This document shows, piece by piece, positions 1-64,000 of a stretch of DNA of 64,000 nucleotides. Below the pieces are notes generated by a model. It had not been told where the DNA came from and made no database searches. It saw nothing but the letters and a program-made list of their open reading frames with translations. How positions within the stretch are numbered: the stretch's first letter is position 1; each line of letters begins with the position of its first letter. The stretch is taken from sequence record PQ015379.1; one strand, written 5' to 3'. Made by a program: the position numbers and the translations under genes.

Positions 1-2
1 AC

Positions 3-254
3 ATCACCGGTTGTTGGTACGATTCGAAAAACAGTCGTACCGTGATCAGTGGTGTGTTCGACGATCAGCCAATTTTCGCCGTGTACAAAAACGGTTGGAC
101 TTTCAACATCGTTGATCTTGAGGCCCCAGCTGTTTCGTTGGCAGACGGCTACGTGTTGACACACGATGCGGTCTACAGCACTACGGATTATTCGAAGTTC
201 AACCTGCTACACAGGTTCGAAAACTTCGAGGCAAAAACCATGGTGTTAGTGTGA
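3..254 (+). CDS. hypothetical protein, 5'-truncated by window edge
   Basis: Frame of ORF 42..254 is open back to the window start and is followed by a terminator. Confidence 0.7.
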   Translation: MTGCWYDSKNSRTVISGVFDDQPIFAVYKNGWTFNIVDLEAPAVSLADGYVLTHDAVYSTTDYSKFNLLHRFENFEAKTMVLV

Positions 255-257
255 GGC

Positions 258-291
258 AAGCCCTCGGTTCCCAGTGGATCGAGGGCTTTTT
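258..291 (+). terminator. rho-independent terminator
   Basis: AAGCCCTCG...CGAGGGCTT stem followed by a T run. Confidence 0.85.
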
Positions 292-305
292 CGTTTGCGG
301 CATAA

Positions 306-315
306 ACTGTAAATA
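306..315 (+). promoter_or_regulatory. putative phage late/middle promoter motif ACTGTAAATA
   Basis: Intergenic, after a terminator and 27 nt before the next gene; motif recurs about 11 times on + strand. Confidence 0.55.
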
Positions 316-342
316 CATGACATACAATCATGGAGTCCTGCC

Positions 343-831
343 GTGAAAGACCATCTTGATATTTACCACGACATTGCTGGATCGCTGTTAGCCCCGGATG
401 ACGTGGCGCCGCCCTACATTTTCTGCTGGGAAATTTTGGGCCATCCTACGGTGTGCGAAGTGCTGAACCGTCGCGAAATTCACGCCGGGTTAAACCCGCC
501 GCCACTGATCCGCATGGAAATGGTGCTGCACGACCGGATCAGTTTCGAACCAATCCGCCTGCGTGTGCACACCGTGGATGATCTGGAAAATCGCCGCCCT
601 GTTCCGATCTTCGGGCTGGTGATGGCGCTGCGTGTGAAAATGCAGGAAAGCATGACTGCGTGGGAGAAGTACCACGGTCCCGATCCAATGTACTGCATTC
701 GGCCCTTGATGCACAGGTTGGATGGCCAGCTTTTCTACGTGCAAAGCTACGAAGAAATTTCGTTGAATAGCGAATTCGAATTCAACCTTTCCATCGTCCC
801 TTACTTTGGTAAACTCGATGACCAATCTTAG
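343..831 (+). CDS. hypothetical protein
   Basis: 162-aa ORF with GGAG RBS. Confidence 0.75.
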   Translation: MKDHLDIYHDIAGSLLAPDDVAPPYIFCWEILGHPTVCEVLNRREIHAGLNPPPLIRMEMVLHDRISFEPIRLRVHTVDDLENRRPVPIFGLVMALRVKMQESMTAWEKYHGPDPMYCIRPLMHRLDGQLFYVQSYEEISLNSEFEFNLSIVPYFGKLDDQS

Positions 832-1450
832 TTCCCGGTTGGCGGCCTACAAATACTACAAGTCCCTCGGAAAATTCACGGAGGATTTGCTGGATCTTTT
901 CGGCACGCCGCGCACCAAGCCGCATTACATTCAACTCGACATGGGCGATTGTCGCCTGTGGATGCGCCCGCTGGGTGCCGAGCGTTATCACGAACGCCGC
1001 GTGGTGGAAATGGAAGCCTTCGGCAAATTCGTGAAGTTGCCCGGTGTGCCGGAACAGCCGCGTATCATTGCCAGTTTCGCCCTGCATGAAAAACACGAAG
1101 GGCGCATCGGTGCATTCAACAAAACGGTCAAGATTTGCGGCCATCCGTTCCATCCGCGCCACTTCCAAGTGCACCGTGGGCACGGCGGCGAAGAAAACAT
1201 CGTTGAGTTCGAATGGATTCAGGAAGGTTTCGGTTATTCGTCTCACGTTCAGCAGCGCGAAGAGTGCCGCCGAATCCAACACAACTTCCGGCCTCAAGCC
1301 GTGTTCGGTACTCCGGAATTCGAGTCCGAAAAATACAAATGGCAAGATCGACACAACTGGTCGCCGCGCAACCGCAAACGCCCGATCAAACTGAGTTACG
1401 AAGTCGATCTGCAATACGATTATGACTACGACGCAGACGAATACGAATAA
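818..1450 (+). CDS. hypothetical protein
   Basis: ORF overlapping previous gene end; acidic C-terminus. Confidence 0.75.
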   Translation: MTNLSSRLAAYKYYKSLGKFTEDLLDLFGTPRTKPHYIQLDMGDCRLWMRPLGAERYHERRVVEMEAFGKFVKLPGVPEQPRIIASFALHEKHEGRIGAFNKTVKICGHPFHPRHFQVHRGHGGEENIVEFEWIQEGFGYSSHVQQREECRRIQHNFRPQAVFGTPEFESEKYKWQDRHNWSPRNRKRPIKLSYEVDLQYDYDYDADEYE

Positions 1451-1459
1451 GGAAACAGA

Positions 1460-1804
1460 ATGGAAATTCAAGAACAGCTGGAAGCTGTGCGGGCCTACAA
1501 AGGTACGGTGCGTATCTCGGTAGGGGCCAACACGGTGGACGCCAACGTTTGGAGCACGCAGCACGTGCCGGAAAACAAAGGCATTCCAGAACACATTAAC
1601 GCCGGTTTTCAACTGCTGGCAAAACCGGAACAACTGATCAGCATTCAGCAGGAAGTTATCGACGACCTTTTGATGCAAAACTTCTGTTCGATTTCCGTGC
1701 TGGCGCAGACGCGTAGCAGCTGGGATATTCGGGAATCGATGGAGCTTCTGAAAAACGAACACGGCGATTACCGCTGGCTGATCCATGCGAGGATTTTCCT
1801 GTGA
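1460..1804 (+). CDS. hypothetical protein
   Basis: AAGGA RBS, packed gene run. Confidence 0.75.
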   Translation: MEIQEQLEAVRAYKGTVRISVGANTVDANVWSTQHVPENKGIPEHINAGFQLLAKPEQLISIQQEVIDDLLMQNFCSISVLAQTRSSWDIRESMELLKNEHGDYRWLIHARIFL

Positions 1805-2253
1805 GCAGCTTTACCACACCGCTGGTTGCGGAATTTGAAGACGACGGAATTCACTACGTCATTTGGCAAATCTTTGCCTACGCAATCGGCATGCTTGGCT
1901 CTGGCATCGTGGTCAGTGTCCCGGTCGGCTACCGCACCGATCTGGCGTCCGTGCCGTGGTGGATTCGCTGGCTGTTGCCGCCGAATGGGAAGTACGGGAA
2001 AGCAGCGGTTATTCACGATTACATTTGCTCGTACAGAACTGTAAATATGAATGGTCGGTCGGTGTTCGTCACACGTAAAACGGGCGACCTGATTTTCCTC
2101 GAAGCCATGGGCGTGCTCAACGTGCCCGCGTGGCAGAAATATCCGATGTTTGCTGCTGTTCGTGCTTACGCAATCGTCACCGGCATTGATCGTGCCGACG
2201 CCAAGAAAGCTGCGAACGACCCAACCTATTTCACCGACGTGCTGGCCGCGTGA
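1801..2253 (+). CDS. DUF1353 family protein
   Basis: Signature VPVGYRTDLASVP...GKYGKAAVIHDY...DLIFLEAM. Confidence 0.85.
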   Translation: MSSFTTPLVAEFEDDGIHYVIWQIFAYAIGMLGSGIVVSVPVGYRTDLASVPWWIRWLLPPNGKYGKAAVIHDYICSYRTVNMNGRSVFVTRKTGDLIFLEAMGVLNVPAWQKYPMFAAVRAYAIVTGIDRADAKKAANDPTYFTDVLAA

Positions 2254-2262
2254 GGATCTAAA

Positions 2263-2682
2263 ATGGCTGACGAAAAGCTGGATAAGAAAGAACTTGCGGC
2301 CCGCATTGGTGAATTGATGAAACAGCACGCTGAATCCGGCCAGCCAAATGACAATTCTTTCGAGGCACTCGGGGCCACGATTGCCCAAGGCATCGAAATG
2401 ATGGCTTGGGGACCACGGCTCGGTGCCGGGCGTTGGCTTCTCTTTCTGAACGCGCTGAAAACGAATGACGTGACGGCGCTGGAAAAGGCTGATGAAGATT
2501 ACGACATGCGCTGTCGTGTATTCATCACACGCTTTAGCCTCGACGAAATGTGGGATCACACGCACGGCTTTGATCGGCCAGAATTTCGCCAGCAACTTGA
2601 GGATCAGGGGTTGCCCGTCACCTTTACCAATCTCGCCCGCGCCGAGCTTGCGCGTATCGCCAAAGAACAGGAATCAAAATGA
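2263..2682 (+). CDS. hypothetical protein
   Basis: GAGGA RBS, packed gene run. Confidence 0.75.
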   Translation: MADEKLDKKELAARIGELMKQHAESGQPNDNSFEALGATIAQGIEMMAWGPRLGAGRWLLFLNALKTNDVTALEKADEDYDMRCRVFITRFSLDEMWDHTHGFDRPEFRQQLEDQGLPVTFTNLARAELARIAKEQESK

Positions 2683-3026
2683 AAATCTCCCGCGAAAAAG
2701 CAAAACAGCTGGCTTCCCAATCGGCGGCCATGATGGGCCTTCCGGCGCAAATTCAAATCGTGCTGGATTCGGTGATCACGCATCTGGTTTGCGTTACCGA
2801 AGATTACAAAAACAATCGCCTCGAAATCGTGCTGGGCCTCAACAACCCGGAACCGAGCGCGCATATCCGCCACATGGCCGAACAGGGCACGCTGTACTGC
2901 GTGTGGCAGGGCCAACACATGCTGCAAGGCCCCGCGTTTTACCCGGACGATAACGAAACCGGTTTGGAGCACTGGGAAGTCGAGGCCTACGACAGTTATC
3001 TGACCTTCTACGTCGAGACGGAATAA
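2679..3026 (+). CDS. hypothetical protein
   Basis: ATGA overlap with previous gene. Confidence 0.75.
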   Translation: MKISREKAKQLASQSAAMMGLPAQIQIVLDSVITHLVCVTEDYKNNRLEIVLGLNNPEPSAHIRHMAEQGTLYCVWQGQHMLQGPAFYPDDNETGLEHWEVEAYDSYLTFYVETE

Positions 3027-3584
3027 ATGGCAAGTTACCTTTGCGCCGATCTGCATTTGGGGCACCGCAACATTCCAAAATATCGCGGCTATGAATCGTT
3101 GGAACAACACGACGATTTGGTTTGCGAGAACTGGATCAACACCGTGCGTTCGAACAAGCGCGATACCACCTACGTGCTGGGCGACATTGCCTTCAGCGAA
3201 GAGGGCTGGCGCCGCTTTGACGATTTGCCCGGTCGCAAAATCGTGATCCTTGGCAACCACTGCACCGAATACAGCAACGCGGCATTCATCGCCTCGCTGA
3301 AAACTGTAAACAGTGTTCATAGCATGTACAAGCACAAGGGCTGCATCATGTCGCATGCGCCCCTGCATCCCGATCACCTGCGTGGCAAACGGAACCTGCA
3401 TGGCCACCTGCATTCGCACTTTGTGCAGGATCGCCGGTTCTTCAATTGCTCGCTGGAACAAATCGACATGCGCCCAATTCCGATGGAAGAAGTTTTCGAG
3501 GAATTCGAGCGTCGGCAATCGCTGCTGTACGTGAAGCGTAAGCTGGGCATCAAAGCAGCGGTACGGGCGGTGATGAATGGCTAA
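3027..3584 (+). CDS. calcineurin-like metallophosphoesterase
   Basis: Motifs DLHLGH, LGD, LGNH, SHAP, HGHLH. Confidence 0.9.
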   Translation: MASYLCADLHLGHRNIPKYRGYESLEQHDDLVCENWINTVRSNKRDTTYVLGDIAFSEEGWRRFDDLPGRKIVILGNHCTEYSNAAFIASLKTVNSVHSMYKHKGCIMSHAPLHPDHLRGKRNLHGHLHSHFVQDRRFFNCSLEQIDMRPIPMEEVFEEFERRQSLLYVKRKLGIKAAVRAVMNG

Positions 3585-3930
3585 AAAGAAAGACGAACGC
3601 CAGCAGTTTTTGGATCAGCTGAAAACCGCGACCGTGGATGAAACGTTGTTCCGCCTGTGCCACAAGCGCGGGTTTATTCAGGGCAACTATTATAGCCATC
3701 GCACCCGGACCACTGACCCCGAAGATTTGCTGCTGGTTGTTTCGGTTTTCTCGCACCAACATTCTTTGGAACTTCCTGCCGATATGGAAGTGGTTGGCCA
3801 ACATGATGACAACGTGTTTATTCCGATGCGTGTCGTCCGTTACGAACGTTTGATGGTCGGCGATTCTGGCGGCTATTGGTATCTGGTAAAGCTTCAGGGC
3901 GACACTAGCCGCTGGGGCAGGAGTATGTGA
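3577..3930 (+). CDS. hypothetical protein
   Basis: Overlapping packed ORF. Confidence 0.7.
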   Translation: MAKKKDERQQFLDQLKTATVDETLFRLCHKRGFIQGNYYSHRTRTTDPEDLLLVVSVFSHQHSLELPADMEVVGQHDDNVFIPMRVVRYERLMVGDSGGYWYLVKLQGDTSRWGRSM

Positions 3931-3931
3931 A

Positions 3932-4342
3932 ATGAGCGAACACGTTGACGGCATGAATTCCGCGCACGGTGCACCATACGGCGAACAAATCGCCAACGTC
4001 CCGGCGCACACACACGAAGAAAATGCACGTAAGTTTTTCGAACAGCATCCGGAACAGGCAGTTTCCCGTATTCATCGCCGTGGCGATAACCCGGTGTTTG
4101 TCCACTACGAAGATATGCCGTATCTGTCCGAAAACCCGAGCGACAAACTCGATAAAATTCTGGCCAAGATCGAGGATGAAGGCGAATACGTTCCGACCTA
4201 CGAAGAACTGGCCGACCATTTCAACCAAGGATTGATTGCTGAAGGCCGCCAGCCGGTATTCAGCGCTCAAATGCTGGCTGCGCAGAGTGCTGCTGAACTG
4301 CGCAAAAAGCAAAAAGCCCGCAAGAAAAAGAAGCGTAAATAA
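3932..4342 (+). CDS. hypothetical protein with basic C-terminal tail
   Basis: Ends RKKQKARKKKKRK. Confidence 0.75.
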   Translation: MSEHVDGMNSAHGAPYGEQIANVPAHTHEENARKFFEQHPEQAVSRIHRRGDNPVFVHYEDMPYLSENPSDKLDKILAKIEDEGEYVPTYEELADHFNQGLIAEGRQPVFSAQMLAAQSAAELRKKQKARKKKKRK

Positions 4343-4684
4343 ATGGAGATTCTCATGTCGCTCAATCAAACCCCTTACGTCGGTGCCCTGACTGCTTTCA
4401 ACAACGGTCGCGTGCCGATGACCGTTCACAACGTGATCCGTGCAGGCGAGGACGGCGAAGGCGAAGTCGAAAATGTGCTCTGTGTGTATTTCACCGACAG
4501 CAACCAGCTGCAATACGCTGACGGCAAGCCGGAAAATTTCATCGGCTTCGGTGAAAGCCTGATCTTCGAAGCCGGTGTGTTCACTGGCGCGTTCAACAAC
4601 GCGGTGGACGACGAAGAAGAGGAAGAGGAAGAAGAGGAACTGGAAGACGAAGAACCTGCCAACAACGGTTCCGCTGCCCAGTAA
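4343..4684 (+). CDS. hypothetical protein with poly-acidic tail
   Basis: DDEEEEEEEEELEDEE near the C-terminus. Confidence 0.75.
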   Translation: MEILMSLNQTPYVGALTAFNNGRVPMTVHNVIRAGEDGEGEVENVLCVYFTDSNQLQYADGKPENFIGFGESLIFEAGVFTGAFNNAVDDEEEEEEEEELEDEEPANNGSAAQ

Positions 4685-4724
4685 TTCCACGGGCCAAGGA
4701 TGGCCCAACCACTGAGGATTTTTC

Positions 4725-5051
4725 ATGTCTCTTTTCCAATGTGAACACTGTGGCTGCTGTGAGAATACCGCACTGGCTGCCCAAGGCTTCAAAGTCAGTT
4801 TCATGCAGCAACTTTTCGACTGGTCGTATGCGCCAGAACGCAAAGGTAAACTGCTGTGCAGCGCCTGCGGCCCCGTGAAGTATCGTAGTGGCGAGCCGAC
4901 CGAGTACGGCAAATGGCACGGTGAATTCCCCCGCAATTTCCTGCCGATGGGCCAGTTCAAAACCAACGACCGTGGGAACCTCGAACACATCGAGCACGGC
5001 AACGAAGATTTCATGGCTTACGAAATTCCCAAGCCTGATCACATCAAATAA
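4725..5051 (+). CDS. Cys-rich (zinc-binding) hypothetical protein
   Basis: CEHCGCC and CSAC motifs; GAGGA RBS. Confidence 0.75.
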   Translation: MSLFQCEHCGCCENTALAAQGFKVSFMQQLFDWSYAPERKGKLLCSACGPVKYRSGEPTEYGKWHGEFPRNFLPMGQFKTNDRGNLEHIEHGNEDFMAYEIPKPDHIK

Positions 5052-5054
5052 ACC

Positions 5055-5336
5055 ATGAACGAATACATCGTTTTGTTTGCGGACGAAGAGCATGCAGAAC
5101 GTGCCGGGCTGCATGCCCGTTACCTGACGGCGGTCAATCAGTTGCAGGCCGTGCGTCTAGTTCTCCCCTTCCTCCCGTGGGGCGTTATCCGCGAAAGCGT
5201 TTCGTACGCGCACCTTGTGGGAAATCATTATGAACATAAAGCGGTTTCTTCTGAGCATTCGCGTAGCTTTTTGCACAGCGTCACCCGAGCAGCCGCCGAC
5301 CTCAACCTCATTCCCGTGCAAATCAACCAGTGGTGA
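5055..5336 (+). CDS. hypothetical protein
   Basis: Packed ORF. Confidence 0.65.
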   Translation: MNEYIVLFADEEHAERAGLHARYLTAVNQLQAVRLVLPFLPWGVIRESVSYAHLVGNHYEHKAVSSEHSRSFLHSVTRAAADLNLIPVQINQW

Positions 5337-5340
5337 TTCC

Positions 5341-5697
5341 ATGAACAGCGAAAAGCTGGCAAGCATTTATGCGAAACTGAGTGAAGAAGTCGATGAACTT
5401 CACGACAAGTATGAAGGTCTGAAAGTTGATCCCACGGCGAACCCGGCTGACCGTATGCGTCTGCTGCGTTTCCGTTGTGCAGCCGGGCCGCGTGACTATT
5501 CTGTTTCGCCCCACTACACCGTCCCTTACCTGCTGTACGAAATCAACCGTAAGCGCAACGAAAAGCGCGACCTGCTGCATAAAATCATGTGGCTGCACGA
5601 CACAGCGGCGCACAAACAGTTGCTCGACGTTTTGCAAGGCGAAGAGGCACTGGCACAGATGACCGCCGATGCCCACGCACGCGGTGAATACGACTGA
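5341..5697 (+). CDS. hypothetical protein
   Basis: ATG at 5341 directly after previous stop. Confidence 0.7.
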   Translation: MNSEKLASIYAKLSEEVDELHDKYEGLKVDPTANPADRMRLLRFRCAAGPRDYSVSPHYTVPYLLYEINRKRNEKRDLLHKIMWLHDTAAHKQLLDVLQGEEALAQMTADAHARGEYD

Positions 5698-6281
5698 AAA
5701 AGTGGACCGGCGTCGGGTCACAGAAAACCCCGTTAGTGGTTTGTGAAATCGCAACGGAATTTGCGCGGACAAAACCGAAATCGATTATGCGATCCGGTGC
5801 CGCCAAAGGGGCCGATGAAGCTTTCGAAAAGGGTGCCAAGCATGCGGAAATTTACCTGCCTAATCGCGGGTTCCGTGGGCACCAAACCGGGATATACGAA
5901 TACACGCCTGAACAAACCGCGTGGGGTGAATATCTGGCGCAGAAAGTTTACCCTGTGCTGATTCAAAACCAGATGCATATGCGGCTGTTCCGGCGTAACG
6001 CCTTTCAAGTGGTTGGACTATCGACCTGTGTTGAAGATTCCGACCCTTCAGAATTTTTGATGTGCTGGACGCCCGATGGATGCACCAGCCCGTCTACCTA
6101 CATGCGCGGTCGTACCGGGGGCACCGGGATCGCGATCATGATTGCATGGGAATTTGACGTTGAAATTTGGAACCTACGACTGAAGCCGCACATGAAAAAA
6201 GTGCTGGGTCGTCTGGATGATTTCGGCGTCGATATCAAACCTTACAAACAGCGGCTGATGGCCGAGGGACTTTACGGATAA
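5694..6281 (+). CDS. SLOG/DprA-fold (Rossmann-like) nucleotide-binding protein, probable CTG start
   Basis: Frame of ORF 5736..6281 extends upstream to give KKWTGVGSQKTP, then SGAAKGADEAFE and GGTGIAI, typical SLOG motifs. Confidence 0.75.
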   Translation: MKKWTGVGSQKTPLVVCEIATEFARTKPKSIMRSGAAKGADEAFEKGAKHAEIYLPNRGFRGHQTGIYEYTPEQTAWGEYLAQKVYPVLIQNQMHMRLFRRNAFQVVGLSTCVEDSDPSEFLMCWTPDGCTSPSTYMRGRTGGTGIAIMIAWEFDVEIWNLRLKPHMKKVLGRLDDFGVDIKPYKQRLMAEGLYG

Positions 6282-6871
6282 TGTACGTCAACGAAATTCA
6301 GTGGGAACTTGCACAACACGCCGCCCGCTACCAGACCGATATCGGGGTGCTGACGCAGGCCGAAAAGATCAAGCATTTCGCGTTGGTTGTTGGTCGTATT
6401 TCCAGCGACTACCAACTCGAAGAACTTCTCACGTTTTCGCGTCATGGGTTCGACCTGTTCTACAACATCATGATGTTCGCGAACTACATGAACATGGACA
6501 TGCTGGCGCGCAATCGTTCGAGCATGGATTATTCCGGCTGCGAAACCATGGAAGACTACGTGGAAGCCTACCTGCCCGAAGTCAACCTGATGGAAATCCG
6601 CATTGACCTGATTATCCAGATGGGCACTTTCTGCAAGATCGCCGAAGCGACCGACCACATGGAACCAATGAATTTCCGGGCCGAAGTTACCAAGGTCGTC
6701 GATGCCCTGTATCACATTGCGTGGCGCATGATCGCCAGCGAAGGCGACGGCCAAGAGCAGAACATTTCCAAAAACTTCGAGGCCTACATGGTTCGCAAGG
6801 AAAAGAAAATGCACCAGTGCTCATACAAGGGCCATTTCTCGCTGGATGCCGCCTGCTACATGCCTTTGTGA
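6281..6871 (+). CDS. all-helical MazG-like nucleotide pyrophosphatase-fold protein (tentative)
   Basis: Helical pattern KHFAL..G.I...FDL...MMFANYMNMD and a second half CKIAEATDHMEPMNFR. Confidence 0.45.
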   Translation: MYVNEIQWELAQHAARYQTDIGVLTQAEKIKHFALVVGRISSDYQLEELLTFSRHGFDLFYNIMMFANYMNMDMLARNRSSMDYSGCETMEDYVEAYLPEVNLMEIRIDLIIQMGTFCKIAEATDHMEPMNFRAEVTKVVDALYHIAWRMIASEGDGQEQNISKNFEAYMVRKEKKMHQCSYKGHFSLDAACYMPL

Positions 6872-6878
6872 GAACGCC

Positions 6879-7154
6879 ATGGAACTGACTTTCGTAAAGC
6901 AAAACGAGTTCGCGATTTACGCATCGATGCCCGGTGCCTACGTGATGGCCTACGTCAAAAACGAACGGCATGTTGAACTACACCTAGGCACTAAAAAATT
7001 GAAAAACATTGTGCTATGCACTGCCCGCGATAACCGTACGAAAACTGCCCGCTGTTTCCGTACGTTGGACGCCGCCGCGAAAACGGCCCTCGAAATGCAA
7101 GTCAGTGAATTTCTTGTGGTGCGTGACGATCCAACCCGACCGGATGCAATCTGA
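6879..7154 (+). CDS. small hypothetical, possible DNA-binding protein
   Basis: C-terminal R.FRTLDAAAK motif. Confidence 0.65.
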   Translation: MELTFVKQNEFAIYASMPGAYVMAYVKNERHVELHLGTKKLKNIVLCTARDNRTKTARCFRTLDAAAKTALEMQVSEFLVVRDDPTRPDAI

Positions 7155-7156
7155 TC

Positions 7157-7603
7157 ATGGGAACCCCAATGCTGACCACAATTAAAAACTGGATCAATCC
7201 GCCGATCCGCCGTTTCAACATTGAGCATTGCCCGTGCTGCTGGCGCTCCATCCGCAAGGAAATGACACGCGGCCAGCAGCGCCGCTGTGTGATCACCCTT
7301 GGCACCCGCCCGAAGACGCAGATTTTCAACTGTGGTCGCTGCAATGGCCAAGCCGAATACCACGGAGAACACAACGAAACCAAACTGGTTTTCAAACGTG
7401 TTCTCCGTCCGCTGATTTCCGTCATTCACCGCGACGTGATTCAGATGGCGGAAGACGCGCAGTCCAAGTACAACATCGCACTGTTGACCACCATTCAGCG
7501 TGGCCACCGGCCCGATACCACCGACTTTTCGAAGCTGAATCGAAAAGAAATTCTCAAGGCCATCAAACGTCTTGAGAGCCGCACCAAAAATATCAAAAAG
7601 TGA
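7157..7603 (+). CDS. zinc-ribbon hypothetical protein
   Basis: CPCC and CGRC pairs. Confidence 0.7.
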   Translation: MGTPMLTTIKNWINPPIRRFNIEHCPCCWRSIRKEMTRGQQRRCVITLGTRPKTQIFNCGRCNGQAEYHGEHNETKLVFKRVLRPLISVIHRDVIQMAEDAQSKYNIALLTTIQRGHRPDTTDFSKLNRKEILKAIKRLESRTKNIKK

Positions 7604-7610
7604 GCGTAAC

Positions 7611-7937
7611 ATGGACGATATGATTACCCCCGAAAGTGCGATGCGCGTTATGGATCGTGTGAACGATCATTTCGTCTACGAAGGGCTTCCGCAAAAGCTG
7701 GAAGACATGGTGCCACTGGTGCAGTTCAATGCCTGCGCCGGGGAATTCGGCCTCGAATTCTGTGGCATGTGCATCTGGCACACCGCCTGCGACGATCAGT
7801 ATATTTCTGAAAACGCGCTGGAACATTTCGTGTTGGCCCGCATCGCAGAAATGCGTAAGGTGATCAACCACGTGACCATCGGCATTCCTAATCCGATCAC
7901 GGATCTGGTGGCCGATCCCGCAGAAGAGAAACTGTAA
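7611..7937 (+). CDS. hypothetical protein
   Basis: Packed ORF. Confidence 0.7.
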   Translation: MDDMITPESAMRVMDRVNDHFVYEGLPQKLEDMVPLVQFNACAGEFGLEFCGMCIWHTACDDQYISENALEHFVLARIAEMRKVINHVTIGIPNPITDLVADPAEEKL

Positions 7938-7940
7938 ATA
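7931..7940 (+). promoter_or_regulatory. ACTGTAAATA motif upstream of a structured leader
   Basis: Overlaps the stop codon, about 100 nt before ORF 8044. Confidence 0.5.
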
Positions 7941-7978
7941 TCTCATGCTTGATCGCTGTATGTTTCACCGTTGAACCC

Positions 7979-8034
7979 GGTGGCGCGGTAAGCGCCACCA
8001 ACCCACTAAACAAGACTGTTGCGCGGAAAGCGCA
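7979..8034 (+). promoter_or_regulatory. two GCGC-GG(T/A)AA-GCGC hairpins in the 5' leader
   Basis: GGTGGCGC-GGTAA-GCGCCACC and TGCGC-GGAAA-GCGCA, the second directly before the GAGGA RBS. Confidence 0.55.
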
Positions 8035-8043
8035 GAGGACTTT

Positions 8044-9063
8044 ATGCGTTTTAAATTTGATCGTTCTGTTTTTGAAAACCCTGCTGTTTACGAAACCGTG
8101 GTGCAGACCCTGCTGATCGGCTACGCGAAGAACGTTAACCGCCTTGCGGAACAGGCGAAGAACGGCTCGCAATTCGACGTAAACGTGATCCTGTTCGGGA
8201 TTACCGAGGCGTCCGCAAAGATCCGCGCCAGCGACACGTTCAAGGGCACCAACTACGTGAACATTCGCTGCGTCGGCGCTGATTCGGATCTGAAAGAACT
8301 GGGCACTTTGTTCCAAACTAACCGGTTCAACGGCCACGTGATCGTCTGCCCGGAAGTCGAACACGCACGGGATCACGTGTATGTGATTCTTGCGCAGTTG
8401 CTCGATAAAATCGGTAGCGACCTCGACCATCGCGCCGGGCGCTACGACCGCGATTTCAAAACCGTGCTGCCTAACCGCCAAGTCGAATCGGATTTGCTGT
8501 GGGCAATGTTCGAACAGTGGAAGATGAAGACCTACGGCGCACATCGCCAAGTTCTGATCGAAAATGCCAACTACCGTTTCACGAAATATTTCGACTTCGG
8601 CAAGGGCGAAGATTTCTTGGCGCGCCAAGCCGGGTTGCGCAAGGGCATCGCCACCGGTGACGAACCGAAAGACGGCAACCAGTTCGCACCGCCTCACGAA
8701 CTGGACCCGCTGAAAACTTTTGATGCGATGATCGATCCGTACAAACGTATCGACTACACCAATCTGCACCCGGTGCGTATGGGCCGTGACTTTACCCAAC
8801 TGCGCATTTCCAGCCTGCGTGAAGTTGTAGACGCTGTGTGTCCGTACGGCGTGGGCATCATGACCGCCGAACTCGAAAACCCTTCGGTGCGTACGCTGTG
8901 CCTCGACGATAACGTTGCGTGGAATATCTTCAAAAATTCCATCAACATCGGTTCCTACTATCCGCAGGAATATCAGGCCGGTGAGGGCTGCGCCGCCGAG
9001 TACGCCGGGGACCGCGACCGCGAAGTGCAAATCGTGCACATGGAAGAAATTTCCAAGAAATGA
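8044..9063 (+). CDS. hypothetical protein (339 aa)
   Basis: Long ORF with GAGGA RBS; no domain recognised. Confidence 0.8.
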   Translation: MRFKFDRSVFENPAVYETVVQTLLIGYAKNVNRLAEQAKNGSQFDVNVILFGITEASAKIRASDTFKGTNYVNIRCVGADSDLKELGTLFQTNRFNGHVIVCPEVEHARDHVYVILAQLLDKIGSDLDHRAGRYDRDFKTVLPNRQVESDLLWAMFEQWKMKTYGAHRQVLIENANYRFTKYFDFGKGEDFLARQAGLRKGIATGDEPKDGNQFAPPHELDPLKTFDAMIDPYKRIDYTNLHPVRMGRDFTQLRISSLREVVDAVCPYGVGIMTAELENPSVRTLCLDDNVAWNIFKNSINIGSYYPQEYQAGEGCAAEYAGDRDREVQIVHMEEISKK

Positions 9064-9109
9064 TGCGACTGGGCCAAGGACGGCCCTTTCGTTTTTGTGA
9101 GGGAACATT

Positions 9110-9397
9110 ATGCAAACTTTTAAAGAGCGCGGCGTTTCTGTCGTGGCTTTTATCGAGCACTGGACGTTCATCGGTGAACGCTACGGCTGGCGCTACGCCG
9201 GTACGCAGCCCAAGGATCTTTCACACACGACTGATCCACTGATCGAAGCCAGACGACTGTGCCGCCTTTGGCAAGATAACGAAAACCGTTACAAGATTCG
9301 CGACCGTGATCCGTTCGGAATTGAAACCAGTGAACAACTAGGTTTTCTGTCAGTCGATCAGCTGGCAAGCATCATCCGGAGGGCTAACACATGTTGA
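9110..9397 (+). CDS. hypothetical protein
   Basis: GAGGG RBS. Confidence 0.7.
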   Translation: MQTFKERGVSVVAFIEHWTFIGERYGWRYAGTQPKDLSHTTDPLIEARRLCRLWQDNENRYKIRDRDPFGIETSEQLGFLSVDQLASIIRRANTC

Positions 9398-9846
9398 TTT
9401 TTCTGCACCGGCATCCGATGCGCCTTTCTGAGCCGACACACCTGCTGACTGCCCAGCAGATTTTGCAGCTGGACCGCGACAACGTTCCGCATCGGCAGTT
9501 CTGCCACGATTTCATGGAATCGACTTTCGATTTCACCGATATGCAGTGCCGCTACGAGGACATGCGATATCTGGAAGAGATTTTGTTGGTCGCATTTCAG
9601 ATGCAAAATATCAGCAACCAACTGACGGTTCTGCGCTGTCTGCTGCGCCGCCGTTTCTGGTTGAAAAACTGGCACCGCCTGCGTGACCTGACCTATGCCC
9701 GGATTTTGCGTGAAGAGGGCGAGGCCAAGGCCAAGCGTCGGCTGGTTGGATTATTCGGAGAGGTGTGCAATGTCGCAGGCCCGCTTGGACCCTACACTGC
9801 AAAGTTTAGCTGGAAGGACCGTATTTCACGGTCTGCAAATTGTTGA
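9391..9846 (+). CDS. hypothetical protein
   Basis: Overlapping packed ORF. Confidence 0.65.
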   Translation: MLIFLHRHPMRLSEPTHLLTAQQILQLDRDNVPHRQFCHDFMESTFDFTDMQCRYEDMRYLEEILLVAFQMQNISNQLTVLRCLLRRRFWLKNWHRLRDLTYARILREEGEAKAKRRLVGLFGEVCNVAGPLGPYTAKFSWKDRISRSANC

Positions 9847-10207
9847 AGACCCGTCGCACCTGCAAATCGTGCGGCACCTGCGCGAACGCAAATGGGCGCA
9901 TCGGAAAATGTGGAATCGAGGCAAACGTTTCAACGTGACCACGACCTACAAACCCTCGCGTACGGTTCTGCGATTCGACGACAAATTGGTAATGCATCCG
10001 GCCCTCGCGGCTGAAGTGCGCGAAGCCATTGCCACCACGAAAAACCCCGGCGATCTGCCACAATTAACACCGTATTCCATGAGCGCCCGCGTGGCCTCGG
10101 AACCCGAACCGTGGATGCCATCCGCTGGCCGCAATCGCAACATTCTCGACCCGTATGCCATCGGCATTCCAATCCGCCCCAACAATTCCATCATCAAAGG
10201 ATTCTGA
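9770..10207 (+). CDS. hypothetical protein
   Basis: ATG at 9770 after GGAGAGG. Confidence 0.65.
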   Translation: MSQARLDPTLQSLAGRTVFHGLQIVEDPSHLQIVRHLRERKWAHRKMWNRGKRFNVTTTYKPSRTVLRFDDKLVMHPALAAEVREAIATTKNPGDLPQLTPYSMSARVASEPEPWMPSAGRNRNILDPYAIGIPIRPNNSIIKGF

Positions 10208-10210
10208 AAA

Positions 10211-10516
10211 ATGATCATTGGCAAATTCCATTTGGGCATCACCGACCACCAGACCCTCGAAATTCCGGCACCTGCCAACATCCGCTCGGTGATCATGCAA
10301 CCTGACGCTTTCAACCACGAAAACGTGGTGCTGTACGCGGAAATGGAAAAAGGCGCGGAAATTCTGGAACGCAAAATCCGCATGTACGGCACCGGTCACG
10401 AAATGGACGATGTTGTCGGCAATTTCATCGGCACCGTGAGCACCGAAGGGGGCCAGCTGATCTGGCACGTTTACGACGTGACCGACTACGACGCGGAACT
10501 GCATTACCGCCCATGA
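10211..10516 (+). CDS. conserved small phage protein (DUF7352-like)
   Basis: Pattern IGKF.L...Q.LEIP...LYAE...R.YGTGH...FIGTV...LIWHVY. Confidence 0.7.
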   Translation: MIIGKFHLGITDHQTLEIPAPANIRSVIMQPDAFNHENVVLYAEMEKGAEILERKIRMYGTGHEMDDVVGNFIGTVSTEGGQLIWHVYDVTDYDAELHYRP

Positions 10517-10725
10517 AAAAGATCAAGGATCACGAACACAAACCGTGGTGCACGTGGTGTAAGGCCCAAGGCAAAGAAGTCGCGGCCCTGTGGCGCCAAA
10601 GTGCACACGGTGGAACGTGGGCCTGCTATGACCACCAAAAAGATTTGCAGGAACGAGAAAAGAAAATGGCCAAGGAAGATTCCTACATGACCGAGGCCGA
10701 TTACCAGACGTGGGGTCGCCTGTGA
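10513..10725 (+). CDS. small Cys/His zinc-finger protein, paralog 1
   Basis: CTWCK...WAC..H...MTEADYQTWGRL. Confidence 0.8.
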   Translation: MKKIKDHEHKPWCTWCKAQGKEVAALWRQSAHGGTWACYDHQKDLQEREKKMAKEDSYMTEADYQTWGRL

Positions 10726-10931
10726 AACGGTTAAAAGAAAATCAGAAATACGGGTGCACGTGGTGCAAGAAAGAAGGCCGCAAGGTTCCAGCCATCTGGC
10801 GTGAGCGTGGTTTTGCCGGTTCGTGGGCCTGCGAGAAACACCGCCCCGATCTGGAAAAGCAAGAACGCGAAGATGCGGTGCGTGAATCCCGCATGACCGA
10901 AGCCGATTATCAAACGTGGGGTCGCTTATGA
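10722..10931 (+). CDS. small Cys/His zinc-finger protein, paralog 2
   Basis: Same motifs and identical last 12 residues as the previous gene. Confidence 0.8.
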   Translation: MKRLKENQKYGCTWCKKEGRKVPAIWRERGFAGSWACEKHRPDLEKQEREDAVRESRMTEADYQTWGRL

Positions 10932-11137
10932 AAAATCCTTTCCATTTGATGGATGCTTACCGCTTCCAACGTGATGTAGAAATCACCCGCATGCGGAAGT
11001 GCATGGGTGACATTCTGAGCAGCGACAAAACGGCGTTGGCCAAGCGCAAGGCCTATTGGAAAGCCAGTCGCAAAATCAACGCAAAAATCTTTCCACGTGG
11101 CAAGAATTTTGCCCTTCACTATGAGCGCCCACTATGA
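10928..11137 (+). CDS. small basic hypothetical protein
   Basis: ATGA overlap. Confidence 0.65.
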   Translation: MKNPFHLMDAYRFQRDVEITRMRKCMGDILSSDKTALAKRKAYWKASRKINAKIFPRGKNFALHYERPL

Positions 11138-11685
11138 AAACACGTGTGCTCTACAAAGACGGCTGCTACATCCCGCAGATGCGCCCGACCGCGTGGCCGT
11201 TCTGGTACAACATCACGGACGATATTTTCGAGCGTGAATCCGAAGAACTCGACTGCTACAACTACGATCTTAACCCCGACGATGTGGCCGAAGGTTGTGC
11301 GCGTCGTCTGGTCGGGAACCAAAAGGATTTCGTGGGCGAAGTTTCGTATCGTTCGTGGAAACAACGCGTGCGCCAGTTCTTCATGGGCGCACCCGGCCCT
11401 TGTGGTCCTATGGGTGCCATGGGTGCGCCGGGCCTCGACGGTCCACCGGGTTTTTCTCGCAGTGCACTCGACCTGCAATGTCCGAATCCGGATTGCGGAA
11501 AATTCGTGCGCGACGAACCGGTACAGGAACTGGTTTTCGATCTGAAAAACGGCAACGAATTCAGCCACACCTGCGCCGCCTGTAATCACGGCACCACGTG
11601 GCGCATCGTGGAAGGTTTGCCGATCCCTTATCCAATGCTGAAGGATGTGTGTGATGCAGCTTCTGGTGAATGGAAAGCTCCATAA
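11134..11685 (+). CDS. protein with short collagen-like Gly-X-Y run and C-terminal zinc ribbon
   Basis: GAPGPCGPMGAMGAPGLDGPPG; CPNPDC...CAAC. Confidence 0.75.
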   Translation: MKTRVLYKDGCYIPQMRPTAWPFWYNITDDIFERESEELDCYNYDLNPDDVAEGCARRLVGNQKDFVGEVSYRSWKQRVRQFFMGAPGPCGPMGAMGAPGLDGPPGFSRSALDLQCPNPDCGKFVRDEPVQELVFDLKNGNEFSHTCAACNHGTTWRIVEGLPIPYPMLKDVCDAASGEWKAP

Positions 11686-12382
11686 AACCTCGCTGGAAAG
11701 TCCGGGCATTGTCGTCGCGTTGAACGTGCTTCCGCTGAATAAAACTTTGGTGGAAGCCGCGACCCTGCGCTACGTGCAAAACGTGCTGCGTGAAGGTTTC
11801 AATGGCCACATAAATTCGGTACACCACCAGAAACTGGTGGCTACGCTGGAACCAATCGGCGGCTTAGCCAAAGTTGAATTCGATCAAAAGTTGGAGTTTC
11901 CCGGCCTGATTGCAGCTAACGCCGGGCCATTGAACTGGAAGTACGAATGCCGCACCGACCTACTGGGCATCATGATCGACGAATTCATCAAACGTCGGGT
12001 GTTCGACTGCGTGCAGCGTTCCGTGTTCATCGACAAGTTTGAACACGAAACCATTTTCAACGTGAGGCAGCAGACGGCCCAGCGCATCGAACACGTGGCC
12101 GAAACACTGCGTCGTATCATGGAATTGATCGCAGGTGCCAAGTGCCATTTCAACCCCGGTGAAGTTGACGAAAACGGCAACGTGAATCTGTTCTATGGGT
12201 TCAAGTACAGCGACGTTACTGCGTACGGTTCCGGTCCGCATTGGCGTGGCAAGATCACCGAACGGGAGACGTGGAACAACTGGATGAAATTGAACTTTAT
12301 CCGGCACGAAATCTACGGAAGGCCCGTGACCGATATCCAGCGTTTGGAAGCGGCACAGCAATGGCTGCCTGACCTGAAATAA
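11645..12382 (+). CDS. hypothetical protein
   Basis: 245-aa ORF. Confidence 0.75.
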   Translation: MCVMQLLVNGKLHKTSLESPGIVVALNVLPLNKTLVEAATLRYVQNVLREGFNGHINSVHHQKLVATLEPIGGLAKVEFDQKLEFPGLIAANAGPLNWKYECRTDLLGIMIDEFIKRRVFDCVQRSVFIDKFEHETIFNVRQQTAQRIEHVAETLRRIMELIAGAKCHFNPGEVDENGNVNLFYGFKYSDVTAYGSGPHWRGKITERETWNNWMKLNFIRHEIYGRPVTDIQRLEAAQQWLPDLK

Positions 12383-12429
12383 TTGATCGGCGTAATTTAG
12401 ATATAGCATCTTACAAAAGGAGAAATGCT

Positions 12430-13035
12430 ATGTCTGTACGTCGTGAAATTACCGGGAGCATTTCCGGTAAGTACGAATCCGGTGGCCTCGGGGTAAAAAC
12501 CGTTTCGACCGGTAAAGGTGACAAAGGCGGTGTGAGCTACGGCAAACACCAACTGGCTTCCAACACCGGCACCATGGCAGCGTTCCTGAAATCGTCGTTC
12601 GGTCGCCCTTATGTGGCCCGCTTCGGTTCTACGGTTCCGGGCACCAAAGAGTTCACCGCGATTTACAAAAAGATTGCGGACGAATCGCCGGAAGAATTCG
12701 AAGTCGCGCAATTCATGTACATCGGCCAAACCCACTACGACCCGCAGGCCGCCAAACTGGCTGCCAGCTACATTTTCGTAGATGATCGCCACGTCGCGGT
12801 GCGTGAATGCGTGTTCAGCGTTTCGGTTCAGTACGGCCCGAATACCAGCTTCATCATCAAGGCGCTGGGGCCGAACTTCAAAGGCACTGATCGGGAATTC
12901 ATCGAGAAAGTGCAAAACTATCGCGCCTCTTCGGTAGGCGTCTATTTCAAATCCAGCAGCAAAGCTACTCAAGATGGCGTGGCCAAACGCGCCGCCAACG
13001 AGAAAAAAGATTTGCTGGATTTGCTCAACACTTAA
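12430..13035 (+). CDS. peptidoglycan hydrolase, VgrG3 C-terminal-like lysozyme fold (putative endolysin)
   Basis: S.KYESGG.G..TVSTG.GD.GGVSYG..QLAS..GT and SVSVQYGP; strong AAGGAG RBS. Confidence 0.8.
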   Translation: MSVRREITGSISGKYESGGLGVKTVSTGKGDKGGVSYGKHQLASNTGTMAAFLKSSFGRPYVARFGSTVPGTKEFTAIYKKIADESPEEFEVAQFMYIGQTHYDPQAAKLAASYIFVDDRHVAVRECVFSVSVQYGPNTSFIIKALGPNFKGTDREFIEKVQNYRASSVGVYFKSSSKATQDGVAKRAANEKKDLLDLLNT

Positions 13036-13045
13036 AGGACGATCC

Positions 13046-13441
13046 ATGACTGACCACGCTTTGCCCTTCGACGTTGACGACGAACCCGTTCCCAAACCGT
13101 ACCGCTACAAATTCGGTGCGACGACCGTGGAATGGGCCGACGATGATGTGATTGCATTCCACGCTTCGGTTAAATACGTCGAGGTGGTTTTGCGTGGTGA
13201 ACAAAGGCGCCCATTGCTCGAAGATCCGTTGAAAGCCTTGATTGACGATCCGCGTTATTCGAATGATTTCATTCAAGTGCATCGGGCCACCGTTGTGCGT
13301 TTGAGCGAGATTAAAGCGCTGCGCCGGATCACCAAAAATGGCTGCTTCGAAGTCGAGTTGCATTGCGGCCTGACGTTCGCTGTGTCGCGCCGCTGCATGG
13401 CCCCGGCACGCCGGGCGCTGGCCGCTCTAGCACCGGCTTGA
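13046..13441 (+). CDS. stand-alone LytTR DNA-binding domain protein
   Basis: FIQVHRATVVRLSEIKAL...L.CG.TFAVSRR. Confidence 0.85.
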   Translation: MTDHALPFDVDDEPVPKPYRYKFGATTVEWADDDVIAFHASVKYVEVVLRGEQRRPLLEDPLKALIDDPRYSNDFIQVHRATVVRLSEIKALRRITKNGCFEVELHCGLTFAVSRRCMAPARRALAALAPA

Positions 13442-13466
13442 CCGCTGTTCCTCAAGGTGGCATACT
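13438..13466 (+). promoter_or_regulatory. sigma70-type promoter P1
   Basis: TTGACC-17 nt-CATACT with extended TG. Confidence 0.75.
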
Positions 13467-13499
13467 CGGCGGGTGGGCATCTGCTGCCCGCTGTTTTAA

Positions 13500-13522
13500 C
13501 ACTCACGAAATATGGGAAGTTT
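13500..13522 (+). promoter_or_regulatory. leader box CACTCAC-N8-GGAAGTT (copy 1)
   Basis: CACTCACGAAATATGGGAAGTTT after a hairpin, before ATG 13526. Confidence 0.8.
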
Positions 13523-13525
13523 TCC

Positions 13526-13723
13526 ATGAGTTGGGGTTTGTTTGCTGCAAAGGCAGGCGCTGTATTAATCGACGGGTTTTCCGCCGCAGTGCTTCGCAAA
13601 ATGCCGGACGGTTCTACGCAGGAAGTTGTGCTCGAAACAGACAACGATCTGGATTACCTTCGGCAAGTCCGCGACGAATATCAAATGCAAGACGATGATA
13701 TCGCCGTTTACGTGAAACCTTGA
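13526..13723 (+). CDS. small acidic hypothetical protein
   Basis: First gene after the P1 leader. Confidence 0.7.
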   Translation: MSWGLFAAKAGAVLIDGFSAAVLRKMPDGSTQEVVLETDNDLDYLRQVRDEYQMQDDDIAVYVKP

Positions 13724-13734
13724 GGGTTCCAATC

Positions 13735-14106
13735 ATGAGCACCGAAAACACCGAACGCCGTCCAAACGTTCTGTTGAGCTACGAACGCATTCCGGACAGC
13801 ATCGACTTTTATTTCATCCCGGCCAATTCGCCGGTCCCGTTGACGCTGCTGCATGCGATTCTGCGTCTCGACCAAGTTTTCATTAACCACATCGGCAAAT
13901 CGCCGGATGGTGAACGTGGCGAAAAAGACGCTGCCTATTTGCAGGCTGCACTGGCCCGCGATACCAGCGACCTCGACGCGAAAAACGAACACGGTGAAAA
14001 TCGTTTCTTTGCCGTGCTCGAAGATTACCGCCTGAACCCCGATGAACCAGCGGCTATCCAAGTTGACGGCCAGCTGAAAATCATCCGTACCGGCTTCATC
14101 CTGTAA
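13735..14106 (+). CDS. hypothetical protein
   Basis: GAGGG RBS. Confidence 0.75.
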   Translation: MSTENTERRPNVLLSYERIPDSIDFYFIPANSPVPLTLLHAILRLDQVFINHIGKSPDGERGEKDAAYLQAALARDTSDLDAKNEHGENRFFAVLEDYRLNPDEPAAIQVDGQLKIIRTGFIL

Positions 14107-14107
14107 A

Positions 14108-14117
14108 ACTGTAAACA
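14108..14117 (+). promoter_or_regulatory. ACTGTAAACA motif
   Basis: Intergenic, tandem CTGTAAA.ACTGTAAA, upstream of ORF 14200. Confidence 0.5.
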
Positions 14118-14199
14118 CTACAGAGCAAGACACTAGGCGTTGGTGTGCTGGCCGCTTACGCCCGGTGAACCTTTAATGTCCAGCAAAGGAAATATCGCA

Positions 14200-14649
14200 A
14201 TGACCAAATTTGATCGCGCCGACCACGACAAAATCCAAGCCGCTGTTTTCGACCTGACCCGCGAAACCATCGATGCTGGTAAAGACCGCGCTGTGTTTCA
14301 TATCAGCCATTTGTTTCAGGCGCTGAAGTTCTCTCGTATGTCGCGCAACGCTTTCCCCGCTGCGTTGATGGATGTTCCGTCTGGCACCGACTTCTGCAAA
14401 ATGTTCGGTGACTGGATCATCGCGGAAGTGGGCGACGACCAGTACGTGCTGATCAAACTGGGCGAACGCGAAAATCCGTGGTACGACGCCGAAGAGTTCT
14501 ACAAAAAGAACTACCGTGTCGCGGCCCCGGTTCGCAAAAAGCCCAACGTGGTTAAAATCGATCTGCCGGAAGGCATGACCCCGGAACAAGCGCGTGAAGC
14601 TGTTCGCGTTGCGGGCGTTTACAACCAGCAGGCGAAAGCCCAGCAGTAA
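14200..14649 (+). CDS. hypothetical protein
   Basis: AAAGGA RBS; followed by a terminator. Confidence 0.75.
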   Translation: MTKFDRADHDKIQAAVFDLTRETIDAGKDRAVFHISHLFQALKFSRMSRNAFPAALMDVPSGTDFCKMFGDWIIAEVGDDQYVLIKLGERENPWYDAEEFYKKNYRVAAPVRKKPNVVKIDLPEGMTPEQAREAVRVAGVYNQQAKAQQ

Positions 14650-14657
14650 GAAAAAGG

Positions 14658-14684
14658 AAGCCCCGGCCAACGCTGGGGCTTTTT
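14658..14684 (+). terminator. rho-independent terminator
   Basis: AAGCCCCGG...CTGGGGCTT plus T run. Confidence 0.85.
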
Positions 14685-14710
14685 CGTATCTGGCTAAAGG
14701 AAATTTGGCA

Positions 14711-15226
14711 ATGAAGCTCGACGGTCGCAAACTTCAAAAATGGCGCATGCGCCTTGGCATCAAGCAACTGGATTTGGCACAGTACCTGTGCATTGATCAG
14801 CGCGATTTGAACAGGATCGAAAATCGCATGCCGGTGCCGCGTGCGTGGGAATTGCGCGAACACATTCAAGAGGCCCTGACGCATTTGCAGGATACGCCGC
14901 TTTATGACCTGCATGTGGAAGCGGTGCGCATGGCGAAAAACACCGAAGGCTTTTTGGCCGTCATGCAGGTAATGACCAAGCACGACACAACGACCGGCTT
15001 TTATGTGGACAAGCGCGAACAGGCGCGGGCGTTCGTTCGCATTGTGGATGCACTGCGTTTTGAAAAAGGCGCGCTGCCCCACGAAACGTTGCTGCTGGTC
15101 AAATTCGAAAAGGGGCCGCACCTGCAAATCTACGCCAACCCGATGCGCGTTGTGCAGCACGTTGAAACCTTTTACGTGCAAGGGCGAAAGGTTGCGAGCG
15201 TGGAGCGTCGAATAGAGGCCGCATGA
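14711..15226 (+). CDS. XRE-family HTH protein with C-terminal extension
   Basis: LQKWRMRLGIKQLDLAQYLCIDQRDLNRIEN. Confidence 0.8.
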   Translation: MKLDGRKLQKWRMRLGIKQLDLAQYLCIDQRDLNRIENRMPVPRAWELREHIQEALTHLQDTPLYDLHVEAVRMAKNTEGFLAVMQVMTKHDTTTGFYVDKREQARAFVRIVDALRFEKGALPHETLLLVKFEKGPHLQIYANPMRVVQHVETFYVQGRKVASVERRIEAA

Positions 15227-15714
15227 ATTTATTCGTGACCGGGCCTTCGCCAACGTTGTGTGCACGTGCCCATTGTGACGTGCACCTAATCAAGATGGCG
15301 ACCGAGGCCGCGCAGCTTTTATCAACCACGCATCATCTGACGGGCCGTGCAATTGGTTACGCGCCAACGCATCCCAATCACCCGTGCGCAATCTGGATCA
15401 GGGAATCGGCGGCAAATTATGAATGGGCGTACCTTTTGTATCGCTGCCTTTTGACTGAGTACGAATTTCGATTCGGCAAGCAACACGGGGCAGGCCGTTT
15501 CAAACACGAACTGCGCCGCCTGCCAAATCTGCCACGGATCGACCGCACCCCGTGGGCGCAATGTGTGGCCCCGGAGTTCCAACAGGCTGACACTTTCGCC
15601 GCGTACCGCCTGCACATCCGGGCCAAGCTTTTGGAATGGCCCCGCAGACCGCGCCCAGTGCGCACCACGTTTACGAAACGCGTTCCCCCGTCGTTTCTCT
15701 CCGACCTGCCCTAA
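15223..15714 (+). CDS. pyrimidine dimer DNA glycosylase / endonuclease V family protein
   Basis: MNLF...CA..HCD.H..KM..EAAQLLST...Y..TH.NHPC.IW.RES..NY.W. Confidence 0.8.
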   Translation: MNLFVTGPSPTLCARAHCDVHLIKMATEAAQLLSTTHHLTGRAIGYAPTHPNHPCAIWIRESAANYEWAYLLYRCLLTEYEFRFGKQHGAGRFKHELRRLPNLPRIDRTPWAQCVAPEFQQADTFAAYRLHIRAKLLEWPRRPRPVRTTFTKRVPPSFLSDLP

Positions 15715-15739
15715 AGCCCGCCCCGTGCGGGCTTTGTCG
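15713..15739 (+). terminator. repeated hairpin element (copy 1)
   Basis: AAAGCCCGC-CCCGT-GCGGGCTTT-GTCG. Confidence 0.7.
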
Positions 15740-15761
15740 TTTCTGGCGCCTGCACTTCCTT

Positions 15762-15775
15762 TACGCGTGCGCGTG
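15762..15775. repeat. alternating purine-pyrimidine tract (14 bp)
   Basis: TACGCGTGCGCGTG ending 28 nt before a -35 box. Confidence 0.7.
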
Positions 15776-15803
15776 GGCGCCTAGATGGCGTGCATTGTGC
15801 CCG

Positions 15804-15832
15804 TTGACTGTTTCGGGGCCGTTTGATACCTT
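15804..15832 (+). promoter_or_regulatory. sigma70-type promoter P2
   Basis: TTGACT-17 nt-TACCTT with extended TG. Confidence 0.8.
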
Positions 15833-15868
15833 TGGGGTCACTCGGGCTTCTGCTGCCCGCTAAACAGA

Positions 15869-15891
15869 CACTCACGCAATTAGGGAAGTTT
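15869..15891 (+). promoter_or_regulatory. leader box (copy 2)
   Basis: CACTCACGCAATTAGGGAAGTTT after the CGGGC/GCCCG hairpin. Confidence 0.85.
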
Positions 15892-15895
15892 GAAG

Positions 15896-16123
15896 ATGGC
15901 CCTTCACGCACAGCAAATCCTGCAACGCCAAACCAACAGCAAAGGCGTTACCTACTCGCTTCAAATCGACAACGGTTCGCTGGCAAACAAAGAAGCACCG
16001 TACGGCGTTTGGAAGCTGTGCGTTAACTATGTACGCGGCAAGGACGTAAAGACTTGGCGCTACATCGAAACCGGCCTGACCCTTGAAGCCGCCCAAAAAC
16101 TTTTTGACCGTCGTTCGAAATAA
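15896..16123 (+). CDS. small hypothetical protein
   Basis: First gene after the P2 leader. Confidence 0.75.
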   Translation: MALHAQQILQRQTNSKGVTYSLQIDNGSLANKEAPYGVWKLCVNYVRGKDVKTWRYIETGLTLEAAQKLFDRRSK

Positions 16124-16134
16124 GGAACCTGACA

Positions 16135-16302
16135 ATGACCCGCATCGGCAATTTCAAAACCGCTAAGCACTCTTATGAAGCCACCGTCGAGAAAAACGGC
16201 CAGCGCTTCAAAATCACGATTGACGCGAACACTCGCGCATCTGCTGGCAAGCTGGCCCGTGACAACGGTTATTCGGTCTGCGACATGAACATGGTGGGCT
16301 AA
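16135..16302 (+). CDS. small hypothetical protein (55 aa)
   Basis: Read manually: MTRIGNFKTAKHSYEATVEK...; AAGGA RBS; below the ORF-track cutoff. Confidence 0.7.
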   Translation: MTRIGNFKTAKHSYEATVEKNGQRFKITIDANTRASAGKLARDNGYSVCDMNMVG

Positions 16303-16305
16303 TCC

Positions 16306-16500
16306 ATGGCACACATCATTCAAGCCCGCGCAATGATCGTTGACTATGCGGACGGCAGCAGCGCGCCGTTTGGTTCGCTGGAAAACAAAGTGGTGGAAAA
16401 GGACGGCGACGTTTACACCGTTTACGACACGCGGGGCGGTCGCCCTGCTTTCCACTATCAGGTCGGCGTAAACAACGTGACCGCAATCAATTTCGAGTGA
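16306..16500 (+). CDS. small hypothetical protein
   Basis: Packed ORF. Confidence 0.7.
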   Translation: MAHIIQARAMIVDYADGSSAPFGSLENKVVEKDGDVYTVYDTRGGRPAFHYQVGVNNVTAINFE

Positions 16501-16510
16501 GGGACAAAAA

Positions 16511-16927
16511 ATGGACTACGAATTCCGCCAGCACGAATTGGGCACCGACGCAGACGACGAACGTTACGCGCAGTGGCTTGCGACCGTGGGTAAAAAGCTG
16601 GGCCGCGACATTGTGCAGGGCAGCGATCTGGAAAGCGACCTGTTCGATTACTACTCGGACGGCTGCCAACCGGACGAAGCTGTGGCCGAAGTGCTGACGC
16701 TAGAAGAAATCCAGCGCAACAAATCGCCTGACACGTGCAAACACGTTCTGGAATATTTCAGCGACAAACGTCTGCGCCTGAAGCGTGACGAAAAGCTAAA
16801 TCGGTTGGTGTGGAGCCTTGAAGGCACGACGCACCAGCGTGTGACCGAAGCGAATCACCTCGACCATTGGTCGCTGTTCAACTGGATTCAGAAAGGCCGT
16901 GAATTCTTGGCCGACTCGAAAAACTGA
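16511..16927 (+). CDS. hypothetical protein
   Basis: GAGGG RBS. Confidence 0.75.
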   Translation: MDYEFRQHELGTDADDERYAQWLATVGKKLGRDIVQGSDLESDLFDYYSDGCQPDEAVAEVLTLEEIQRNKSPDTCKHVLEYFSDKRLRLKRDEKLNRLVWSLEGTTHQRVTEANHLDHWSLFNWIQKGREFLADSKN

Positions 16928-16931
16928 CACA

Positions 16932-16967
16932 CAAACAACCCCGCCCCGTGCGGGGTTTGTCGGTAGT
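16932..16967 (+). repeat. 36-bp hairpin repeat / terminator (copy 2)
   Basis: CAAACAACCCCGCCCCGTGCGGGGTTTGTCGGTAGT, identical to 18957-18992. Confidence 0.85.
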
Positions 16968-17001
16968 AAACCAAACTGACCTTTACCAAGGAATCGCCAG
17001 C

Positions 17002-17520
17002 ATGGCCAAGAAAGCCCAAGACAAAAAAGCACTGAACGACAAAATCAAATTCGTTAACTGGACCATCGAGCCGCTGGGCGTGCAGATTACCGCCATGGGG
17101 CGCGGCTGGGGTTTCACGCATGCGGGCCTTTATCGTGGCCTGTCGCGCTTCCTGAACAAACCCCTGATCGAAACACCTGACCTCGATCTGGTGGAATTCG
17201 CGAAGCTGGCAAAAGAAAGCATCCTGCAACAAATCGCGGACGACGCCGGGCCGCAGTACACGGTCGCCACTACCACGGTCGGCCAGAACTGGAACGACAG
17301 CGGAATGCGTCACCGCGTCGAATGCAGCGACGGTCGCGTTTCTGGTTGGGCGCGTTACGAACAGGTGGCGTACCTCGATAACGTCGCCAGCCTGACCCCG
17401 TATTTCGTCGGCGGTGAAAATGTCGTGACGCGTAGCATTTCCGAAGCCCTGACGTTTATAGCCGTGGGGCCGAACGATGACCAAAACGCGGAACCTGAAA
17501 TTGAGGAAGCTGGCGAATGA
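17002..17520 (+). CDS. hypothetical protein
   Basis: AAGGA RBS. Confidence 0.75.
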   Translation: MAKKAQDKKALNDKIKFVNWTIEPLGVQITAMGRGWGFTHAGLYRGLSRFLNKPLIETPDLDLVEFAKLAKESILQQIADDAGPQYTVATTTVGQNWNDSGMRHRVECSDGRVSGWARYEQVAYLDNVASLTPYFVGGENVVTRSISEALTFIAVGPNDDQNAEPEIEEAGE

Positions 17521-17930
17521 GCATCGAGCGCAACATGAAAATATCGGACGTGAACAAACGTCTGAAAAAATCCGGGTTGAAAATTGAACGCAGCAACGAC
17601 GGCAGCCGTTGGTCGTGGTTTGTGTTCAACGGAAAAGAACGCGGGCGCAAAGTTTCGAGCCTGCTGGTAAACGACCTGTCGGTCGATTTGCTGGTCGATC
17701 TAGCAAAGCGTTTTGCTGCCCCGGTCTACGTGCCCCCTGTGCATCACGATGTACGGGGCCTAGTGATCGAAATTGGCGACGTGGTGGCCGTGGGGTACGA
17801 CAACGGTTCTACGCTCACCTACGGCACCGTTACGGCCCTTTCCGAATACGTCTGGCTAAGCAAGGCAGGCGAGACTGGTGGAACCCGCCGCGTTTCCAAG
17901 CGCGTGGCAATTTTGGAGAAAGCGAAATGA
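17517..17930 (+). CDS. hypothetical protein
   Basis: ATGA overlap. Confidence 0.7.
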   Translation: MSIERNMKISDVNKRLKKSGLKIERSNDGSRWSWFVFNGKERGRKVSSLLVNDLSVDLLVDLAKRFAAPVYVPPVHHDVRGLVIEIGDVVAVGYDNGSTLTYGTVTALSEYVWLSKAGETGGTRRVSKRVAILEKAK

Positions 17931-18214
17931 GCAAGAAACCGAACAGCGTCCCATATTTCGAGTGGCGCGACCAGAAAATCGAACCGGGTACACGTATTCG
18001 CATTCGTTCCCGCCACGGCTCGGAAGGGAAAGGCACGGTGACGGATATTTTGGTTTGGGTGAATGCGCCGGATACCATCTGCGCGGAAATGGACCCTGAC
18101 ACGGAATACGTGCCTGATTCGGCTATTCAAGCTGGCTGGGGCCGCGACCAAGAACGCATCGCCGACATTGGTTTGTTCGGCGGCGAGATTCAAGAAATCC
18201 TGAAAAAGAATTGA
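17927..18214 (+). CDS. hypothetical protein
   Basis: ATGA overlap, GGAG RBS. Confidence 0.7.
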   Translation: MSKKPNSVPYFEWRDQKIEPGTRIRIRSRHGSEGKGTVTDILVWVNAPDTICAEMDPDTEYVPDSAIQAGWGRDQERIADIGLFGGEIQEILKKN

Positions 18215-18222
18215 GGCCCAAA

Positions 18223-18351
18223 ATGGAAGAGCAGGAAATGGATATGGAACGTGAGGAAGATTGCCCGGCCTGCCGTGACGTGACCGACGACGATCCGTTT
18301 TACGGCGAATGCTTGGCGTGCGGCGCACTCGACACGCGGGTGCCTGAATGA
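18223..18351 (+). CDS. 42-aa acidic CxxC...CxxC peptide
   Basis: Read manually: MEEQEMDMEREEDCPACRD...CLACGALDTRVPE. Confidence 0.6.
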   Translation: MEEQEMDMEREEDCPACRDVTDDDPFYGECLACGALDTRVPE

Positions 18352-18539
18352 TCTGGCTGCGTCAATTGTTTTGCCGTCACGATTTTAAATTGATCGCCCG
18401 CGAAGAAATGCTGTGGCCCGACGACGGCACGCTTACTGCCATCGACAAACGCCACCAGAAAATCGTGCACCACATCAAATACACCACACACTGTCCACAC
18501 TGCGACACGTGGCGAATCAAAAACGTCAAACAGGACTGA
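18348..18539 (+). CDS. small zinc-ribbon protein
   Basis: LFCRHDF...CPHC. Confidence 0.7.
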   Translation: MIWLRQLFCRHDFKLIAREEMLWPDDGTLTAIDKRHQKIVHHIKYTTHCPHCDTWRIKNVKQD

Positions 18540-18542
18540 CTT

Positions 18543-18953
18543 ATGCAAACTCTGATTTCCCAGTTGCCACAAATCAAGGCGCTGATTACCGGCAGACAAA
18601 ACCGCGTCAAATCCCTGCTGGCCGATCCGGTTTTCGGCCTGAAGGTTTTCCGTGACACGGCGCGTTCCTATGTGCGCCTCGAAATCCAGCAGTTCTGTTT
18701 TGTGCGCCACTCGATCACGATCCGCGCCGATGGTTCTGGTTTCACTATCACGGCCCCCGGCGAAAAAGCCCCGGACCCGCTCCACGGCCCTGACGATTTC
18801 CGCGTGCTGCACCGCGCCCTTTACGAACTCGGCTACACCGACACACCGCCGACGCCTGAGCAGCAGCTAGCGAAGCTGTTTAGCACGGCCCGCAAGCAGA
18901 AACCAAACCGCAAGGGTGCCAGCCTTTCCCGCAGCAAGAAACGCCGCGCCTAG
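18543..18953 (+). CDS. hypothetical protein
   Basis: Packed ORF with basic tail. Confidence 0.7.
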   Translation: MQTLISQLPQIKALITGRQNRVKSLLADPVFGLKVFRDTARSYVRLEIQQFCFVRHSITIRADGSGFTITAPGEKAPDPLHGPDDFRVLHRALYELGYTDTPPTPEQQLAKLFSTARKQKPNRKGASLSRSKKRRA

Positions 18954-18956
18954 ACC

Positions 18957-18992
18957 CAAACAACCCCGCCCCGTGCGGGGTTTGTCGGTAGT
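18957..18992 (+). repeat. 36-bp hairpin repeat / terminator (copy 3)
   Basis: Identical to 16932-16967. Confidence 0.85.
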
Positions 18993-19014
18993 GAACTAAT
19001 TTGAGGATCAACCA

Positions 19015-19497
19015 ATGTTTTTCGTCGCCGTGCTGTCTGAAACCCAACCAACCGCTGACCAAGTTTTGTGGCTGATCGCCCACGACGACGAATTGCAGAA
19101 ACGCATTTTCGAGTTCGGTGGCGAAACCTGCAACACCAAAATCGAACTGCGCTCTTCCGACAAATTCTCGGACCTGCGTTTTCGCCCGTACGTTGCGCAA
19201 GTGCGCCTGACGCACCAAGGGCAGGAATTCACCTACGACAAATTAAATGCCATCGTGATCATGAACCCCGAACATGGCACGGAACGCCCGACCGAAGAAA
19301 CCAAAGCCAAATTCCAGTTCCGCCAGACTGAAATCGAAGAGTCGATTAATCGGCTGGTGGCGGATTCGGAATGGAGCACGGTTCAACTGGGGCTGACCAC
19401 TGGCGGTAATGCCATCTACCGTTTCCACGACATTGACGTGTCGGAATTTAACGACGCATTTGCCCGTGGCTCGCGTCAACACTTCACAGCCGTTTGA
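19015..19497 (+). CDS. hypothetical protein
   Basis: GAGGA RBS. Confidence 0.75.
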   Translation: MFFVAVLSETQPTADQVLWLIAHDDELQKRIFEFGGETCNTKIELRSSDKFSDLRFRPYVAQVRLTHQGQEFTYDKLNAIVIMNPEHGTERPTEETKAKFQFRQTEIEESINRLVADSEWSTVQLGLTTGGNAIYRFHDIDVSEFNDAFARGSRQHFTAV

Positions 19498-19507
19498 GGG
19501 AACAACA

Positions 19508-20050
19508 ATGAGTCTGGAAAATAAAATGGCTGGGCTGCTTCAGCAGGCAGCGCAGGATATCGCGGGCCGTTCTGACTCCGCCGTAATCGAAATTGTGCAG
19601 CGTCTGTCGTCCGACCTGAATTTGATGGTGTACGAATTCGACAAGGCGAACGAAAAACACCCGGAAGGCAAACCGCGTCCGGTGTTTAACCGCATGCCCT
19701 GCTATACCGACGTGAACGGCCACGATCACATGGTGCCGGAAGGCTACGACCTGTCGTATACACTGATCACCAATCGCGTGTGGCCCGATGGTTACGACGC
19801 GCAGAATAAATTGCCTGATTACGTCGGCGTCCCGTTGGGCAGCGGCGCACCGTTCGTTGACCTGTGGCTGGTTCGTGACCCGGAACACAAAGAGCCGAAC
19901 ATGGCGGGGGCCACCGCGCTGTGGGAAATCATTAAAGAGGATTGCATGGTCAAGACCTTTAACGAATTTCACACCGGCACCAAAAACGCGGCCAAGGTTG
20001 TGAGGCACACCACAACTCATTTCAAATTCGAAACCCAGCAAGCTCTGTAA
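19508..20050 (+). CDS. hypothetical protein
   Basis: GAGGG RBS. Confidence 0.75.
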   Translation: MSLENKMAGLLQQAAQDIAGRSDSAVIEIVQRLSSDLNLMVYEFDKANEKHPEGKPRPVFNRMPCYTDVNGHDHMVPEGYDLSYTLITNRVWPDGYDAQNKLPDYVGVPLGSGAPFVDLWLVRDPEHKEPNMAGATALWEIIKEDCMVKTFNEFHTGTKNAAKVVRHTTTHFKFETQQAL

Positions 20051-20059
20051 GGACACGCC

Positions 20060-20359
20060 GTGACGTTTTTCAACGAAATCAAAAAGCACGAACAACTGAC
20101 CGACCCGGAATTCGAGTTGGTTGTAAAACAAATGCGTGCGAAACGTGACGCTGCGTCGATCCGCGCAGCCTATCGCGTGCTGGTGCAGGACACGCCTGCT
20201 TATCTGGCGGCCAAGCATGAATGCTCTAGCCAATCGAACGTGCACGATACCGTTAAGCGCATTCTGGAACGGCACCACGAAAACATGGCGGTCTATGGAC
20301 GCTTCACACCGCCTGATGAAAACGCCGTGTGGGAATTTGAAGCGAGGGTGAAAATATGA
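20060..20359 (+). CDS. TrfB/KorA-like HTH transcriptional regulator
   Basis: LT..EFE......R....SI.AAY.VLV....A..AA......S.V...VKRI pattern. Confidence 0.6.
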   Translation: MTFFNEIKKHEQLTDPEFELVVKQMRAKRDAASIRAAYRVLVQDTPAYLAAKHECSSQSNVHDTVKRILERHHENMAVYGRFTPPDENAVWEFEARVKI

Positions 20360-20559
20360 GCGAGGAACTGATTAAGTGGTTGATCTTCGCGGTGCCTGTT
20401 CTGGTGGTCGGTGCGTTCGTCTTGCCCGAGGTTCTGCGCTGCTGGAAACTGCACATGGAATTCAAACAGCGCAAAGCCCGCATGGATGCAGAAGTGCGGA
20501 TGATGGAAGCCGTGGCCGCGTTGGCGCGTGCACTTAACGGGGATAAGAAGAATGACTGA
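20356..20559 (+). CDS. small membrane-anchored protein
   Basis: Hydrophobic LIFAVPVLVVGAFVLP. Confidence 0.7.
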   Translation: MSEELIKWLIFAVPVLVVGAFVLPEVLRCWKLHMEFKQRKARMDAEVRMMEAVAALARALNGDKKND

Positions 20560-20791
20560 CCAGTGCAGGGCCGGGCGCTGCATCGTGGGTGAAATTAGAA
20601 ACCGCGCCGTGCTGGAAAAAGATTGGGTAAAGGAAGCCAAGGCGTTCCAGAAAGTGATTGCTGACTGGAACGAGAAAACCAAGCGCTTCGCAATTCCGCA
20701 CCCCGGCTTTTGTCACCCGTCGAATTACTGCGCGATGTGTGGGCGTCCATTGCAGGCGTTCCACGAAGCTAACCCATACCTAGACAAATAA
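20552..20791 (+). CDS. small Cys-containing hypothetical protein
   Basis: FCHPSNYCAMCG. Confidence 0.65.
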   Translation: MTDQCRAGRCIVGEIRNRAVLEKDWVKEAKAFQKVIADWNEKTKRFAIPHPGFCHPSNYCAMCGRPLQAFHEANPYLDK

Positions 20792-20812
20792 TTTCACAAC
20801 CGAGGAAAAACC

Positions 20813-21697
20813 ATGCCACGCACTCTAACGCACTTCGTAATTCCCGCTGGCCGCACGCATCACGAAATCGTGTGCCAAATCACCGAGCCAGATGCAGAAC
20901 CCGGCGTCATTTCGTGGGGCGATGAAAATTGGAACCACATGTTCGAAACGCGTGAAGGCGACGGCTCCGTGATCGTCGAACTGCTGGACGAATTTTTCAT
21001 CGTCTCGCCTTCGACCGGTCGCAGTGCACGCGGCGCCAACATCATGGATGCGAACGACGGCCTTTATTTGGGCCTGAACGAACACAGCCCGACATTCCCG
21101 CTGGTGGCCCTCGGTGACAAGTGGCTTTACACCGTCTCGAAAAACTTCAAGGGCGATGCACGCACCGAAGACCCGATGTTAATCCGGCGCCTGTGCAAAA
21201 TCACGGCTGCGCGATCCAGCGACGTTTCGCCCGGTGGTGGAAAAAGCGTGGTGGCACAGGCCGACGTTTCATACGACACGGCACGCGGGCGCATCGGCTC
21301 ATTCATGCAGATGAAAACCTTCAGGTCGAAAATGGGCCTGCTGTTGCTGGTGGCCGAATATCTGAACGACGCCAATTTCATCAAAGGCGAATCGGGCGAG
21401 GCCGTCACGTTGGAAAGCGTGGCCGATCTACAGCACGAACTGGAAGCACTCAAAAGGCAGTTGCCGTTCCTGATGGATTTAAAAGCGGGATCGAGCGCAG
21501 ACAGCAAAGCCAGTTCCATGTATGAAGACGTGTACGACCAGTTGTGTGAGAAATTCGACCCGCACATTTTCCCTGATCAGCACGGTTCCTACATCGGCCC
21601 ACACACGCTGTGCAATTCCGTGGTCGAAAACGTCGAGGCCCTGATTCAGTTCTGGATCAAAAACCGCGACGACGCGAAATTCCCGCTGGGCGAATAA
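20813..21697 (+). CDS. hypothetical protein (294 aa)
   Basis: GAGGA RBS, followed by a terminator. Confidence 0.8.
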   Translation: MPRTLTHFVIPAGRTHHEIVCQITEPDAEPGVISWGDENWNHMFETREGDGSVIVELLDEFFIVSPSTGRSARGANIMDANDGLYLGLNEHSPTFPLVALGDKWLYTVSKNFKGDARTEDPMLIRRLCKITAARSSDVSPGGGKSVVAQADVSYDTARGRIGSFMQMKTFRSKMGLLLLVAEYLNDANFIKGESGEAVTLESVADLQHELEALKRQLPFLMDLKAGSSADSKASSMYEDVYDQLCEKFDPHIFPDQHGSYIGPHTLCNSVVENVEALIQFWIKNRDDAKFPLGE

Positions 21698-21709
21698 ACC
21701 CAGCAGCAG

Positions 21710-21741
21710 AAAAAGAGCCGGGCCTAGTGTCCGGCTTTTTT
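21710..21741 (+). terminator. rho-independent terminator (possibly bidirectional)
   Basis: A run, AGCCGG...CCGGCT, T6. Confidence 0.85.
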
Positions 21742-21769
21742 GTAGGGGGACAATTTAGGAGGTGCTGCA

Positions 21770-21973
21770 ATGTCACTCGAAACCCTGCGCAACGTTATTT
21801 TCGGCGGCATCGTTTTTCTGGCGGTCACGCTTTTGATTCTGTTTGGGATCTACATGCGAAACGAATACGCGGCAATGAAGCGAAGGCAGGCTGAAGAGGA
21901 AAAGCAGATTGCCGAACATGAGGCCGAACTGAAAGCGCACCTGCACCACAAACCCGAGGATGAAAAGCCATGA
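21770..21973 (+). CDS. small single-pass membrane protein
   Basis: AGGAGG RBS; hydrophobic N-terminal helix. Confidence 0.75.
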   Translation: MSLETLRNVIFGGIVFLAVTLLILFGIYMRNEYAAMKRRQAEEEKQIAEHEAELKAHLHHKPEDEKP

Positions 21974-22158
21974 CCCTTTTGCAGCTAGTAGAAGCGATTC
22001 CCGGTTGCGCGGTCGCCGCGCTATGGATCGGAACCGCCGCCGTGATTCTGTGGGATCGCAAAACCGGCGGCCCCTACGAACGCGCAGCCCGCGAAATCCG
22101 GGCGCATTCGGAATCGCTACAGGAACAAGAACGGGCGCGCACGCGTACGCACGTATAG
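21970..22158 (+). CDS. small membrane protein
   Basis: ATGA overlap; hydrophobic segment. Confidence 0.6.
   Translation: MTLLQLVEAIPGCAVAALWIGTAAVILWDRKTGGPYERAAREIRAHSESLQEQERARTRTHV
22135..22157. repeat. alternating purine-pyrimidine tract (23 bp)
   Basis: GCGCGCACGCGTACGCACGTATA ending 29 nt before a -35 box. Confidence 0.8.
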
Positions 22159-22186
22159 AGGGAGTGCCAAAACTTGTACCGACCGC

Positions 22187-22215
22187 TTGACACCAGAACC
22201 CAGTTTTGAGAATCT
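22187..22215 (+). promoter_or_regulatory. sigma70-type promoter P3
   Basis: TTGACA-17 nt-GAATCT with extended TG. Confidence 0.7.
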
Positions 22216-22248
22216 TTGGCCGTGGGCAAGTTGTGCCTGCGGAAAACA

Positions 22249-22271
22249 CACTCACGCAATTAGGGAAGTTA
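22249..22271 (+). promoter_or_regulatory. leader box (copy 3)
   Basis: CACTCACGCAATTAGGGAAGTTA. Confidence 0.85.
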
Positions 22272-22276
22272 GAAAC

Positions 22277-22636
22277 ATGAACCGGAATCGCCGCGTCACT
22301 TTCACCGCCATCGCAGATTGGGCAGTGCCAAAATTCCCCGGCATCCTGTCGTTCTTCGAAACCATCGCCGTGTCGGATTTGGAAAACAAAGAAATTCGCC
22401 TCGACGCTGCAACCCAACGCGCAGTGATCGGCTATCCGGTTTTTGGCAAACAGGCTTTTACCGTGAACAGCGATGGCAGCGTCACCGTTCGCAAAAGCGT
22501 AGGGTTTGGGCGGGATTCGGAAGAGCGCACGTATAGCGCACGTGAAGTGGACTATGCGCGGATGAATCAATTGCGCATGGAACCGTGCACGCAAGGCCCC
22601 GGACTTTTCAACGGCCTGCCACAAGTGGAGCACTAA
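22277..22636 (+). CDS. hypothetical protein
   Basis: First gene after the P3 leader (MNRNRRVTF...). Confidence 0.75.
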   Translation: MNRNRRVTFTAIADWAVPKFPGILSFFETIAVSDLENKEIRLDAATQRAVIGYPVFGKQAFTVNSDGSVTVRKSVGFGRDSEERTYSAREVDYARMNQLRMEPCTQGPGLFNGLPQVEH

Positions 22637-22638
22637 CC

Positions 22639-22896
22639 ATGCAAGCTTTTTGGATTGGTGTGCTTGTGTACCTGCTGATCGGCGCCGGGGTTGCAGTTTT
22701 CGCCCTGCTGTATATCAGCGCAATGCGTGGCCATGACGAATCGTGCCACCATTTTTATTACGGGCTGCGCGAAGCAACACGCACCCGCCGTTTTTTAACC
22801 GTCGCGATGTGCTGCGTTTACATCGCTGTGCTTTGGCTGCCACTGGTTTCTGGTTGTCGTGTGCCGCCTCTTCCTACCGTCATTCGGAGAAAGTGA
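22639..22896 (+). CDS. two-TM membrane protein
   Basis: Two hydrophobic segments. Confidence 0.7.
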   Translation: MQAFWIGVLVYLLIGAGVAVFALLYISAMRGHDESCHHFYYGLREATRTRRFLTVAMCCVYIAVLWLPLVSGCRVPPLPTVIRRK

Positions 22897-22897
22897 A

Positions 22898-23305
22898 ATG
22901 CCATACCCTCAGAAACTAATTCTGACCAAACACCAACGCGAAGTTCTGCTGCATCGGATTTCGCACCTGTCGCAATTGAGCGCCGAAGAAATTGAAGAGC
23001 TTTTCGGCTGCGCTGAAAGCGACGACCCGCTCAACGTCGCAGCGCTATGCACCGCGCTGGAAACCTACGACGAACTGTTTACCCGGTGTGCAGGCGGCCA
23101 GTTGATCGCTATCACGGTCGAAACGCGGGAACAGGCGGAAGCGCTAGCGGAAGCCTTGGAGGGTTCAACCTTCTTTGCAACGCGTATGAAAGGTGACGGC
23201 GTTTACGTCCACGCAGCAAAAGCCGTGGCTGAACTTTTATCCACGGTTCTAGATCGTGAAGTCGAGCCGCACATAGACCCGCGCACGTCGCGAAACTCGG
23301 TCTGA
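22898..23305 (+). CDS. hypothetical protein
   Basis: GGAG RBS. Confidence 0.75.
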   Translation: MPYPQKLILTKHQREVLLHRISHLSQLSAEEIEELFGCAESDDPLNVAALCTALETYDELFTRCAGGQLIAITVETREQAEALAEALEGSTFFATRMKGDGVYVHAAKAVAELLSTVLDREVEPHIDPRTSRNSV

Positions 23306-23319
23306 CAGGTAAACCCGTT

Positions 23320-23341
23320 TGCGCATCTAGAACGGTGCGCA
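23320..23341. promoter_or_regulatory. dyad operator TGCGCA-N10-TGCGCA
   Basis: TGCGCATCTAGAACGGTGCGCA, identical to 28834-28855; intergenic. Confidence 0.75.
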
Positions 23342-23380
23342 ATCTGGTTGCACTGGAAAACCACACACGGAGAAACGACC

Positions 23381-23659
23381 ATGGCCCGCACAAAGGCGCC
23401 TGCTATCGCGACCCCTGAAAACCTCGACCCGGCGCTGACGCAAATCATTGTCGTGGACTTCGGGGAATGGGGCCGGGGCGAAACCTTGGAGGAAGCACTT
23501 TCCAAGATTCCCCCGAAAGGCCGTCGCAAACTGGAATCGTACATGCAGGTTTGGCACATCGTGCCCGGAACCTACATTGGCGACGACGGAATCTTCTACA
23601 ACAACGATCCGGCGTTGCAGATTCGCCCGGTACTGAACGAAACCCGGCGCACAAAGTAG
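23381..23659 (+). CDS. hypothetical protein
   Basis: GGAG RBS. Confidence 0.75.
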   Translation: MARTKAPAIATPENLDPALTQIIVVDFGEWGRGETLEEALSKIPPKGRRKLESYMQVWHIVPGTYIGDDGIFYNNDPALQIRPVLNETRRTK

Positions 23660-23689
23660 TTGACACCCCGGCGCCTGTAATGGCATTCT
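23660..23689 (+). promoter_or_regulatory. sigma70-type promoter P4
   Basis: TTGACA-18 nt-CATTCT with extended TG. Confidence 0.75.
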
Positions 23690-23724
23690 GAAATCCAATC
23701 GGCAACCACGCCGACATAGTTTGA

Positions 23725-23747
23725 CACTCACACATTAAAGGAAGTTT
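23725..23747 (+). promoter_or_regulatory. leader box (copy 4)
   Basis: CACTCACACATTAAAGGAAGTTT after the TCGGC/GCCGA hairpin. Confidence 0.85.
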
Positions 23748-23751
23748 GATC

Positions 23752-25281
23752 ATGACCAAGACCACTACCCACACCGCTCAAGCTCTGCTGGTTGCCGCTG
23801 TAAAAACTCTGAACGGCGTTATTCGCGATGCCAAAAAGGCAGGCGTAACCGTTCCGGGTCTGGCTACCGAAGTTGGCGACGGTATCAATCTGCGCGACCT
23901 GAAAACCTACCTGAAGGAATTCGAAGCCAATCAGGCCAGCGCCAAAACCCCGGCTGAAAAAGCCCCGGTGAAAACCCCGGCCCCGAAAGCCGAAACCAAG
24001 CCAGCGGCCAAAGCTGAACCGGTTGAACTGAAAAGCTCGGCCATCGTCGAAGCTGGCACCGTGAAAATCGGTCGCAACACCGAAACCGTTCTGCGCGTTC
24101 GCAGCATCGGCGGCGTGCGCACCGCAGTAACCGACAAGGGCACCCGTATTGCTGCTGCCGATCTGGAATTCAACAATCGCGGCGCCCTGCGTGTGAAGCT
24201 GGATTGCGAATCGAAGTACAACGGCAAAGCCGCTGCCCCGGCCCCGAAAGCTGACACCAAAGCCCCGGCCACCAAACCGGCCAGCGGCAAGAAACAAACC
24301 GCTTCGGAAGACTTCGAAGAAGAGCCAGCAGCAAAGGCGCCTGCCGCTAAAGCCGGTTCCGACCGCGTGTTCCCTGTGCGCACGCTGAACCTGAAAAAGT
24401 CGCCAATGCTGACCGCTGCGACCTACGACCGCAACACCAAAACCCTGACCGTTACCCTCAAGGATAACGCCGTATGGGCTTACGAAGGTGTGGCACTGAG
24501 CGAGGTTCGCGCTTTCGAACAGGCTTCGCAGCCGTGGAAACACTTCTCGGCGCACATCGCGAACGACAAGAAAGGCCACATGGTGAAAAACCACGGCGCG
24601 GCCAAAGCTGCCCAAACCGCTGGCGACAAACCAGCAGCAAAACCGGCTGCCAAGGCCCCGGCTGCAAAGCCTGCTGAAAAACCTGCTGCATCGGCTATCA
24701 GCACTTCGCGCCTGCGTTCCGAAGGTTTCAAGGATGGCCGCACCACTGAACAGGTGCTGAACATTTCCAAGAACAAGGAAACCGGCGAGCGCTTCGTGAA
24801 CACCGTTAGCGGCAAGAAAATTCCGCTGGCGTTCATCATCGAATCGAAAGGCAAGTTCCGCGTTTCCGATCTGGCCGGTATCAGTGCCGCTGTAAACCCG
24901 GCAAAGCCTGCTGCAAAGGCCGCTGCAAAGCCTGCTGAAAACACCCGTAAGGCCACGGCTGCAAAGCCTGCTGCACAGGTGAACGGCAAGGCCCCGAAAG
25001 TGAATTTCGCGGCTGGTGAAGGCAAGGGCAGCACCAAAGCCAAAGTGGTTTCGGAAAAGCCTACCCGCGCCGCTGTAAAGGAACACGGTGTTCGCGTGAT
25101 CCTGAACGGTCGCAAAGAAAAGATCGTTGACGTGCTGCGCATCGTCACCCGTGGCGACACCCTGACCGCTGTATCGTCTGCCGATGGTCACAAGGGCCTG
25201 CCGTTCGATCTGATCATGTCCTTTGACGGTCAACCGACCTACACCGGCAAAGTTTCTGCCGACCTGTTCAACGCCCTGTGA
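23752..25281 (+). CDS. histone H1/AlgP-like KPAA-repeat protein with a central KTSC domain and three related beta modules
   Basis: KPAA/AKAP linkers; KTSC-like SPMLTAATYDRNTKTLTVTLKDNAVWAYEGV...F..ASQPWKHF. Confidence 0.75.
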   Translation: MTKTTTHTAQALLVAAVKTLNGVIRDAKKAGVTVPGLATEVGDGINLRDLKTYLKEFEANQASAKTPAEKAPVKTPAPKAETKPAAKAEPVELKSSAIVEAGTVKIGRNTETVLRVRSIGGVRTAVTDKGTRIAAADLEFNNRGALRVKLDCESKYNGKAAAPAPKADTKAPATKPASGKKQTASEDFEEEPAAKAPAAKAGSDRVFPVRTLNLKKSPMLTAATYDRNTKTLTVTLKDNAVWAYEGVALSEVRAFEQASQPWKHFSAHIANDKKGHMVKNHGAAKAAQTAGDKPAAKPAAKAPAAKPAEKPAASAISTSRLRSEGFKDGRTTEQVLNISKNKETGERFVNTVSGKKIPLAFIIESKGKFRVSDLAGISAAVNPAKPAAKAAAKPAENTRKATAAKPAAQVNGKAPKVNFAAGEGKGSTKAKVVSEKPTRAAVKEHGVRVILNGRKEKIVDVLRIVTRGDTLTAVSSADGHKGLPFDLIMSFDGQPTYTGKVSADLFNAL

Positions 25282-25303
25282 TGGCAGGGCGCTGTACCTC
25301 TAA

Positions 25304-25337
25304 ACCCCCGGCGTAGAAATACAAAGGGGGTAATTTT
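25304..25337 (+). terminator. putative terminator
   Basis: ACCCCC...GGGGGT then AATTTTT; a second hairpin covers the stop codon (25272-25291). Confidence 0.55.
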
Positions 25338-25375
25338 TCGCCCCCAGTTTTTCCATTAGCACGGAGGGATTTCTA

Positions 25376-26005
25376 ATGGAACATTTAATCGGCTTCAAAG
25401 GCGTCATGCTGCTTATCGGGCTGGGCATTGTTTTGTGCCTCGCCGTTTTGTGGCGGATTACCGCTAACGAAAAGCGATCTGCGCCCGAAAAGCTGGCAAC
25501 TTTCGACGTGTCGGATTCGCCCATTGCGCAGGCCGAAAGTTTCTGGACTTCGGCCAAGCAAGATTTGCCGGTGCGTGATATCGCGTTTTCCCGCGAAGAG
25601 CGTGAACTGGCAAGGCAGGCCGCGAACGTTCTTCAGGCTGTGGCTGATTCTGGCCCGACCGAAACTGTAAATGAAGACGTAGCACCGAAACCGAAGTTCG
25701 ATTATCCGAACTACGAAGGTTTTCCGTGCGAAGGCACTTCGTTTGACGATTTCGAAATCTCGATGCGCAGCCACGGTTTCGTGGTGCGGTTCGATATGAA
25801 AGCTCAACAGGTGCACGTTTTCTACGCGCCGCCCAAATCGCGCAATCCGATGGATGTGCTGCGCCGCCTGTATCGTGCGCCGCTGGAAATTTTCCCGTCG
25901 AATTTGTTGCACGAAGAGGGCCGCAAGCGCACCGCCCTTTGGGCCATGCGTAAATTCAAGTCGGAAGAGAAATTGCCCGAGTTGGAAAACTTTACCTACC
26001 TGTGA
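25376..26005 (+). CDS. N-terminally membrane-anchored hypothetical protein
   Basis: Hydrophobic N-terminal helix; GGAGGG RBS. Confidence 0.75.
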   Translation: MEHLIGFKGVMLLIGLGIVLCLAVLWRITANEKRSAPEKLATFDVSDSPIAQAESFWTSAKQDLPVRDIAFSREERELARQAANVLQAVADSGPTETVNEDVAPKPKFDYPNYEGFPCEGTSFDDFEISMRSHGFVVRFDMKAQQVHVFYAPPKSRNPMDVLRRLYRAPLEIFPSNLLHEEGRKRTALWAMRKFKSEEKLPELENFTYL

Positions 26006-26011
26006 GGCCGT

Positions 26012-26467
26012 ATGAAAATCGGGAAGCAGTACCCAATCACCATGGACGTTAACCGTCGCGATATCGAATTCGACGACCGCGCAGAAACTCATGATCAGCA
26101 CGGCGATTACAATTTGGAAATCGTGCTGCGTGATGAAGCCTGCCGCCGTAAGTTCGCAACCGTGATGATTCCTGCCGGTCGCATGATGGCTGCACTGGGT
26201 AATCGCTCGCACGTTCCCTGCACTATCGAATTCGAGCAACATTTCCTACTGTTCGGGAAATCCCGCGAAACCAAAACGATCTGGATCAAGGAACAAAAGA
26301 AACTCGGCGCCGACAAGAAACCCAAGATTCCGGCGAAGTACGAAGCCGAAGGCTGGGCATACTATGACGGCTACGGCAGTTCCCGTTCTGGTGAAATGCG
26401 CGACGGCCAGTGGCACTATCCGTGCACCCTGCAACGTTTCGTTGATGAAGACAGCGAGGACCAATAA
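26012..26467 (+). CDS. hypothetical protein
   Basis: GAGG RBS. Confidence 0.75.
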   Translation: MKIGKQYPITMDVNRRDIEFDDRAETHDQHGDYNLEIVLRDEACRRKFATVMIPAGRMMAALGNRSHVPCTIEFEQHFLLFGKSRETKTIWIKEQKKLGADKKPKIPAKYEAEGWAYYDGYGSSRSGEMRDGQWHYPCTLQRFVDEDSEDQ

Positions 26468-26469
26468 AA

Positions 26470-27048
26470 ATGGCACGTGCAAAGAAAATCGAAACCCCAG
26501 CAATCGACCCGGCAATCGCGTGGAACACAGACCACGACAAAATGTTGGTCATTGCCGAAAAGACTTTTCAGTTGGCATTGGATAACTTGCGCCTTCTGCA
26601 AGCGGCACAACACCGTGGCATTTCCAGCGCTGAACTGCTGACCCGCATCGCCGCCGAATTCAAACGCCAAGAAAAAATCGTGGCACGTTTGAAAGCAGCG
26701 ACCGAAGAAATGGGCGGCACCGTTTCGAGCGCAGTGGACGACGGCATTTTCGGTCGTGAGCAATATGGCTGGTGCTTCACGTTCAAAACCAACACCGGCC
26801 ACCTGATCGAATTCAGTTACGGTCGTGGTATGGAAGCGGACGCCTACGATTTGCCTTTGTCGTTCCGCTGGACTGTGCGCTATCCAAAAGCCCGCTTCAA
26901 AACGCAGCGCGTGGCCACCCCGGAAAATGATCACGATTACATCGACTGCGAGAACGTCGGTGATTTCAAACGCTACGTGAAGCGCGCAGTCAAATGGCTG
27001 AACGACACACGCGGCACCGACAACAAAAAAGTAATCACACTCGCCTAA
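26470..27048 (+). CDS. hypothetical protein
   Basis: Packed ORF. Confidence 0.75.
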   Translation: MARAKKIETPAIDPAIAWNTDHDKMLVIAEKTFQLALDNLRLLQAAQHRGISSAELLTRIAAEFKRQEKIVARLKAATEEMGGTVSSAVDDGIFGREQYGWCFTFKTNTGHLIEFSYGRGMEADAYDLPLSFRWTVRYPKARFKTQRVATPENDHDYIDCENVGDFKRYVKRAVKWLNDTRGTDNKKVITLA

Positions 27049-27066
27049 TGGGCTAAGGAACGTAAA

Positions 27067-27462
27067 ATGCTTTCGCTGATGTTGAAAATGTGTCTGGCTG
27101 GTCAACCGTGCAAGGAAGTGCGTGTCGCAGATTTCTTCACGGCGCAGGCTGGTTTCATGTGTGAATATAATCGCGAAGGCATGCAAGAATCTGCCACTCG
27201 CGAAAAACGCCCCGGCACCTTCAGTTGCAAGGCCGGACTCGCGGAAGAAAAATTGACGCCGTTGGCTACGCTGAATTTCAAAGTGTGCGTGGCCAGCGGT
27301 ACACCGGGTGAACAGTGCGACGGTTTCGCACTGGCCCAATTCTACGGCGCAGAATACGCTGAACCAGCATGTGCAAAGAATGCTGATCACCTGCGCCCGG
27401 CACTGGAAAAGGCAGCAGGCGGAACACACGCCCGTGTCAAACTGGACTGCTTTTCAAACTAG
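27067..27462 (+). CDS. Cys-rich protein with internal duplication
   Basis: L.LKMCL...C...VADFF...C..N repeated as LNFKVCV...C...LAQFY...C..N. Confidence 0.7.
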   Translation: MLSLMLKMCLAGQPCKEVRVADFFTAQAGFMCEYNREGMQESATREKRPGTFSCKAGLAEEKLTPLATLNFKVCVASGTPGEQCDGFALAQFYGAEYAEPACAKNADHLRPALEKAAGGTHARVKLDCFSN

Positions 27463-27473
27463 GAGCCAGCCGC

Positions 27474-27743
27474 ATGACTTTGACGCCGGAACAAGTGGCC
27501 CTGTTGTTGGCAGTGGTTGGGATCGCGTGCGTTATTCTGGCGTGGCTCGAAACCCATTCGCGCCTTCGCAAAACGCAGTTGATGTATCGCGCTTCTGAAA
27601 ACCGGGTTGCGCTGCTGGAATTAGAAATCGGCAGGCTGACACGCACCAATAAATACCAAGGCCCAAACAAACCGAGTTACGAACAACCGGAGGGCGCCAC
27701 GTACGAGCTTTGCAAAAAGACGGGTAACTGGCGCGTTACATGA
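27474..27743 (+). CDS. membrane-anchored coiled-coil protein
   Basis: N-terminal TM; ends KKTGNWRVT. Confidence 0.7.
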   Translation: MTLTPEQVALLLAVVGIACVILAWLETHSRLRKTQLMYRASENRVALLELEIGRLTRTNKYQGPNKPSYEQPEGATYELCKKTGNWRVT

Positions 27744-28081
27744 TGGTGGAAAAATCTTACCTGCTGTTACCGTGCATTGGCCTTGCGGTCACGATGTGGG
27801 CCGCGTGGTTTTGGAAACGCAGCTACAGGGCAGCCGAAAAGGAAAGCGAGCGCCACGCAAGAAACGCCGCCAACCTTTCCGGCATGCTAGAAGAGGAACG
27901 CGAAGAAAACGAACGCCTGCGCCGCTACCTCAAGCAAGCAAAAGCCCGCATTGCCAAATATGAAGGCGACCGCGACAAACAGGAAGCGTTTCAGAAACGG
28001 GAAAGGGTGTTGGCTGCGCATGCACCCGATATCCCGATAGTGCAGTTCGATTCCAAAACCGGGCAATGGCGCGTTCGCTGA
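27740..28081 (+). CDS. membrane-anchored coiled-coil protein
   Basis: N-terminal TM; ends DSKTGQWRVR. Confidence 0.7.
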   Translation: MMVEKSYLLLPCIGLAVTMWAAWFWKRSYRAAEKESERHARNAANLSGMLEEEREENERLRRYLKQAKARIAKYEGDRDKQEAFQKRERVLAAHAPDIPIVQFDSKTGQWRVR

Positions 28082-28097
28082 TCCGGCAGCACAAACA

Positions 28098-28129
28098 AGG
28101 CTCCCCAGTTTCGGCTGGCGGGGCCTTTT
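28098..28129 (+). terminator. rho-independent terminator
   Basis: AAGGCTCCCCAG...CTGGCGGGGCCTT followed by TT. Confidence 0.7.
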
Positions 28130-28155
28130 GCGTTTGGGGCCTACCACCGCTTCTT

Positions 28156-28187
28156 TATACGCGTGCGCACGCGTATACGTGCGTATA
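28156..28187. repeat. alternating purine-pyrimidine tract (32 bp) containing a 22-bp perfect palindrome
   Basis: TATACGCGTGCGCACGCGTATACGTGCGTATA ending 29 nt before a -35 box. Confidence 0.85.
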
Positions 28188-28216
28188 GAGGGCGTGCCGG
28201 GCGTTTCGATTGGGTG

Positions 28217-28245
28217 TTGACTTTGGAATGGGGCCTTGATACCTT
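28217..28245 (+). promoter_or_regulatory. sigma70-type promoter P5
   Basis: TTGACT-17 nt-TACCTT with extended TG. Confidence 0.8.
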
Positions 28246-28282
28246 TGGCACCAAGTCGGGCGCAGCCTGCCTGACAAACCAA

Positions 28283-28305
28283 CACTCACGCAATAGAGGA
28301 AGTTT
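28283..28305 (+). promoter_or_regulatory. leader box (copy 5)
   Basis: CACTCACGCAATAGAGGAAGTTT. Confidence 0.85.
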
Positions 28306-28309
28306 AGAA

Positions 28310-28459
28310 ATGGCCTACGCAACCACCGCCAAACGCAAAACCGCCACCGTCGCCAAATCTTGGGATTGGGATTCGGCATTCCGCAAAGACGACGCGGCCC
28401 GCGAAAAAGAAGTTTCGGACGCGGCTCGCCGTTTCCGTAAAGCGGCGATCACCAAATGA
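28310..28459 (+). CDS. 49-aa basic peptide
   Basis: MAYATTAKRKTATVAKSWDWD...; first gene after the P5 leader. Confidence 0.7.
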   Translation: MAYATTAKRKTATVAKSWDWDSAFRKDDAAREKEVSDAARRFRKAAITK

Positions 28460-28671
28460 GGATCGCGACCATCATTAAAGCGCTAGGCTCGGATAAGCTG
28501 GCGCTGTACAAAGGAAGTGGCTACTTCTACTTCACGTACGACGACCCGGCGCGAAACATTTATGAAACCCATAGCGTCGATGCAGTTTGCCGTTTGACCG
28601 ACCTGTCGCTTGACCAGTGGATCAGCGAAGGCAAAACCCTACTCACTAAAATCGCAGAACTGGAAGCTTGA
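28456..28671 (+). CDS. small hypothetical protein
   Basis: ATGA overlap. Confidence 0.75.
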   Translation: MRIATIIKALGSDKLALYKGSGYFYFTYDDPARNIYETHSVDAVCRLTDLSLDQWISEGKTLLTKIAELEA

Positions 28672-28673
28672 TC

Positions 28674-28817
28674 ATGCCTTACGAAACTACCGCCATCGGC
28701 CACCTGTACGAAATCGCAACCTTGGCCGCAGTGCTGGCGGTTGTAGGCGCCTTCGCCTACGTTGAACACCGTCGCAAAAAGAACGCGCCTAAACCACGCG
28801 GTGCTACGAAGATTTAA
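28674..28817 (+). CDS. 47-aa single-TM peptide
   Basis: Read manually: MPYETTAIGHLYEIATLAAVLAVVGAFAYVEHRRKK... Confidence 0.6.
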   Translation: MPYETTAIGHLYEIATLAAVLAVVGAFAYVEHRRKKNAPKPRGATKI

Positions 28818-28833
28818 ACCGGCTCGTTTTTTC

Positions 28834-28855
28834 TGCGCATCTAGAACGGTGCGCA
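28834..28855. promoter_or_regulatory. dyad operator TGCGCA-N10-TGCGCA
   Basis: Identical to 23320-23341. Confidence 0.75.
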
Positions 28856-28900
28856 TATGAAACTAAACCGCAACACACGATCCTTATCAGGAGCCACAAA

Positions 28901-29326
28901 ATGACCGCTACCAAAACCCTCGTTAAATCCGTTCCAGCTTTCGACGTTGTAGACCTGAACCAAGAAATCATTGACCTGCCGTTCGGTTCGATGGGCGACG
29001 GTATCGGCAAACCCGGCCTGCGTTTCTGCGTAGCAAAGGAAACCATGCGCCACGGCACGCTGTACCCGGAAGTCGCACCGAATTGCAGCGCGTACTACGC
29101 GATGGAATACAACGAAGACCCGGTGGCCGCTGAAGCGCGCTGCATCGAGCGCAAGCACGAACTGTACTGGGTGAACAATTGCGCTTCGTCGCTGGTTTCG
29201 CATGACCGCGCACGCTGGGAAATGGTGCTGCTGAAACCCGGCCAGAAAATCCACATGCACGGTCGCCTGATGGAGTTCTACCGCAAAGGCAACAGCGACC
29301 ACTACGGCCTGCGCGAAATCGCCTAA
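28901..29326 (+). CDS. hypothetical protein
   Basis: AGGAG RBS. Confidence 0.8.
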   Translation: MTATKTLVKSVPAFDVVDLNQEIIDLPFGSMGDGIGKPGLRFCVAKETMRHGTLYPEVAPNCSAYYAMEYNEDPVAAEARCIERKHELYWVNNCASSLVSHDRARWEMVLLKPGQKIHMHGRLMEFYRKGNSDHYGLREIA

Positions 29327-29340
29327 CAGCTAATCGGTTC

Positions 29341-29362
29341 TGCACATTCCACGGAGTGTGCA
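29341..29362. promoter_or_regulatory. dyad operator TGCACA-N10-TGTGCA
   Basis: Symmetric variant of the 23320/28834 box; intergenic. Confidence 0.65.
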
Positions 29363-29399
29363 GGCACGATAAAACTGACCTGACACAGGAACCTAAAAA

Positions 29400-29915
29400 A
29401 TGAAACCGTTCAAATTCGCAAAATCCGATCTGACCATGCTGCGCCAGAACTGCACAGGCGCCACCATTACCTGCGAAAGCGACAGCGTGGCAATCGCGAA
29501 AGTCAAAGGCAATCCGTTTGTGCGGGTTGAGGTGGACACCACCAACGCTTTGCGTCTGACCGTCCGCGTTTTCCGCAACGATGCGTGGCACCGTTTCATG
29601 GAAGTCAAATCGACGTTCAAGGAAAACGACAAGCACGCCCAGCGCACCTACAGCGCCGGTATGTTCGGTGACGATTTCCCGAAGGCGTTTGCAGACCTGA
29701 ACGAAACGCAGCGTGAGCACGTTTTGCAGTGGCAACGCACGCACTGGGTTGATTTGGAAATGGACGAAGTAACTCGGGTTCTGGAAAAGACCCTGTTTAG
29801 CAAAACGCCTGTCATGCCTACGCATGTGTACCGCTTCCCCAAGTGCTACAGCAAAGCGGTACTGAAGGCGTTCAAAGTGGACACCAGCGCGGCCACCGCC
29901 GCAATGCAGGAATAA
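29400..29915 (+). CDS. hypothetical protein
   Basis: AGGA RBS. Confidence 0.8.
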   Translation: MKPFKFAKSDLTMLRQNCTGATITCESDSVAIAKVKGNPFVRVEVDTTNALRLTVRVFRNDAWHRFMEVKSTFKENDKHAQRTYSAGMFGDDFPKAFADLNETQREHVLQWQRTHWVDLEMDEVTRVLEKTLFSKTPVMPTHVYRFPKCYSKAVLKAFKVDTSAATAAMQE

Positions 29916-29917
29916 AC

Positions 29918-30265
29918 ATGGAAGCACAACACCGCAGCCATCCCCGCGCCGCCCGGATTCAGAAGCTGGTCGGCGTGATGGATGAACACATGGTGCGGCT
30001 AACCCGGCTGCACTTTAGCTACCTCGAAAATTTCTACGACACGGAACAGGAAATCGCTACGGCGATTTTCCTGCTTTACGACGGGTCGGAAATCTTCGGG
30101 CATTTCAAGGCTCGGCACAAACACGGCACCGCCATTATCGATTTCGAAATCGAGCGGAATAATCAGGTGCTGAAAAAAGGAACGGGCATCAAAGAGTGGT
30201 GCCAGTACATGAAAGAACGTGGCGTGTTGCGCCCGTGGGTCGATTGGAAAGGGGAAGGCGTATGA
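29918..30265 (+). CDS. hypothetical protein
   Basis: Packed ORF. Confidence 0.7.
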   Translation: MEAQHRSHPRAARIQKLVGVMDEHMVRLTRLHFSYLENFYDTEQEIATAIFLLYDGSEIFGHFKARHKHGTAIIDFEIERNNQVLKKGTGIKEWCQYMKERGVLRPWVDWKGEGV

Positions 30266-30594
30266 CCGACAAAGTGATCTGCATCAAAACCAAACGCGTC
30301 ATGGAATCTTCGGACGTGCCGCAGAAATTCCCAGCGTTGGCGCAACGCGTGATCGAATCCGAAGCGGGTTGGGGAACGCGCCCTGACGGTTTTCTGGTGG
30401 CGCTCGATATCGACGCTTTCAACCGTCGTGCAAACGAAATCGTGAGCGCGGGCACTTACGCCGAATACAGCCGCGTCGATGGTGAACCGGTGCCGTGCTA
30501 CGTCACCGCAGAAACGCACGCGAAACTGGTGGAAGGCAACGGCTCGGTGTGGCTGCACCTGAAACCAAACGATTACAGCTGGAAGGTGGAATAA
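30262..30594 (+). CDS. conserved phage hypothetical protein
   Basis: IESEAGWGTRPDG motif. Confidence 0.75.
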   Translation: MTDKVICIKTKRVMESSDVPQKFPALAQRVIESEAGWGTRPDGFLVALDIDAFNRRANEIVSAGTYAEYSRVDGEPVPCYVTAETHAKLVEGNGSVWLHLKPNDYSWKVE

Positions 30595-30595
30595 A

Positions 30596-30826
30596 ATGCC
30601 TACCCTTCGTGTTCGATATAAGCACAGTCTGGCCGCCCAGTATTTGACCGAGGGCGAAGTCTACAAAATCTTCTGGAATCCGAACGCACGTCGAATCCCG
30701 TTCGATACCTATTTCACCAATATGGAGTCGGGCAGCGGCACGTACGTGCGCACCGCGCTGGTGGAAAAGGCGTTGAAGAATGGCGGCCTCGAAATCATAC
30801 GCGGGGCCGAAGGCAACACCGTCTAA
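30596..30826 (+). CDS. hypothetical protein
   Basis: Packed ORF. Confidence 0.7.
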   Translation: MPTLRVRYKHSLAAQYLTEGEVYKIFWNPNARRIPFDTYFTNMESGSGTYVRTALVEKALKNGGLEIIRGAEGNTV

Positions 30827-30836
30827 TAATCACTGG

Positions 30837-30858
30837 TGCGCATTCTGGCGAGTGCGCA
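30837..30858. promoter_or_regulatory. dyad operator TGCGCA-N10-TGCGCA
   Basis: TGCGCATTCTGGCGAGTGCGCA; intergenic. Confidence 0.7.
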
Positions 30859-30885
30859 TCAGGATGAACTAACGGAGATTTAAGA

Positions 30886-31077
30886 ATGGACAAACGTGTG
30901 CCCCATTTCAATAAGCCCAGCACATCCGAAGCAATTGGCGTGATTCTGCTGGGGCTGATCGCCTTGGCCTTCGTGGGCTTCTGTGTTGTGATTTTCGGCA
31001 CCTTCCTGTGGATCATTTGGGAACCACTGCCTGTAATCGCGGGCGTGTTGGTTGTGATCTGGTACGTGAGGAAATAA
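30886..31077 (+). CDS. small two-TM membrane protein
   Basis: Long hydrophobic stretch. Confidence 0.75.
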   Translation: MDKRVPHFNKPSTSEAIGVILLGLIALAFVGFCVVIFGTFLWIIWEPLPVIAGVLVVIWYVRK

Positions 31078-31079
31078 GG

Positions 31080-31283
31080 ATGGCTGTAGGTTGGGCACGC
31101 GAAGGCGACACGGAAAAAGAAACCGAGAACGCCATAGCACTGGAAATTTACCGGGCGCGTAAATCGCTCGAAGGACCACCACGCACCGACTGCATCGACT
31201 GTGACGAACCGATAGGGGCTGCCCGGCTGAAGGCGCATCCCACGGCGCAGCGCTGCATAGGTTGCCAAGCTGCGAGGGAATAA
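31080..31283 (+). CDS. TraR/DksA C4-type zinc finger protein (YbiI-like)
   Basis: MAVGWA.....CIDCDEPIG.ARL.A.P.A.RCIGCQ. Confidence 0.9.
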   Translation: MAVGWAREGDTEKETENAIALEIYRARKSLEGPPRTDCIDCDEPIGAARLKAHPTAQRCIGCQAARE

Positions 31284-31285
31284 AA

Positions 31286-31576
31286 ATGTTCGACGGGTTG
31301 AATACTCACGGATGTGCATCGAACGGCAATTTGCCGTTCACTGACGTTACCTTGCGTACCGGGGACGAACACAGCTTCGTTAAATATACGATTAATTTTG
31401 CGCCTGAAAACGGCGGTGTGTTCGCCCTCGCTGACAGCTACATCAGCATCCCCAAGGAACACGAATACAGCTTCCCTTGGCACAACGAATCGCAAGACCA
31501 TTCCATCGAGTGGAACGTGGAACCGCCTGCGCCTATTTCAAATCATATATTCATCATCCCGCGTGCGAGGGACTGA
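31286..31576 (+). CDS. hypothetical protein
   Basis: GAGGG RBS. Confidence 0.7.
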   Translation: MFDGLNTHGCASNGNLPFTDVTLRTGDEHSFVKYTINFAPENGGVFALADSYISIPKEHEYSFPWHNESQDHSIEWNVEPPAPISNHIFIIPRARD

Positions 31577-31579
31577 AAA

Positions 31580-31798
31580 ATGTTCGACGGAATAAAAGTT
31601 GTCGAAATCACGGGCAGCACGTTCGCCAGTTTAGAAATGGTAGACGGTGATTATACGCTGTCCTACGATATCAATTTCCAAGACGACCCGGAGGCCCGCG
31701 ACTTCCCCGAAGAAAACGTGTGGGCACGCGCCGTCTGCTACAACCACCGCCACAATCTGTATTTTCCAGAAGACGGCGAAACCGAACATTCCTACTGA
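31580..31798 (+). CDS. small acidic hypothetical protein
   Basis: GAGGG RBS. Confidence 0.7.
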   Translation: MFDGIKVVEITGSTFASLEMVDGDYTLSYDINFQDDPEARDFPEENVWARAVCYNHRHNLYFPEDGETEHSY

Positions 31799-31809
31799 GG
31801 ACACGCCCC

Positions 31810-32423
<614 letters not shown>

Positions 32424-32425
32424 CA

Positions 32426-32614
32426 ATGCCATACGCGACCGATCCCAAATGGGTAGCGTCACAAACCTATCTTGGCTGCATTCAATGGGCCATTTACTCA
32501 CACCGTCATTACATGCACACACGGCGCCATGGCTTCGTCATGGCTGCCGACGAATACAAAACCGACCGCGAAACGTTTTTGAGGCGTGCGCGGATTTTGA
32601 GGCCCAAGCAATGA
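32426..32614 (+). CDS. small hypothetical protein
   Basis: Packed ORF. Confidence 0.65.
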   Translation: MPYATDPKWVASQTYLGCIQWAIYSHRHYMHTRRHGFVMAADEYKTDRETFLRRARILRPKQ

Positions 32615-32954
32615 TCGACATTGCCGAAAATCCAGAATATGTAAATGACCTTGTGGACGACCAGCGGGGCTGGTGGCTGGCACCGAATGCATTTTCAAAA
32701 CGTACTCGCCGGGTTCCAATCTCGTTTATCTGGTCACGGTCGATAGCGACCAAGACGCGTACGAAGCTGAAGTGCGCCGCCTGTGCAAGAAACTGGAAGA
32801 TGAAGGCGTTGAAGATTTCGTGGTTAAGGCTGTACCCGATTTGATCTACTCGGACTTCATTAAAGTTTTTCGTTCAACCCAACATGGCATCGGCGGGATG
32901 GAACACCACCACATGATCGCCATTCTGAAAAGCGGCCAGTACGTTCTGGCGTAA
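32611..32954 (+). pseudogene. probable single gene split by a 1-nt frameshift in a G run
   Basis: MIDIAENPEYVNDLVDDQR (ATGA overlap) joins LVAGTECIFKTY... if GGGG at 32666-32669 were G5. Confidence 0.45.
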
Positions 32955-32963
32955 GGAGGACAC

Positions 32964-33641
32964 ATGAATATTCCTGTTTGGGCACTGGCCATTCTTTTGG
33001 CGTGTGCCCTTTTCGTTTTGTGGCGTTGGGCGCTCCCGCGTGTACTTCGCTTCGTGCTGGCCTTAATGGGTTTCTTCTGGCACCTGAGCGCCGCCAAGCT
33101 TTACAAAATGCCAACCGGCCCAATTTGGGCACTGGCCCCGCACTACGTGTTGCGCGCCTACCAGAACCGCAACGACTACACGACCAGCGTTCGCCATCCA
33201 GATATCGCATTTAATTACAGGTACGGCGTACTCAACTGCATGACGCAGGATGAAAAGTGGCTGGACGAATTAGCCACCGCGCTTTGGAACGGTCGCCATT
33301 ACATGAACGTGACGGTGATCAAAAATGAACCCGACCTGAAAGTAAACGAGACGATGGAATGCGTGGTCGGCGTGTTGCCAGCCAACGAAGATTCGGAATC
33401 GGTGCGCGCCTTGATTCTGCATCCCATGTCTAACACCGTCGAATCGGTTATCGGCTTCGATTTAAAACGACTGCTGAAAACCGTTGCGCATTATATGCCC
33501 GACGTGGAGGCCGTAGTTATTCACGGGCCACGTTCCATGATCGACCGTAAATGGAACACCATCGAATATCTGGCGGCGCTGGATGGCCGCTGGCACGATA
33601 TCGACCACCTCGCTTTTAAAATTCCACGGGACCACAAATGA
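32964..33641 (+). CDS. N-terminally membrane-anchored hypothetical protein
   Basis: AAGGAGG RBS; hydrophobic N-terminus. Confidence 0.8.
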   Translation: MNIPVWALAILLACALFVLWRWALPRVLRFVLALMGFFWHLSAAKLYKMPTGPIWALAPHYVLRAYQNRNDYTTSVRHPDIAFNYRYGVLNCMTQDEKWLDELATALWNGRHYMNVTVIKNEPDLKVNETMECVVGVLPANEDSESVRALILHPMSNTVESVIGFDLKRLLKTVAHYMPDVEAVVIHGPRSMIDRKWNTIEYLAALDGRWHDIDHLAFKIPRDHK

Positions 33642-34012
33642 AAGAAGCTAAGCAGTACCACATTTATTTGACTGGCGCGATTCACATCGGTTCTGTGACG
33701 CCGCAACTCATGACCACCTGCATTTCGCAATTCGAGCGTGATGGTTATCCGTGGATGGCAAGTTTGCTGCGTGATTTGATCATCGATGCAAAATTGCGCG
33801 CCGATCCGGAATACCCGCAAGACCGCCGCGTGGTCGTCAACGAAGTGCAGGCCATGCTTTGGGGCAAAGCGATTGGCGCCACCAAAGCAACGCGCCGTGC
33901 ATTCGATTGCACAGGCTTCAAGCAACGCCACGGCCTATTCCTGAGCTACGGCGTCCACCCCATGCCCAACGACGACGCTGTACGCTGCCCGTGCTGTAAA
34001 CGGCCTTACTGA
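33638..34012 (+). CDS. hypothetical protein
   Basis: ATGA overlap; C-terminal CPCC. Confidence 0.7.
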   Translation: MKEAKQYHIYLTGAIHIGSVTPQLMTTCISQFERDGYPWMASLLRDLIIDAKLRADPEYPQDRRVVVNEVQAMLWGKAIGATKATRRAFDCTGFKQRHGLFLSYGVHPMPNDDAVRCPCCKRPY

Positions 34013-34026
34013 GGCTCACAGGCCCA

Positions 34027-34055
34027 TTGACCGTTCGTCGGCCTTTGGGTACTAT
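34027..34055 (+). promoter_or_regulatory. sigma70-type promoter P6
   Basis: TTGACC-17 nt-TACTAT. Confidence 0.8.
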
Positions 34056-34061
34056 GAAACC

Positions 34062-34128
34062 CGGTCGCGCAATCGTGCCCGACCATAATGCACTCACGCA
34101 TTAAGGGAAGTTTAGGACTTCCCTTTTC
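34062..34128 (+). ncRNA. candidate ~65-70 nt small RNA or attenuated leader carrying leader box copy 6
   Basis: Promoter, hairpin GGTCG..CGACC, CACTCACGCATTAAGGGAAGTTT, then perfect stem AAGGGAAGT/ACTTCCCTT followed by TT; no ATG follows the box. Confidence 0.55.
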
Positions 34129-34153
34129 TATTGGACCCAACGAGGAAATAACC

Positions 34154-34621
34154 ATGAGCCACAAAATCGCGCTGCTGACCGTTCTGAATTTCAATCGCGC
34201 AACCAGCGCCGATGCATCCGAAATGGAAGACGCATTTCGCGCCGGGCTGATCACCGAAACCGAACTGCTGAAAAAGTTGATCGACCTCGCCAGTCGCAAC
34301 AACGCACTTCCGGTCGAGACGCTGGCGGAAATCGCGACCGCTGCATTTCCTTACGGTGTGGCTACCGGCAGTTATGACGACGACGGCGAGAACTGCAAAT
34401 ACTGCGACGACTTCGCCAGCCTGCGCGATGCGATTATCGCGTGGGAAGAATATTCGCCGGGTTCTGCGTGGTCCCGCCTCGAATTCAAGGTGGACGGTTT
34501 CATGTACGCCCTCGACCCTTATAAAATCCGTAAGGCGAAGCGCGTCAAAATGGACAGCGGCGAAATGAGCACGCTGTATTACCCGTGCGATGCACGCGGC
34601 CAGTTCACGGAGCACAACTAA
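34154..34621 (+). CDS. hypothetical protein
   Basis: Own GAGGA RBS. Confidence 0.75.
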   Translation: MSHKIALLTVLNFNRATSADASEMEDAFRAGLITETELLKKLIDLASRNNALPVETLAEIATAAFPYGVATGSYDDDGENCKYCDDFASLRDAIIAWEEYSPGSAWSRLEFKVDGFMYALDPYKIRKAKRVKMDSGEMSTLYYPCDARGQFTEHN

Positions 34622-34911
34622 TGAGCACGCTGGACGATATTTTCCGCGAAGAGGAAGAGCGGCTGCTGGAAAAGGGCCGCGCTGAAATCGCACGGGAAAC
34701 TGCCGACTGGGAAGCGCTACCTGAAGAGGAAAAGCAGCGCATCAACCGCGAGCGTGAAGAGCGTTTCGCCAACGTGCCGGATTCTGACAAAGAGGAACCG
34801 GACGAAGAAGACGAAGAGGAAGACGACGGCGAGTATTGCAAACACAATCTCGACTACGGCGACTGCCATTCGTGCAGCTGGGAAGCGCATCAGGAAAACA
34901 TGGCGGATTAA
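34621..34911 (+). CDS. highly acidic protein with C-terminal CxH..CxxC
   Basis: DKEEPDEEDEEEDDGEYCKHNLDYGDCHSC. Confidence 0.75.
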   Translation: MSTLDDIFREEEERLLEKGRAEIARETADWEALPEEEKQRINREREERFANVPDSDKEEPDEEDEEEDDGEYCKHNLDYGDCHSCSWEAHQENMAD

Positions 34912-34975
34912 TTCTCAAGGGCATCCAGTGCGGTGCCCTTCGGAATGAACCGAAAGCCCCTACGAGGAACCAGCA

Positions 34976-35989
34976 ATGAAATTCGTAAACTCTCGCCCAC
35001 ACAATCTGTCGCTGATCACGGGCGACGTGTCCAAGAAACTGAAAACCACCAAGGCCATGAAAGGCTACTGCTTCGACATGAGCCTGTCGTACATCAACTT
35101 CGTGGCCGGTAGCGATATTTTCGCCTACGTCGAAATCGAAGTGGGCAAATCCTTTAACGGTTTCCGTCTGTACCACACGATTAATGACAGTCGCGATTTC
35201 CTGCTGATGGAATACAACGTCGGCCCCGAATCGCACATCACCAAGCTGGCCGAATATGCGCACCGTCAAGGCGGGGTCAAAGTTCCGGAAACCATGGACG
35301 AATGGCTGGTGGAAACCATTGCCAAACGTCTGGCGAAAATCAAGCTGATCGGTAATTACCTGATCAAGCTGCAACAGGGCGGCAAAAACGCTCGCCAGTT
35401 GCTCTACAAAGTGCAAAGCGAAATGGGGCTGCCTATTTCCCATTTCGTGTTCGACGCGTACACCGATGGCGAAACCATGCTGGGGTCGAAATTCGATCTG
35501 GTGGAACAGCACGGTGACGATGTGCTGGTGGCGTACAACCGCATGTTCTACGACCTGCGAGAACAGGGCAGCGGCTATGAAACAATCGGCCTCGGTTTTT
35601 ATCCGGTCGATGAACACGAAGCCGTTACGGAAGACTGGGACCGCCGCGCTGAAGAGGAAGAGGAAAAATTCGACGACGACCACGAAGAAGAGGAAGAGGA
35701 TTTCGAACAGCGCCTCGACATTGACGAAGATGAAGACCAGCTGGTCGATAACCTGAGTTGCTTGTCCACGACCGGCCTGTCGATCCTGTTCAATGCCGTT
35801 ATCGACACGGGCGCCGTCGTTCTGGAAGATTCCGAAGCGCGTCTGTATTCCGGCCTCAAACGCCGCAATATCATCATCGACGAACTGGCGGAATTGCTGG
35901 ACCGCAAAGAATTGTTCAAAGTCGCGCTGGAAGCTGCGTTGCCTGAAGGCGATGCGCAGTTGATCCGCGCCATGATCCCCGAGGTGTGA
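34976..35989 (+). CDS. hypothetical protein with acidic linker
   Basis: 337 aa; EEEEEKFDDDHEEEEEDFE tract. Confidence 0.8.
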   Translation: MKFVNSRPHNLSLITGDVSKKLKTTKAMKGYCFDMSLSYINFVAGSDIFAYVEIEVGKSFNGFRLYHTINDSRDFLLMEYNVGPESHITKLAEYAHRQGGVKVPETMDEWLVETIAKRLAKIKLIGNYLIKLQQGGKNARQLLYKVQSEMGLPISHFVFDAYTDGETMLGSKFDLVEQHGDDVLVAYNRMFYDLREQGSGYETIGLGFYPVDEHEAVTEDWDRRAEEEEEKFDDDHEEEEEDFEQRLDIDEDEDQLVDNLSCLSTTGLSILFNAVIDTGAVVLEDSEARLYSGLKRRNIIIDELAELLDRKELFKVALEAALPEGDAQLIRAMIPEV

Positions 35990-35992
35990 AAA

Positions 35993-36574
35993 ATGACTGA
36001 CAATAAATTTTACGTGGTGAAATCGTCGCGCAGTTTCAGCGGTGAAGGCTACAGCGGCCCGGCCCTGTCGCGTACCACGTTTTCCGAAATGAAAAGTGCA
36101 ACGTTCGACGACATGGAAACTGCCGTTCGTTGCGCGAATCAACTGAACGAAGAAAACCCGGTCGGCTTCGACATTTACCACCAAGGCCGTTTGGTGTGGC
36201 CTGCAAAGCGTGCGCAGCAACAGGCGGCGCGTGATGCCGTCGATAGGGTACGCCCACTGGATGCCCATGCAATGCGTCTCGCAGGTTACGTGCAAGCCAC
36301 GGCGAAGGCCCGCGAAGATTCCTTCGACAAGGCCGCATCTGACGCCGCACAAAACGCCTGTGACGAAAAGCGCGAGCGTGAGGAACGCGAAGGCAATCAG
36401 CACGCGTACCTGAACGTCGTGGACCACGCGCAGTTCTACAAGCTGACGCTGCGCGAAGCTGCTGAAGCCACGGTGCCATCGGAATTTGTGGAGCCGGTTT
36501 ATCTGCTGCTGCAATTGGGCTGGAATGATGCCCACGATTGGGCGGCACGCATCCTCAACGGCCAGCGTAGCTAA
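35993..36574 (+). CDS. hypothetical protein
   Basis: GAGG RBS. Confidence 0.75.
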   Translation: MTDNKFYVVKSSRSFSGEGYSGPALSRTTFSEMKSATFDDMETAVRCANQLNEENPVGFDIYHQGRLVWPAKRAQQQAARDAVDRVRPLDAHAMRLAGYVQATAKAREDSFDKAASDAAQNACDEKREREEREGNQHAYLNVVDHAQFYKLTLREAAEATVPSEFVEPVYLLLQLGWNDAHDWAARILNGQRS

Positions 36575-36584
36575 GGGGAACGAA

Positions 36585-36707
36585 ATGCTGAAGTGTGATT
36601 ATTGCGGTTTCTCTGTTGCGCCTAGCAGCCTGTGGAAAGCTGGGGATGAATGCAACAAATGCAAACGTGGCGTGATGTGCGCCAAAGGATCGCGGGGCAA
36701 CCCGTAA
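36585..36707 (+). CDS. 40-aa zinc-ribbon peptide
   Basis: MLKCDYCG...CNKCKRG. Confidence 0.6.
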   Translation: MLKCDYCGFSVAPSSLWKAGDECNKCKRGVMCAKGSRGNP

Positions 36708-36774
36708 GGAGCTAGCGTGAACCGATGGTTCGTGTTTGTGCAGTGGCGATCACCTAAGCCACTGAGACTTCAAA

Positions 36775-37095
36775 ATGTCGCGCACTATCCGACGCCAAGA
36801 CCTGTGCCCATACAACACCGGAGACGTTTACCGCGTAGACGATTCCCGCTGGCGTGATGTGTGGCCCGGTTTGGATTATCAGCAGTATCAGAAATTGGCG
36901 CTGGCACATTTCCGCCGTGACAACGCCGACATTTTTGGCACTGAGTATTCGATTCCTCGGCTGTACGGCCACCTTTGCCAAGAACGCCCACAACGGCGCC
37001 AGATTCGCGCACAGCTTTACCGTGCGTGGCGCTATGATGAATGGGACGGCCTGAGCATCAAACGTTGGCCAAAGGATTGGACGATTTACTACTGA
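36775..37095 (+). CDS. hypothetical protein
   Basis: Arg/Trp/Tyr-rich ORF. Confidence 0.65.
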   Translation: MSRTIRRQDLCPYNTGDVYRVDDSRWRDVWPGLDYQQYQKLALAHFRRDNADIFGTEYSIPRLYGHLCQERPQRRQIRAQLYRAWRYDEWDGLSIKRWPKDWTIYY

Positions 37096-37119
37096 CGATC
37101 CAGTGAAGGGCATTCAGCA

Positions 37120-38295
37120 ATGAGTGCCCTTTGCGGAAAAATCAGGAAGCACTTTATGCAACTGAAAATGCAAAGGAAAAGCGAGGACAAGCGCGCTTAC
37201 CAGATTCTGGTCAACGGCTGTTCCGCCACGTATTTGGAAATCGACGACTACCCGGATTTCGTGGCGGTTGAAGACGTGGTGACGTTCGGGGCGCACAGGC
37301 GCAAAGGTTACATGCGCCAGAAACTGCGCGACGTACGCAAACGCGAGAAACGCGAAATGCGGTTGCTGGTTTACCCGGACAACGAAGCGGCGATCAACCT
37401 GTACAAATCGGTCGGTTTCCACTTCACGAAAAACGCACGCTACCGCGAGTCGCTGATATCACGCTGCGTAGATCCAACAGACGCGCAACTTTTGGCCAAG
37501 CTGCCTGAAATGGTTTGGGCCGCACCGCAACTTGGAGGAAACATGAAACTCAAGGATTTGGAAGAAATTTTCAAAGGCTACACCGTCCACTTCGACGAAC
37601 TGGGTGTTGACGTGTATCAGCCAAATGGCGGTAAGCATGTTGGCTCTGTGTTGTACACGCACGGCACCGGCTGCGAAGTGGTTTCGGTTCGCCGCGCATC
37701 GGCCATCGAAAAACGGAGCGCGCCGTTTTTCCGTGTTGCTGAAATTTGCAGTTTCCGGGGCGCCAGCGAACTGGCTGACCAGATGGATAACGAACGTCGC
37801 CTGCAAGGCAAACGCCCATGCTCGCCGCGCACCATCAACAACGAATTCAAAGCCGTGAAGGCCGTCGATTTCGAAGAGGGTGTGAAAATGTTGGTTGTGT
37901 GGCTCGGCGTTTTGTTTGGCGACCACACCGGTTTCGCACGGGAACATTACAAGCAGCTTACGACCCCGGCGAAAACGCATTACCGCTTTGCGTTGCGTGC
38001 CCGTGAATCCATCGTGGCACCGGCAGAACCTGATCACGATTCCACGGCCCCTGAAACGCCGCCTGTGGCGAGTTTGGCGCGTACCTTTGCCCAGCGGCAG
38101 GCCGAACGCGAAACCTCTTCAAAACGCACCGTATGGGGCGCAGAAGACGACGCAATCATGGCGCTGGTGATGGACGAACACAAAAAGCTGTCGGATCGTG
38201 TGGCGCAGTTGCACAGCGCACGCGGTAGCCGAATCTCGATTCCTGAGTTCGACCGGCGCCGGGCAGCCGAAGGTAAATCGGTATACGAGCGGTGA
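37120..38295 (+). CDS. GNAT acetyltransferase fused in frame to a ~250-aa unknown domain with its own RBS/ATG (37543)
   Basis: Motif A VVTFGAHRRKGYM, motif B VYPDNEAAINLYKSVGF; internal GGAGG-AAAC-ATG. Confidence 0.75.
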   Translation: MSALCGKIRKHFMQLKMQRKSEDKRAYQILVNGCSATYLEIDDYPDFVAVEDVVTFGAHRRKGYMRQKLRDVRKREKREMRLLVYPDNEAAINLYKSVGFHFTKNARYRESLISRCVDPTDAQLLAKLPEMVWAAPQLGGNMKLKDLEEIFKGYTVHFDELGVDVYQPNGGKHVGSVLYTHGTGCEVVSVRRASAIEKRSAPFFRVAEICSFRGASELADQMDNERRLQGKRPCSPRTINNEFKAVKAVDFEEGVKMLVVWLGVLFGDHTGFAREHYKQLTTPAKTHYRFALRARESIVAPAEPDHDSTAPETPPVASLARTFAQRQAERETSSKRTVWGAEDDAIMALVMDEHKKLSDRVAQLHSARGSRISIPEFDRRRAAEGKSVYER

Positions 38296-38453
38296 CGTTC
38301 ACGTATTACCTGTTTCGAAATCTGGCGATTGCGTGTCTGCCGTTTCTTTCGGTCGGCACGCTTTCACACCAGCAGCAACTGGCGATTGGCGCCGCCGTTT
38401 TTATCTGCGCCGGGCTTTCAGGATTAGCAAAATGCGCAAATCGCAATCAGTGA
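38292..38453 (+). CDS. 53-aa two-TM peptide
   Basis: Read manually; GTGA and TGATG overlaps on either side. Confidence 0.6.
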   Translation: MTFTYYLFRNLAIACLPFLSVGTLSHQQQLAIGAAVFICAGLSGLAKCANRNQ

Positions 38454-38902
38454 TGTTTGTAAAAACCCAAACCACCAACGCCGTTTCCGTAGCACTGGCC
38501 CGCATGCTGGGCTACGAGCCGTACCCTGACGGCGAATGGCGCTACAAAGGCGACACCGCAATCGGCTGCATGTACCGCCCGATTAAACCTGCGCCCGGTA
38601 TCGAATTCGATAACCGTTGCCCTACCACCTTCGATCCGTTCCGCGAAGGTGTAGACACCATGGCCGTGCAATCGCTGTTGGCCATTTCCACCAAGTTCGA
38701 ATCCATCGGTGGCCAGCGCTACGTGAATGCTTCCAACGCTGAATATTCGGTGCGTGTTGCTGTTCCCAAAAGCGAACATCACCGGGGCGCAGCGACCGCG
38801 ATTCAGGCGGCAATCATGGCGGTGGCAATGCTGTATGTTGAAAACACGTTTGGTATCGCTTACGTGCCTGACGAACTCCGCGAAATCGAATGCGAGGAAT
38901 AA
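38453..38902 (+). CDS. hypothetical protein
   Basis: TGATG overlap. Confidence 0.7.
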   Translation: MFVKTQTTNAVSVALARMLGYEPYPDGEWRYKGDTAIGCMYRPIKPAPGIEFDNRCPTTFDPFREGVDTMAVQSLLAISTKFESIGGQRYVNASNAEYSVRVAVPKSEHHRGAATAIQAAIMAVAMLYVENTFGIAYVPDELREIECEE

Positions 38903-38908
38903 CTGTAA

Positions 38909-39268
38909 ATGCAACTTACTGACCCACGCGGCAACCTTGTCGCCAACTGGACCATCGAACAGTTTTTGTTGGTGCAGAAATTCGCCATGCAAGGCCCCGG
39001 CCATCCCGTAGACGGTCGCATCGTGGCGATGGAAATCGGCCAGCAAATCGAAGTGCAGTTGAATGACGTGGAAAGCCAACTGCATGACGCGCACCACAAT
39101 CTGCTGTTTCTGTTCAACCACGTGCAGCATTTCGACGAACACGCCCAGCTGCATCAAGCCGGGCTGTTGATTTCGCTGCTGCGTGATCGCCTCATGCGTT
39201 CGCAGTTACCCGGTTTCACCAAGCTGATTTGCAAGATCGAAGAAAACGAGTACGACCCGGAAATCTAA
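38909..39268 (+). CDS. hypothetical protein
   Basis: Start overlaps an ACTGTAAAT motif. Confidence 0.7.
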   Translation: MQLTDPRGNLVANWTIEQFLLVQKFAMQGPGHPVDGRIVAMEIGQQIEVQLNDVESQLHDAHHNLLFLFNHVQHFDEHAQLHQAGLLISLLRDRLMRSQLPGFTKLICKIEENEYDPEI

Positions 39269-39292
39269 ATTGGCACAACGAGGAATTTGACG

Positions 39293-39610
39293 ATGATTTT
39301 CAAACTGCACTGCGAGAAAGAAAAGTTCAGCAACTTGCTGGCTTCGTCCGAGGTGGAAGCCCTCAAGAAATTCACCGACCATGCGATGTTCAAGATTGCA
39401 CCCGGCCAGCGCATCGAAATGCCGCTATCCATGTTTCTGGATGCGTTCAGTAGCATGTATCGCACCTTGGTCTACGAGGCCACGCAGCACGACCGCGTTG
39501 CCGCGAGGCTGGCAATTCACGAAACCATCGTTTCTCTGTTGAAATTCGTGGATGCTATCCACTCGACAATCATGCTCGGTTATATGATGGTGTGGGAGTG
39601 TGACCAATGA
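39293..39610 (+). CDS. hypothetical protein
   Basis: GAGGA RBS. Confidence 0.7.
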   Translation: MIFKLHCEKEKFSNLLASSEVEALKKFTDHAMFKIAPGQRIEMPLSMFLDAFSSMYRTLVYEATQHDRVAARLAIHETIVSLLKFVDAIHSTIMLGYMMVWECDQ

Positions 39611-40296
39611 CCGGCCAAAAAATCATCGTCGATTTGTCGGCGGGCGGCTGGATCAAAGACGGCAAGCCGCATAGCTTTTTCAGTTCCAACGTTGGCCACA
39701 TGTACGAACACCGCAAAGAACTTCTGGCCAAGGCCCCAAACTTCACTGGCTACCCGTTCAACTTCTACGGCGCGTCGTTCATCGAGGGCACGCCTGACGA
39801 ACTGCAAACGTTCTTCGAAGCTTTCGTCGAAGAGTACGACGAAGAATCGACGGTTCGCGAAGTGCAAAGCATCATGGGGGCCGTGGCGCGTTTAGAACCG
39901 CTGATTCGCTGCTATCGCCACGTGTGGCCGGATCGCTACCCGGACGAACTGAAAGATTCGGTGATGCTCGCACGCTGCGCACAGGTGCTGTCGCATGAGG
40001 ACCGTTTCTCGCATGGGCACCTGATTTGCGAGCGCGATCAGTTCAAGCAATATTGCCTGTGGGAAGTCGAATCTTTCCGCGTGCAAAAAGATCGTATTTC
40101 CATCGTGCACATCAACGAGTTTTGCCGCGATGTGAAGTACAAAGAAATCGGATTCGCGTGGGCATCCGACAAGGCGCCAGAAGGCCCCGATTTGGATCGC
40201 CTGTGGGCCTGCCTGCAAAAGGTCGCGGATCGCTACGACGAAACGCTGGCGTGGTTCGAACGGGCCATCAGCGAAGATCCACGCTACCACCAGTAA
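39607..40296 (+). CDS. hypothetical protein
   Basis: 229-aa ORF. Confidence 0.75.
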   Translation: MTGQKIIVDLSAGGWIKDGKPHSFFSSNVGHMYEHRKELLAKAPNFTGYPFNFYGASFIEGTPDELQTFFEAFVEEYDEESTVREVQSIMGAVARLEPLIRCYRHVWPDRYPDELKDSVMLARCAQVLSHEDRFSHGHLICERDQFKQYCLWEVESFRVQKDRISIVHINEFCRDVKYKEIGFAWASDKAPEGPDLDRLWACLQKVADRYDETLAWFERAISEDPRYHQ

Positions 40297-40306
40297 CGGA
40301 CACACC

Positions 40307-40768
40307 ATGGCAAATCTAACCGGCTACGTTTCGCTCGATTACTTCGATGAAGTTGAAAAGTGTAAACAGCAGAAAGAGTGGGGCCACATCCGCGACGTGC
40401 GCGATACCAAACGCGACCGTGATGTAATGTCACCCGACGGCATCGTTTACTACGGCCAACGCATCGTGAGCAAAGACGGGTCGGTTAGATTTGCTGGTGC
40501 GAAATGGCAGACTGAATTGCTGTTGCCCTTTGCCGGGTTCGAAGTTGGCCTGATGGTTTGGGATTATTGGATCAGCAAAATCTGCTGCTACCGGCCCCAC
40601 TATCCGACCGGGCGTCACATGTTCGATATTTATAGCGAATGTGAGGGCGACCGTGAACGGAACAATGAACGCCTGTTGCTCGAAGAACGCATTCAGGAAC
40701 TCAACGAAATGACTGGCGGGCCATTCATCAAAATGCCCGGCCTAAAAATGGTTAAGGGCAGGGAATGA
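40307..40768 (+). CDS. hypothetical protein
   Basis: Packed ORF. Confidence 0.75.
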   Translation: MANLTGYVSLDYFDEVEKCKQQKEWGHIRDVRDTKRDRDVMSPDGIVYYGQRIVSKDGSVRFAGAKWQTELLLPFAGFEVGLMVWDYWISKICCYRPHYPTGRHMFDIYSECEGDRERNNERLLLEERIQELNEMTGGPFIKMPGLKMVKGRE

Positions 40769-41259
40769 GCGACGTTAAATTCAAAGATTTGCGGCAAGGC
40801 ATCACGATCTACACCGTGAACGGCTACGACCCTCTGTGCAAATCCACGGACGGCCATCAATGGCATTTCGGGGTCAAGCGGCATTTCGTGACCGGCAAGC
40901 CCTACATGCACCCCACGGTCAAAGCATGGGCCGTACCGACGCGCTGCCTTGATTGGGCAGGTAATTGGTCAGAAGACAAAATCTTCTTGAACACTTACAA
41001 CGTGCGTCACAAAGAACTGCGCAAATGGCCTGCTACTAACCACGCATGTTTTCACACGGCACGCGCAGCCGAACGCTACGGGAAACGCTTTGCAGCCGGT
41101 TGCATGACGGCCCGCGAATGGGAACACGCACACCACTGGAAAGAAAGCCGCGAAGAGATGCGCAGGCAGTGGGCAGAAAATGACCGCTACCTGTATGAAG
41201 CGGAACTGGAATCGCAGGAATTCGAGGAACACGACGATGGGCCAAGTAATCGGTTTTAA
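40765..41259 (+). CDS. hypothetical protein
   Basis: ATGA overlap. Confidence 0.75.
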   Translation: MSDVKFKDLRQGITIYTVNGYDPLCKSTDGHQWHFGVKRHFVTGKPYMHPTVKAWAVPTRCLDWAGNWSEDKIFLNTYNVRHKELRKWPATNHACFHTARAAERYGKRFAAGCMTAREWEHAHHWKESREEMRRQWAENDRYLYEAELESQEFEEHDDGPSNRF

Positions 41260-41668
41260 ACAGGGCCTCACGGGGCCGATGGAAAGCGGGCGAGTAATGC
41301 CGCATCAAATCGAAATCGGTATGCACCTTTTTCGTGTGGTGGCCCCCGGTGGCAAATTGCCGTGGGTCGATGAAATTCGGGTGAAGACCCGACCCAGCGT
41401 TACAGGGTCCAATGGCGAACAAGCCTTCACCGGCTGCGCCGTGCGTGACGGTAAAGTGCAGCGTTTCGAGAACTACGTTTCGTTGCGCGATATCGGCGTG
41501 ATTATCAACGGCTACAACATGTCGTTGACGTTCCATAAGCGCGAAGACGCCGAGGCCTACCGCGACCGGCTGATGCGCCAAGAATTCACGGTGTTTGAGC
41601 ACACCCGCTGGACCAAAGTAATCAAACGCAATCTCGACAAATTTCTCAACGGGAAGAGCACGAAATGA
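41237..41668 (+). CDS. hypothetical protein
   Basis: GAGGA RBS. Confidence 0.7.
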   Translation: MGQVIGFKQGLTGPMESGRVMPHQIEIGMHLFRVVAPGGKLPWVDEIRVKTRPSVTGSNGEQAFTGCAVRDGKVQRFENYVSLRDIGVIINGYNMSLTFHKREDAEAYRDRLMRQEFTVFEHTRWTKVIKRNLDKFLNGKSTK

Positions 41669-42318
41669 GCGCTAAAGAAATTGGTAGTCACGTGTGGGTT
41701 TTCTGGCCGGATAACGTGGGTGCTTTCATGTACCCGTTCTATAGTGTGCTGTCGAACTTTGCCGAGGTGGAAAAATTCCCGGCCATTCAGTTCCGCAAAT
41801 TGACCGTGACCGAACATCACCGGGTGCGTGGCGAGTACGATTCGAACGACGCCGAACCGCAATACGACGGTTATGTGCTGACCGACGAAAAAGGCACGGT
41901 GTGGCACAACCAATACCCGTACGCGAAACTCGGCGGCCAGTTGTCGAACGGCCTTGGCCACATTTACGAAATCACCGAAAACTGTGAAGAGGGCGCGCAG
42001 CTTTTGGAGTGGATGCGGGCTGACGAAAAAGAAGCACGCGGCGCCTCGCCTACCCCGGCCTCGATGGCGCTACTGATTAGCGAACTGGTGGAAATGCGCC
42101 GCGACCTGCACACGCTGGAAACCGGCGAAGGCATTTTCGGAATGGCGCGGGATAAAAACCCGGAACGTGCGGCAAAACTTCGCGCATGGATCGACCATAT
42201 TCTCGATTCGTTCGGTCGCCAAACTGGGCTGTCCGTGATCGAAGAGCCGGACCCGATTCGCGAACTGCGCGGCTGGTATCGCTTCCGCATCGAAGAGGGC
42301 GCGGCCAGTGAAGCGTGA
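41665..42318 (+). CDS. hypothetical protein
   Basis: ATGA overlap. Confidence 0.75.
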   Translation: MSAKEIGSHVWVFWPDNVGAFMYPFYSVLSNFAEVEKFPAIQFRKLTVTEHHRVRGEYDSNDAEPQYDGYVLTDEKGTVWHNQYPYAKLGGQLSNGLGHIYEITENCEEGAQLLEWMRADEKEARGASPTPASMALLISELVEMRRDLHTLETGEGIFGMARDKNPERAAKLRAWIDHILDSFGRQTGLSVIEEPDPIRELRGWYRFRIEEGAASEA

Positions 42319-42499
42319 AATGCAGGTTGCAGCCGACGACAGTTACGACGCGTGCAACTACAACCAAGCGCGCTTTCTGGAACTGATGAAAGAAAAGGGT
42401 TATCCCGCTGATCACCCTGATCTGCAATGGCTTTTGAACAACTGGGAATTCGACGACGCCGGTCCGTGGAAAAAGGAAAACGACCCCGACCGGATCTGA
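42308..42499 (+). CDS. small acidic hypothetical protein
   Basis: Overlapping ORF. Confidence 0.65.
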   Translation: MKREMQVAADDSYDACNYNQARFLELMKEKGYPADHPDLQWLLNNWEFDDAGPWKKENDPDRI

Positions 42500-42531
42500 A
42501 TCGGAACTGACGGAAATTAGAGGAATTTGAC

Positions 42532-42738
42532 GTGAACAAAATGCGAAATCATCTTTCGAGTTTCAGCGGCCAAGCAATTCAAGGTGCCCGTGACGTGGTA
42601 AGCAGTAGCTTTTACCTCGCTACCGGCACCGGCCCTGAACTCTGCCTCGTAGCGCAAATGGAAAGGCGTATCACCAAAGGCTTTGCCAAGCATGCAAAAG
42701 CCTTCCGCAAACAGCGCGTTTCTATCGCGGTTCCTTGA
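42532..42738 (+). CDS. small basic hypothetical protein
   Basis: GAGGA RBS. Confidence 0.6.
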   Translation: MNKMRNHLSSFSGQAIQGARDVVSSSFYLATGTGPELCLVAQMERRITKGFAKHAKAFRKQRVSIAVP

Positions 42739-42748
42739 TGTATTTCTC

Positions 42749-42780
42749 GTAGGCATCAGTGTGGGTGCCTACTGTAAATA
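42749..42780 (+). promoter_or_regulatory. hairpin plus ACTGTAAATA motif
   Basis: GTAGGCA...TGCCTAC dyad overlapping ACTGTAAATA, 26 nt before ORF 42807. Confidence 0.55.
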
Positions 42781-42806
42781 CATCGTGGACCCAAAGGAAC
42801 GACACC

Positions 42807-43103
42807 ATGACTTCCAACACCGAAGAAAAATGTAAACACGGACAACGCAAACGGCGCTGCGGCGTCTGCGCCCTGACCTGCCCGCACGGCGTGGATTTCC
42901 ATGCTGACGAAAACGCATATTGTGAAGCGTGCGAAGAGGACGCTGATCGCCGCGAACAGGCCGAACTCGATGCCGAGGATAGCCATTGCGAACACGGCGT
43001 TTACGAATCCGATTGCCACGTATGCGGGGCCGCCACTGATCGTTTGATCGAACAGACGGAACAGCAGCGTGATTGGAACCACTGGCACCCTGCCGAGGAA
43101 TAA
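42807..43103 (+). CDS. protein with three CxHG-(x)n-CxxC zinc motifs
   Basis: CKHGQRKRRCGVC, CPHG..CEAC, CEHGVYESDCHVC. Confidence 0.75.
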   Translation: MTSNTEEKCKHGQRKRRCGVCALTCPHGVDFHADENAYCEACEEDADRREQAELDAEDSHCEHGVYESDCHVCGAATDRLIEQTEQQRDWNHWHPAEE

Positions 43104-43105
43104 AC

Positions 43106-43534
43106 ATGGTCGCCGTGATTGATACGTTTAGCCGTACCTACGATTACCATCGGTTGCCCATTCGAAAAGGGTTCGGCCCCGATGGGGAATCGCTGGAAGA
43201 TTTCCTAGAGCATTTCCGAAACGATTACTACCCGGAAACCCGCATCGCATTTGCTGATCCCGGTTTGGTTTGGCAGGGCTGCCAGTACGACGGCTTTGTG
43301 TGCATCGGCATTTTCTGGATTCACACGCTGACCGAACACGGCACGGCGCATCAGGCGGTCGGTATCATCCACGGCAATGTACACCACATGGAACATGCGG
43401 CCTTGCGCTGGCTGCGTGAGCACCGGCAAAAGAACCCGGATAATTCCGGACGCTGGCCAGAAGTTACGGCGCCTGCCCCGTACGACCACTGCGTGGTTTC
43501 GCCTGTGTTGATTCCAAGCGAAGGGATGCTGTAA
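43106..43534 (+). CDS. hypothetical protein
   Basis: GAGGA RBS. Confidence 0.7.
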   Translation: MVAVIDTFSRTYDYHRLPIRKGFGPDGESLEDFLEHFRNDYYPETRIAFADPGLVWQGCQYDGFVCIGIFWIHTLTEHGTAHQAVGIIHGNVHHMEHAALRWLREHRQKNPDNSGRWPEVTAPAPYDHCVVSPVLIPSEGML

Positions 43535-43857
43535 TGGGCGGATCTTTCGGGGGCATGATGATGCGCGTTGCAAACAGCCTCGGCATGGGGTTGCCCGTGT
43601 ACGACGCACCGCGCAAATCGAAGCGCAAAAGCTGGGCGCAGCGTGTCGAAGAAGAAACCGAAAACGAGCTTTGGCAAATCCGGCAGGATCGCGTGAACAA
43701 CCGCGACAAAGCTGTAAATGTTTTCAAGCATCGTTTGCTTGATCACTACGACCAGTTCTATGCGGCTGGATTGGTGAAGCCGGGCGACACGCTGATGCAA
43801 ATTATCTGCCGCGCCCAAGGCGTCCCATACCGCAAGAAAAGGAAACGGAAATCTTGA
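43534..43857 (+). CDS. hypothetical protein
   Basis: TAATG overlap. Confidence 0.7.
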   Translation: MGGSFGGMMMRVANSLGMGLPVYDAPRKSKRKSWAQRVEEETENELWQIRQDRVNNRDKAVNVFKHRLLDHYDQFYAAGLVKPGDTLMQIICRAQGVPYRKKRKRKS

Positions 43858-44114
43858 TTTACTTCACCGCGTTTTGCCTGACGTTCGTTTACGTTTTCCT
43901 GAAAGGTTTTCAGTACAAAAACGTGGTGCATAACAAATGGCTTGGGATGTTCACCACGTCGTACATCATGAACGTGTTCGAAGTGCTACAGGTCGGCGCC
44001 TACGCAAAGATCACGCTTCAGGGCGATTGGTGGTACGCAATAGTTTCCGGAACAGCCGCTGCATTCTCCATCGTGCTCGCCACGTGGACCCACAACAAAA
44101 TGTACAAGCACTAA
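43854..44114 (+). CDS. three-TM small membrane protein
   Basis: Hydrophobic throughout. Confidence 0.75.
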   Translation: MIYFTAFCLTFVYVFLKGFQYKNVVHNKWLGMFTTSYIMNVFEVLQVGAYAKITLQGDWWYAIVSGTAAAFSIVLATWTHNKMYKH

Positions 44115-44142
44115 CAAGCACCATTACGAAGGATCGCGACAA

Positions 44143-45030
44143 ATGCGCCAACAGAAGCCAGTTTTCAACGAAGCGTTTCACAATTTTGCAGACACGCTAT
44201 TGGCCAAATTCCAGAACAACGAAAATCCAACACTTCGCCTGTCGCGGGAACAGTTGATCGGCGTGGCCCGCGACTTCGGGTTCTATCCGCTGAACTCGGT
44301 GCTGACTCGTTCGCTTCGTGAAATCATGGGCGAGAAAGGTTACAAGATTCAAATCGGTGCGCAGTGGGTTTTCATCAGCCGTAAAGCCGTAACCAACGTC
44401 GATCCCGAGCAGTGGCCAGCCCTGATCGAGAACATCTGTAAATGTCTGGATAAGCGTTGGATGGAATCGGGTGAAAAGCACATCCGCTTGACGCCCGCGC
44501 AGTTCCGCAACGTGGCGACCATCTGGCCCGATGATAATCCCCAGTTCAACGAACGTTGCGTAGAGGCCATGGCGAACATTGGCTACACCCTGACGTTCCG
44601 CGTTAATTACATCGACGTGCGCCCCAAGGGCACCGAAAGCAAACCCGGCAAAAAGCCGCGTGATTTGCACAAACAGGAACCGGCTCGAATTCGTGTCATG
44701 AACGGTCGCCAGTTCCTGCCTATCGCGCTGAAGGGCCGCCGTGTAGGTTGGCGCCAAGGTTTCAGCCACGCCCTGTTGATCAACGCGCAGTTGCCCATGG
44801 GCCAGCAAGCGGCGTTGACCAATTCGGTGTTGATGGTTCCGGACGCGGTAGTCGATTGCAACGGCGCGGTATTGACCAACGTTGCGCTTTTCAACGGCGA
44901 CGTTTTGCTGGTCAACGAAGCGGCTCTGTTGCAGGTGAAAGGCGGTTCGCTGTTGGATGCTCAAACCGGGCACCAGCACGCGCTGGCCATCCACGCGATT
45001 CCTCTGCAAAAGGATTCGAGTAATGCATGA
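44143..45030 (+). CDS. hypothetical protein (295 aa)
   Basis: AAGGA RBS. Confidence 0.8.
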   Translation: MRQQKPVFNEAFHNFADTLLAKFQNNENPTLRLSREQLIGVARDFGFYPLNSVLTRSLREIMGEKGYKIQIGAQWVFISRKAVTNVDPEQWPALIENICKCLDKRWMESGEKHIRLTPAQFRNVATIWPDDNPQFNERCVEAMANIGYTLTFRVNYIDVRPKGTESKPGKKPRDLHKQEPARIRVMNGRQFLPIALKGRRVGWRQGFSHALLINAQLPMGQQAALTNSVLMVPDAVVDCNGAVLTNVALFNGDVLLVNEAALLQVKGGSLLDAQTGHQHALAIHAIPLQKDSSNA

Positions 45031-45412
45031 CCGCTCGGTAAATGGTCTGCTGTTTTTGTGCGTGTTGGTCGTGGTGTTTTCCAATCTGGTCGCGTACCAA
45101 ATTGTGAATGGTGAACTGAGCCTGCATTGGCTATGGGCCGTCGTGTTCATGATCCTGCAAATGGGGTTCGCCATAATCAGCCATTCCCTCGACCGGCCCG
45201 TTCTGGAAAACACGTTTGGTCGTCTGTACGTCCGGTTCAAAATGTCACACGACTGGATCTACATCACGGACCCCAAGGGAAATCGAAACAACGTGATTTT
45301 CAGTTTCGGTTTCATCGAAAAAGATGGCATCGACGCCCGGTGTTGGAATCTGGTCTGTCTAGCCTTCGCCTTCAGCATCGGTGTACTACCGAAAAGGAAT
45401 AAACGGAAATGA
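45023..45412 (+). CDS. membrane protein
   Basis: Hydrophobic segments. Confidence 0.7.
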   Translation: MHDRSVNGLLFLCVLVVVFSNLVAYQIVNGELSLHWLWAVVFMILQMGFAIISHSLDRPVLENTFGRLYVRFKMSHDWIYITDPKGNRNNVIFSFGFIEKDGIDARCWNLVCLAFAFSIGVLPKRNKRK

Positions 45413-45807
45413 AGAAATACGAATTGCATGATATCGTCGCGTATTTCGAGGACCGTGGCCGCGACATTGATCGCCACCAAGAAATGGCCGACGCCGCTGA
45501 AGCCGCTTTCAAAGGCCTGTTCAATCACGCGTGTGATTTCGCGCTTGGCTTCGACCCGTATTATACCGACCGCGAACTGGCGAATATCGGGACCGAGGGC
45601 CAGCGTGGTGAGCCGGATCAAATCCGGGCCGCGCATTTCCTGTTCAACGAAGACGGGGCGTTACGTGAGTGGCTGAAGAATTATCTGGAACGCATGCGCT
45701 TCGACAATGCGCCGTCGCTCGGTTCCGATCTGGCCACCCTGTATTTCGGCGTTGAAATGACGCGAATCACCGACCGCCGTTACACCGCCGTTTACGCGTG
45801 GAAATAA
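45409..45807 (+). CDS. hypothetical protein
   Basis: ATGA overlap. Confidence 0.75.
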   Translation: MKKYELHDIVAYFEDRGRDIDRHQEMADAAEAAFKGLFNHACDFALGFDPYYTDRELANIGTEGQRGEPDQIRAAHFLFNEDGALREWLKNYLERMRFDNAPSLGSDLATLYFGVEMTRITDRRYTAVYAWK

Positions 45808-45810
45808 AAA

Positions 45811-46302
45811 ATGCCAGTTGCAGAAAAAGGATTCATCACTACACTAGAGCCGATGCGCCTGCGGATGCTGCGCCGCCGGTATGGTGAAATGGAATTCAGC
45901 GAAGTGGTTGAACTCGCTGAGCAGGCCGAGAACTTTCTTGAGCCAATGACCGTATTCGATCCCGCGTGGAAAAAGTTCACGCAGGACCGGCGCACGTGGT
46001 GGGAATATGCGTGGTTGCTTTCGTGTGAGGCCGACCGTTTTTGTCCGTCTGATCCGCATGTGAAATATCGTGGTTTCTTGATCGGTTATCCGGCGAAGCA
46101 ACCACACGTTGACGGCCAGACGTTCCGTGAATGGTTGAACCAGCGCCCGGAAGACGTTACCGAAGAATGGCAGGCGTGGTTGCCTGTGTACTTGCGCCCT
46201 GACGAAGTGTGCGCATATGCCGCCAAGATTTACCACAAACAGCGTGGCGTTGACGGCCACCTGCGCAATTTCGAAATCATGGAAATTCCGGTGGAGGATT
46301 GA
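45811..46302 (+). CDS. hypothetical protein
   Basis: Packed ORF. Confidence 0.75.
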   Translation: MPVAEKGFITTLEPMRLRMLRRRYGEMEFSEVVELAEQAENFLEPMTVFDPAWKKFTQDRRTWWEYAWLLSCEADRFCPSDPHVKYRGFLIGYPAKQPHVDGQTFREWLNQRPEDVTEEWQAWLPVYLRPDEVCAYAAKIYHKQRGVDGHLRNFEIMEIPVED

Positions 46303-46305
46303 ACA

Positions 46306-47004
46306 ATGGGAATGCTTGATGATGCTTACATCGAACGCCGCACCGAACAAGACGGTGTAAAAATCTTCTACTTCGCTGCGCATGCTGGGGCGCATATCGC
46401 GAGTGCGGCTGCGTCGGCTTTGGGCCAGATGTTCTACAAGGCCGAGAAATACGGCAACGATAAGGTGGCGGGCTTCATCGAATTCAACGATTTGATGGTG
46501 CCGCTAAAAGAAGGCGACAAACCTGAAGACGTTCATGCCGAATACAAGCGCATGAGCGACGAACGCCGTGCCCAGTACGAAAAGACCGACGAATTCAAAC
46601 GTCGCGAGCAAGAGGCGGCACAGCGTGCGGTCGCCAATCAGGTCAAGCTGAACGAAACTGTAAACAAGATCGAGGCCCTGTGTGCCGACTGGTCGAAACG
46701 TTCACAGCTGCAACCGAACGGGCAGGAAGGCGCTGATCTGTTTGGCTTGCTAATCACCTACATCGACGCAGCCGATTATATCGGTGTTGAGAAACACGCG
46801 GACCGGGTACGCATAGCACTCGAAAGCGTAGGGTACTGGAAAAACCAATATTCGGACCCACGGACTTTCGGTCCCGAAGGCTCGATTCAACACCAAGCAA
46901 AATACCGCGCCTATGCGGCTGGGATGATCCTCAACATGATTGGCATGATCAATCCACATTTAGGCCCAAAAATCGAAGAATGGGAACTGCATCTGCTGCA
47001 CTGA
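46306..47004 (+). CDS. hypothetical protein
   Basis: GGAGG RBS. Confidence 0.8.
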   Translation: MGMLDDAYIERRTEQDGVKIFYFAAHAGAHIASAAASALGQMFYKAEKYGNDKVAGFIEFNDLMVPLKEGDKPEDVHAEYKRMSDERRAQYEKTDEFKRREQEAAQRAVANQVKLNETVNKIEALCADWSKRSQLQPNGQEGADLFGLLITYIDAADYIGVEKHADRVRIALESVGYWKNQYSDPRTFGPEGSIQHQAKYRAYAAGMILNMIGMINPHLGPKIEEWELHLLH

Positions 47005-47032
47005 AATGTAACGCGGACAGAGTGAGGAAAAA

Positions 47033-47251
47033 ATGACGGAACGTTCTTATGAAATTCGTGATGGGCGACACGAACCGCGCCTGCATCACAATATCGGGAC
47101 CGCGATCACGCAAGCAGTCGAAGACTTGCCTGCCGGTACGGTCGGAAAATTTGGACTGGACGACGTTCGCTTCGTCGAGTTCACCAACCAAGACCGGCCC
47201 CGTGATGTGTGGGAACGGCTTATGGAAAAGTTGAACGAGGAACAAACCTAA
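47033..47251 (+). CDS. small hypothetical protein
   Basis: GAGGA RBS. Confidence 0.7.
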   Translation: MTERSYEIRDGRHEPRLHHNIGTAITQAVEDLPAGTVGKFGLDDVRFVEFTNQDRPRDVWERLMEKLNEEQT

Positions 47252-47628
47252 TGCCCCTGACTTTCACCAAGTGCAAACGTCGTTTCGACGTGACTGCAAA
47301 AATCACGCAATTCCACGGCGGTGCTCGCCCGGTGACGCTCTTCGAACGCACCACCGTTGTGTGGTCGTACGGGCCTTCGCTGTACCACCTGACCGACCCA
47401 CTGTGCATCGAGGTCGGGATGCACAAACGCGATGTGAACATTTCGATTCTCTACGTCCGTGAGCATTCGTTCGAAGAATACTCCCCGGCGCAGATGGGGA
47501 TCATGATGGCACAGGAAGGCGGTTACGGATTTTCCGACAACCCCTACGCAAATTCTGGTGGCAGCAAAGCCGATGCTGACGCATGGGACGCTGCGTTCTC
47601 CAAAGAGCGCAAATTGCAGGAGCGCTAA
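47251..47628 (+). CDS. hypothetical protein
   Basis: TAATG overlap. Confidence 0.7.
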   Translation: MPLTFTKCKRRFDVTAKITQFHGGARPVTLFERTTVVWSYGPSLYHLTDPLCIEVGMHKRDVNISILYVREHSFEEYSPAQMGIMMAQEGGYGFSDNPYANSGGSKADADAWDAAFSKERKLQER

Positions 47629-47629
47629 A

Positions 47630-47863
47630 ATGGGCGAAGCCCTATGGTTTTGGTTTGCAAAATTTCTGGTTGAACTCGGCATTGGCTTGCTGCTGGTTTC
47701 TCCCTTGCTGATCATGCTGTTCAGGCGCTGGCTCAAACAGCAATTTTGCAAGCACCCTGAGTTTTACGAAAACCGCGCCTGCCATGGCATTTGCCGGGGC
47801 TGCGGAAAAGACCTTGGATTTATCCAACCACTGCGAGACGCTCGCAACAAAAAGGAAGTGTAA
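47630..47863 (+). CDS. small membrane protein with Cys cluster
   Basis: TM followed by FCKH..CHGICRGC. Confidence 0.7.
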   Translation: MGEALWFWFAKFLVELGIGLLLVSPLLIMLFRRWLKQQFCKHPEFYENRACHGICRGCGKDLGFIQPLRDARNKKEV

Positions 47864-47866
47864 GGA

Positions 47867-49945
47867 ATGAGCAATTTTGTAGAGTTCGGCAAAGCAGTTA
47901 ACGCCGCGTACACCTCGATTCTGGAAAAAGACGGCGGCAAGAAAAATCGCGTTTTCGTCGTCGATATCAAGGGCGACGATCTGTGGGCTGCGTACCTCGC
48001 CGCGTTCCCCGAGGGCACCAACCCGATGTTCCGTGAACGTCGCGAGTATGAGTGCAACACCTGCCACAACTTCGTGCGCAACCTCGGCGCCGTCGTCTAC
48101 GCGGAAAAAGGCAAACTGCTGACCGTGTGGGACGTGGAACTGGAAAACCCGACCTACCAAATCGTGGCCGACACCTTGGCCAAGCTGGTACGTTCGCTGC
48201 CGATCAAAGAACGTTTTTGGGCTGAAATGCCCAGCTACGGCTGCGAGCAAACCACCAGCGCCACCACTGGCGAAAAGTGGAACCATTTTCACGGTGACGT
48301 TCCTGCGATTTTCCGCTGGAACAAAAACCCAAGTGACTACATCGGCGAATCGACCAACGACAAGAACGGTCTGGAACGTTCGATCAGCGAAATCTCGGAC
48401 GAAGCAATCGAAATCGTTCTGGATCTGATCAATACCGACTCGCTCTACAAAGGCCCGGAAAAGATCAAGAAAGTCGAAATGCTGCAACGCCTGAAAGCGG
48501 CGTACGGCAAGCTGAAAACCGAACGCGGTCGCGAGATTTTCCTGTGGACCGAATCCAGCGAAAAAACCCGTGTGCATTCCGACGTGATCGGCACCCTGCT
48601 GCTGGATATCACGGCTGGCGTCGAACTCGAAGTTGCGGTGAAAAAGTTCGAAGACAAGATGGCTGGCGGTAACTACAAGCGTTCGAAAGCGCTCGTTACC
48701 CAAAAGATGATCGACGAAGCGCAGAAGGTCGTGGAAAAACTCGACCTCGAAGCCTCGCTGCATCGCCGCCACGCCAAGCGCGAAGATATCAGCGTAAACG
48801 ACGTGGAATTCGTCGATGGCACCGTGCGCAAGAAACTGCGTGGTGGCGCGTTCGAAGGTATCAAGCCAACGGCCAAAGCGAAAGTCGCGGCGCCGAAGCT
48901 CGACAAGATCGAAGACATTTCCATCAAAGATTTCATGGCGAAAGTTCTGCCAAAAATCGACACCATGGAAATGTTCGTGCAGAACCGCCACATCCCGAAA
49001 CTGGTGAGCCTGCTGGCCCCGGTGTATCCGGATGCGAACCCGCTGTTCAAGTGGGACAACGGTTTCAGCTGGTCGTATAACGGCGACGTTGCGGATTCCG
49101 ATATTCGCCGCGCAGTGCAGGAAAAGGGCGGTCGTGTAGACGGCGTGCTGCGTTTCTCGCACAGCTGGAACTACGGCAAGCGCAATGCCTCGCTGATGGA
49201 CCTGCACGTGTTCATGCCGGGCAACCCACACAAAAGCGGCAAGCACGACAATTACGGTTTCGAACGTGACCGCGTAGGCTGGAACAACCGCACCGACTAC
49301 CGTTCTGGCGGTAGCCAAGACGTGGATTACACCGAGGCGGCACCAGAAGGTTACGTGCCGGTTGAAAACATCACGTTCCCCGATCTTTCGAAACTGAAAG
49401 ACGGTCAGTACCAGTGCAAGATTCACAACTGGCGCAAACGTGAACCGAACTATGGCGGCTTCAAAGCGGAAATCGAATTCGAGGGCAATGTTTTCGAATA
49501 CGAATACGATCAGCCGTTGGACCACAAGGAATGGGTAGACGTTGCAACCGTCACCCTGAAAAACGGCAAATTCAGCATCGAGCACCACCTGCCGCACAGC
49601 GCCAGCAGCACCGAAGTGTGGGGCATTACCACCGAACAGTGGACGCCGGTCGATCTGATCACCCGTTCGCCAAACTTCTGGAATGGCCAGAGCATCGGCA
49701 ACGAGCACGTGTTCTTCATTCTGCGCGGCTGCCTGCGTGAAGGTTCGACCCGTGGTTTCTATAACGAATATCTGCGTGATGATCTGCACAAACATCGCAA
49801 AGTATTCGAAGTCGTGGCTGGCCAAATGCGTGCGCCGTTCACCGAACAGCAGCTGTCGGGCCTCGGTTTCTCCACGACCCAGCGCAACGATATTCAGGTC
49901 CGCGTGAAAGGCTCCATGAGCCGCGTGTTCAACATCAAGTTCTAA
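47867..49945 (+). CDS. large conserved phage protein of unknown function (692 aa)
   Basis: N-terminal YECNTCHNFVRNLG; C-terminal DLH..P and DVD...VENI.F beta-sandwich-like motifs; highly biased codons. Confidence 0.9.
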   Translation: MSNFVEFGKAVNAAYTSILEKDGGKKNRVFVVDIKGDDLWAAYLAAFPEGTNPMFRERREYECNTCHNFVRNLGAVVYAEKGKLLTVWDVELENPTYQIVADTLAKLVRSLPIKERFWAEMPSYGCEQTTSATTGEKWNHFHGDVPAIFRWNKNPSDYIGESTNDKNGLERSISEISDEAIEIVLDLINTDSLYKGPEKIKKVEMLQRLKAAYGKLKTERGREIFLWTESSEKTRVHSDVIGTLLLDITAGVELEVAVKKFEDKMAGGNYKRSKALVTQKMIDEAQKVVEKLDLEASLHRRHAKREDISVNDVEFVDGTVRKKLRGGAFEGIKPTAKAKVAAPKLDKIEDISIKDFMAKVLPKIDTMEMFVQNRHIPKLVSLLAPVYPDANPLFKWDNGFSWSYNGDVADSDIRRAVQEKGGRVDGVLRFSHSWNYGKRNASLMDLHVFMPGNPHKSGKHDNYGFERDRVGWNNRTDYRSGGSQDVDYTEAAPEGYVPVENITFPDLSKLKDGQYQCKIHNWRKREPNYGGFKAEIEFEGNVFEYEYDQPLDHKEWVDVATVTLKNGKFSIEHHLPHSASSTEVWGITTEQWTPVDLITRSPNFWNGQSIGNEHVFFILRGCLREGSTRGFYNEYLRDDLHKHRKVFEVVAGQMRAPFTEQQLSGLGFSTTQRNDIQVRVKGSMSRVFNIKF

Positions 49946-49977
49946 ACCCAACCCAATCGTAAAAAGGAAAGCAAATC

Positions 49978-50373
49978 ATGACCAACATTTTCGAACAAGC
50001 AACCCGTAAGAAAATCCGCTTCGAAACCAACCGTGGCGTGTTCCAAGTGGAAGACCTGTGGGATCTGCCGCTGACCGCCAAGGGCGACCGTGTGAACCTC
50101 GACGCCATCGCGGTCGAACTGCACGACAAGATCGAAGCGCAGGGCACCAAAAGCTTCGTGAAGGCCGCGAAGAAAGACGAAATCCTGAATCTGAAATTCG
50201 AAATCGTCAAACACATCATCGAAACCAAGGAAGCCGAGGCTGAAGCCAAGGTCGCCGAGAACGACAAGCAGGCCAAGCGCGAACAGTTCGACATTCTGAT
50301 CAAGCAGGCCGAACTCAACGAACTGGCGGGCAAGTCCCCAGCTGAACTGAAGGCAATGCGCGACGCGTTGTAA
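49978..50373 (+). CDS. conserved partner protein with coiled-coil C-terminus
   Basis: IFEQATRKKIRF...EDLWDLPL...LDAIA...SFV. Confidence 0.85.
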   Translation: MTNIFEQATRKKIRFETNRGVFQVEDLWDLPLTAKGDRVNLDAIAVELHDKIEAQGTKSFVKAAKKDEILNLKFEIVKHIIETKEAEAEAKVAENDKQAKREQFDILIKQAELNELAGKSPAELKAMRDAL

Positions 50374-50453
50374 TCGGTAAAACAGTTTGCACGTTCTGAC
50401 CAAAAACGTGCACCTTTATTTTCTGTACCCTCAACATTTATTTCGAGGTTTTT

Positions 50454-50687
50454 ATGCGCACCGAATTACCGAACGCGTATGGTTCCATGGTGCACGATGG
50501 CGTAGAGTTCGAACGCACGCCCGGCTGGTTCAACATCTGGCCCGACAAAGAACGCGGGGTCCACGTGTTCGAATTTTCCGATGGCTGCTACCGGGCAGAC
50601 ATGCCGGTAAGTCTGGAAACGCTGAAAGCCATGCGTGAAAAAATCGACAACTACGTCAAAGAAAAAGAATCCGAGGCCCAATCGTGA
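50454..50687 (+). CDS. small hypothetical protein
   Basis: GAGG RBS. Confidence 0.7.
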   Translation: MRTELPNAYGSMVHDGVEFERTPGWFNIWPDKERGVHVFEFSDGCYRADMPVSLETLKAMREKIDNYVKEKESEAQS

Positions 50688-51055
50688 AACTCAACTGGGA
50701 ACCCGGTCGCCAAGGCACCGGTTACGAAAAGCTGAAGCTGTTCAACCGCTGGAAGTTTTTCAGCCGTTTCAAGTGGGATTTGTACCTGCTGCGCTATCGC
50801 GTTGGTGCCGGTATCCCGCTGCACCTCGACCCGGTTCCGGATCACCGCCATTACCGGCTGAACGTGTACCTGTGGAACGCGAAAGCTGGCGGGGTGCCCG
50901 AGCACTACGATTCTATTTGCACCAATCGCTTTTTCACCCTGTTCCGACCCGACCTGAGTCTGCATTCGGTGACGCCGGTTACGCAGGGCGTGCGCTACGT
51001 GCTGAGTTTCGGTTTCGTTCGTCGCGTTGTCGAGGTTAAAAATGATTACGATTGA
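50684..51055 (+). CDS. 2OG-Fe(II) dioxygenase
   Basis: LLRY..G..IPLHLD (HxD), LHSVTPV (distal H), RYVLS (2OG Arg). Confidence 0.85.
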   Translation: MKLNWEPGRQGTGYEKLKLFNRWKFFSRFKWDLYLLRYRVGAGIPLHLDPVPDHRHYRLNVYLWNAKAGGVPEHYDSICTNRFFTLFRPDLSLHSVTPVTQGVRYVLSFGFVRRVVEVKNDYD

Positions 51056-51512
51056 CTGGTATTACATTCGCAAGCAGTTGCCGATTTACGCCTACGAATA
51101 TGAAACCGTGGACGAAAAAGGCAACGTCACCGATTACAAATGCTGGCGCCCCGGTGACGCGAAAAACAAGGGGCAGGAACCACCGCCCGGCTGGACCAAC
51201 ATCGCCTACGACGATTCGCACCCGGAACTGTGGCGTGAGGCCGCCGACGCGTGGGTTAAGAACGTGGTACGCCCGAACGAAAAAGCGGTTTGGTTCGACA
51301 TGGCAACCGGCGATTTCTCGAACACGTTCCGCCTCGGTGAATTGCTGAATTCGACACTCGAAGCGCTGGACCAATCCAAGATCGGTAAAAACGAACTGGA
51401 AGAAAAAACCAGCACGTGGCGCCTGATCGTGTACCGCGTCGAGTCCGGTTCGGATTTCGAGTTCTCGAACCTGATGCGCCTAGTCACCAAACCACGGGAG
51501 GCACGCCGTTGA
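51042..51512 (+). CDS. hypothetical protein
   Basis: GAGG RBS. Confidence 0.75.
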   Translation: MITIDWYYIRKQLPIYAYEYETVDEKGNVTDYKCWRPGDAKNKGQEPPPGWTNIAYDDSHPELWREAADAWVKNVVRPNEKAVWFDMATGDFSNTFRLGELLNSTLEALDQSKIGKNELEEKTSTWRLIVYRVESGSDFEFSNLMRLVTKPREARR

Positions 51513-51901
51513 TTTTTCTGGATGAAAAGAAAAAGCAGTACGTTAAAATCACTAGCCATCGCACAGGTGGTTATGGTTTCAGTGCCGGGTTCACCAACCA
51601 AAAACCCGTAGGCCTCGACGCAACCCGCGAGGGATTGATTGCGGTTCGTGACCGTATCAACGAATTGTTAGAAATCGAAGACGGCCCTGTTGCAAAATCA
51701 AAAAGCGTGCGGAAAAAACCTGTTGCTTATGCGACGGTGCAGGATCTGGAATCTGTGGACGCCAGCATTGTGCGGATCGCTGTGATGCTGGGCCTGCAAC
51801 CTGCGGAAATTGCACAGGCCATGCGCACCACAACCAGCCAAGTGCGACTGGCGCTTGAGTTGAAAAACACCCGTCCGAAAAATCCACCGGGAAAAGACTA
51901 A
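51509..51901 (+). CDS. hypothetical protein (TTG start), possible C-terminal HTH
   Basis: GGAGG before TTGA overlap; IAVMLGLQPAEIAQAM. Confidence 0.6.
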   Translation: MIFLDEKKKQYVKITSHRTGGYGFSAGFTNQKPVGLDATREGLIAVRDRINELLEIEDGPVAKSKSVRKKPVAYATVQDLESVDASIVRIAVMLGLQPAEIAQAMRTTTSQVRLALELKNTRPKNPPGKD

Positions 51902-51984
51902 TGGGCATTGGTTTGAGTTGGCCGGATGCGTTCGCAGTGGTTGGCGTGGCGTTCGCCGTTGCCTTTGCTTTGCGTGCCATGTGA
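51901..51984 (+). CDS. 27-aa single-TM peptide
   Basis: Read manually: MGIGLSWPDAFAVVGVAFAVAFALRAM; overlaps on both sides. Confidence 0.55.
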   Translation: MGIGLSWPDAFAVVGVAFAVAFALRAM

Positions 51985-52172
51985 TGAAGCCAGAACCCGC
52001 TGACGATATTCCGATGGCGAATGTCGAAAAATACACCGGTCCCGATCCGAAGTGCTGGACCTGTATGGATCGTGGTTTTGTGGGTGGCCTTGTCCCGTGG
52101 GGCGATGGCCAAGTGGATTCAATTTGTGAGGATTGCCCCGACTGTGGGCAGACGGAAAAAGAGGAAAAGTAA
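51984..52172 (+). CDS. small zinc-ribbon protein
   Basis: CWTC...CPDCG. Confidence 0.65.
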   Translation: MKPEPADDIPMANVEKYTGPDPKCWTCMDRGFVGGLVPWGDGQVDSICEDCPDCGQTEKEEK

Positions 52173-52363
52173 TGCGCGCTGTTTTCATGAAACACCTGAA
52201 TACTCAAACGCAACGCCCTGAAGTGGTGGCGCTGGCATCGACCGATAACGCCAAGTATTCGACGGCCCAGCTGCTGGAACATGCGGCCATGATTTTGCGC
52301 GGCAAGATCGAGCGCGGCGAACTGAAAGAAGAACACATTTACGAAGTGAACTTGAGGAACTAA
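52172..52363 (+). CDS. small hypothetical protein
   Basis: TAATG overlap. Confidence 0.65.
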   Translation: MRAVFMKHLNTQTQRPEVVALASTDNAKYSTAQLLEHAAMILRGKIERGELKEEHIYEVNLRN

Positions 52364-52365
52364 TC

Positions 52366-52611
52366 GTGGGTATGGAACGTAGCCAAATCGACATTCTTTT
52401 TGATGAACGCGGCAATCTGCGCCAAGGCATGAAGGGTGATGTTCTTTTCGACGGAACGGGCCATATCAACCTTCCTGTTTATCGTGCACTGCAAGAACGC
52501 ATGATGGACAGCATGCCGCTGGCCCACACCGATATGGCGCGCCTGTTCTACGCGGTCGAAGCACAGAACAAAACCGAACGAAAGTTCCCGGCCAAATTCT
52601 TCTGGAAATAA
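52366..52611 (+). CDS. small hypothetical protein
   Basis: GAGGA RBS. Confidence 0.7.
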   Translation: MGMERSQIDILFDERGNLRQGMKGDVLFDGTGHINLPVYRALQERMMDSMPLAHTDMARLFYAVEAQNKTERKFPAKFFWK

Positions 52612-52613
52612 TC

Positions 52614-52919
52614 ATGCGTCCGTTGACCATCGTTAAAACCAAAGGGCCGGGTCGCCAATATTGGATCGCCCACAACGTAACGCGTCGTGAAGCCCGCGTG
52701 ATGAACGTTGACGGTCCCGGTGTGCACCTGTTCAGCGGTTACTGGTACGCTGGATTTGGGCTGAAACGTGATTGGGATTGGCACTGGCGTATGCGTACCG
52801 ATTTCCGCCACCACGATGCGTTCGGCAAAGTGGCGCCGGTCCCGAAAAAGCGCGCCGATTACAAAGTGGTGGCCCGTGGCACGCGTAACTCCTATCTCGT
52901 ACGGAAACTGATGCGATGA
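52614..52919 (+). CDS. basic hypothetical protein
   Basis: Packed ORF. Confidence 0.7.
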   Translation: MRPLTIVKTKGPGRQYWIAHNVTRREARVMNVDGPGVHLFSGYWYAGFGLKRDWDWHWRMRTDFRHHDAFGKVAPVPKKRADYKVVARGTRNSYLVRKLMR

Positions 52920-53626
52920 AAGAACAACAATTGCCGACCACGTTCACCTCCGAAGAGGTGGCCCGCATTCTGGACGCGCTGTTCGCCCAGCACCCGCAAA
53001 AAATTGGGGACAATGAAAACCCCGAGTGGCGCACCAATCACACGCTGGGTCGTCGTCTGGTGCGTCTGGCGGAAGACGGGGCGCGCCTCGATTTTCTGCA
53101 AACGCAATCGAAACTTTCGTACACCGGCCTGAGCATTCAAACGCAAGGTGGCCGTACCGAAATTATGTGGCACCACCAGCGTTTCGAACCACAAGAAAAT
53201 CTGCGTCGTGCCATCGATTTGGCGCGTGAGAAATTTCCGGAAGGTCAGTCGAAAATTTCCCCGCCCGGTGCTCGCTTTGTATATGGGCGTGCGCCGGTTC
53301 AGCCGACCGATCCGGAAAACGTGCCGGGGCGTGAGTGGTATGGCCCGAACAAGCTGCCAGCGTGGCACGACAAAACCACCGATCTGGTTTACCGGATGGT
53401 GAGCGAACAGTCGTGTGCCTCGGTTCACGAAATGCAGCGCGTGTACGCCGATACCGACCTGCACGAATGGGGCCACATGGATTCGCTTGACCACATCGAA
53501 ATGATCATGCGCATCGAAGAAGAATTCGGATTGGAAATTCCCGACGAAGTTTCCTACACGTTCCGTACCATCAACCAAATCGTCGAGTACGTCAAACAAC
53601 AGGAATACCAACGTGACCCGCGTTAA
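52916..53626 (+). CDS. unknown N-terminal domain fused to an acyl carrier protein domain
   Basis: C-terminal MDSLDHIEMIMRIEEEFGLEIPDE....RTINQIVEYV with the phosphopantetheine Ser. Confidence 0.85.
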   Translation: MKEQQLPTTFTSEEVARILDALFAQHPQKIGDNENPEWRTNHTLGRRLVRLAEDGARLDFLQTQSKLSYTGLSIQTQGGRTEIMWHHQRFEPQENLRRAIDLAREKFPEGQSKISPPGARFVYGRAPVQPTDPENVPGREWYGPNKLPAWHDKTTDLVYRMVSEQSCASVHEMQRVYADTDLHEWGHMDSLDHIEMIMRIEEEFGLEIPDEVSYTFRTINQIVEYVKQQEYQRDPR

Positions 53627-53885
53627 TCTCGAAGCCGTCCAAAAACGTGTCAACCAAGTGATCGAACAGCACTTCAACATGGCCGCCGGTTGCCGCCCTG
53701 CCTCGGTTGAAAACCACTCCGATATTTTCGCCGATTTGGGCGGTGATTCGCTCGACATGATCGAAATCGTCATGAGCCTCGAAGAGGAATTCGAAACCGA
53801 AATCGACGACGATCCGGCGATGCTGTGGCGCAAACCTGAAGACGCCGCGAAGTACATTCACGATCGCCTGTACGGTTCCAACTGA
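53613..53885 (+). CDS. acyl carrier protein
   Basis: DLGGDSLDMIEIVMSLEEEFETEIDDD. Confidence 0.9.
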   Translation: MTRVNLEAVQKRVNQVIEQHFNMAAGCRPASVENHSDIFADLGGDSLDMIEIVMSLEEEFETEIDDDPAMLWRKPEDAAKYIHDRLYGSN

Positions 53886-54151
53886 TGAACTGGCGCCAAC
53901 TACTGGACCGGTACAAGTGGGGCGTGTGCCGTCTGTGGTTCATCACGTTGGCGCCCCTAGTTCTGCATTTCTTCACCGGTCAATTTAAAGGTTTTGTGTT
54001 TGAATCGCGGGTCGCTGGTTTCTTCGCGTTGGCTTTCGTGTTGACTGCCACCATCGTACCGATTAGCTACCTACACCTCTACCTATTGGAAAAACGAGAA
54101 AAACGCCATGAACAGCAAAGACGATCTGGAAAGCATCCTCGGCACTCCTGA
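53885..54151 (+). CDS. two-TM membrane protein
   Basis: TGATG overlap; hydrophobic. Confidence 0.7.
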   Translation: MNWRQLLDRYKWGVCRLWFITLAPLVLHFFTGQFKGFVFESRVAGFFALAFVLTATIVPISYLHLYLLEKREKRHEQQRRSGKHPRHS

Positions 54152-54650
54152 AGAGTACGCGGCTGCGCAAGCGGAATACAAAAAGGAAAAAGAGGAAACC
54201 CGTCAACGCATCATCGGCAAATTGCACAAGCGTTGTGCGGAACGCGAAGAGGAATTCCGCAAAGATTTCGAAGCGAGCCTGCCTTTCAAAGACTGGCGGC
54301 GCGACACCACCGGCACCTACGAACCGATGCCGGTGCAGTTCATGTGGGAAGGCTACTTGCTGCGCTGCAAAGAGTTGCCATCGTTTGAATTCTTGGGGGC
54401 CGAAATTCGTCTTCCATCCGACCCGGCCAAGCGCTATCACGCCATCGACGAATTGTCGTGCGTGTTTGGTTCTTACGTGACGCAAATGTTCAGCGTGTGG
54501 GCCGAAGGTTCCGGGCGCCGGGTGAACGTAGCGTCGGATGTGGAGCGTATGTGCCTGATCGCCTACGCAACGATGGACGAAGCCGATTATCACCAGTTCG
54601 CGTTCCGTCTGGTGAATCAGAATTTCCGACTCAAGGCCCTTTTTAAATGA
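54108..54650 (+). CDS. hypothetical protein
   Basis: 180-aa ORF. Confidence 0.75.
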   Translation: MNSKDDLESILGTPEEYAAAQAEYKKEKEETRQRIIGKLHKRCAEREEEFRKDFEASLPFKDWRRDTTGTYEPMPVQFMWEGYLLRCKELPSFEFLGAEIRLPSDPAKRYHAIDELSCVFGSYVTQMFSVWAEGSGRRVNVASDVERMCLIAYATMDEADYHQFAFRLVNQNFRLKALFK

Positions 54651-55435
54651 GCACCGATCCAAATAGCCGTTTTGCCCGTACCGAATTCGAACAACACGAC
54701 CTGCACAATTTCGAGGTCGTGAATTTCCGCGAAGCCGAGAAATCCGGCGACGAAGGCCGTGTGTGGTTCAACCACATTTTGCTCGAAAGCATGACCCCGG
54801 CGACCGTGCAGCGCCTTGCCAGTCTGGAAGGTTTCAACGGCAGCCAACTGCACGTGTGTTGCTACATCAACGAACATCAAGTGGTGCACACGGATCTGGC
54901 AAAACTGGTTTCGTATTTCGCGCACAACCTGTTTGAACAGAAACTGCGCCGCGCACATTTCGACGACTTCGAAAAAGCTGTAAAAACCACGGCACAGGGT
55001 CTGGTGGATCGGCGGAACGAAGAGGTTACGGATATGCTGCATCAGCTGGGCGACCAACTGCGCAACCTGACCGATCAGACGACCGGCGTTGTGCAGCGCG
55101 AATGGGACCGCCCGTATCGCCACCAAGTGACGCCGGAAATGGTGAAGGCTGGCGTGAATGCGCTGTCGCGTTTCTTCGATCTTGAACCCGATGTGGATTT
55201 CGCGGGTAACGTGACGGAAGAAAAGCCTGAAGCCTTCGGCAAAAACGCGGTCGAAGCCATCTGGCGTGCGATGGACGTTGCCCGTTCTGATCAGCCGGTC
55301 TACAAAATCAAGCTGCCTGCTGCCCACAATCCAGACATTGCCAAAAACCTGAATGTTTCGCGCCGTATTTTCATGGACGAAATCAAGGAAAGTCTGCGCC
55401 AGCAAGGTCTGGTGTTTGAAGAGGAAAAACAATGA
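54647..55435 (+). CDS. hypothetical protein
   Basis: ATGA overlap. Confidence 0.8.
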   Translation: MSTDPNSRFARTEFEQHDLHNFEVVNFREAEKSGDEGRVWFNHILLESMTPATVQRLASLEGFNGSQLHVCCYINEHQVVHTDLAKLVSYFAHNLFEQKLRRAHFDDFEKAVKTTAQGLVDRRNEEVTDMLHQLGDQLRNLTDQTTGVVQREWDRPYRHQVTPEMVKAGVNALSRFFDLEPDVDFAGNVTEEKPEAFGKNAVEAIWRAMDVARSDQPVYKIKLPAAHNPDIAKNLNVSRRIFMDEIKESLRQQGLVFEEEKQ

Positions 55436-55674
55436 ACCTGCAAGAACTGAAGGACGCGATTCGCCAAGAACCTTTGTACGTGGCAGCCATCGACAAAATC
55501 AAGCGTGAGGCGTTCAAACCCGACGGTGCAAGCTACGTGGATTTCACGGAACAGGAATTGCCGGATTCCGTGTGGGAACGTCTCAAAGAAGACGGCTACA
55601 CCATGGACTACAACAAACACCTCGACCCGTGCTACCGCGTGAGCGGCTGGGCGGGCAACGCACCGAGCATCTGA
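55432..55674 (+). CDS. small hypothetical protein
   Basis: ATGA overlap. Confidence 0.75.
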   Translation: MNLQELKDAIRQEPLYVAAIDKIKREAFKPDGASYVDFTEQELPDSVWERLKEDGYTMDYNKHLDPCYRVSGWAGNAPSI

Positions 55675-55675
55675 C

Positions 55676-55999
55676 ATGGCCAAAGACACGATCATTATTC
55701 GCAACACCATCGAGTACAAAAAGTACGACTACGCTGAATTGGTTCAGGAAGTCGGAAAAGAACTGACCTCCGAATTGTGCTTCGAAGACCGCATGTGCAT
55801 TGCCTATGCCTTGTTCGATACCGGGTTCGCCCCTGCGTGGTCCACGAACTTTGCCGACGAACTCATTGCCGGTTATGGCGAAGATACCTACGGGTTCAAA
55901 TACGAACTTCTGGTGATTCGTGAAGAGGCCGACAAGTGGGGCATTGTCCCTTGGGCCGAGGTAAAAGAAATGATCGCACACAAGGAACGGAATCAATGA
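55676..55999 (+). CDS. acidic hypothetical protein
   Basis: Packed ORF. Confidence 0.75.
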   Translation: MAKDTIIIRNTIEYKKYDYAELVQEVGKELTSELCFEDRMCIAYALFDTGFAPAWSTNFADELIAGYGEDTYGFKYELLVIREEADKWGIVPWAEVKEMIAHKERNQ

Positions 56000-57087
56000 T
56001 CTATTTGTACTTCGCGGTGGCTTTCGCCGCCCTGTGTTTCTGGCAATTCCGTCTCAAAGATTGGAGCGCCACCGGGATTGCAGCCATCGTCGGTTTCGTG
56101 GCGGTCCTTGCCTGCTACTACGTGCCACTTTACTGGACTGCATCCGACGAAGAAATTCTAAGCGGATCGGTCATGAAAAAAGAACGTGTTTACGATCCGT
56201 ATACGGAAACGTACACGTGCGGCACCGACTCGCACGGTAATCCGAAAACCTGCACGCGGTTGGTCGATCAGTGGCGCTGGGATGTGATCAGCGATTATGG
56301 TGATTCGTTCAGCGAACACACGTCGCAAAAAGTTCGCGCCCCGGCCATCTACGCCGCTACGCAACTCGGTGATCCGTACGCCAGCACAAAGAAGTTCATG
56401 AATTACCAAAACGTGAGCGAACAATCGGTAATGATTGACCGCGAATCGGCCAAGGAATACCGGGGCTGGGTGCCTGAGTATCCGCACATTTACGCCGGGT
56501 TCAAAGTCAGTCGCGGTTTCTCGAACACGCCGTTCATGGATCAGCGCGGTCTGTCTCATTTCCTGTCGGTGGCGCAAAAGCGCTGGGGACCAATGCACGG
56601 GGTAAACGTTTCGGTCGTTGTGTTAGATCACCGCACCGATTGGAACGGCTTCACCAATGCGCTGGCCAGCAAGTGGAAAGGCGGCAAGAAAAACGACGCT
56701 GTGCTGGTACTCGGTCTGGATGAAAAGGGCGCCACGATTCACGCATGGGCCTTCAGCCGTTCCGCCGATGAAAAGACCGATGAACGCGGGCGCAATTTCA
56801 CCAAAGCACTGTACGAAAACGCACACGATGCGTTGATGGAAAAACGTGGCCCTATCGATGTGAATACCATCATCGATTCCATCGACAAATCGCTGGTGCT
56901 GTTCCAGCGTGAAGACCTTGGCCGTTACGACTTCCTCAAGGATGAATACGTGCCCGGTTGGCCTGCGATGATTCTGTCGTTTATCATCATCTGCGCCATC
57001 GTTTCAATAACTGTAAAACAATCTTGTGACTACCTCGACCGGAATGGCGGCTATCGTCGCATGTACCGCCGTCGTGGCCTCATGTAA
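55996..57087 (+). CDS. membrane protein with a periplasmic TPM-like alpha/beta domain
   Basis: 2 N-terminal TM, 1 C-terminal TM; WKGGKKNDAVLVLG.D. Confidence 0.7.
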   Translation: MIYLYFAVAFAALCFWQFRLKDWSATGIAAIVGFVAVLACYYVPLYWTASDEEILSGSVMKKERVYDPYTETYTCGTDSHGNPKTCTRLVDQWRWDVISDYGDSFSEHTSQKVRAPAIYAATQLGDPYASTKKFMNYQNVSEQSVMIDRESAKEYRGWVPEYPHIYAGFKVSRGFSNTPFMDQRGLSHFLSVAQKRWGPMHGVNVSVVVLDHRTDWNGFTNALASKWKGGKKNDAVLVLGLDEKGATIHAWAFSRSADEKTDERGRNFTKALYENAHDALMEKRGPIDVNTIIDSIDKSLVLFQREDLGRYDFLKDEYVPGWPAMILSFIIICAIVSITVKQSCDYLDRNGGYRRMYRRRGLM

Positions 57088-57118
57088 CAACCCTCAAAAC
57101 TGAAAAGGAATCACCTTA

Positions 57119-57730
57119 GTGAAAGTAGCGAACACCAATATCTCCAACCTGTGGATTTTCATCGGTCTGGCGGTAATCATCGGTTTCTGGACCGCGAGCA
57201 TCAACAACACGCTGGTAACGCAGGAAGAGGGCATCGTCGGCGCCAACAAATCGCGCCAAGCCACGCTGTCGAACATCAGCCAGAAAATCAAGGAAGCCAT
57301 CGGCGTTCAGGATATGAACGTTGAGAACATCCGCAAAACGGTGAACGAACAAATCGCGACACGTGCCGGTGATGGTGGCCTGAAAGCGACCATGTTGTTC
57401 CTGCAAGAAAACAACATCGCCCCTTCGCAGGCGCTGGCGGAAAAAATCGTGAACCTGATCGATCAGGGGCGCGAGAAATTCCTGAAAGAAGAAAAGATGA
57501 TGCAGGATCGCAAAACTGTTTCCTGTACGTTCCGTGGTCGCTTCCCGAACAACATGGTGATCAACACCTTCGGCCTCGCTGATCTGAAAATCGGTTGCAA
57601 GGGCGGCCAAGACGACTACGCGCCGCTGATGAATGACCGTGCTGCCCGTTCGTTCGAAACTGGCCAAGATCAGGGCCTGTACGAACTGCCACAACGTGCG
57701 CCAGCTGCGGCACCTGCTGCCAAGCAATAA
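57119..57730 (+). CDS. LemA-like membrane-anchored helical protein
   Basis: TM then N.LV..EE.I......Q...SN...KIKE, and ..FP.N.V...FG near the end. Confidence 0.65.
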   Translation: MKVANTNISNLWIFIGLAVIIGFWTASINNTLVTQEEGIVGANKSRQATLSNISQKIKEAIGVQDMNVENIRKTVNEQIATRAGDGGLKATMLFLQENNIAPSQALAEKIVNLIDQGREKFLKEEKMMQDRKTVSCTFRGRFPNNMVINTFGLADLKIGCKGGQDDYAPLMNDRAARSFETGQDQGLYELPQRAPAAAPAAKQ

Positions 57731-57738
57731 CGAAAACC

Positions 57739-57764
57739 GGGGCGTGGCTAGGCTGCGCCCCTTT
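57739..57764 (+). terminator. putative terminator
   Basis: GGGGCGTGGC/GCTGCGCCCC stem plus TTT. Confidence 0.6.
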
Positions 57765-57789
57765 GGAGCCGGATATGGGCCATCGGAAT

Positions 57790-58053
57790 GTGACGACGAA
57801 ACGCCAAGGGTTGATCAAACTAACTGGCACCAAACCAGTTGAGTCTGACGCCGATTTTGTGGACGAAGATTTTGATTTCATCCGTACCATTATCAATCTG
57901 GTGCGGCGCTACCCCAAATCGAAAGCCGAGTTCATCCGCACGGAATTGAACCGCTACCATCCCGGCATCACCGACCGCCAAATTGCGAGGTGCTGCAAAT
58001 TCATCACTTCCCGCTGGTCCGCGCCTACCCTGCGCGAACTGGCTAAACGCTAA
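57790..58053 (+). CDS. hypothetical protein
   Basis: ORF between terminator and next gene. Confidence 0.55.
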   Translation: MTTKRQGLIKLTGTKPVESDADFVDEDFDFIRTIINLVRRYPKSKAEFIRTELNRYHPGITDRQIARCCKFITSRWSAPTLRELAKR

Positions 58054-58070
58054 GGTACAAGGAAAGTCGC

Positions 58071-58442
58071 ATGCAGGAAATGACGCCGCAACAAGTCAAA
58101 GAACTTTACGCAAAAGTTCGTGACGCCCGCGAGATTCACTGCTGCCCGTACTGCGGGGGCGGCAAGGTGAAAGAATATCGCCAGCACTCGCAGCATTGTT
58201 CCGGGCTGTGGAACACCAGTGTGCAGTTCGATTGCGGTGTGCAATTCGAATTTTCGCCGAACCTGATTCGCATCGAGCAGCGCTACATGTGCACCAAATC
58301 CCCCGATTGGAAAGCACGCCTCGCAAAAGTCGATAGCTTGCGTGCCAAATTGGTTGAGGTGGCCGTAGCCGAAGGCGCACATCCGGACGATGTGAAAAAA
58401 CTCAAAGAAAAACTGGAATACTGGAATCCACGTTATTTCTGA
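58071..58442 (+). CDS. zinc-binding hypothetical protein
   Basis: CCPYCGG...QHCSG.W...F.CG. Confidence 0.75.
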   Translation: MQEMTPQQVKELYAKVRDAREIHCCPYCGGGKVKEYRQHSQHCSGLWNTSVQFDCGVQFEFSPNLIRIEQRYMCTKSPDWKARLAKVDSLRAKLVEVAVAEGAHPDDVKKLKEKLEYWNPRYF

Positions 58443-58452
58443 GGAACTGAAA

Positions 58453-58638
58453 ATGCACGCTGGTGGATACGTTGAGTCGAAGTTGGAAGACTCGAAGAAA
58501 TACGGCGAACTGGCCGAACTGTCTTACGTGATGTTGCAGGAATTGGTGCGGCTGCAAAGGAGCGGCCTATACAAGCCCAGCACTGCCGTCAAACGCTGCC
58601 TTGAAAAAGCTGATCGTCTGGTGAATGGAGGTTTTTGA
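58453..58638 (+). CDS. small hypothetical protein
   Basis: GAGGA RBS. Confidence 0.65.
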   Translation: MHAGGYVESKLEDSKKYGELAELSYVMLQELVRLQRSGLYKPSTAVKRCLEKADRLVNGGF

Positions 58639-58901
58639 TGGACCCGGAAGAAAAGATTTGGAGCCGTAGCGCTTCGGTGCCGCTGCGTAGCCTGTCGTCA
58701 CACCACGCCAAGGACAACCGACGCGTAGTCAGTCACGTGGAATGTGCGTATAACTACGCGTTGCAACGGGCTGAAGCAACGGTCGCCAAGCTCGAACAGA
58801 AAACGGGTAAGCGTGCAGTTGATCGTCTGTACGAAACCCAATTTGTTCCGGTAAAAAATCACGTGAACCTGCGCGTGCGCATCACCTTCTATTTGGCTTG
58901 A
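58638..58901 (+). CDS. small hypothetical protein
   Basis: GGAGG RBS, TGATG overlap. Confidence 0.7.
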   Translation: MDPEEKIWSRSASVPLRSLSSHHAKDNRRVVSHVECAYNYALQRAEATVAKLEQKTGKRAVDRLYETQFVPVKNHVNLRVRITFYLA

Positions 58902-58917
58902 AGTTAAGGAACTAGAC

Positions 58918-59661
58918 ATGACCGAAGTACGTTTGGACTACGACGAAAAACTGCGCGAAATTATCTCGAAATGGGAAGATTCGCTGGACAGCAACCACGA
59001 CGATTATGAATCGGTCGATGGTGAGGAAGGCGACTTCGGTATCGTTCGCTACTACGGCCTCGATGTGGACGGCAACGCGAACGTCCACCTGATGACCAAA
59101 TACGTGCATGGCGGTGACAGCGAAGATTCATATTACACGCTGGCCGGGGCCGAAATGGTTCAGAAAATCATCCGCCAGAATTTCGAAGCCGCGTTGCGTA
59201 GGTCGCTAGAGGATTCGCTGGACCCCGGCACCAGCCGAGGCATGTTCCATGGCTGGCGTGCCGAAATGGAAAAGGCCGCACAACTGATGGATCAGCAGAA
59301 GCGCAAATTCGGCGGTGAATTGCACCTCGGTTACGAAGAACTGTTCCCGAAAGAAATCGAGGACGGCGCAATTTACCGCGTCGGTTACAAGCACTACGTG
59401 GCAAAGGTGCACCAGCCGAAACGCGAAGGCCATAAGGCCATGATGTTTTTCTACAACATCACCAACCCGAGCGAGCGTCTGTACATTGCGCTGAAAGCCC
59501 GGCCCGGCCACGATGAAAAACGCGGTATGTTTTACACGCACCCCGAAGTTTGGAGCCTCGCTTTCGGTCGTCGCGAAATTAAAAGCGTCGTGCTCGAACC
59601 AGACGCCCACGGCGATTGGCGCAAATCTTACAGCACACCAACCGTTTGGGATCTGCCATGA
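58918..59661 (+). CDS. hypothetical protein
   Basis: AAGGA RBS; acidic N-terminal half. Confidence 0.8.
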   Translation: MTEVRLDYDEKLREIISKWEDSLDSNHDDYESVDGEEGDFGIVRYYGLDVDGNANVHLMTKYVHGGDSEDSYYTLAGAEMVQKIIRQNFEAALRRSLEDSLDPGTSRGMFHGWRAEMEKAAQLMDQQKRKFGGELHLGYEELFPKEIEDGAIYRVGYKHYVAKVHQPKREGHKAMMFFYNITNPSERLYIALKARPGHDEKRGMFYTHPEVWSLAFGRREIKSVVLEPDAHGDWRKSYSTPTVWDLP

Positions 59662-59990
59662 AAGAATTGATCATTGCTCTTTGGGTTGTGTTCCCTGCGA
59701 TCTTCATATTTTTGGTGCTGTGGGCCTTGCACGATCCTACTGTAAAGAAAGAGTGGGGACGTATTGTGGCCATCACGTACACCCTGACGCTGTTCGTCGC
59801 AATCTATGCTGGTATCTACCCGAACATTCAGCAAAAGATCGAAGACTATTTCGCGCCGCCTGAACCTGAACCTGTTGCCTCGGCATCACATGTGCCCCGT
59901 GCGCTTCGTTCGCAAACCGTTCCGCGTGGCGCCCACAATCAATGGATAGGCCGCAACCCTTCCAACATTTACGAGAGTCGTGGTCAATGA
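59658..59990 (+). CDS. two-TM membrane protein
   Basis: ATGA overlap. Confidence 0.7.
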   Translation: MKELIIALWVVFPAIFIFLVLWALHDPTVKKEWGRIVAITYTLTLFVAIYAGIYPNIQQKIEDYFAPPEPEPVASASHVPRALRSQTVPRGAHNQWIGRNPSNIYESRGQ

Positions 59991-60448
59991 TCGAATATAT
60001 CAAAAGCATTCCACGTAAAGCATGGTGGCTGATAGGTTGGTCGGCCCTGTACGCGATGATCGCGCTGGGTTACATGATTTACGAAATCCAGACCGATGTT
60101 TTCTTCACCGACAAATCGCAATTCCGTGGCGTGCTGATGCTGGTGCAAATGCCATGGTTAATCATCATGGGTGCCCCGTTGTGGCCCGGCACCCGGTTGA
60201 ATCGCTGGGTGTTTGCTTCGAAGAAAGAACATCCGTACCACGTGATCATCGAACAGAGCCGACAGATGTACGTGATTGGCATTATCGGGACCAGCGTAAC
60301 GTTGTCCTCCGGATACAAGGACGCCATTCGCTACAGAACGTCGCAGGAAGCTAATTCCGTACGGGACATGCTGCAAACCAATGCGGGGCCGGGGCAACAA
60401 TACGCGGTTGAAGTTGTGTTCCGAATTACTGCGAGAAAACCAGAATGA
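59987..60448 (+). CDS. two-TM membrane protein
   Basis: ATGA overlap. Confidence 0.7.
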   Translation: MIEYIKSIPRKAWWLIGWSALYAMIALGYMIYEIQTDVFFTDKSQFRGVLMLVQMPWLIIMGAPLWPGTRLNRWVFASKKEHPYHVIIEQSRQMYVIGIIGTSVTLSSGYKDAIRYRTSQEANSVRDMLQTNAGPGQQYAVEVVFRITARKPE

Positions 60449-61262
60449 AATACGAAATCTACCAAGTCTCCAAACAAGGCCTGACCTTCGAAATCGGCGT
60501 CATGCACTCCGACGCGCTCACGCATGCCGACGTGGCCGAGCACATGAAAGTCTGCATTTCCGCAACCTACGATGCGACGTTCGGCAGTGTCGATGTGGTG
60601 GGCGCCGGGTTCTGTTCCGAAGGCCTGCCGATCAAGTGCTGGGGCCATTCGGATTCGCTGAATCTTTCGAGCCGTGGCGATGCAGACGAAATGGCGCTGG
60701 CCAGTTCCACGCTGCATTTCAACAACGTGAAGGTTTCCGCATTCGACCGCATCAGCAGCGTGGCGGGCAACCTGTCGCAAACCTGCGGCCTCGACATTCG
60801 CAAAATGCGTGAACAGATTTTCGTTGTTGGCCACCAGTTCAGCGCCTACGATATCGCAACCGAAGACTACGCCGATTTCGAAGAAGGCATGCTGCTGCGC
60901 TACAAGGGGCCGGGCCTCGATGCAGACGGTGATGTAATTCACATGTTTGCTGTCGATTCCGGGTCGAAATACTACGCCGATTTCGACGGTGTTTACTGCG
61001 TGACCGAAAAGGACATGCGTTGCATTTTCGAGGATAGCGAAATCGTGCGGCGCTTAGCACGCGTGCAGTCGGGCGTGGTGCTGTTCGGCCCGGACAAAAC
61101 GCCGCAAGTCGTGACCATCGACGGCATTGTCGATCCGTGGCCACTGACTGACAACCACGAAGAATTCCGCGCCATCTATTCGTTCCTCGGTCAAGAACAG
61201 AAGCTGACGACCGAAGGTTCGCTGCGCGCCATTCTCGAATTCTTCCACATCGAAATGGACTG

Positions 61263-61263
<1 letters not shown>
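60445..61263 (+). CDS. hypothetical protein with a conserved phage N-terminal domain
   Basis: H..VA...VVGAGF....C.G.SDSLNL.SR..D motif. Confidence 0.8.
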
Positions 61264-61766
<503 letters not shown>

Positions 61767-61767
<1 letters not shown>

Positions 61768-62570
61768 TGCAATTTCAAAACAGTCCGTTGACCGACGAAG
61801 AAAAAGCGTTGGTTTTCATCAAGGTTGAACAGCTGGGGTTGCGCCCGGTACTGATCAGTGAAACCGGCAGCATGGCATGGGGCACCAACACCCCGGAATC
61901 TGATCATGATTTCACGGTTGTTGCGCACGACGTGGATTACAACTATTTCCGTTGGCCACGTGATTCGTTCAGCGAGCAAATGCCCTTCGGTTCCGCCATC
62001 TGCGACGTGCGCTATTTCTCGGTGCACAAATTCCTGCGCAAGCTGGCCCGTTCGGAACTGGTGGCGTACGAATCGATCTACACGCCGCACGTTTATTTCG
62101 GTGAAGAAAGCAAAGAGCTTCGCCTGTATCGCTCGGTGATCGACCGCTGCTTCGACCCGCGTGAAATGTACCGTTCCGTTATCGGTTCGCTGCAATCGGT
62201 GAAGCACGTCGATCCGAAGAAAAAACGCCGCCAGCAATTCCGTTACATGTTCGTCGGCTTGCAACTGATCGACTACATCCAAACCGGCGTCAAGCCCGTG
62301 GTGAACATCGAACAGTATCGCGAACTTGCGGCCCCCAAACCCTACGCCCCGATGATCGAACAGCTTTACGCGTGGGCCATGGAACCCGACCAAACGGAAC
62401 TCGACAACGAACTTTCGTACGGCGTCAAAACCACGCTGATGGAATTCACGTATCCGAAGCTGGTTGATTTCAAACAAAACGAGCACACCGAATTTTTGAG
62501 CTACGTGCTCGGTCGCCTGATGGGCAAAGCCACCAACTGGCGCGAACAGCTTGAGGACCACGGCGAATGA
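61767..62570 (+). CDS. DNA polymerase beta superfamily nucleotidyltransferase (YcgL/RlaP-like)
   Basis: ETGSMAWGTNTPESDHDF (GS...DxD), D.RYF...KFLRKL. Confidence 0.85.
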
Positions 62571-62842
62571 ACAAACACGAACACGGATACCACGGGCGTT
62601 CCCTTTCGGTGGCCATGCTGATGCGTCGGGCCAAAGCGTTGTCGCGGGCACCCGGCGATTACATTTGGGATCAGCTGAATGCGCGTTTCGTGCGTGCGCA
62701 CCATCGTTGGAAAACCCGCTACGAACGCCAGCGCCAGCATGCAATCCATCTGGAACAACTACTGGCCGAAAAGAACGCCCACATCAGGGAACTGCAAAAT
62801 GAATTGCGCGAACATCGAGCACCCCAGTTTTACGCTGAATAG
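62567..62842 (+). CDS. basic coiled-coil hypothetical protein
   Basis: ATGA overlap. Confidence 0.65.
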   Translation: MNKHEHGYHGRSLSVAMLMRRAKALSRAPGDYIWDQLNARFVRAHHRWKTRYERQRQHAIHLEQLLAEKNAHIRELQNELREHRAPQFYAE

Positions 62843-63254
62843 TGCACAGTGGGAACGGCTGGAATTATTTCTGACCAGCGAACCCGGTTGGGATGGCGGT
62901 AATGCCAAAGGTGCACCGACCCCGGCGACGGTGGCCGAAGCACTTCAGGTTCTGAAATTCTTGCGCATGCACGGAATCAAAACGCCGTGCATGTTCATGG
63001 GCAGCTGTGGCGAAATTGAAATCGCACACATTTCGAAAGACCGGCAGACCTATCTGAATATCGAGTGCACGGGTGAAGGCCAGTTCATGATCGGTTGGTT
63101 TGACAACGCACACGAAACGGCGTTCTTCATTCACAACCTGACGGAAATGCCTGAACCATTTATTCAGGCAATGCGGAAAGTGGAGGAAATGGAGTATGGC
63201 CCGACAGACGAAATTGGAAACTGGTCAAATCGAAGCGAAGATTCGCCGCGCTGA
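62799..63254 (+). CDS. hypothetical protein
   Basis: L..L...EPGWDG..A..P motif common in phage proteins. Confidence 0.65.
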   Translation: MNCANIEHPSFTLNSAQWERLELFLTSEPGWDGGNAKGAPTPATVAEALQVLKFLRMHGIKTPCMFMGSCGEIEIAHISKDRQTYLNIECTGEGQFMIGWFDNAHETAFFIHNLTEMPEPFIQAMRKVEEMEYGPTDEIGNWSNRSEDSPR

Positions 63255-63468
63255 ACAGCAGGCAATCAAACGCGGGTTCATCACGAAGGTGAACGAAATC
63301 GAATACGGTTGGACCCTCGCCGTCTGGTTCAATGGCAAGCAAAAGGCAATGATCGAACTGGCCAAAGCAGGCAATGCCGTATGCCGCTTCTACGACTCGA
63401 AAGGGGCCACCGTACGCGTGACGACCGACATGCCCGAGGCCGCTGTAAGGCAGTGCTATGCCCGCTAG
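63196..63468 (+). CDS. hypothetical protein
   Basis: GGAGG upstream. Confidence 0.65.
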   Translation: MARQTKLETGQIEAKIRRAEQQAIKRGFITKVNEIEYGWTLAVWFNGKQKAMIELAKAGNAVCRFYDSKGATVRVTTDMPEAAVRQCYAR

Positions 63469-63484
63469 GCCGGGGCCTGCAACC

Positions 63485-63514
63485 TTGACACGGCAACCCG
63501 ACGAATGGTAGTGT
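63485..63514 (+). promoter_or_regulatory. sigma70-type promoter P7
   Basis: TTGACA-18 nt-TAGTGT with extended TG. Confidence 0.75.
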
Positions 63515-63547
63515 GGCGGCTTGGCCATTCTGTGGCCGAAGCCTTCG

Positions 63548-63570
63548 CACTCACACAATTGAGGAAGTTT
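63548..63570 (+). promoter_or_regulatory. leader box (copy 7)
   Basis: CACTCACACAATTGAGGAAGTTT after the GGCTTGGCCA/TGGCCGAAGCC hairpin. Confidence 0.85.
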
Positions 63571-63574
63571 AGGA

Positions 63575-64000
63575 ATGGCTGGTAAACGCTTGGAGTTGGT
63601 GGAAAAGCTGGTGGGTCAAATGATCGCGGAAATGGGCGCAGTGCGTTTCATTATCGCGGTTGGAAATGCAACCAGCCACGGCGGCGCGTTGTTGGCAAAT
63701 GACCGCATCGATTTGGATCGCGACGACGTTATGCTGCAAAGCTGGCATCGTGGTATCGACGAATTGCGCAACGTTGCCAAGTGGATGGAAGGTGACGAAT
63801 CGCAAGCCGAATATTTCTTGGGGCAACACACCTCCGGAAAAATGTACGGCAACAAACCGCGCCTTTCTGACCGCATCGGGGAATACAGCCTCGACCAAAT
63901 GACGATCAATGATCGTACGCAACACCCGATTGCTTCGGTCGAGCATTTGGTTTTCGAACTGACTGGCGAGAAAATTCAGTTCCTACGTGAAAAGGGCGAC
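63575..64000 (+). CDS. hypothetical protein, 3'-truncated by window edge
   Basis: MAGKRLELVEKLVGQM... open to the end of the window. Confidence 0.75.
   Translation, partial: MAGKRLELVEKLVGQMIAEMGAVRFIIAVGNATSHGGALLANDRIDLDRDDVMLQSWHRGIDELRNVAKWMEGDESQAEYFLGQHTSGKMYGNKPRLSDRIGEYSLDQMTINDRTQHPIASVEHLVFELTGEKIQFLREKGD

Follow-up and report, generated by a model that had tools for sequence, protein, structure and literature searches.

We identified in the genome of Pseudomonas phage HRDY3 (313.7 kb) a modular 509-amino-acid (aa) protein in which a KTSC domain and, as judged by profile comparison, three homologous copies of a single beta module are strung along disordered linkers. Database searches place the protein specifically in Lu11-like jumbo phages. 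We give an even chance to its being an abundant, multivalent architectural protein that binds nucleic acids as a basic 'beads-on-a-string'. Positions below refer to the window, the 64,000-nucleotide stretch of record PQ015379.1 that was analysed (Table 1). The open reading frame extends on the plus strand from 23746 or 23752 to 25281, and translation probably begins at the ATG at 23752 because a Shine–Dalgarno sequence precedes it, the GenBank coding sequence is identical and orthologues start at the equivalent site. We regard a 501-aa antisense reading frame (23728..25233, minus strand) as a shadow cast by the bias of the coding strand and rejected it, because homology, the Pfam match and the confident fold all lie on the plus strand. 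As the preliminary description stated, the product is rich in lysine, alanine and proline (A 17.7%, K 12.2%, P 5.9%), and 86 K+R against 50 D+E give it a pI of 10.0; analysed segment by segment, each domain and each linker is basic (pI 9.2–10.6). Pfam detected no family besides KTSC in the whole protein, NCBIfam detected none at E up to 1, and the only PHROGs matches, to two groups of unknown function (phrog_3292 and phrog_8113), ran through the KTSC region. A Pfam match to Caudo_TAP (E = 0.075) was rejected as below threshold. An Rfam scan of 23300–25500 returned no RNA family, and our literature search found no paper mentioning HRDY3.

Table 1 Features of the 509-aa gene and its flanks (window coordinates)
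Feature	Residues	Position	Strand	Remarks
Promoter-like element		23660..23689	+	Conserved; putative function
Shine–Dalgarno AAGGAAG		23738..23744	+	7 nt before ATG
CDS	1-509	23752..25281	+	509 aa; XDJ15321.1, GenBank 'hypothetical protein', HRDY3
N-terminal helical domain	1-65	23752..23946	+	pLDDT 84-88
Linker 1	66-90	23947..24021	+	Disordered, pLDDT <50; 72% A+P+K; net +2
Module A	91-158	24022..24225	+	Short helix, six strands, helix
Linker 2	159-202	24226..24357	+	Disordered; acidic patch; net +2
KTSC domain	203-280	24358..24591	+	Pfam match residues 217-271
Linker 3	281-313	24592..24690	+	Disordered; 79% A+P+K; net +4
Module A'	314-379	24691..24888	+	pLDDT 87-90
Linker 4	380-433	24889..25050	+	Disordered; net +9
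Module A''	434-509	25051..25278	+	pLDDT 79-89
Intrinsic-terminator-like pair		25304..25352	+	Two overlapping G+C-rich hairpins, T-run after each

AlphaFold2 predicted five confident domains (residues 7–65, 91–158, 203–280, 314–379 and 434–509; pLDDT 85–94) connected by four disordered, Ala/Lys/Pro-rich linkers (pLDDT <50). The domains follow one another as an N-terminal helical domain, module A, KTSC, A' and A'', and the model thus supports the arrangement proposed earlier. The N-terminal domain was modelled as a helix (7–29), a short strand and a second helix (47–65); it was found in the aligned family members and has diverged in three of them. A profile built from five orthologues matched PDB sequences at chance level only, with ribosomal protein S15 as the best match (E = 0.23). 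A SAP/HeH-like DNA-binding motif considered for this domain was dropped, as it had no support from any search. Hidden Markov models (HMMs) of the N-terminal domain and the module, run against the whole HRDY3 record, matched solely the 509-aa gene and revealed no paralogue.

Across relatives, the linkers keep their composition but not their sequence. Their charge is +0.05 to +0.17 per residue, compared with +0.25 for a pure KPAA array. The preliminary description of KPAA linkers holds in that the linkers are disordered, rich in Ala, Lys and Pro and contain six exact KPAA units; these are scattered over the linkers, however, and are not conserved, with 0–4 copies in relatives. DNA micro-repeats reach only about 2–3.4 copies: linker 3 has a 12-nt micro-repeat at 24661–24688, and linker 4 a 12-nt repeat of 3.4 copies at 24901–24941. 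Linker 4 also carries a conserved short motif, AENTRK (residues 395–400; nt 24934–24951), with E396 and K400 retained in 90% or more of 33 sequences, and a second short motif conserved in the family lies at the extreme C terminus. KPAA repeats are, as previously claimed, a feature of AlgP (25 perfect units in 154 aa), and PhaF has 9–22; the KPAA-type disordered regions of the two proteins bind DNA, polyphosphate granules or RNA (PMC9239181, PMC12818456). The HRDY3 protein shares with these proteins, which come from the genus of the phage's host, the KPAA-containing Lys/Ala/Pro-rich disordered segments, but distributes its scattered units over four linkers of 25–54 aa at lower charge density instead of forming a tandem array. 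It shows no homology to the N-terminal domains of AlgP or phasins (NCBIfam, E up to 1; Pfam). The term 'histone-like' applies to composition alone: the winged-helix domain of linker histone H1/H5 was not matched in Pfam at E up to 1 or in a PDB fold search with the five domains, KPAA units are few, and in place of the long, densely cationic H1/H5 tail there are short linkers with net charges of +2 to +9. One source labels a relative (P0011) 'histone H1/5', a label that likewise fits composition only.

The three beta modules, proposed earlier as copies of one unit, are related according to profile–profile alignment with hhalign (A and A', 99%, E = 5.5e-18; A and A'', 93%, E = 2.7e-7; A' and A'', 85%, E = 6.6e-6), whereas control alignments of the modules with the KTSC and N-terminal domains gave probabilities below 1%. 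Within the single protein only the likeness of A to A' is marginally detectable (z = 3.7). The predicted models place the secondary-structure elements of all three in the same order; A'' has diverged from the other copies, carries an insertion and ends in a conserved helix. Module A modelled alone reached a pLDDT of 94.8 and a pTM of 0.81. In 28 orthologues ten of its residues are invariant (E92, G107, R108, R123, T127, G130, E139, R143, G144 and R147), four of them arginines, and the modules lack the conserved aromatics that single-strand binders typically carry. The module alignment comprised 14 rows, with one piece of homologue L003 (M for a non-ATG first codon) left out. When 14 module copies were searched one by one against Pfam (E up to 10), no PRC domain was detected and no family was matched by more than one copy, and the module profile matched nothing among PDB sequences. 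A search of 1.84 billion representative proteins confined the module to the Lu11 gp007-like family; matches to P0040 (which has DUF4116 repeats), P0043 and P0044 were judged spurious. Foldseek returned no match at E ≤0.001, with 3a1p_A as the best neighbour (TM 0.56, E = 0.21, probability 0.90), followed by 2dyi (TM 0.54) and 3htr (TM 0.50). The model thus points weakly to the RimM PRC barrel as the nearest fold. RimM C-terminal domains (3a1p, 2dyi and 7cq1) are small all-beta barrels similar in size to the module (TM 0.48–0.56 normalized to the module, E 0.21–0.97, not significant); unlike them, the module has flanking helices. We consider the module to be a predicted SH3/PRC-like beta-barrel, previously unnamed and specific to this family.

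The KTSC-like domain of the preliminary description was confirmed on HMM search, with a match to Pfam PF13619 above the gathering score of 25 bits (39.5 bits, E = 4.8e-10; residues 217–271, nt 24400–24564) that spans profile positions 2–56 of 58. The model (pLDDT 91–94) has the fold of solved KTSC proteins, those of Methanolobus vulcani (7x8c; TM 0.90, rmsd 1.5 Å) and Yersinia pestis (YPO2434, 4rgi; TM 0.91). Those proteins are single-domain and about 70 aa long, whereas in HRDY3 KTSC is one of five beads. A central aromatic-x-Tyr motif characterizes the KTSC family; residues 242–244 of the HRDY3 protein read W-A-Y, and neither Y225 nor Y244 varies among 33 family sequences. The domain occurs in most family members and is lacking in some. 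The general statement that KTSC domains bind nucleic acids stands in one instance, the archaeal protein of 7x8c, reported to bind single-stranded DNA (Tian et al. 2022, reference 26 of PMC11237433). Beyond this there are predictions, and the published ones disagree between DNA and RNA; PMC9503650 terms the domain DNA-binding. A second KTSC protein of HRDY3 is encoded in a DNA-handling context, flanked by the genes for the terminase large subunit and the portal.

Codon usage suggests that the gene is probably highly expressed. Its effective number of codons (ENC), 31.6, is the eighth lowest among the 338 reading frames of the complete genome that encode 100 aa or more (mean 44.2, s.d. 6.0) and close to that of the major head protein (32.0), and its codon adaptation index ranks 13th of 338; the strong bias noted at the outset is therefore real. 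The folded domains alone give an ENC of 31.9, so the bias is not caused by the repeats. Upstream, a −35 hexamer TTGACA (23660–23665) is separated by 18 nt from a weak −10-like CATTCT (23684–23689). TTGAC is unchanged upstream of five orthologues, as are the second base (A) and the sixth (T) of the −10-like hexamer. TTGACA occurs six times on the plus strand of the window, three times between genes, and two of these three lie upstream of the 509-aa gene. The promoter that had been assigned to the gene is putative, proposed on the strength of this conservation; a generic sigma-70 scan did not call it at 23660..23689. The leader sequence AGGAAGTT is invariant in five of five aligned orthologue leaders, and orthologues have a hairpin at the equivalent downstream position with differing stem sequences. 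These signals mark the gene, on sequence grounds, as a stand-alone transcription unit with its own −35 element, strong Shine–Dalgarno sequence and terminator, conserved across relatives.

Homologues of the 509-aa protein fell into 32 protein clusters, and all members on a long contig came from contigs of 170–320 kb, that is, from jumbo phages. We defined a Lu11 gp007-like family of basic proteins, encoded on jumbo-phage contigs, that have an N-terminal helical domain and, after it, one or more beta modules; the HRDY3 protein has all of these features and shares the order N-terminal domain, module, KTSC, module, module (N-B-K-B-B) with 26 of 45 fetched proteins. Lu11 gp007 itself (YP_006382537.1; UniProt I1TQ08), a hypothetical protein, has this order, is 40–43% identical over 99% of the length and has neighbours syntenic with those in HRDY3, but at 463 aa it has shorter linkers and one exact KPAA. 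Module copy number varies from 1 to 4 in the family and the KTSC position shifts, while whole-protein pI stays at 9.8–10.1 across 33 relatives (net charge +10 to +41 across the family). This pattern of varying copy number and KTSC position at maintained charge indicates that multivalency is under selection.

In the reading that we favour, the protein would bind nucleic acid at many points and without sequence specificity. KTSC would bind single strands or the backbone, the barrels would present arginine-rich surfaces, and the mildly cationic linkers would bring weak electrostatic contacts and reach, so that one molecule could hold several nucleic-acid segments at once. The outcome would be coating, bridging or compaction of DNA, either that of the phage or that of the host nucleoid, and the N-terminal domain may serve in self-association or docking. 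For this reading speak the KTSC domain by HMM and fold, the report on 7x8c, the basic character of all segments and of the relatives, the module arginines, the KPAA-type regions of the host genus, the selection on multivalency, the codon bias, the gene's own signals and the second KTSC protein near the terminase. Against it stand the low linker charge density, the use of Ala/Pro-rich linkers as inert spacers in unrelated multidomain enzymes, the lack of conserved aromatics in the modules, the division of published opinion on KTSC between DNA and RNA, the uninformative gene neighbourhood and the closest fold of the module, a protein-binding one. Of the multivalent DNA/RNA-condensing early protein suggested in the preliminary description, the modular, multivalent and throughout basic design is retained; none of the ten neighbouring genes belongs to a Pfam or PHROG family, and their company therefore gives no clue to function. 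Nucleic-acid binding, DNA over RNA, the timing of expression and a condensing or protective role are inferred, and 'early' expression, nucleoid remodelling and shielding of phage DNA would be no more than possibilities.

The contacts could instead be with RNA. A translation factor, one that would attach to mRNA leaders, rRNA or the 30S subunit and so aid or redirect protein synthesis in the infected cell, seems unlikely to us, though it ranks first among the alternatives. [quoted passage not shown] None of the three links is strong: Foldseek gave no significant match (E = 0.21), the few exact KPAA units are not conserved in relatives, and the sole experimental KTSC result found concerns single-stranded DNA. 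The N-terminal likeness to S15 is, as noted, at chance level.

Somewhat less probable still is a protein–protein scaffold or hub, in which barrels and N-terminal domain dock partners, the linkers are inert flexible spacers and the charge is incidental. The linkers are conserved in composition rather than sequence. PRC-barrel domains (RimM and the archaeal CdpB proteins) act by protein contacts, and the conserved motifs in disordered linker 4 and at the extreme C terminus are typical of docking peptides. A basic pI in every folded domain of the protein, and throughout its relatives, is, however, unusual for a pure hub, and most family members contain KTSC.

We doubt most that the protein is packaged as an internal head protein that accompanies the DNA into the cell. 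Its basic charge, its apparent abundance and a codon usage resembling that of structural genes speak for this, as do the annotation 'structural protein' given to a 70-aa KTSC protein in phage PA5oct and the presence of two genes annotated 'virion structural protein' in its long small-gene block. The head and packaging modules, however, are distant from the gene, which is surrounded by about 200 small genes that share one orientation and lack a known function; its −35 hexamer is of the host type and it shares no operon with late genes, and its N-terminal domain occurs in no other HRDY3 protein and is thus not a common targeting sequence.

We know of no means by which jumbo phages outside the nucleus-forming group organize or protect a 300-kb genome, and about 70% of the genes of such phages are dark matter. 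Against this background the gene stands out by head-protein-level codon bias, its own conserved signals, a repeated domain confined to its family among the 1.84 billion representative proteins searched and the gain, loss and shuffling of modules with the basic charge maintained. Nucleic-acid binding, if true, would make the module a new binding domain and the protein a new type of phage architectural protein, as well as a phage example of the Pseudomonas KPAA-type regions that bind DNA, RNA and polyphosphate granules; if it is not true, a well-delimited new domain family would still merit a structure. A stronger version, about as improbable as the hub, holds that the module is a new nucleic-acid-binding small barrel and the protein a very abundant phage 'chromatin', made from a host-type promoter, that would coat or condense either the phage's own 300-kb genome or the nucleoid of its host; non-nucleus-forming Lu11-like jumbo phages would then organize their DNA, or shield it from host nucleases, by means of a protein. 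Abundant phage DNA-architectural proteins include phi29 p6, SPO1 TF1 and T4 MotB. The likeness to them lies in the proposed mode, that of a highly expressed non-specific DNA binder organizing phage or host DNA; they showed no sequence or fold relation to the HRDY3 protein in any search and are small, single-domain proteins rather than strings of several beads.

With an alignment of 33 family members as input to AlphaFold2, we modelled the 509-residue protein of Pseudomonas phage HRDY3. Over 5 kb around its gene the window is 100% identical to the record of this phage. Five confident domains (residues 7-65, 91-158, 203-280, 314-379 and 434-509; pLDDT 85-94) alternated with four low-confidence segments (residues 66-90, 159-202, 281-313 and 380-433; pLDDT < 50), here called linkers 1-4, and judged from the pTM of 0.25 the predicted folded domains are independent beads. 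The central domain had been described as KTSC-like from sequence alone, and this was upheld by both profile (Pfam PF13619; E 4.8e-10; 39.5 bits, with 25 as the cut-off) and fold (Foldseek TM 0.90 to 7x8c and 0.91 to 4rgi).

The second, fourth and fifth domains were proposed to be copies of one beta module (A, A' and A''). Comparison of family sub-alignments using hhalign bore this out, with probabilities of 99% for A and A' (E 5.5e-18), 93% for A and A'' (E 2.7e-7) and 85% for A' and A'' (E 6.6e-6), and of less than 1% for control comparisons of the modules with the KTSC or N-terminal domain. By these profiles the three modules are homologous; within the single HRDY3 sequence, the likeness of A to A' alone was detectable, and marginally so (z 3.7). 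All three are predicted to share the order short helix, six strands, helix, and a module modelled alone reached pLDDT 94.8 and pTM 0.81. A fold search with this model returned no significant neighbour in the PDB; the best matches, none significant, were the C-terminal PRC barrels of RimM (3a1p_A, TM 0.56, E 0.21; 2dyi, 0.54; 7cq1, 0.48), and another was the PRC-barrel protein 3htr (TM 0.50). A profile of 15 module copies had no match among PDB sequences, and no Pfam family was hit by two or more of 14 copies. A 14-copy profile run against 1.84 billion representative proteins found 17 at E ≤ 0.001. Because 14 of these belong to the same family and the remaining three are spurious, the module, in its predicted form a small SH3/PRC-like barrel, is private to this family as far as the searched databases go. 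Only two turn glycines are invariant across all module copies; in module A ten residues do not vary among 28 orthologues, and arginines account for four of the ten (R108, R123, R143 and R147).

The full-length protein as query found 32 homologous clusters, to which the module profile added further divergent ones. Wherever a long family contig is known it measures 170-320 kb and so belongs to a jumbo phage, and among 50,697 phage records the only carriers were HRDY3 and Lu11 (gp007, 40% identity). With N for the N-terminal domain, B for the beta module and K for KTSC, the fetched proteins comprised N-B-K-B-B (26, plus the HRDY3 protein), N-B-B-K-B-B (4), N-K-B-B (5), N-K-B-B-B (1), N-B-B-K (1), N-B-K (2) and modules only, with a diverged N terminus (3). 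Four things are constant in the family: an N-terminal domain, one or more modules, an A+K+P content of 28-37% and a net charge between +10 and +41. When HRDY3 ORFs were scanned for the module or the N-terminal domain, this gene alone carried either. This is an uncharacterised family with an unnamed repeated module that is confined to its lineage. Two relatives carry misleading labels in their source: 'histone H1/5' for P0011, which is composition-driven, and 'IS5 family transposase' for P0029, to which its N-B-K-B-B domain content gives no support.

The preliminary description called the protein histone-like, with KPAA linkers. Its composition agrees (Ala 17.7%, Lys 12.2%, Pro 5.9%; 86 K+R against 50 D+E; pI 10.0), and six exact KPAA tetrapeptides are present; relatives have only 0-4, so the tetrapeptide is not conserved. 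Since Pfam detected no linker-histone globular domain, no NCBIfam family was assigned, DNA tandem repeats reach 2.1-3.4 copies at most and the linkers carry a charge of +0.05 to +0.17 per residue (a pure KPAA array would carry +0.25), the likeness to AlgP, PhaF and H1 is compositional and partial. AlgP, by contrast, a protein that binds DNA and polyphosphate granules, has 25 perfect KPAA in 154 residues (PMC9239181), and PhaF has 9-22, the disordered region of P. aeruginosa PhaF binding mRNA and activating translation (PMC12818456). These proteins show that Lys/Ala/Pro segments of this type can bind polyanions.

The best-supported reading, to which we give about an even chance, is that of an abundant architectural protein that binds nucleic acid multivalently and non-specifically; the evidence favours neither remodelling of the host nucleoid nor coating of phage DNA. 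Its mode of action would likely be of a known kind, that of phage architectural or nucleoid-associated proteins. Published opinion assigns KTSC to RNA binding, with a possible role in supporting phage translation (PMC7824862), and also to DNA binding (PMC9503650), and the 7x8c protein is described, where Tian et al. 2022 is cited (reference 26 of PMC11237433), as a single-stranded-DNA-binding protein. We consider a factor directed at RNA or ribosomes unlikely, and a protein scaffold with inert spacers quite unlikely. Across the family the linkers vary in sequence and length (linker 1, 14-118 residues) and keep their composition. Linker 4 contains a conserved short motif, in which E396 and K400 are kept in at least 90% of 33 sequences, and the C-terminal helix is likewise conserved at its extreme end (A503, F506 and A508); both may be docking peptides. 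The protein is a clean, well-delimited lead whose function we infer.

Translation probably starts from the ATG at 23752, which lies 7 nt after AAGGAAG and agrees with both the GenBank call and the N termini of all relatives. Upstream of five orthologues TTGAC(A) is invariant. An 18-nt spacer separates it from a weak -10-like hexamer, in which the A at position 2 and the T at position 6 are kept, and beyond this come a leader of ~55 nt and an invariant AGGAAGTT. A generic sigma-70 scan made no call at this promoter-like site (23660-23689). TTGACA is scarce on the plus strand of the 64-kb window, with six copies, of which three are intergenic and two of those three upstream of this gene. The second overlaps the leader, just 5' of the Shine-Dalgarno site. 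G+C-rich hairpins with T-runs follow the gene, and relatives have hairpins of different stem sequence at the same position. Judged by these upstream and downstream elements, the gene appears to form a transcription unit of its own with a host-type -35, which fits, and does not prove, early, strong expression. HRDY3 also carries a gene for a sigma factor of its own.

Codon usage is strongly biased, as first noticed: CTG supplies 97% of Leu codons (51% in neighbouring genes), ACC 86% of Thr codons (50%), and Arg is encoded by CGC/CGT only. The ENC of 31.6 is the eighth lowest among the 338 ORFs of at least 100 residues in the genome (mean 44.2, s.d. 6.0; major head protein, 32.0), and by CAI, with the head, sheath and tube genes as the reference, it ranks 13th of 338. 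Taken without the linkers, the folded domains still give an ENC of 31.9, so the repetitive linkers are not the source of the bias, and high expression is a reasonable reading of it. An antisense ORF with a low-complexity translation is a shadow of these codons and no gene.

Features of the HRDY3 record PQ015379.1 (window coordinate = record coordinate - 248,000)
Feature	Position	Strand	Remark
TTGACA, first intergenic copy	23660-23665	+	upstream of the gene
-10-like hexamer	23684-23689		
TTGACA, second intergenic copy	23721-23726	+	upstream of the gene
Antisense ORF	23728-25233	-	501 aa; rejected
AAGGAAG (Shine-Dalgarno)	23738-23744	+	
ORF of the protein studied	23746/23752..25281	+	XDJ15321.1, 'hypothetical protein'
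Linker 4 motif	24934-24951		residues 395-400
C-terminal helix	25255-25278		
Hairpins	25304-25352		
Downstream neighbour	25376-26005	+	209 aa
Two adjoining genes	52916-53885		record 300916-301885
TTGACA, third intergenic copy	63485-63490	+	
XDJ15098	record 118046-119119	-	357 aa

In the 313,683-bp genome, which originates from pond water, the gene and the whole window around it lie inside a ~120-kb block. The block runs from ~244 kb of the record through the origin to 51 kb and holds ~200 mostly small genes in one orientation, almost all annotated as hypothetical; none of the gene's ten nearest neighbours matched a Pfam or PHROG family. That the protein studied here is a packaged virion component is improbable. 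A second KTSC protein, XDJ15098 (KMPT-N, PF20294, plus KTSC), is encoded within the DNA-packaging module, with the terminase large subunit on one side and the portal gene on the other. Lu11 carries further KTSC proteins, I1TQF8 (616 aa) and I1TQJ0 (436 aa). The downstream neighbour has a hydrophobic N-terminal segment, and counterparts of 201-209 residues lie directly or nearly directly 3' of the orthologues in Lu11 and two relatives' records (L003 and L005), which, judged by position and length only, suggests conserved synteny. The two adjoining genes within the block are annotated 'acyl carrier protein' in GenBank.
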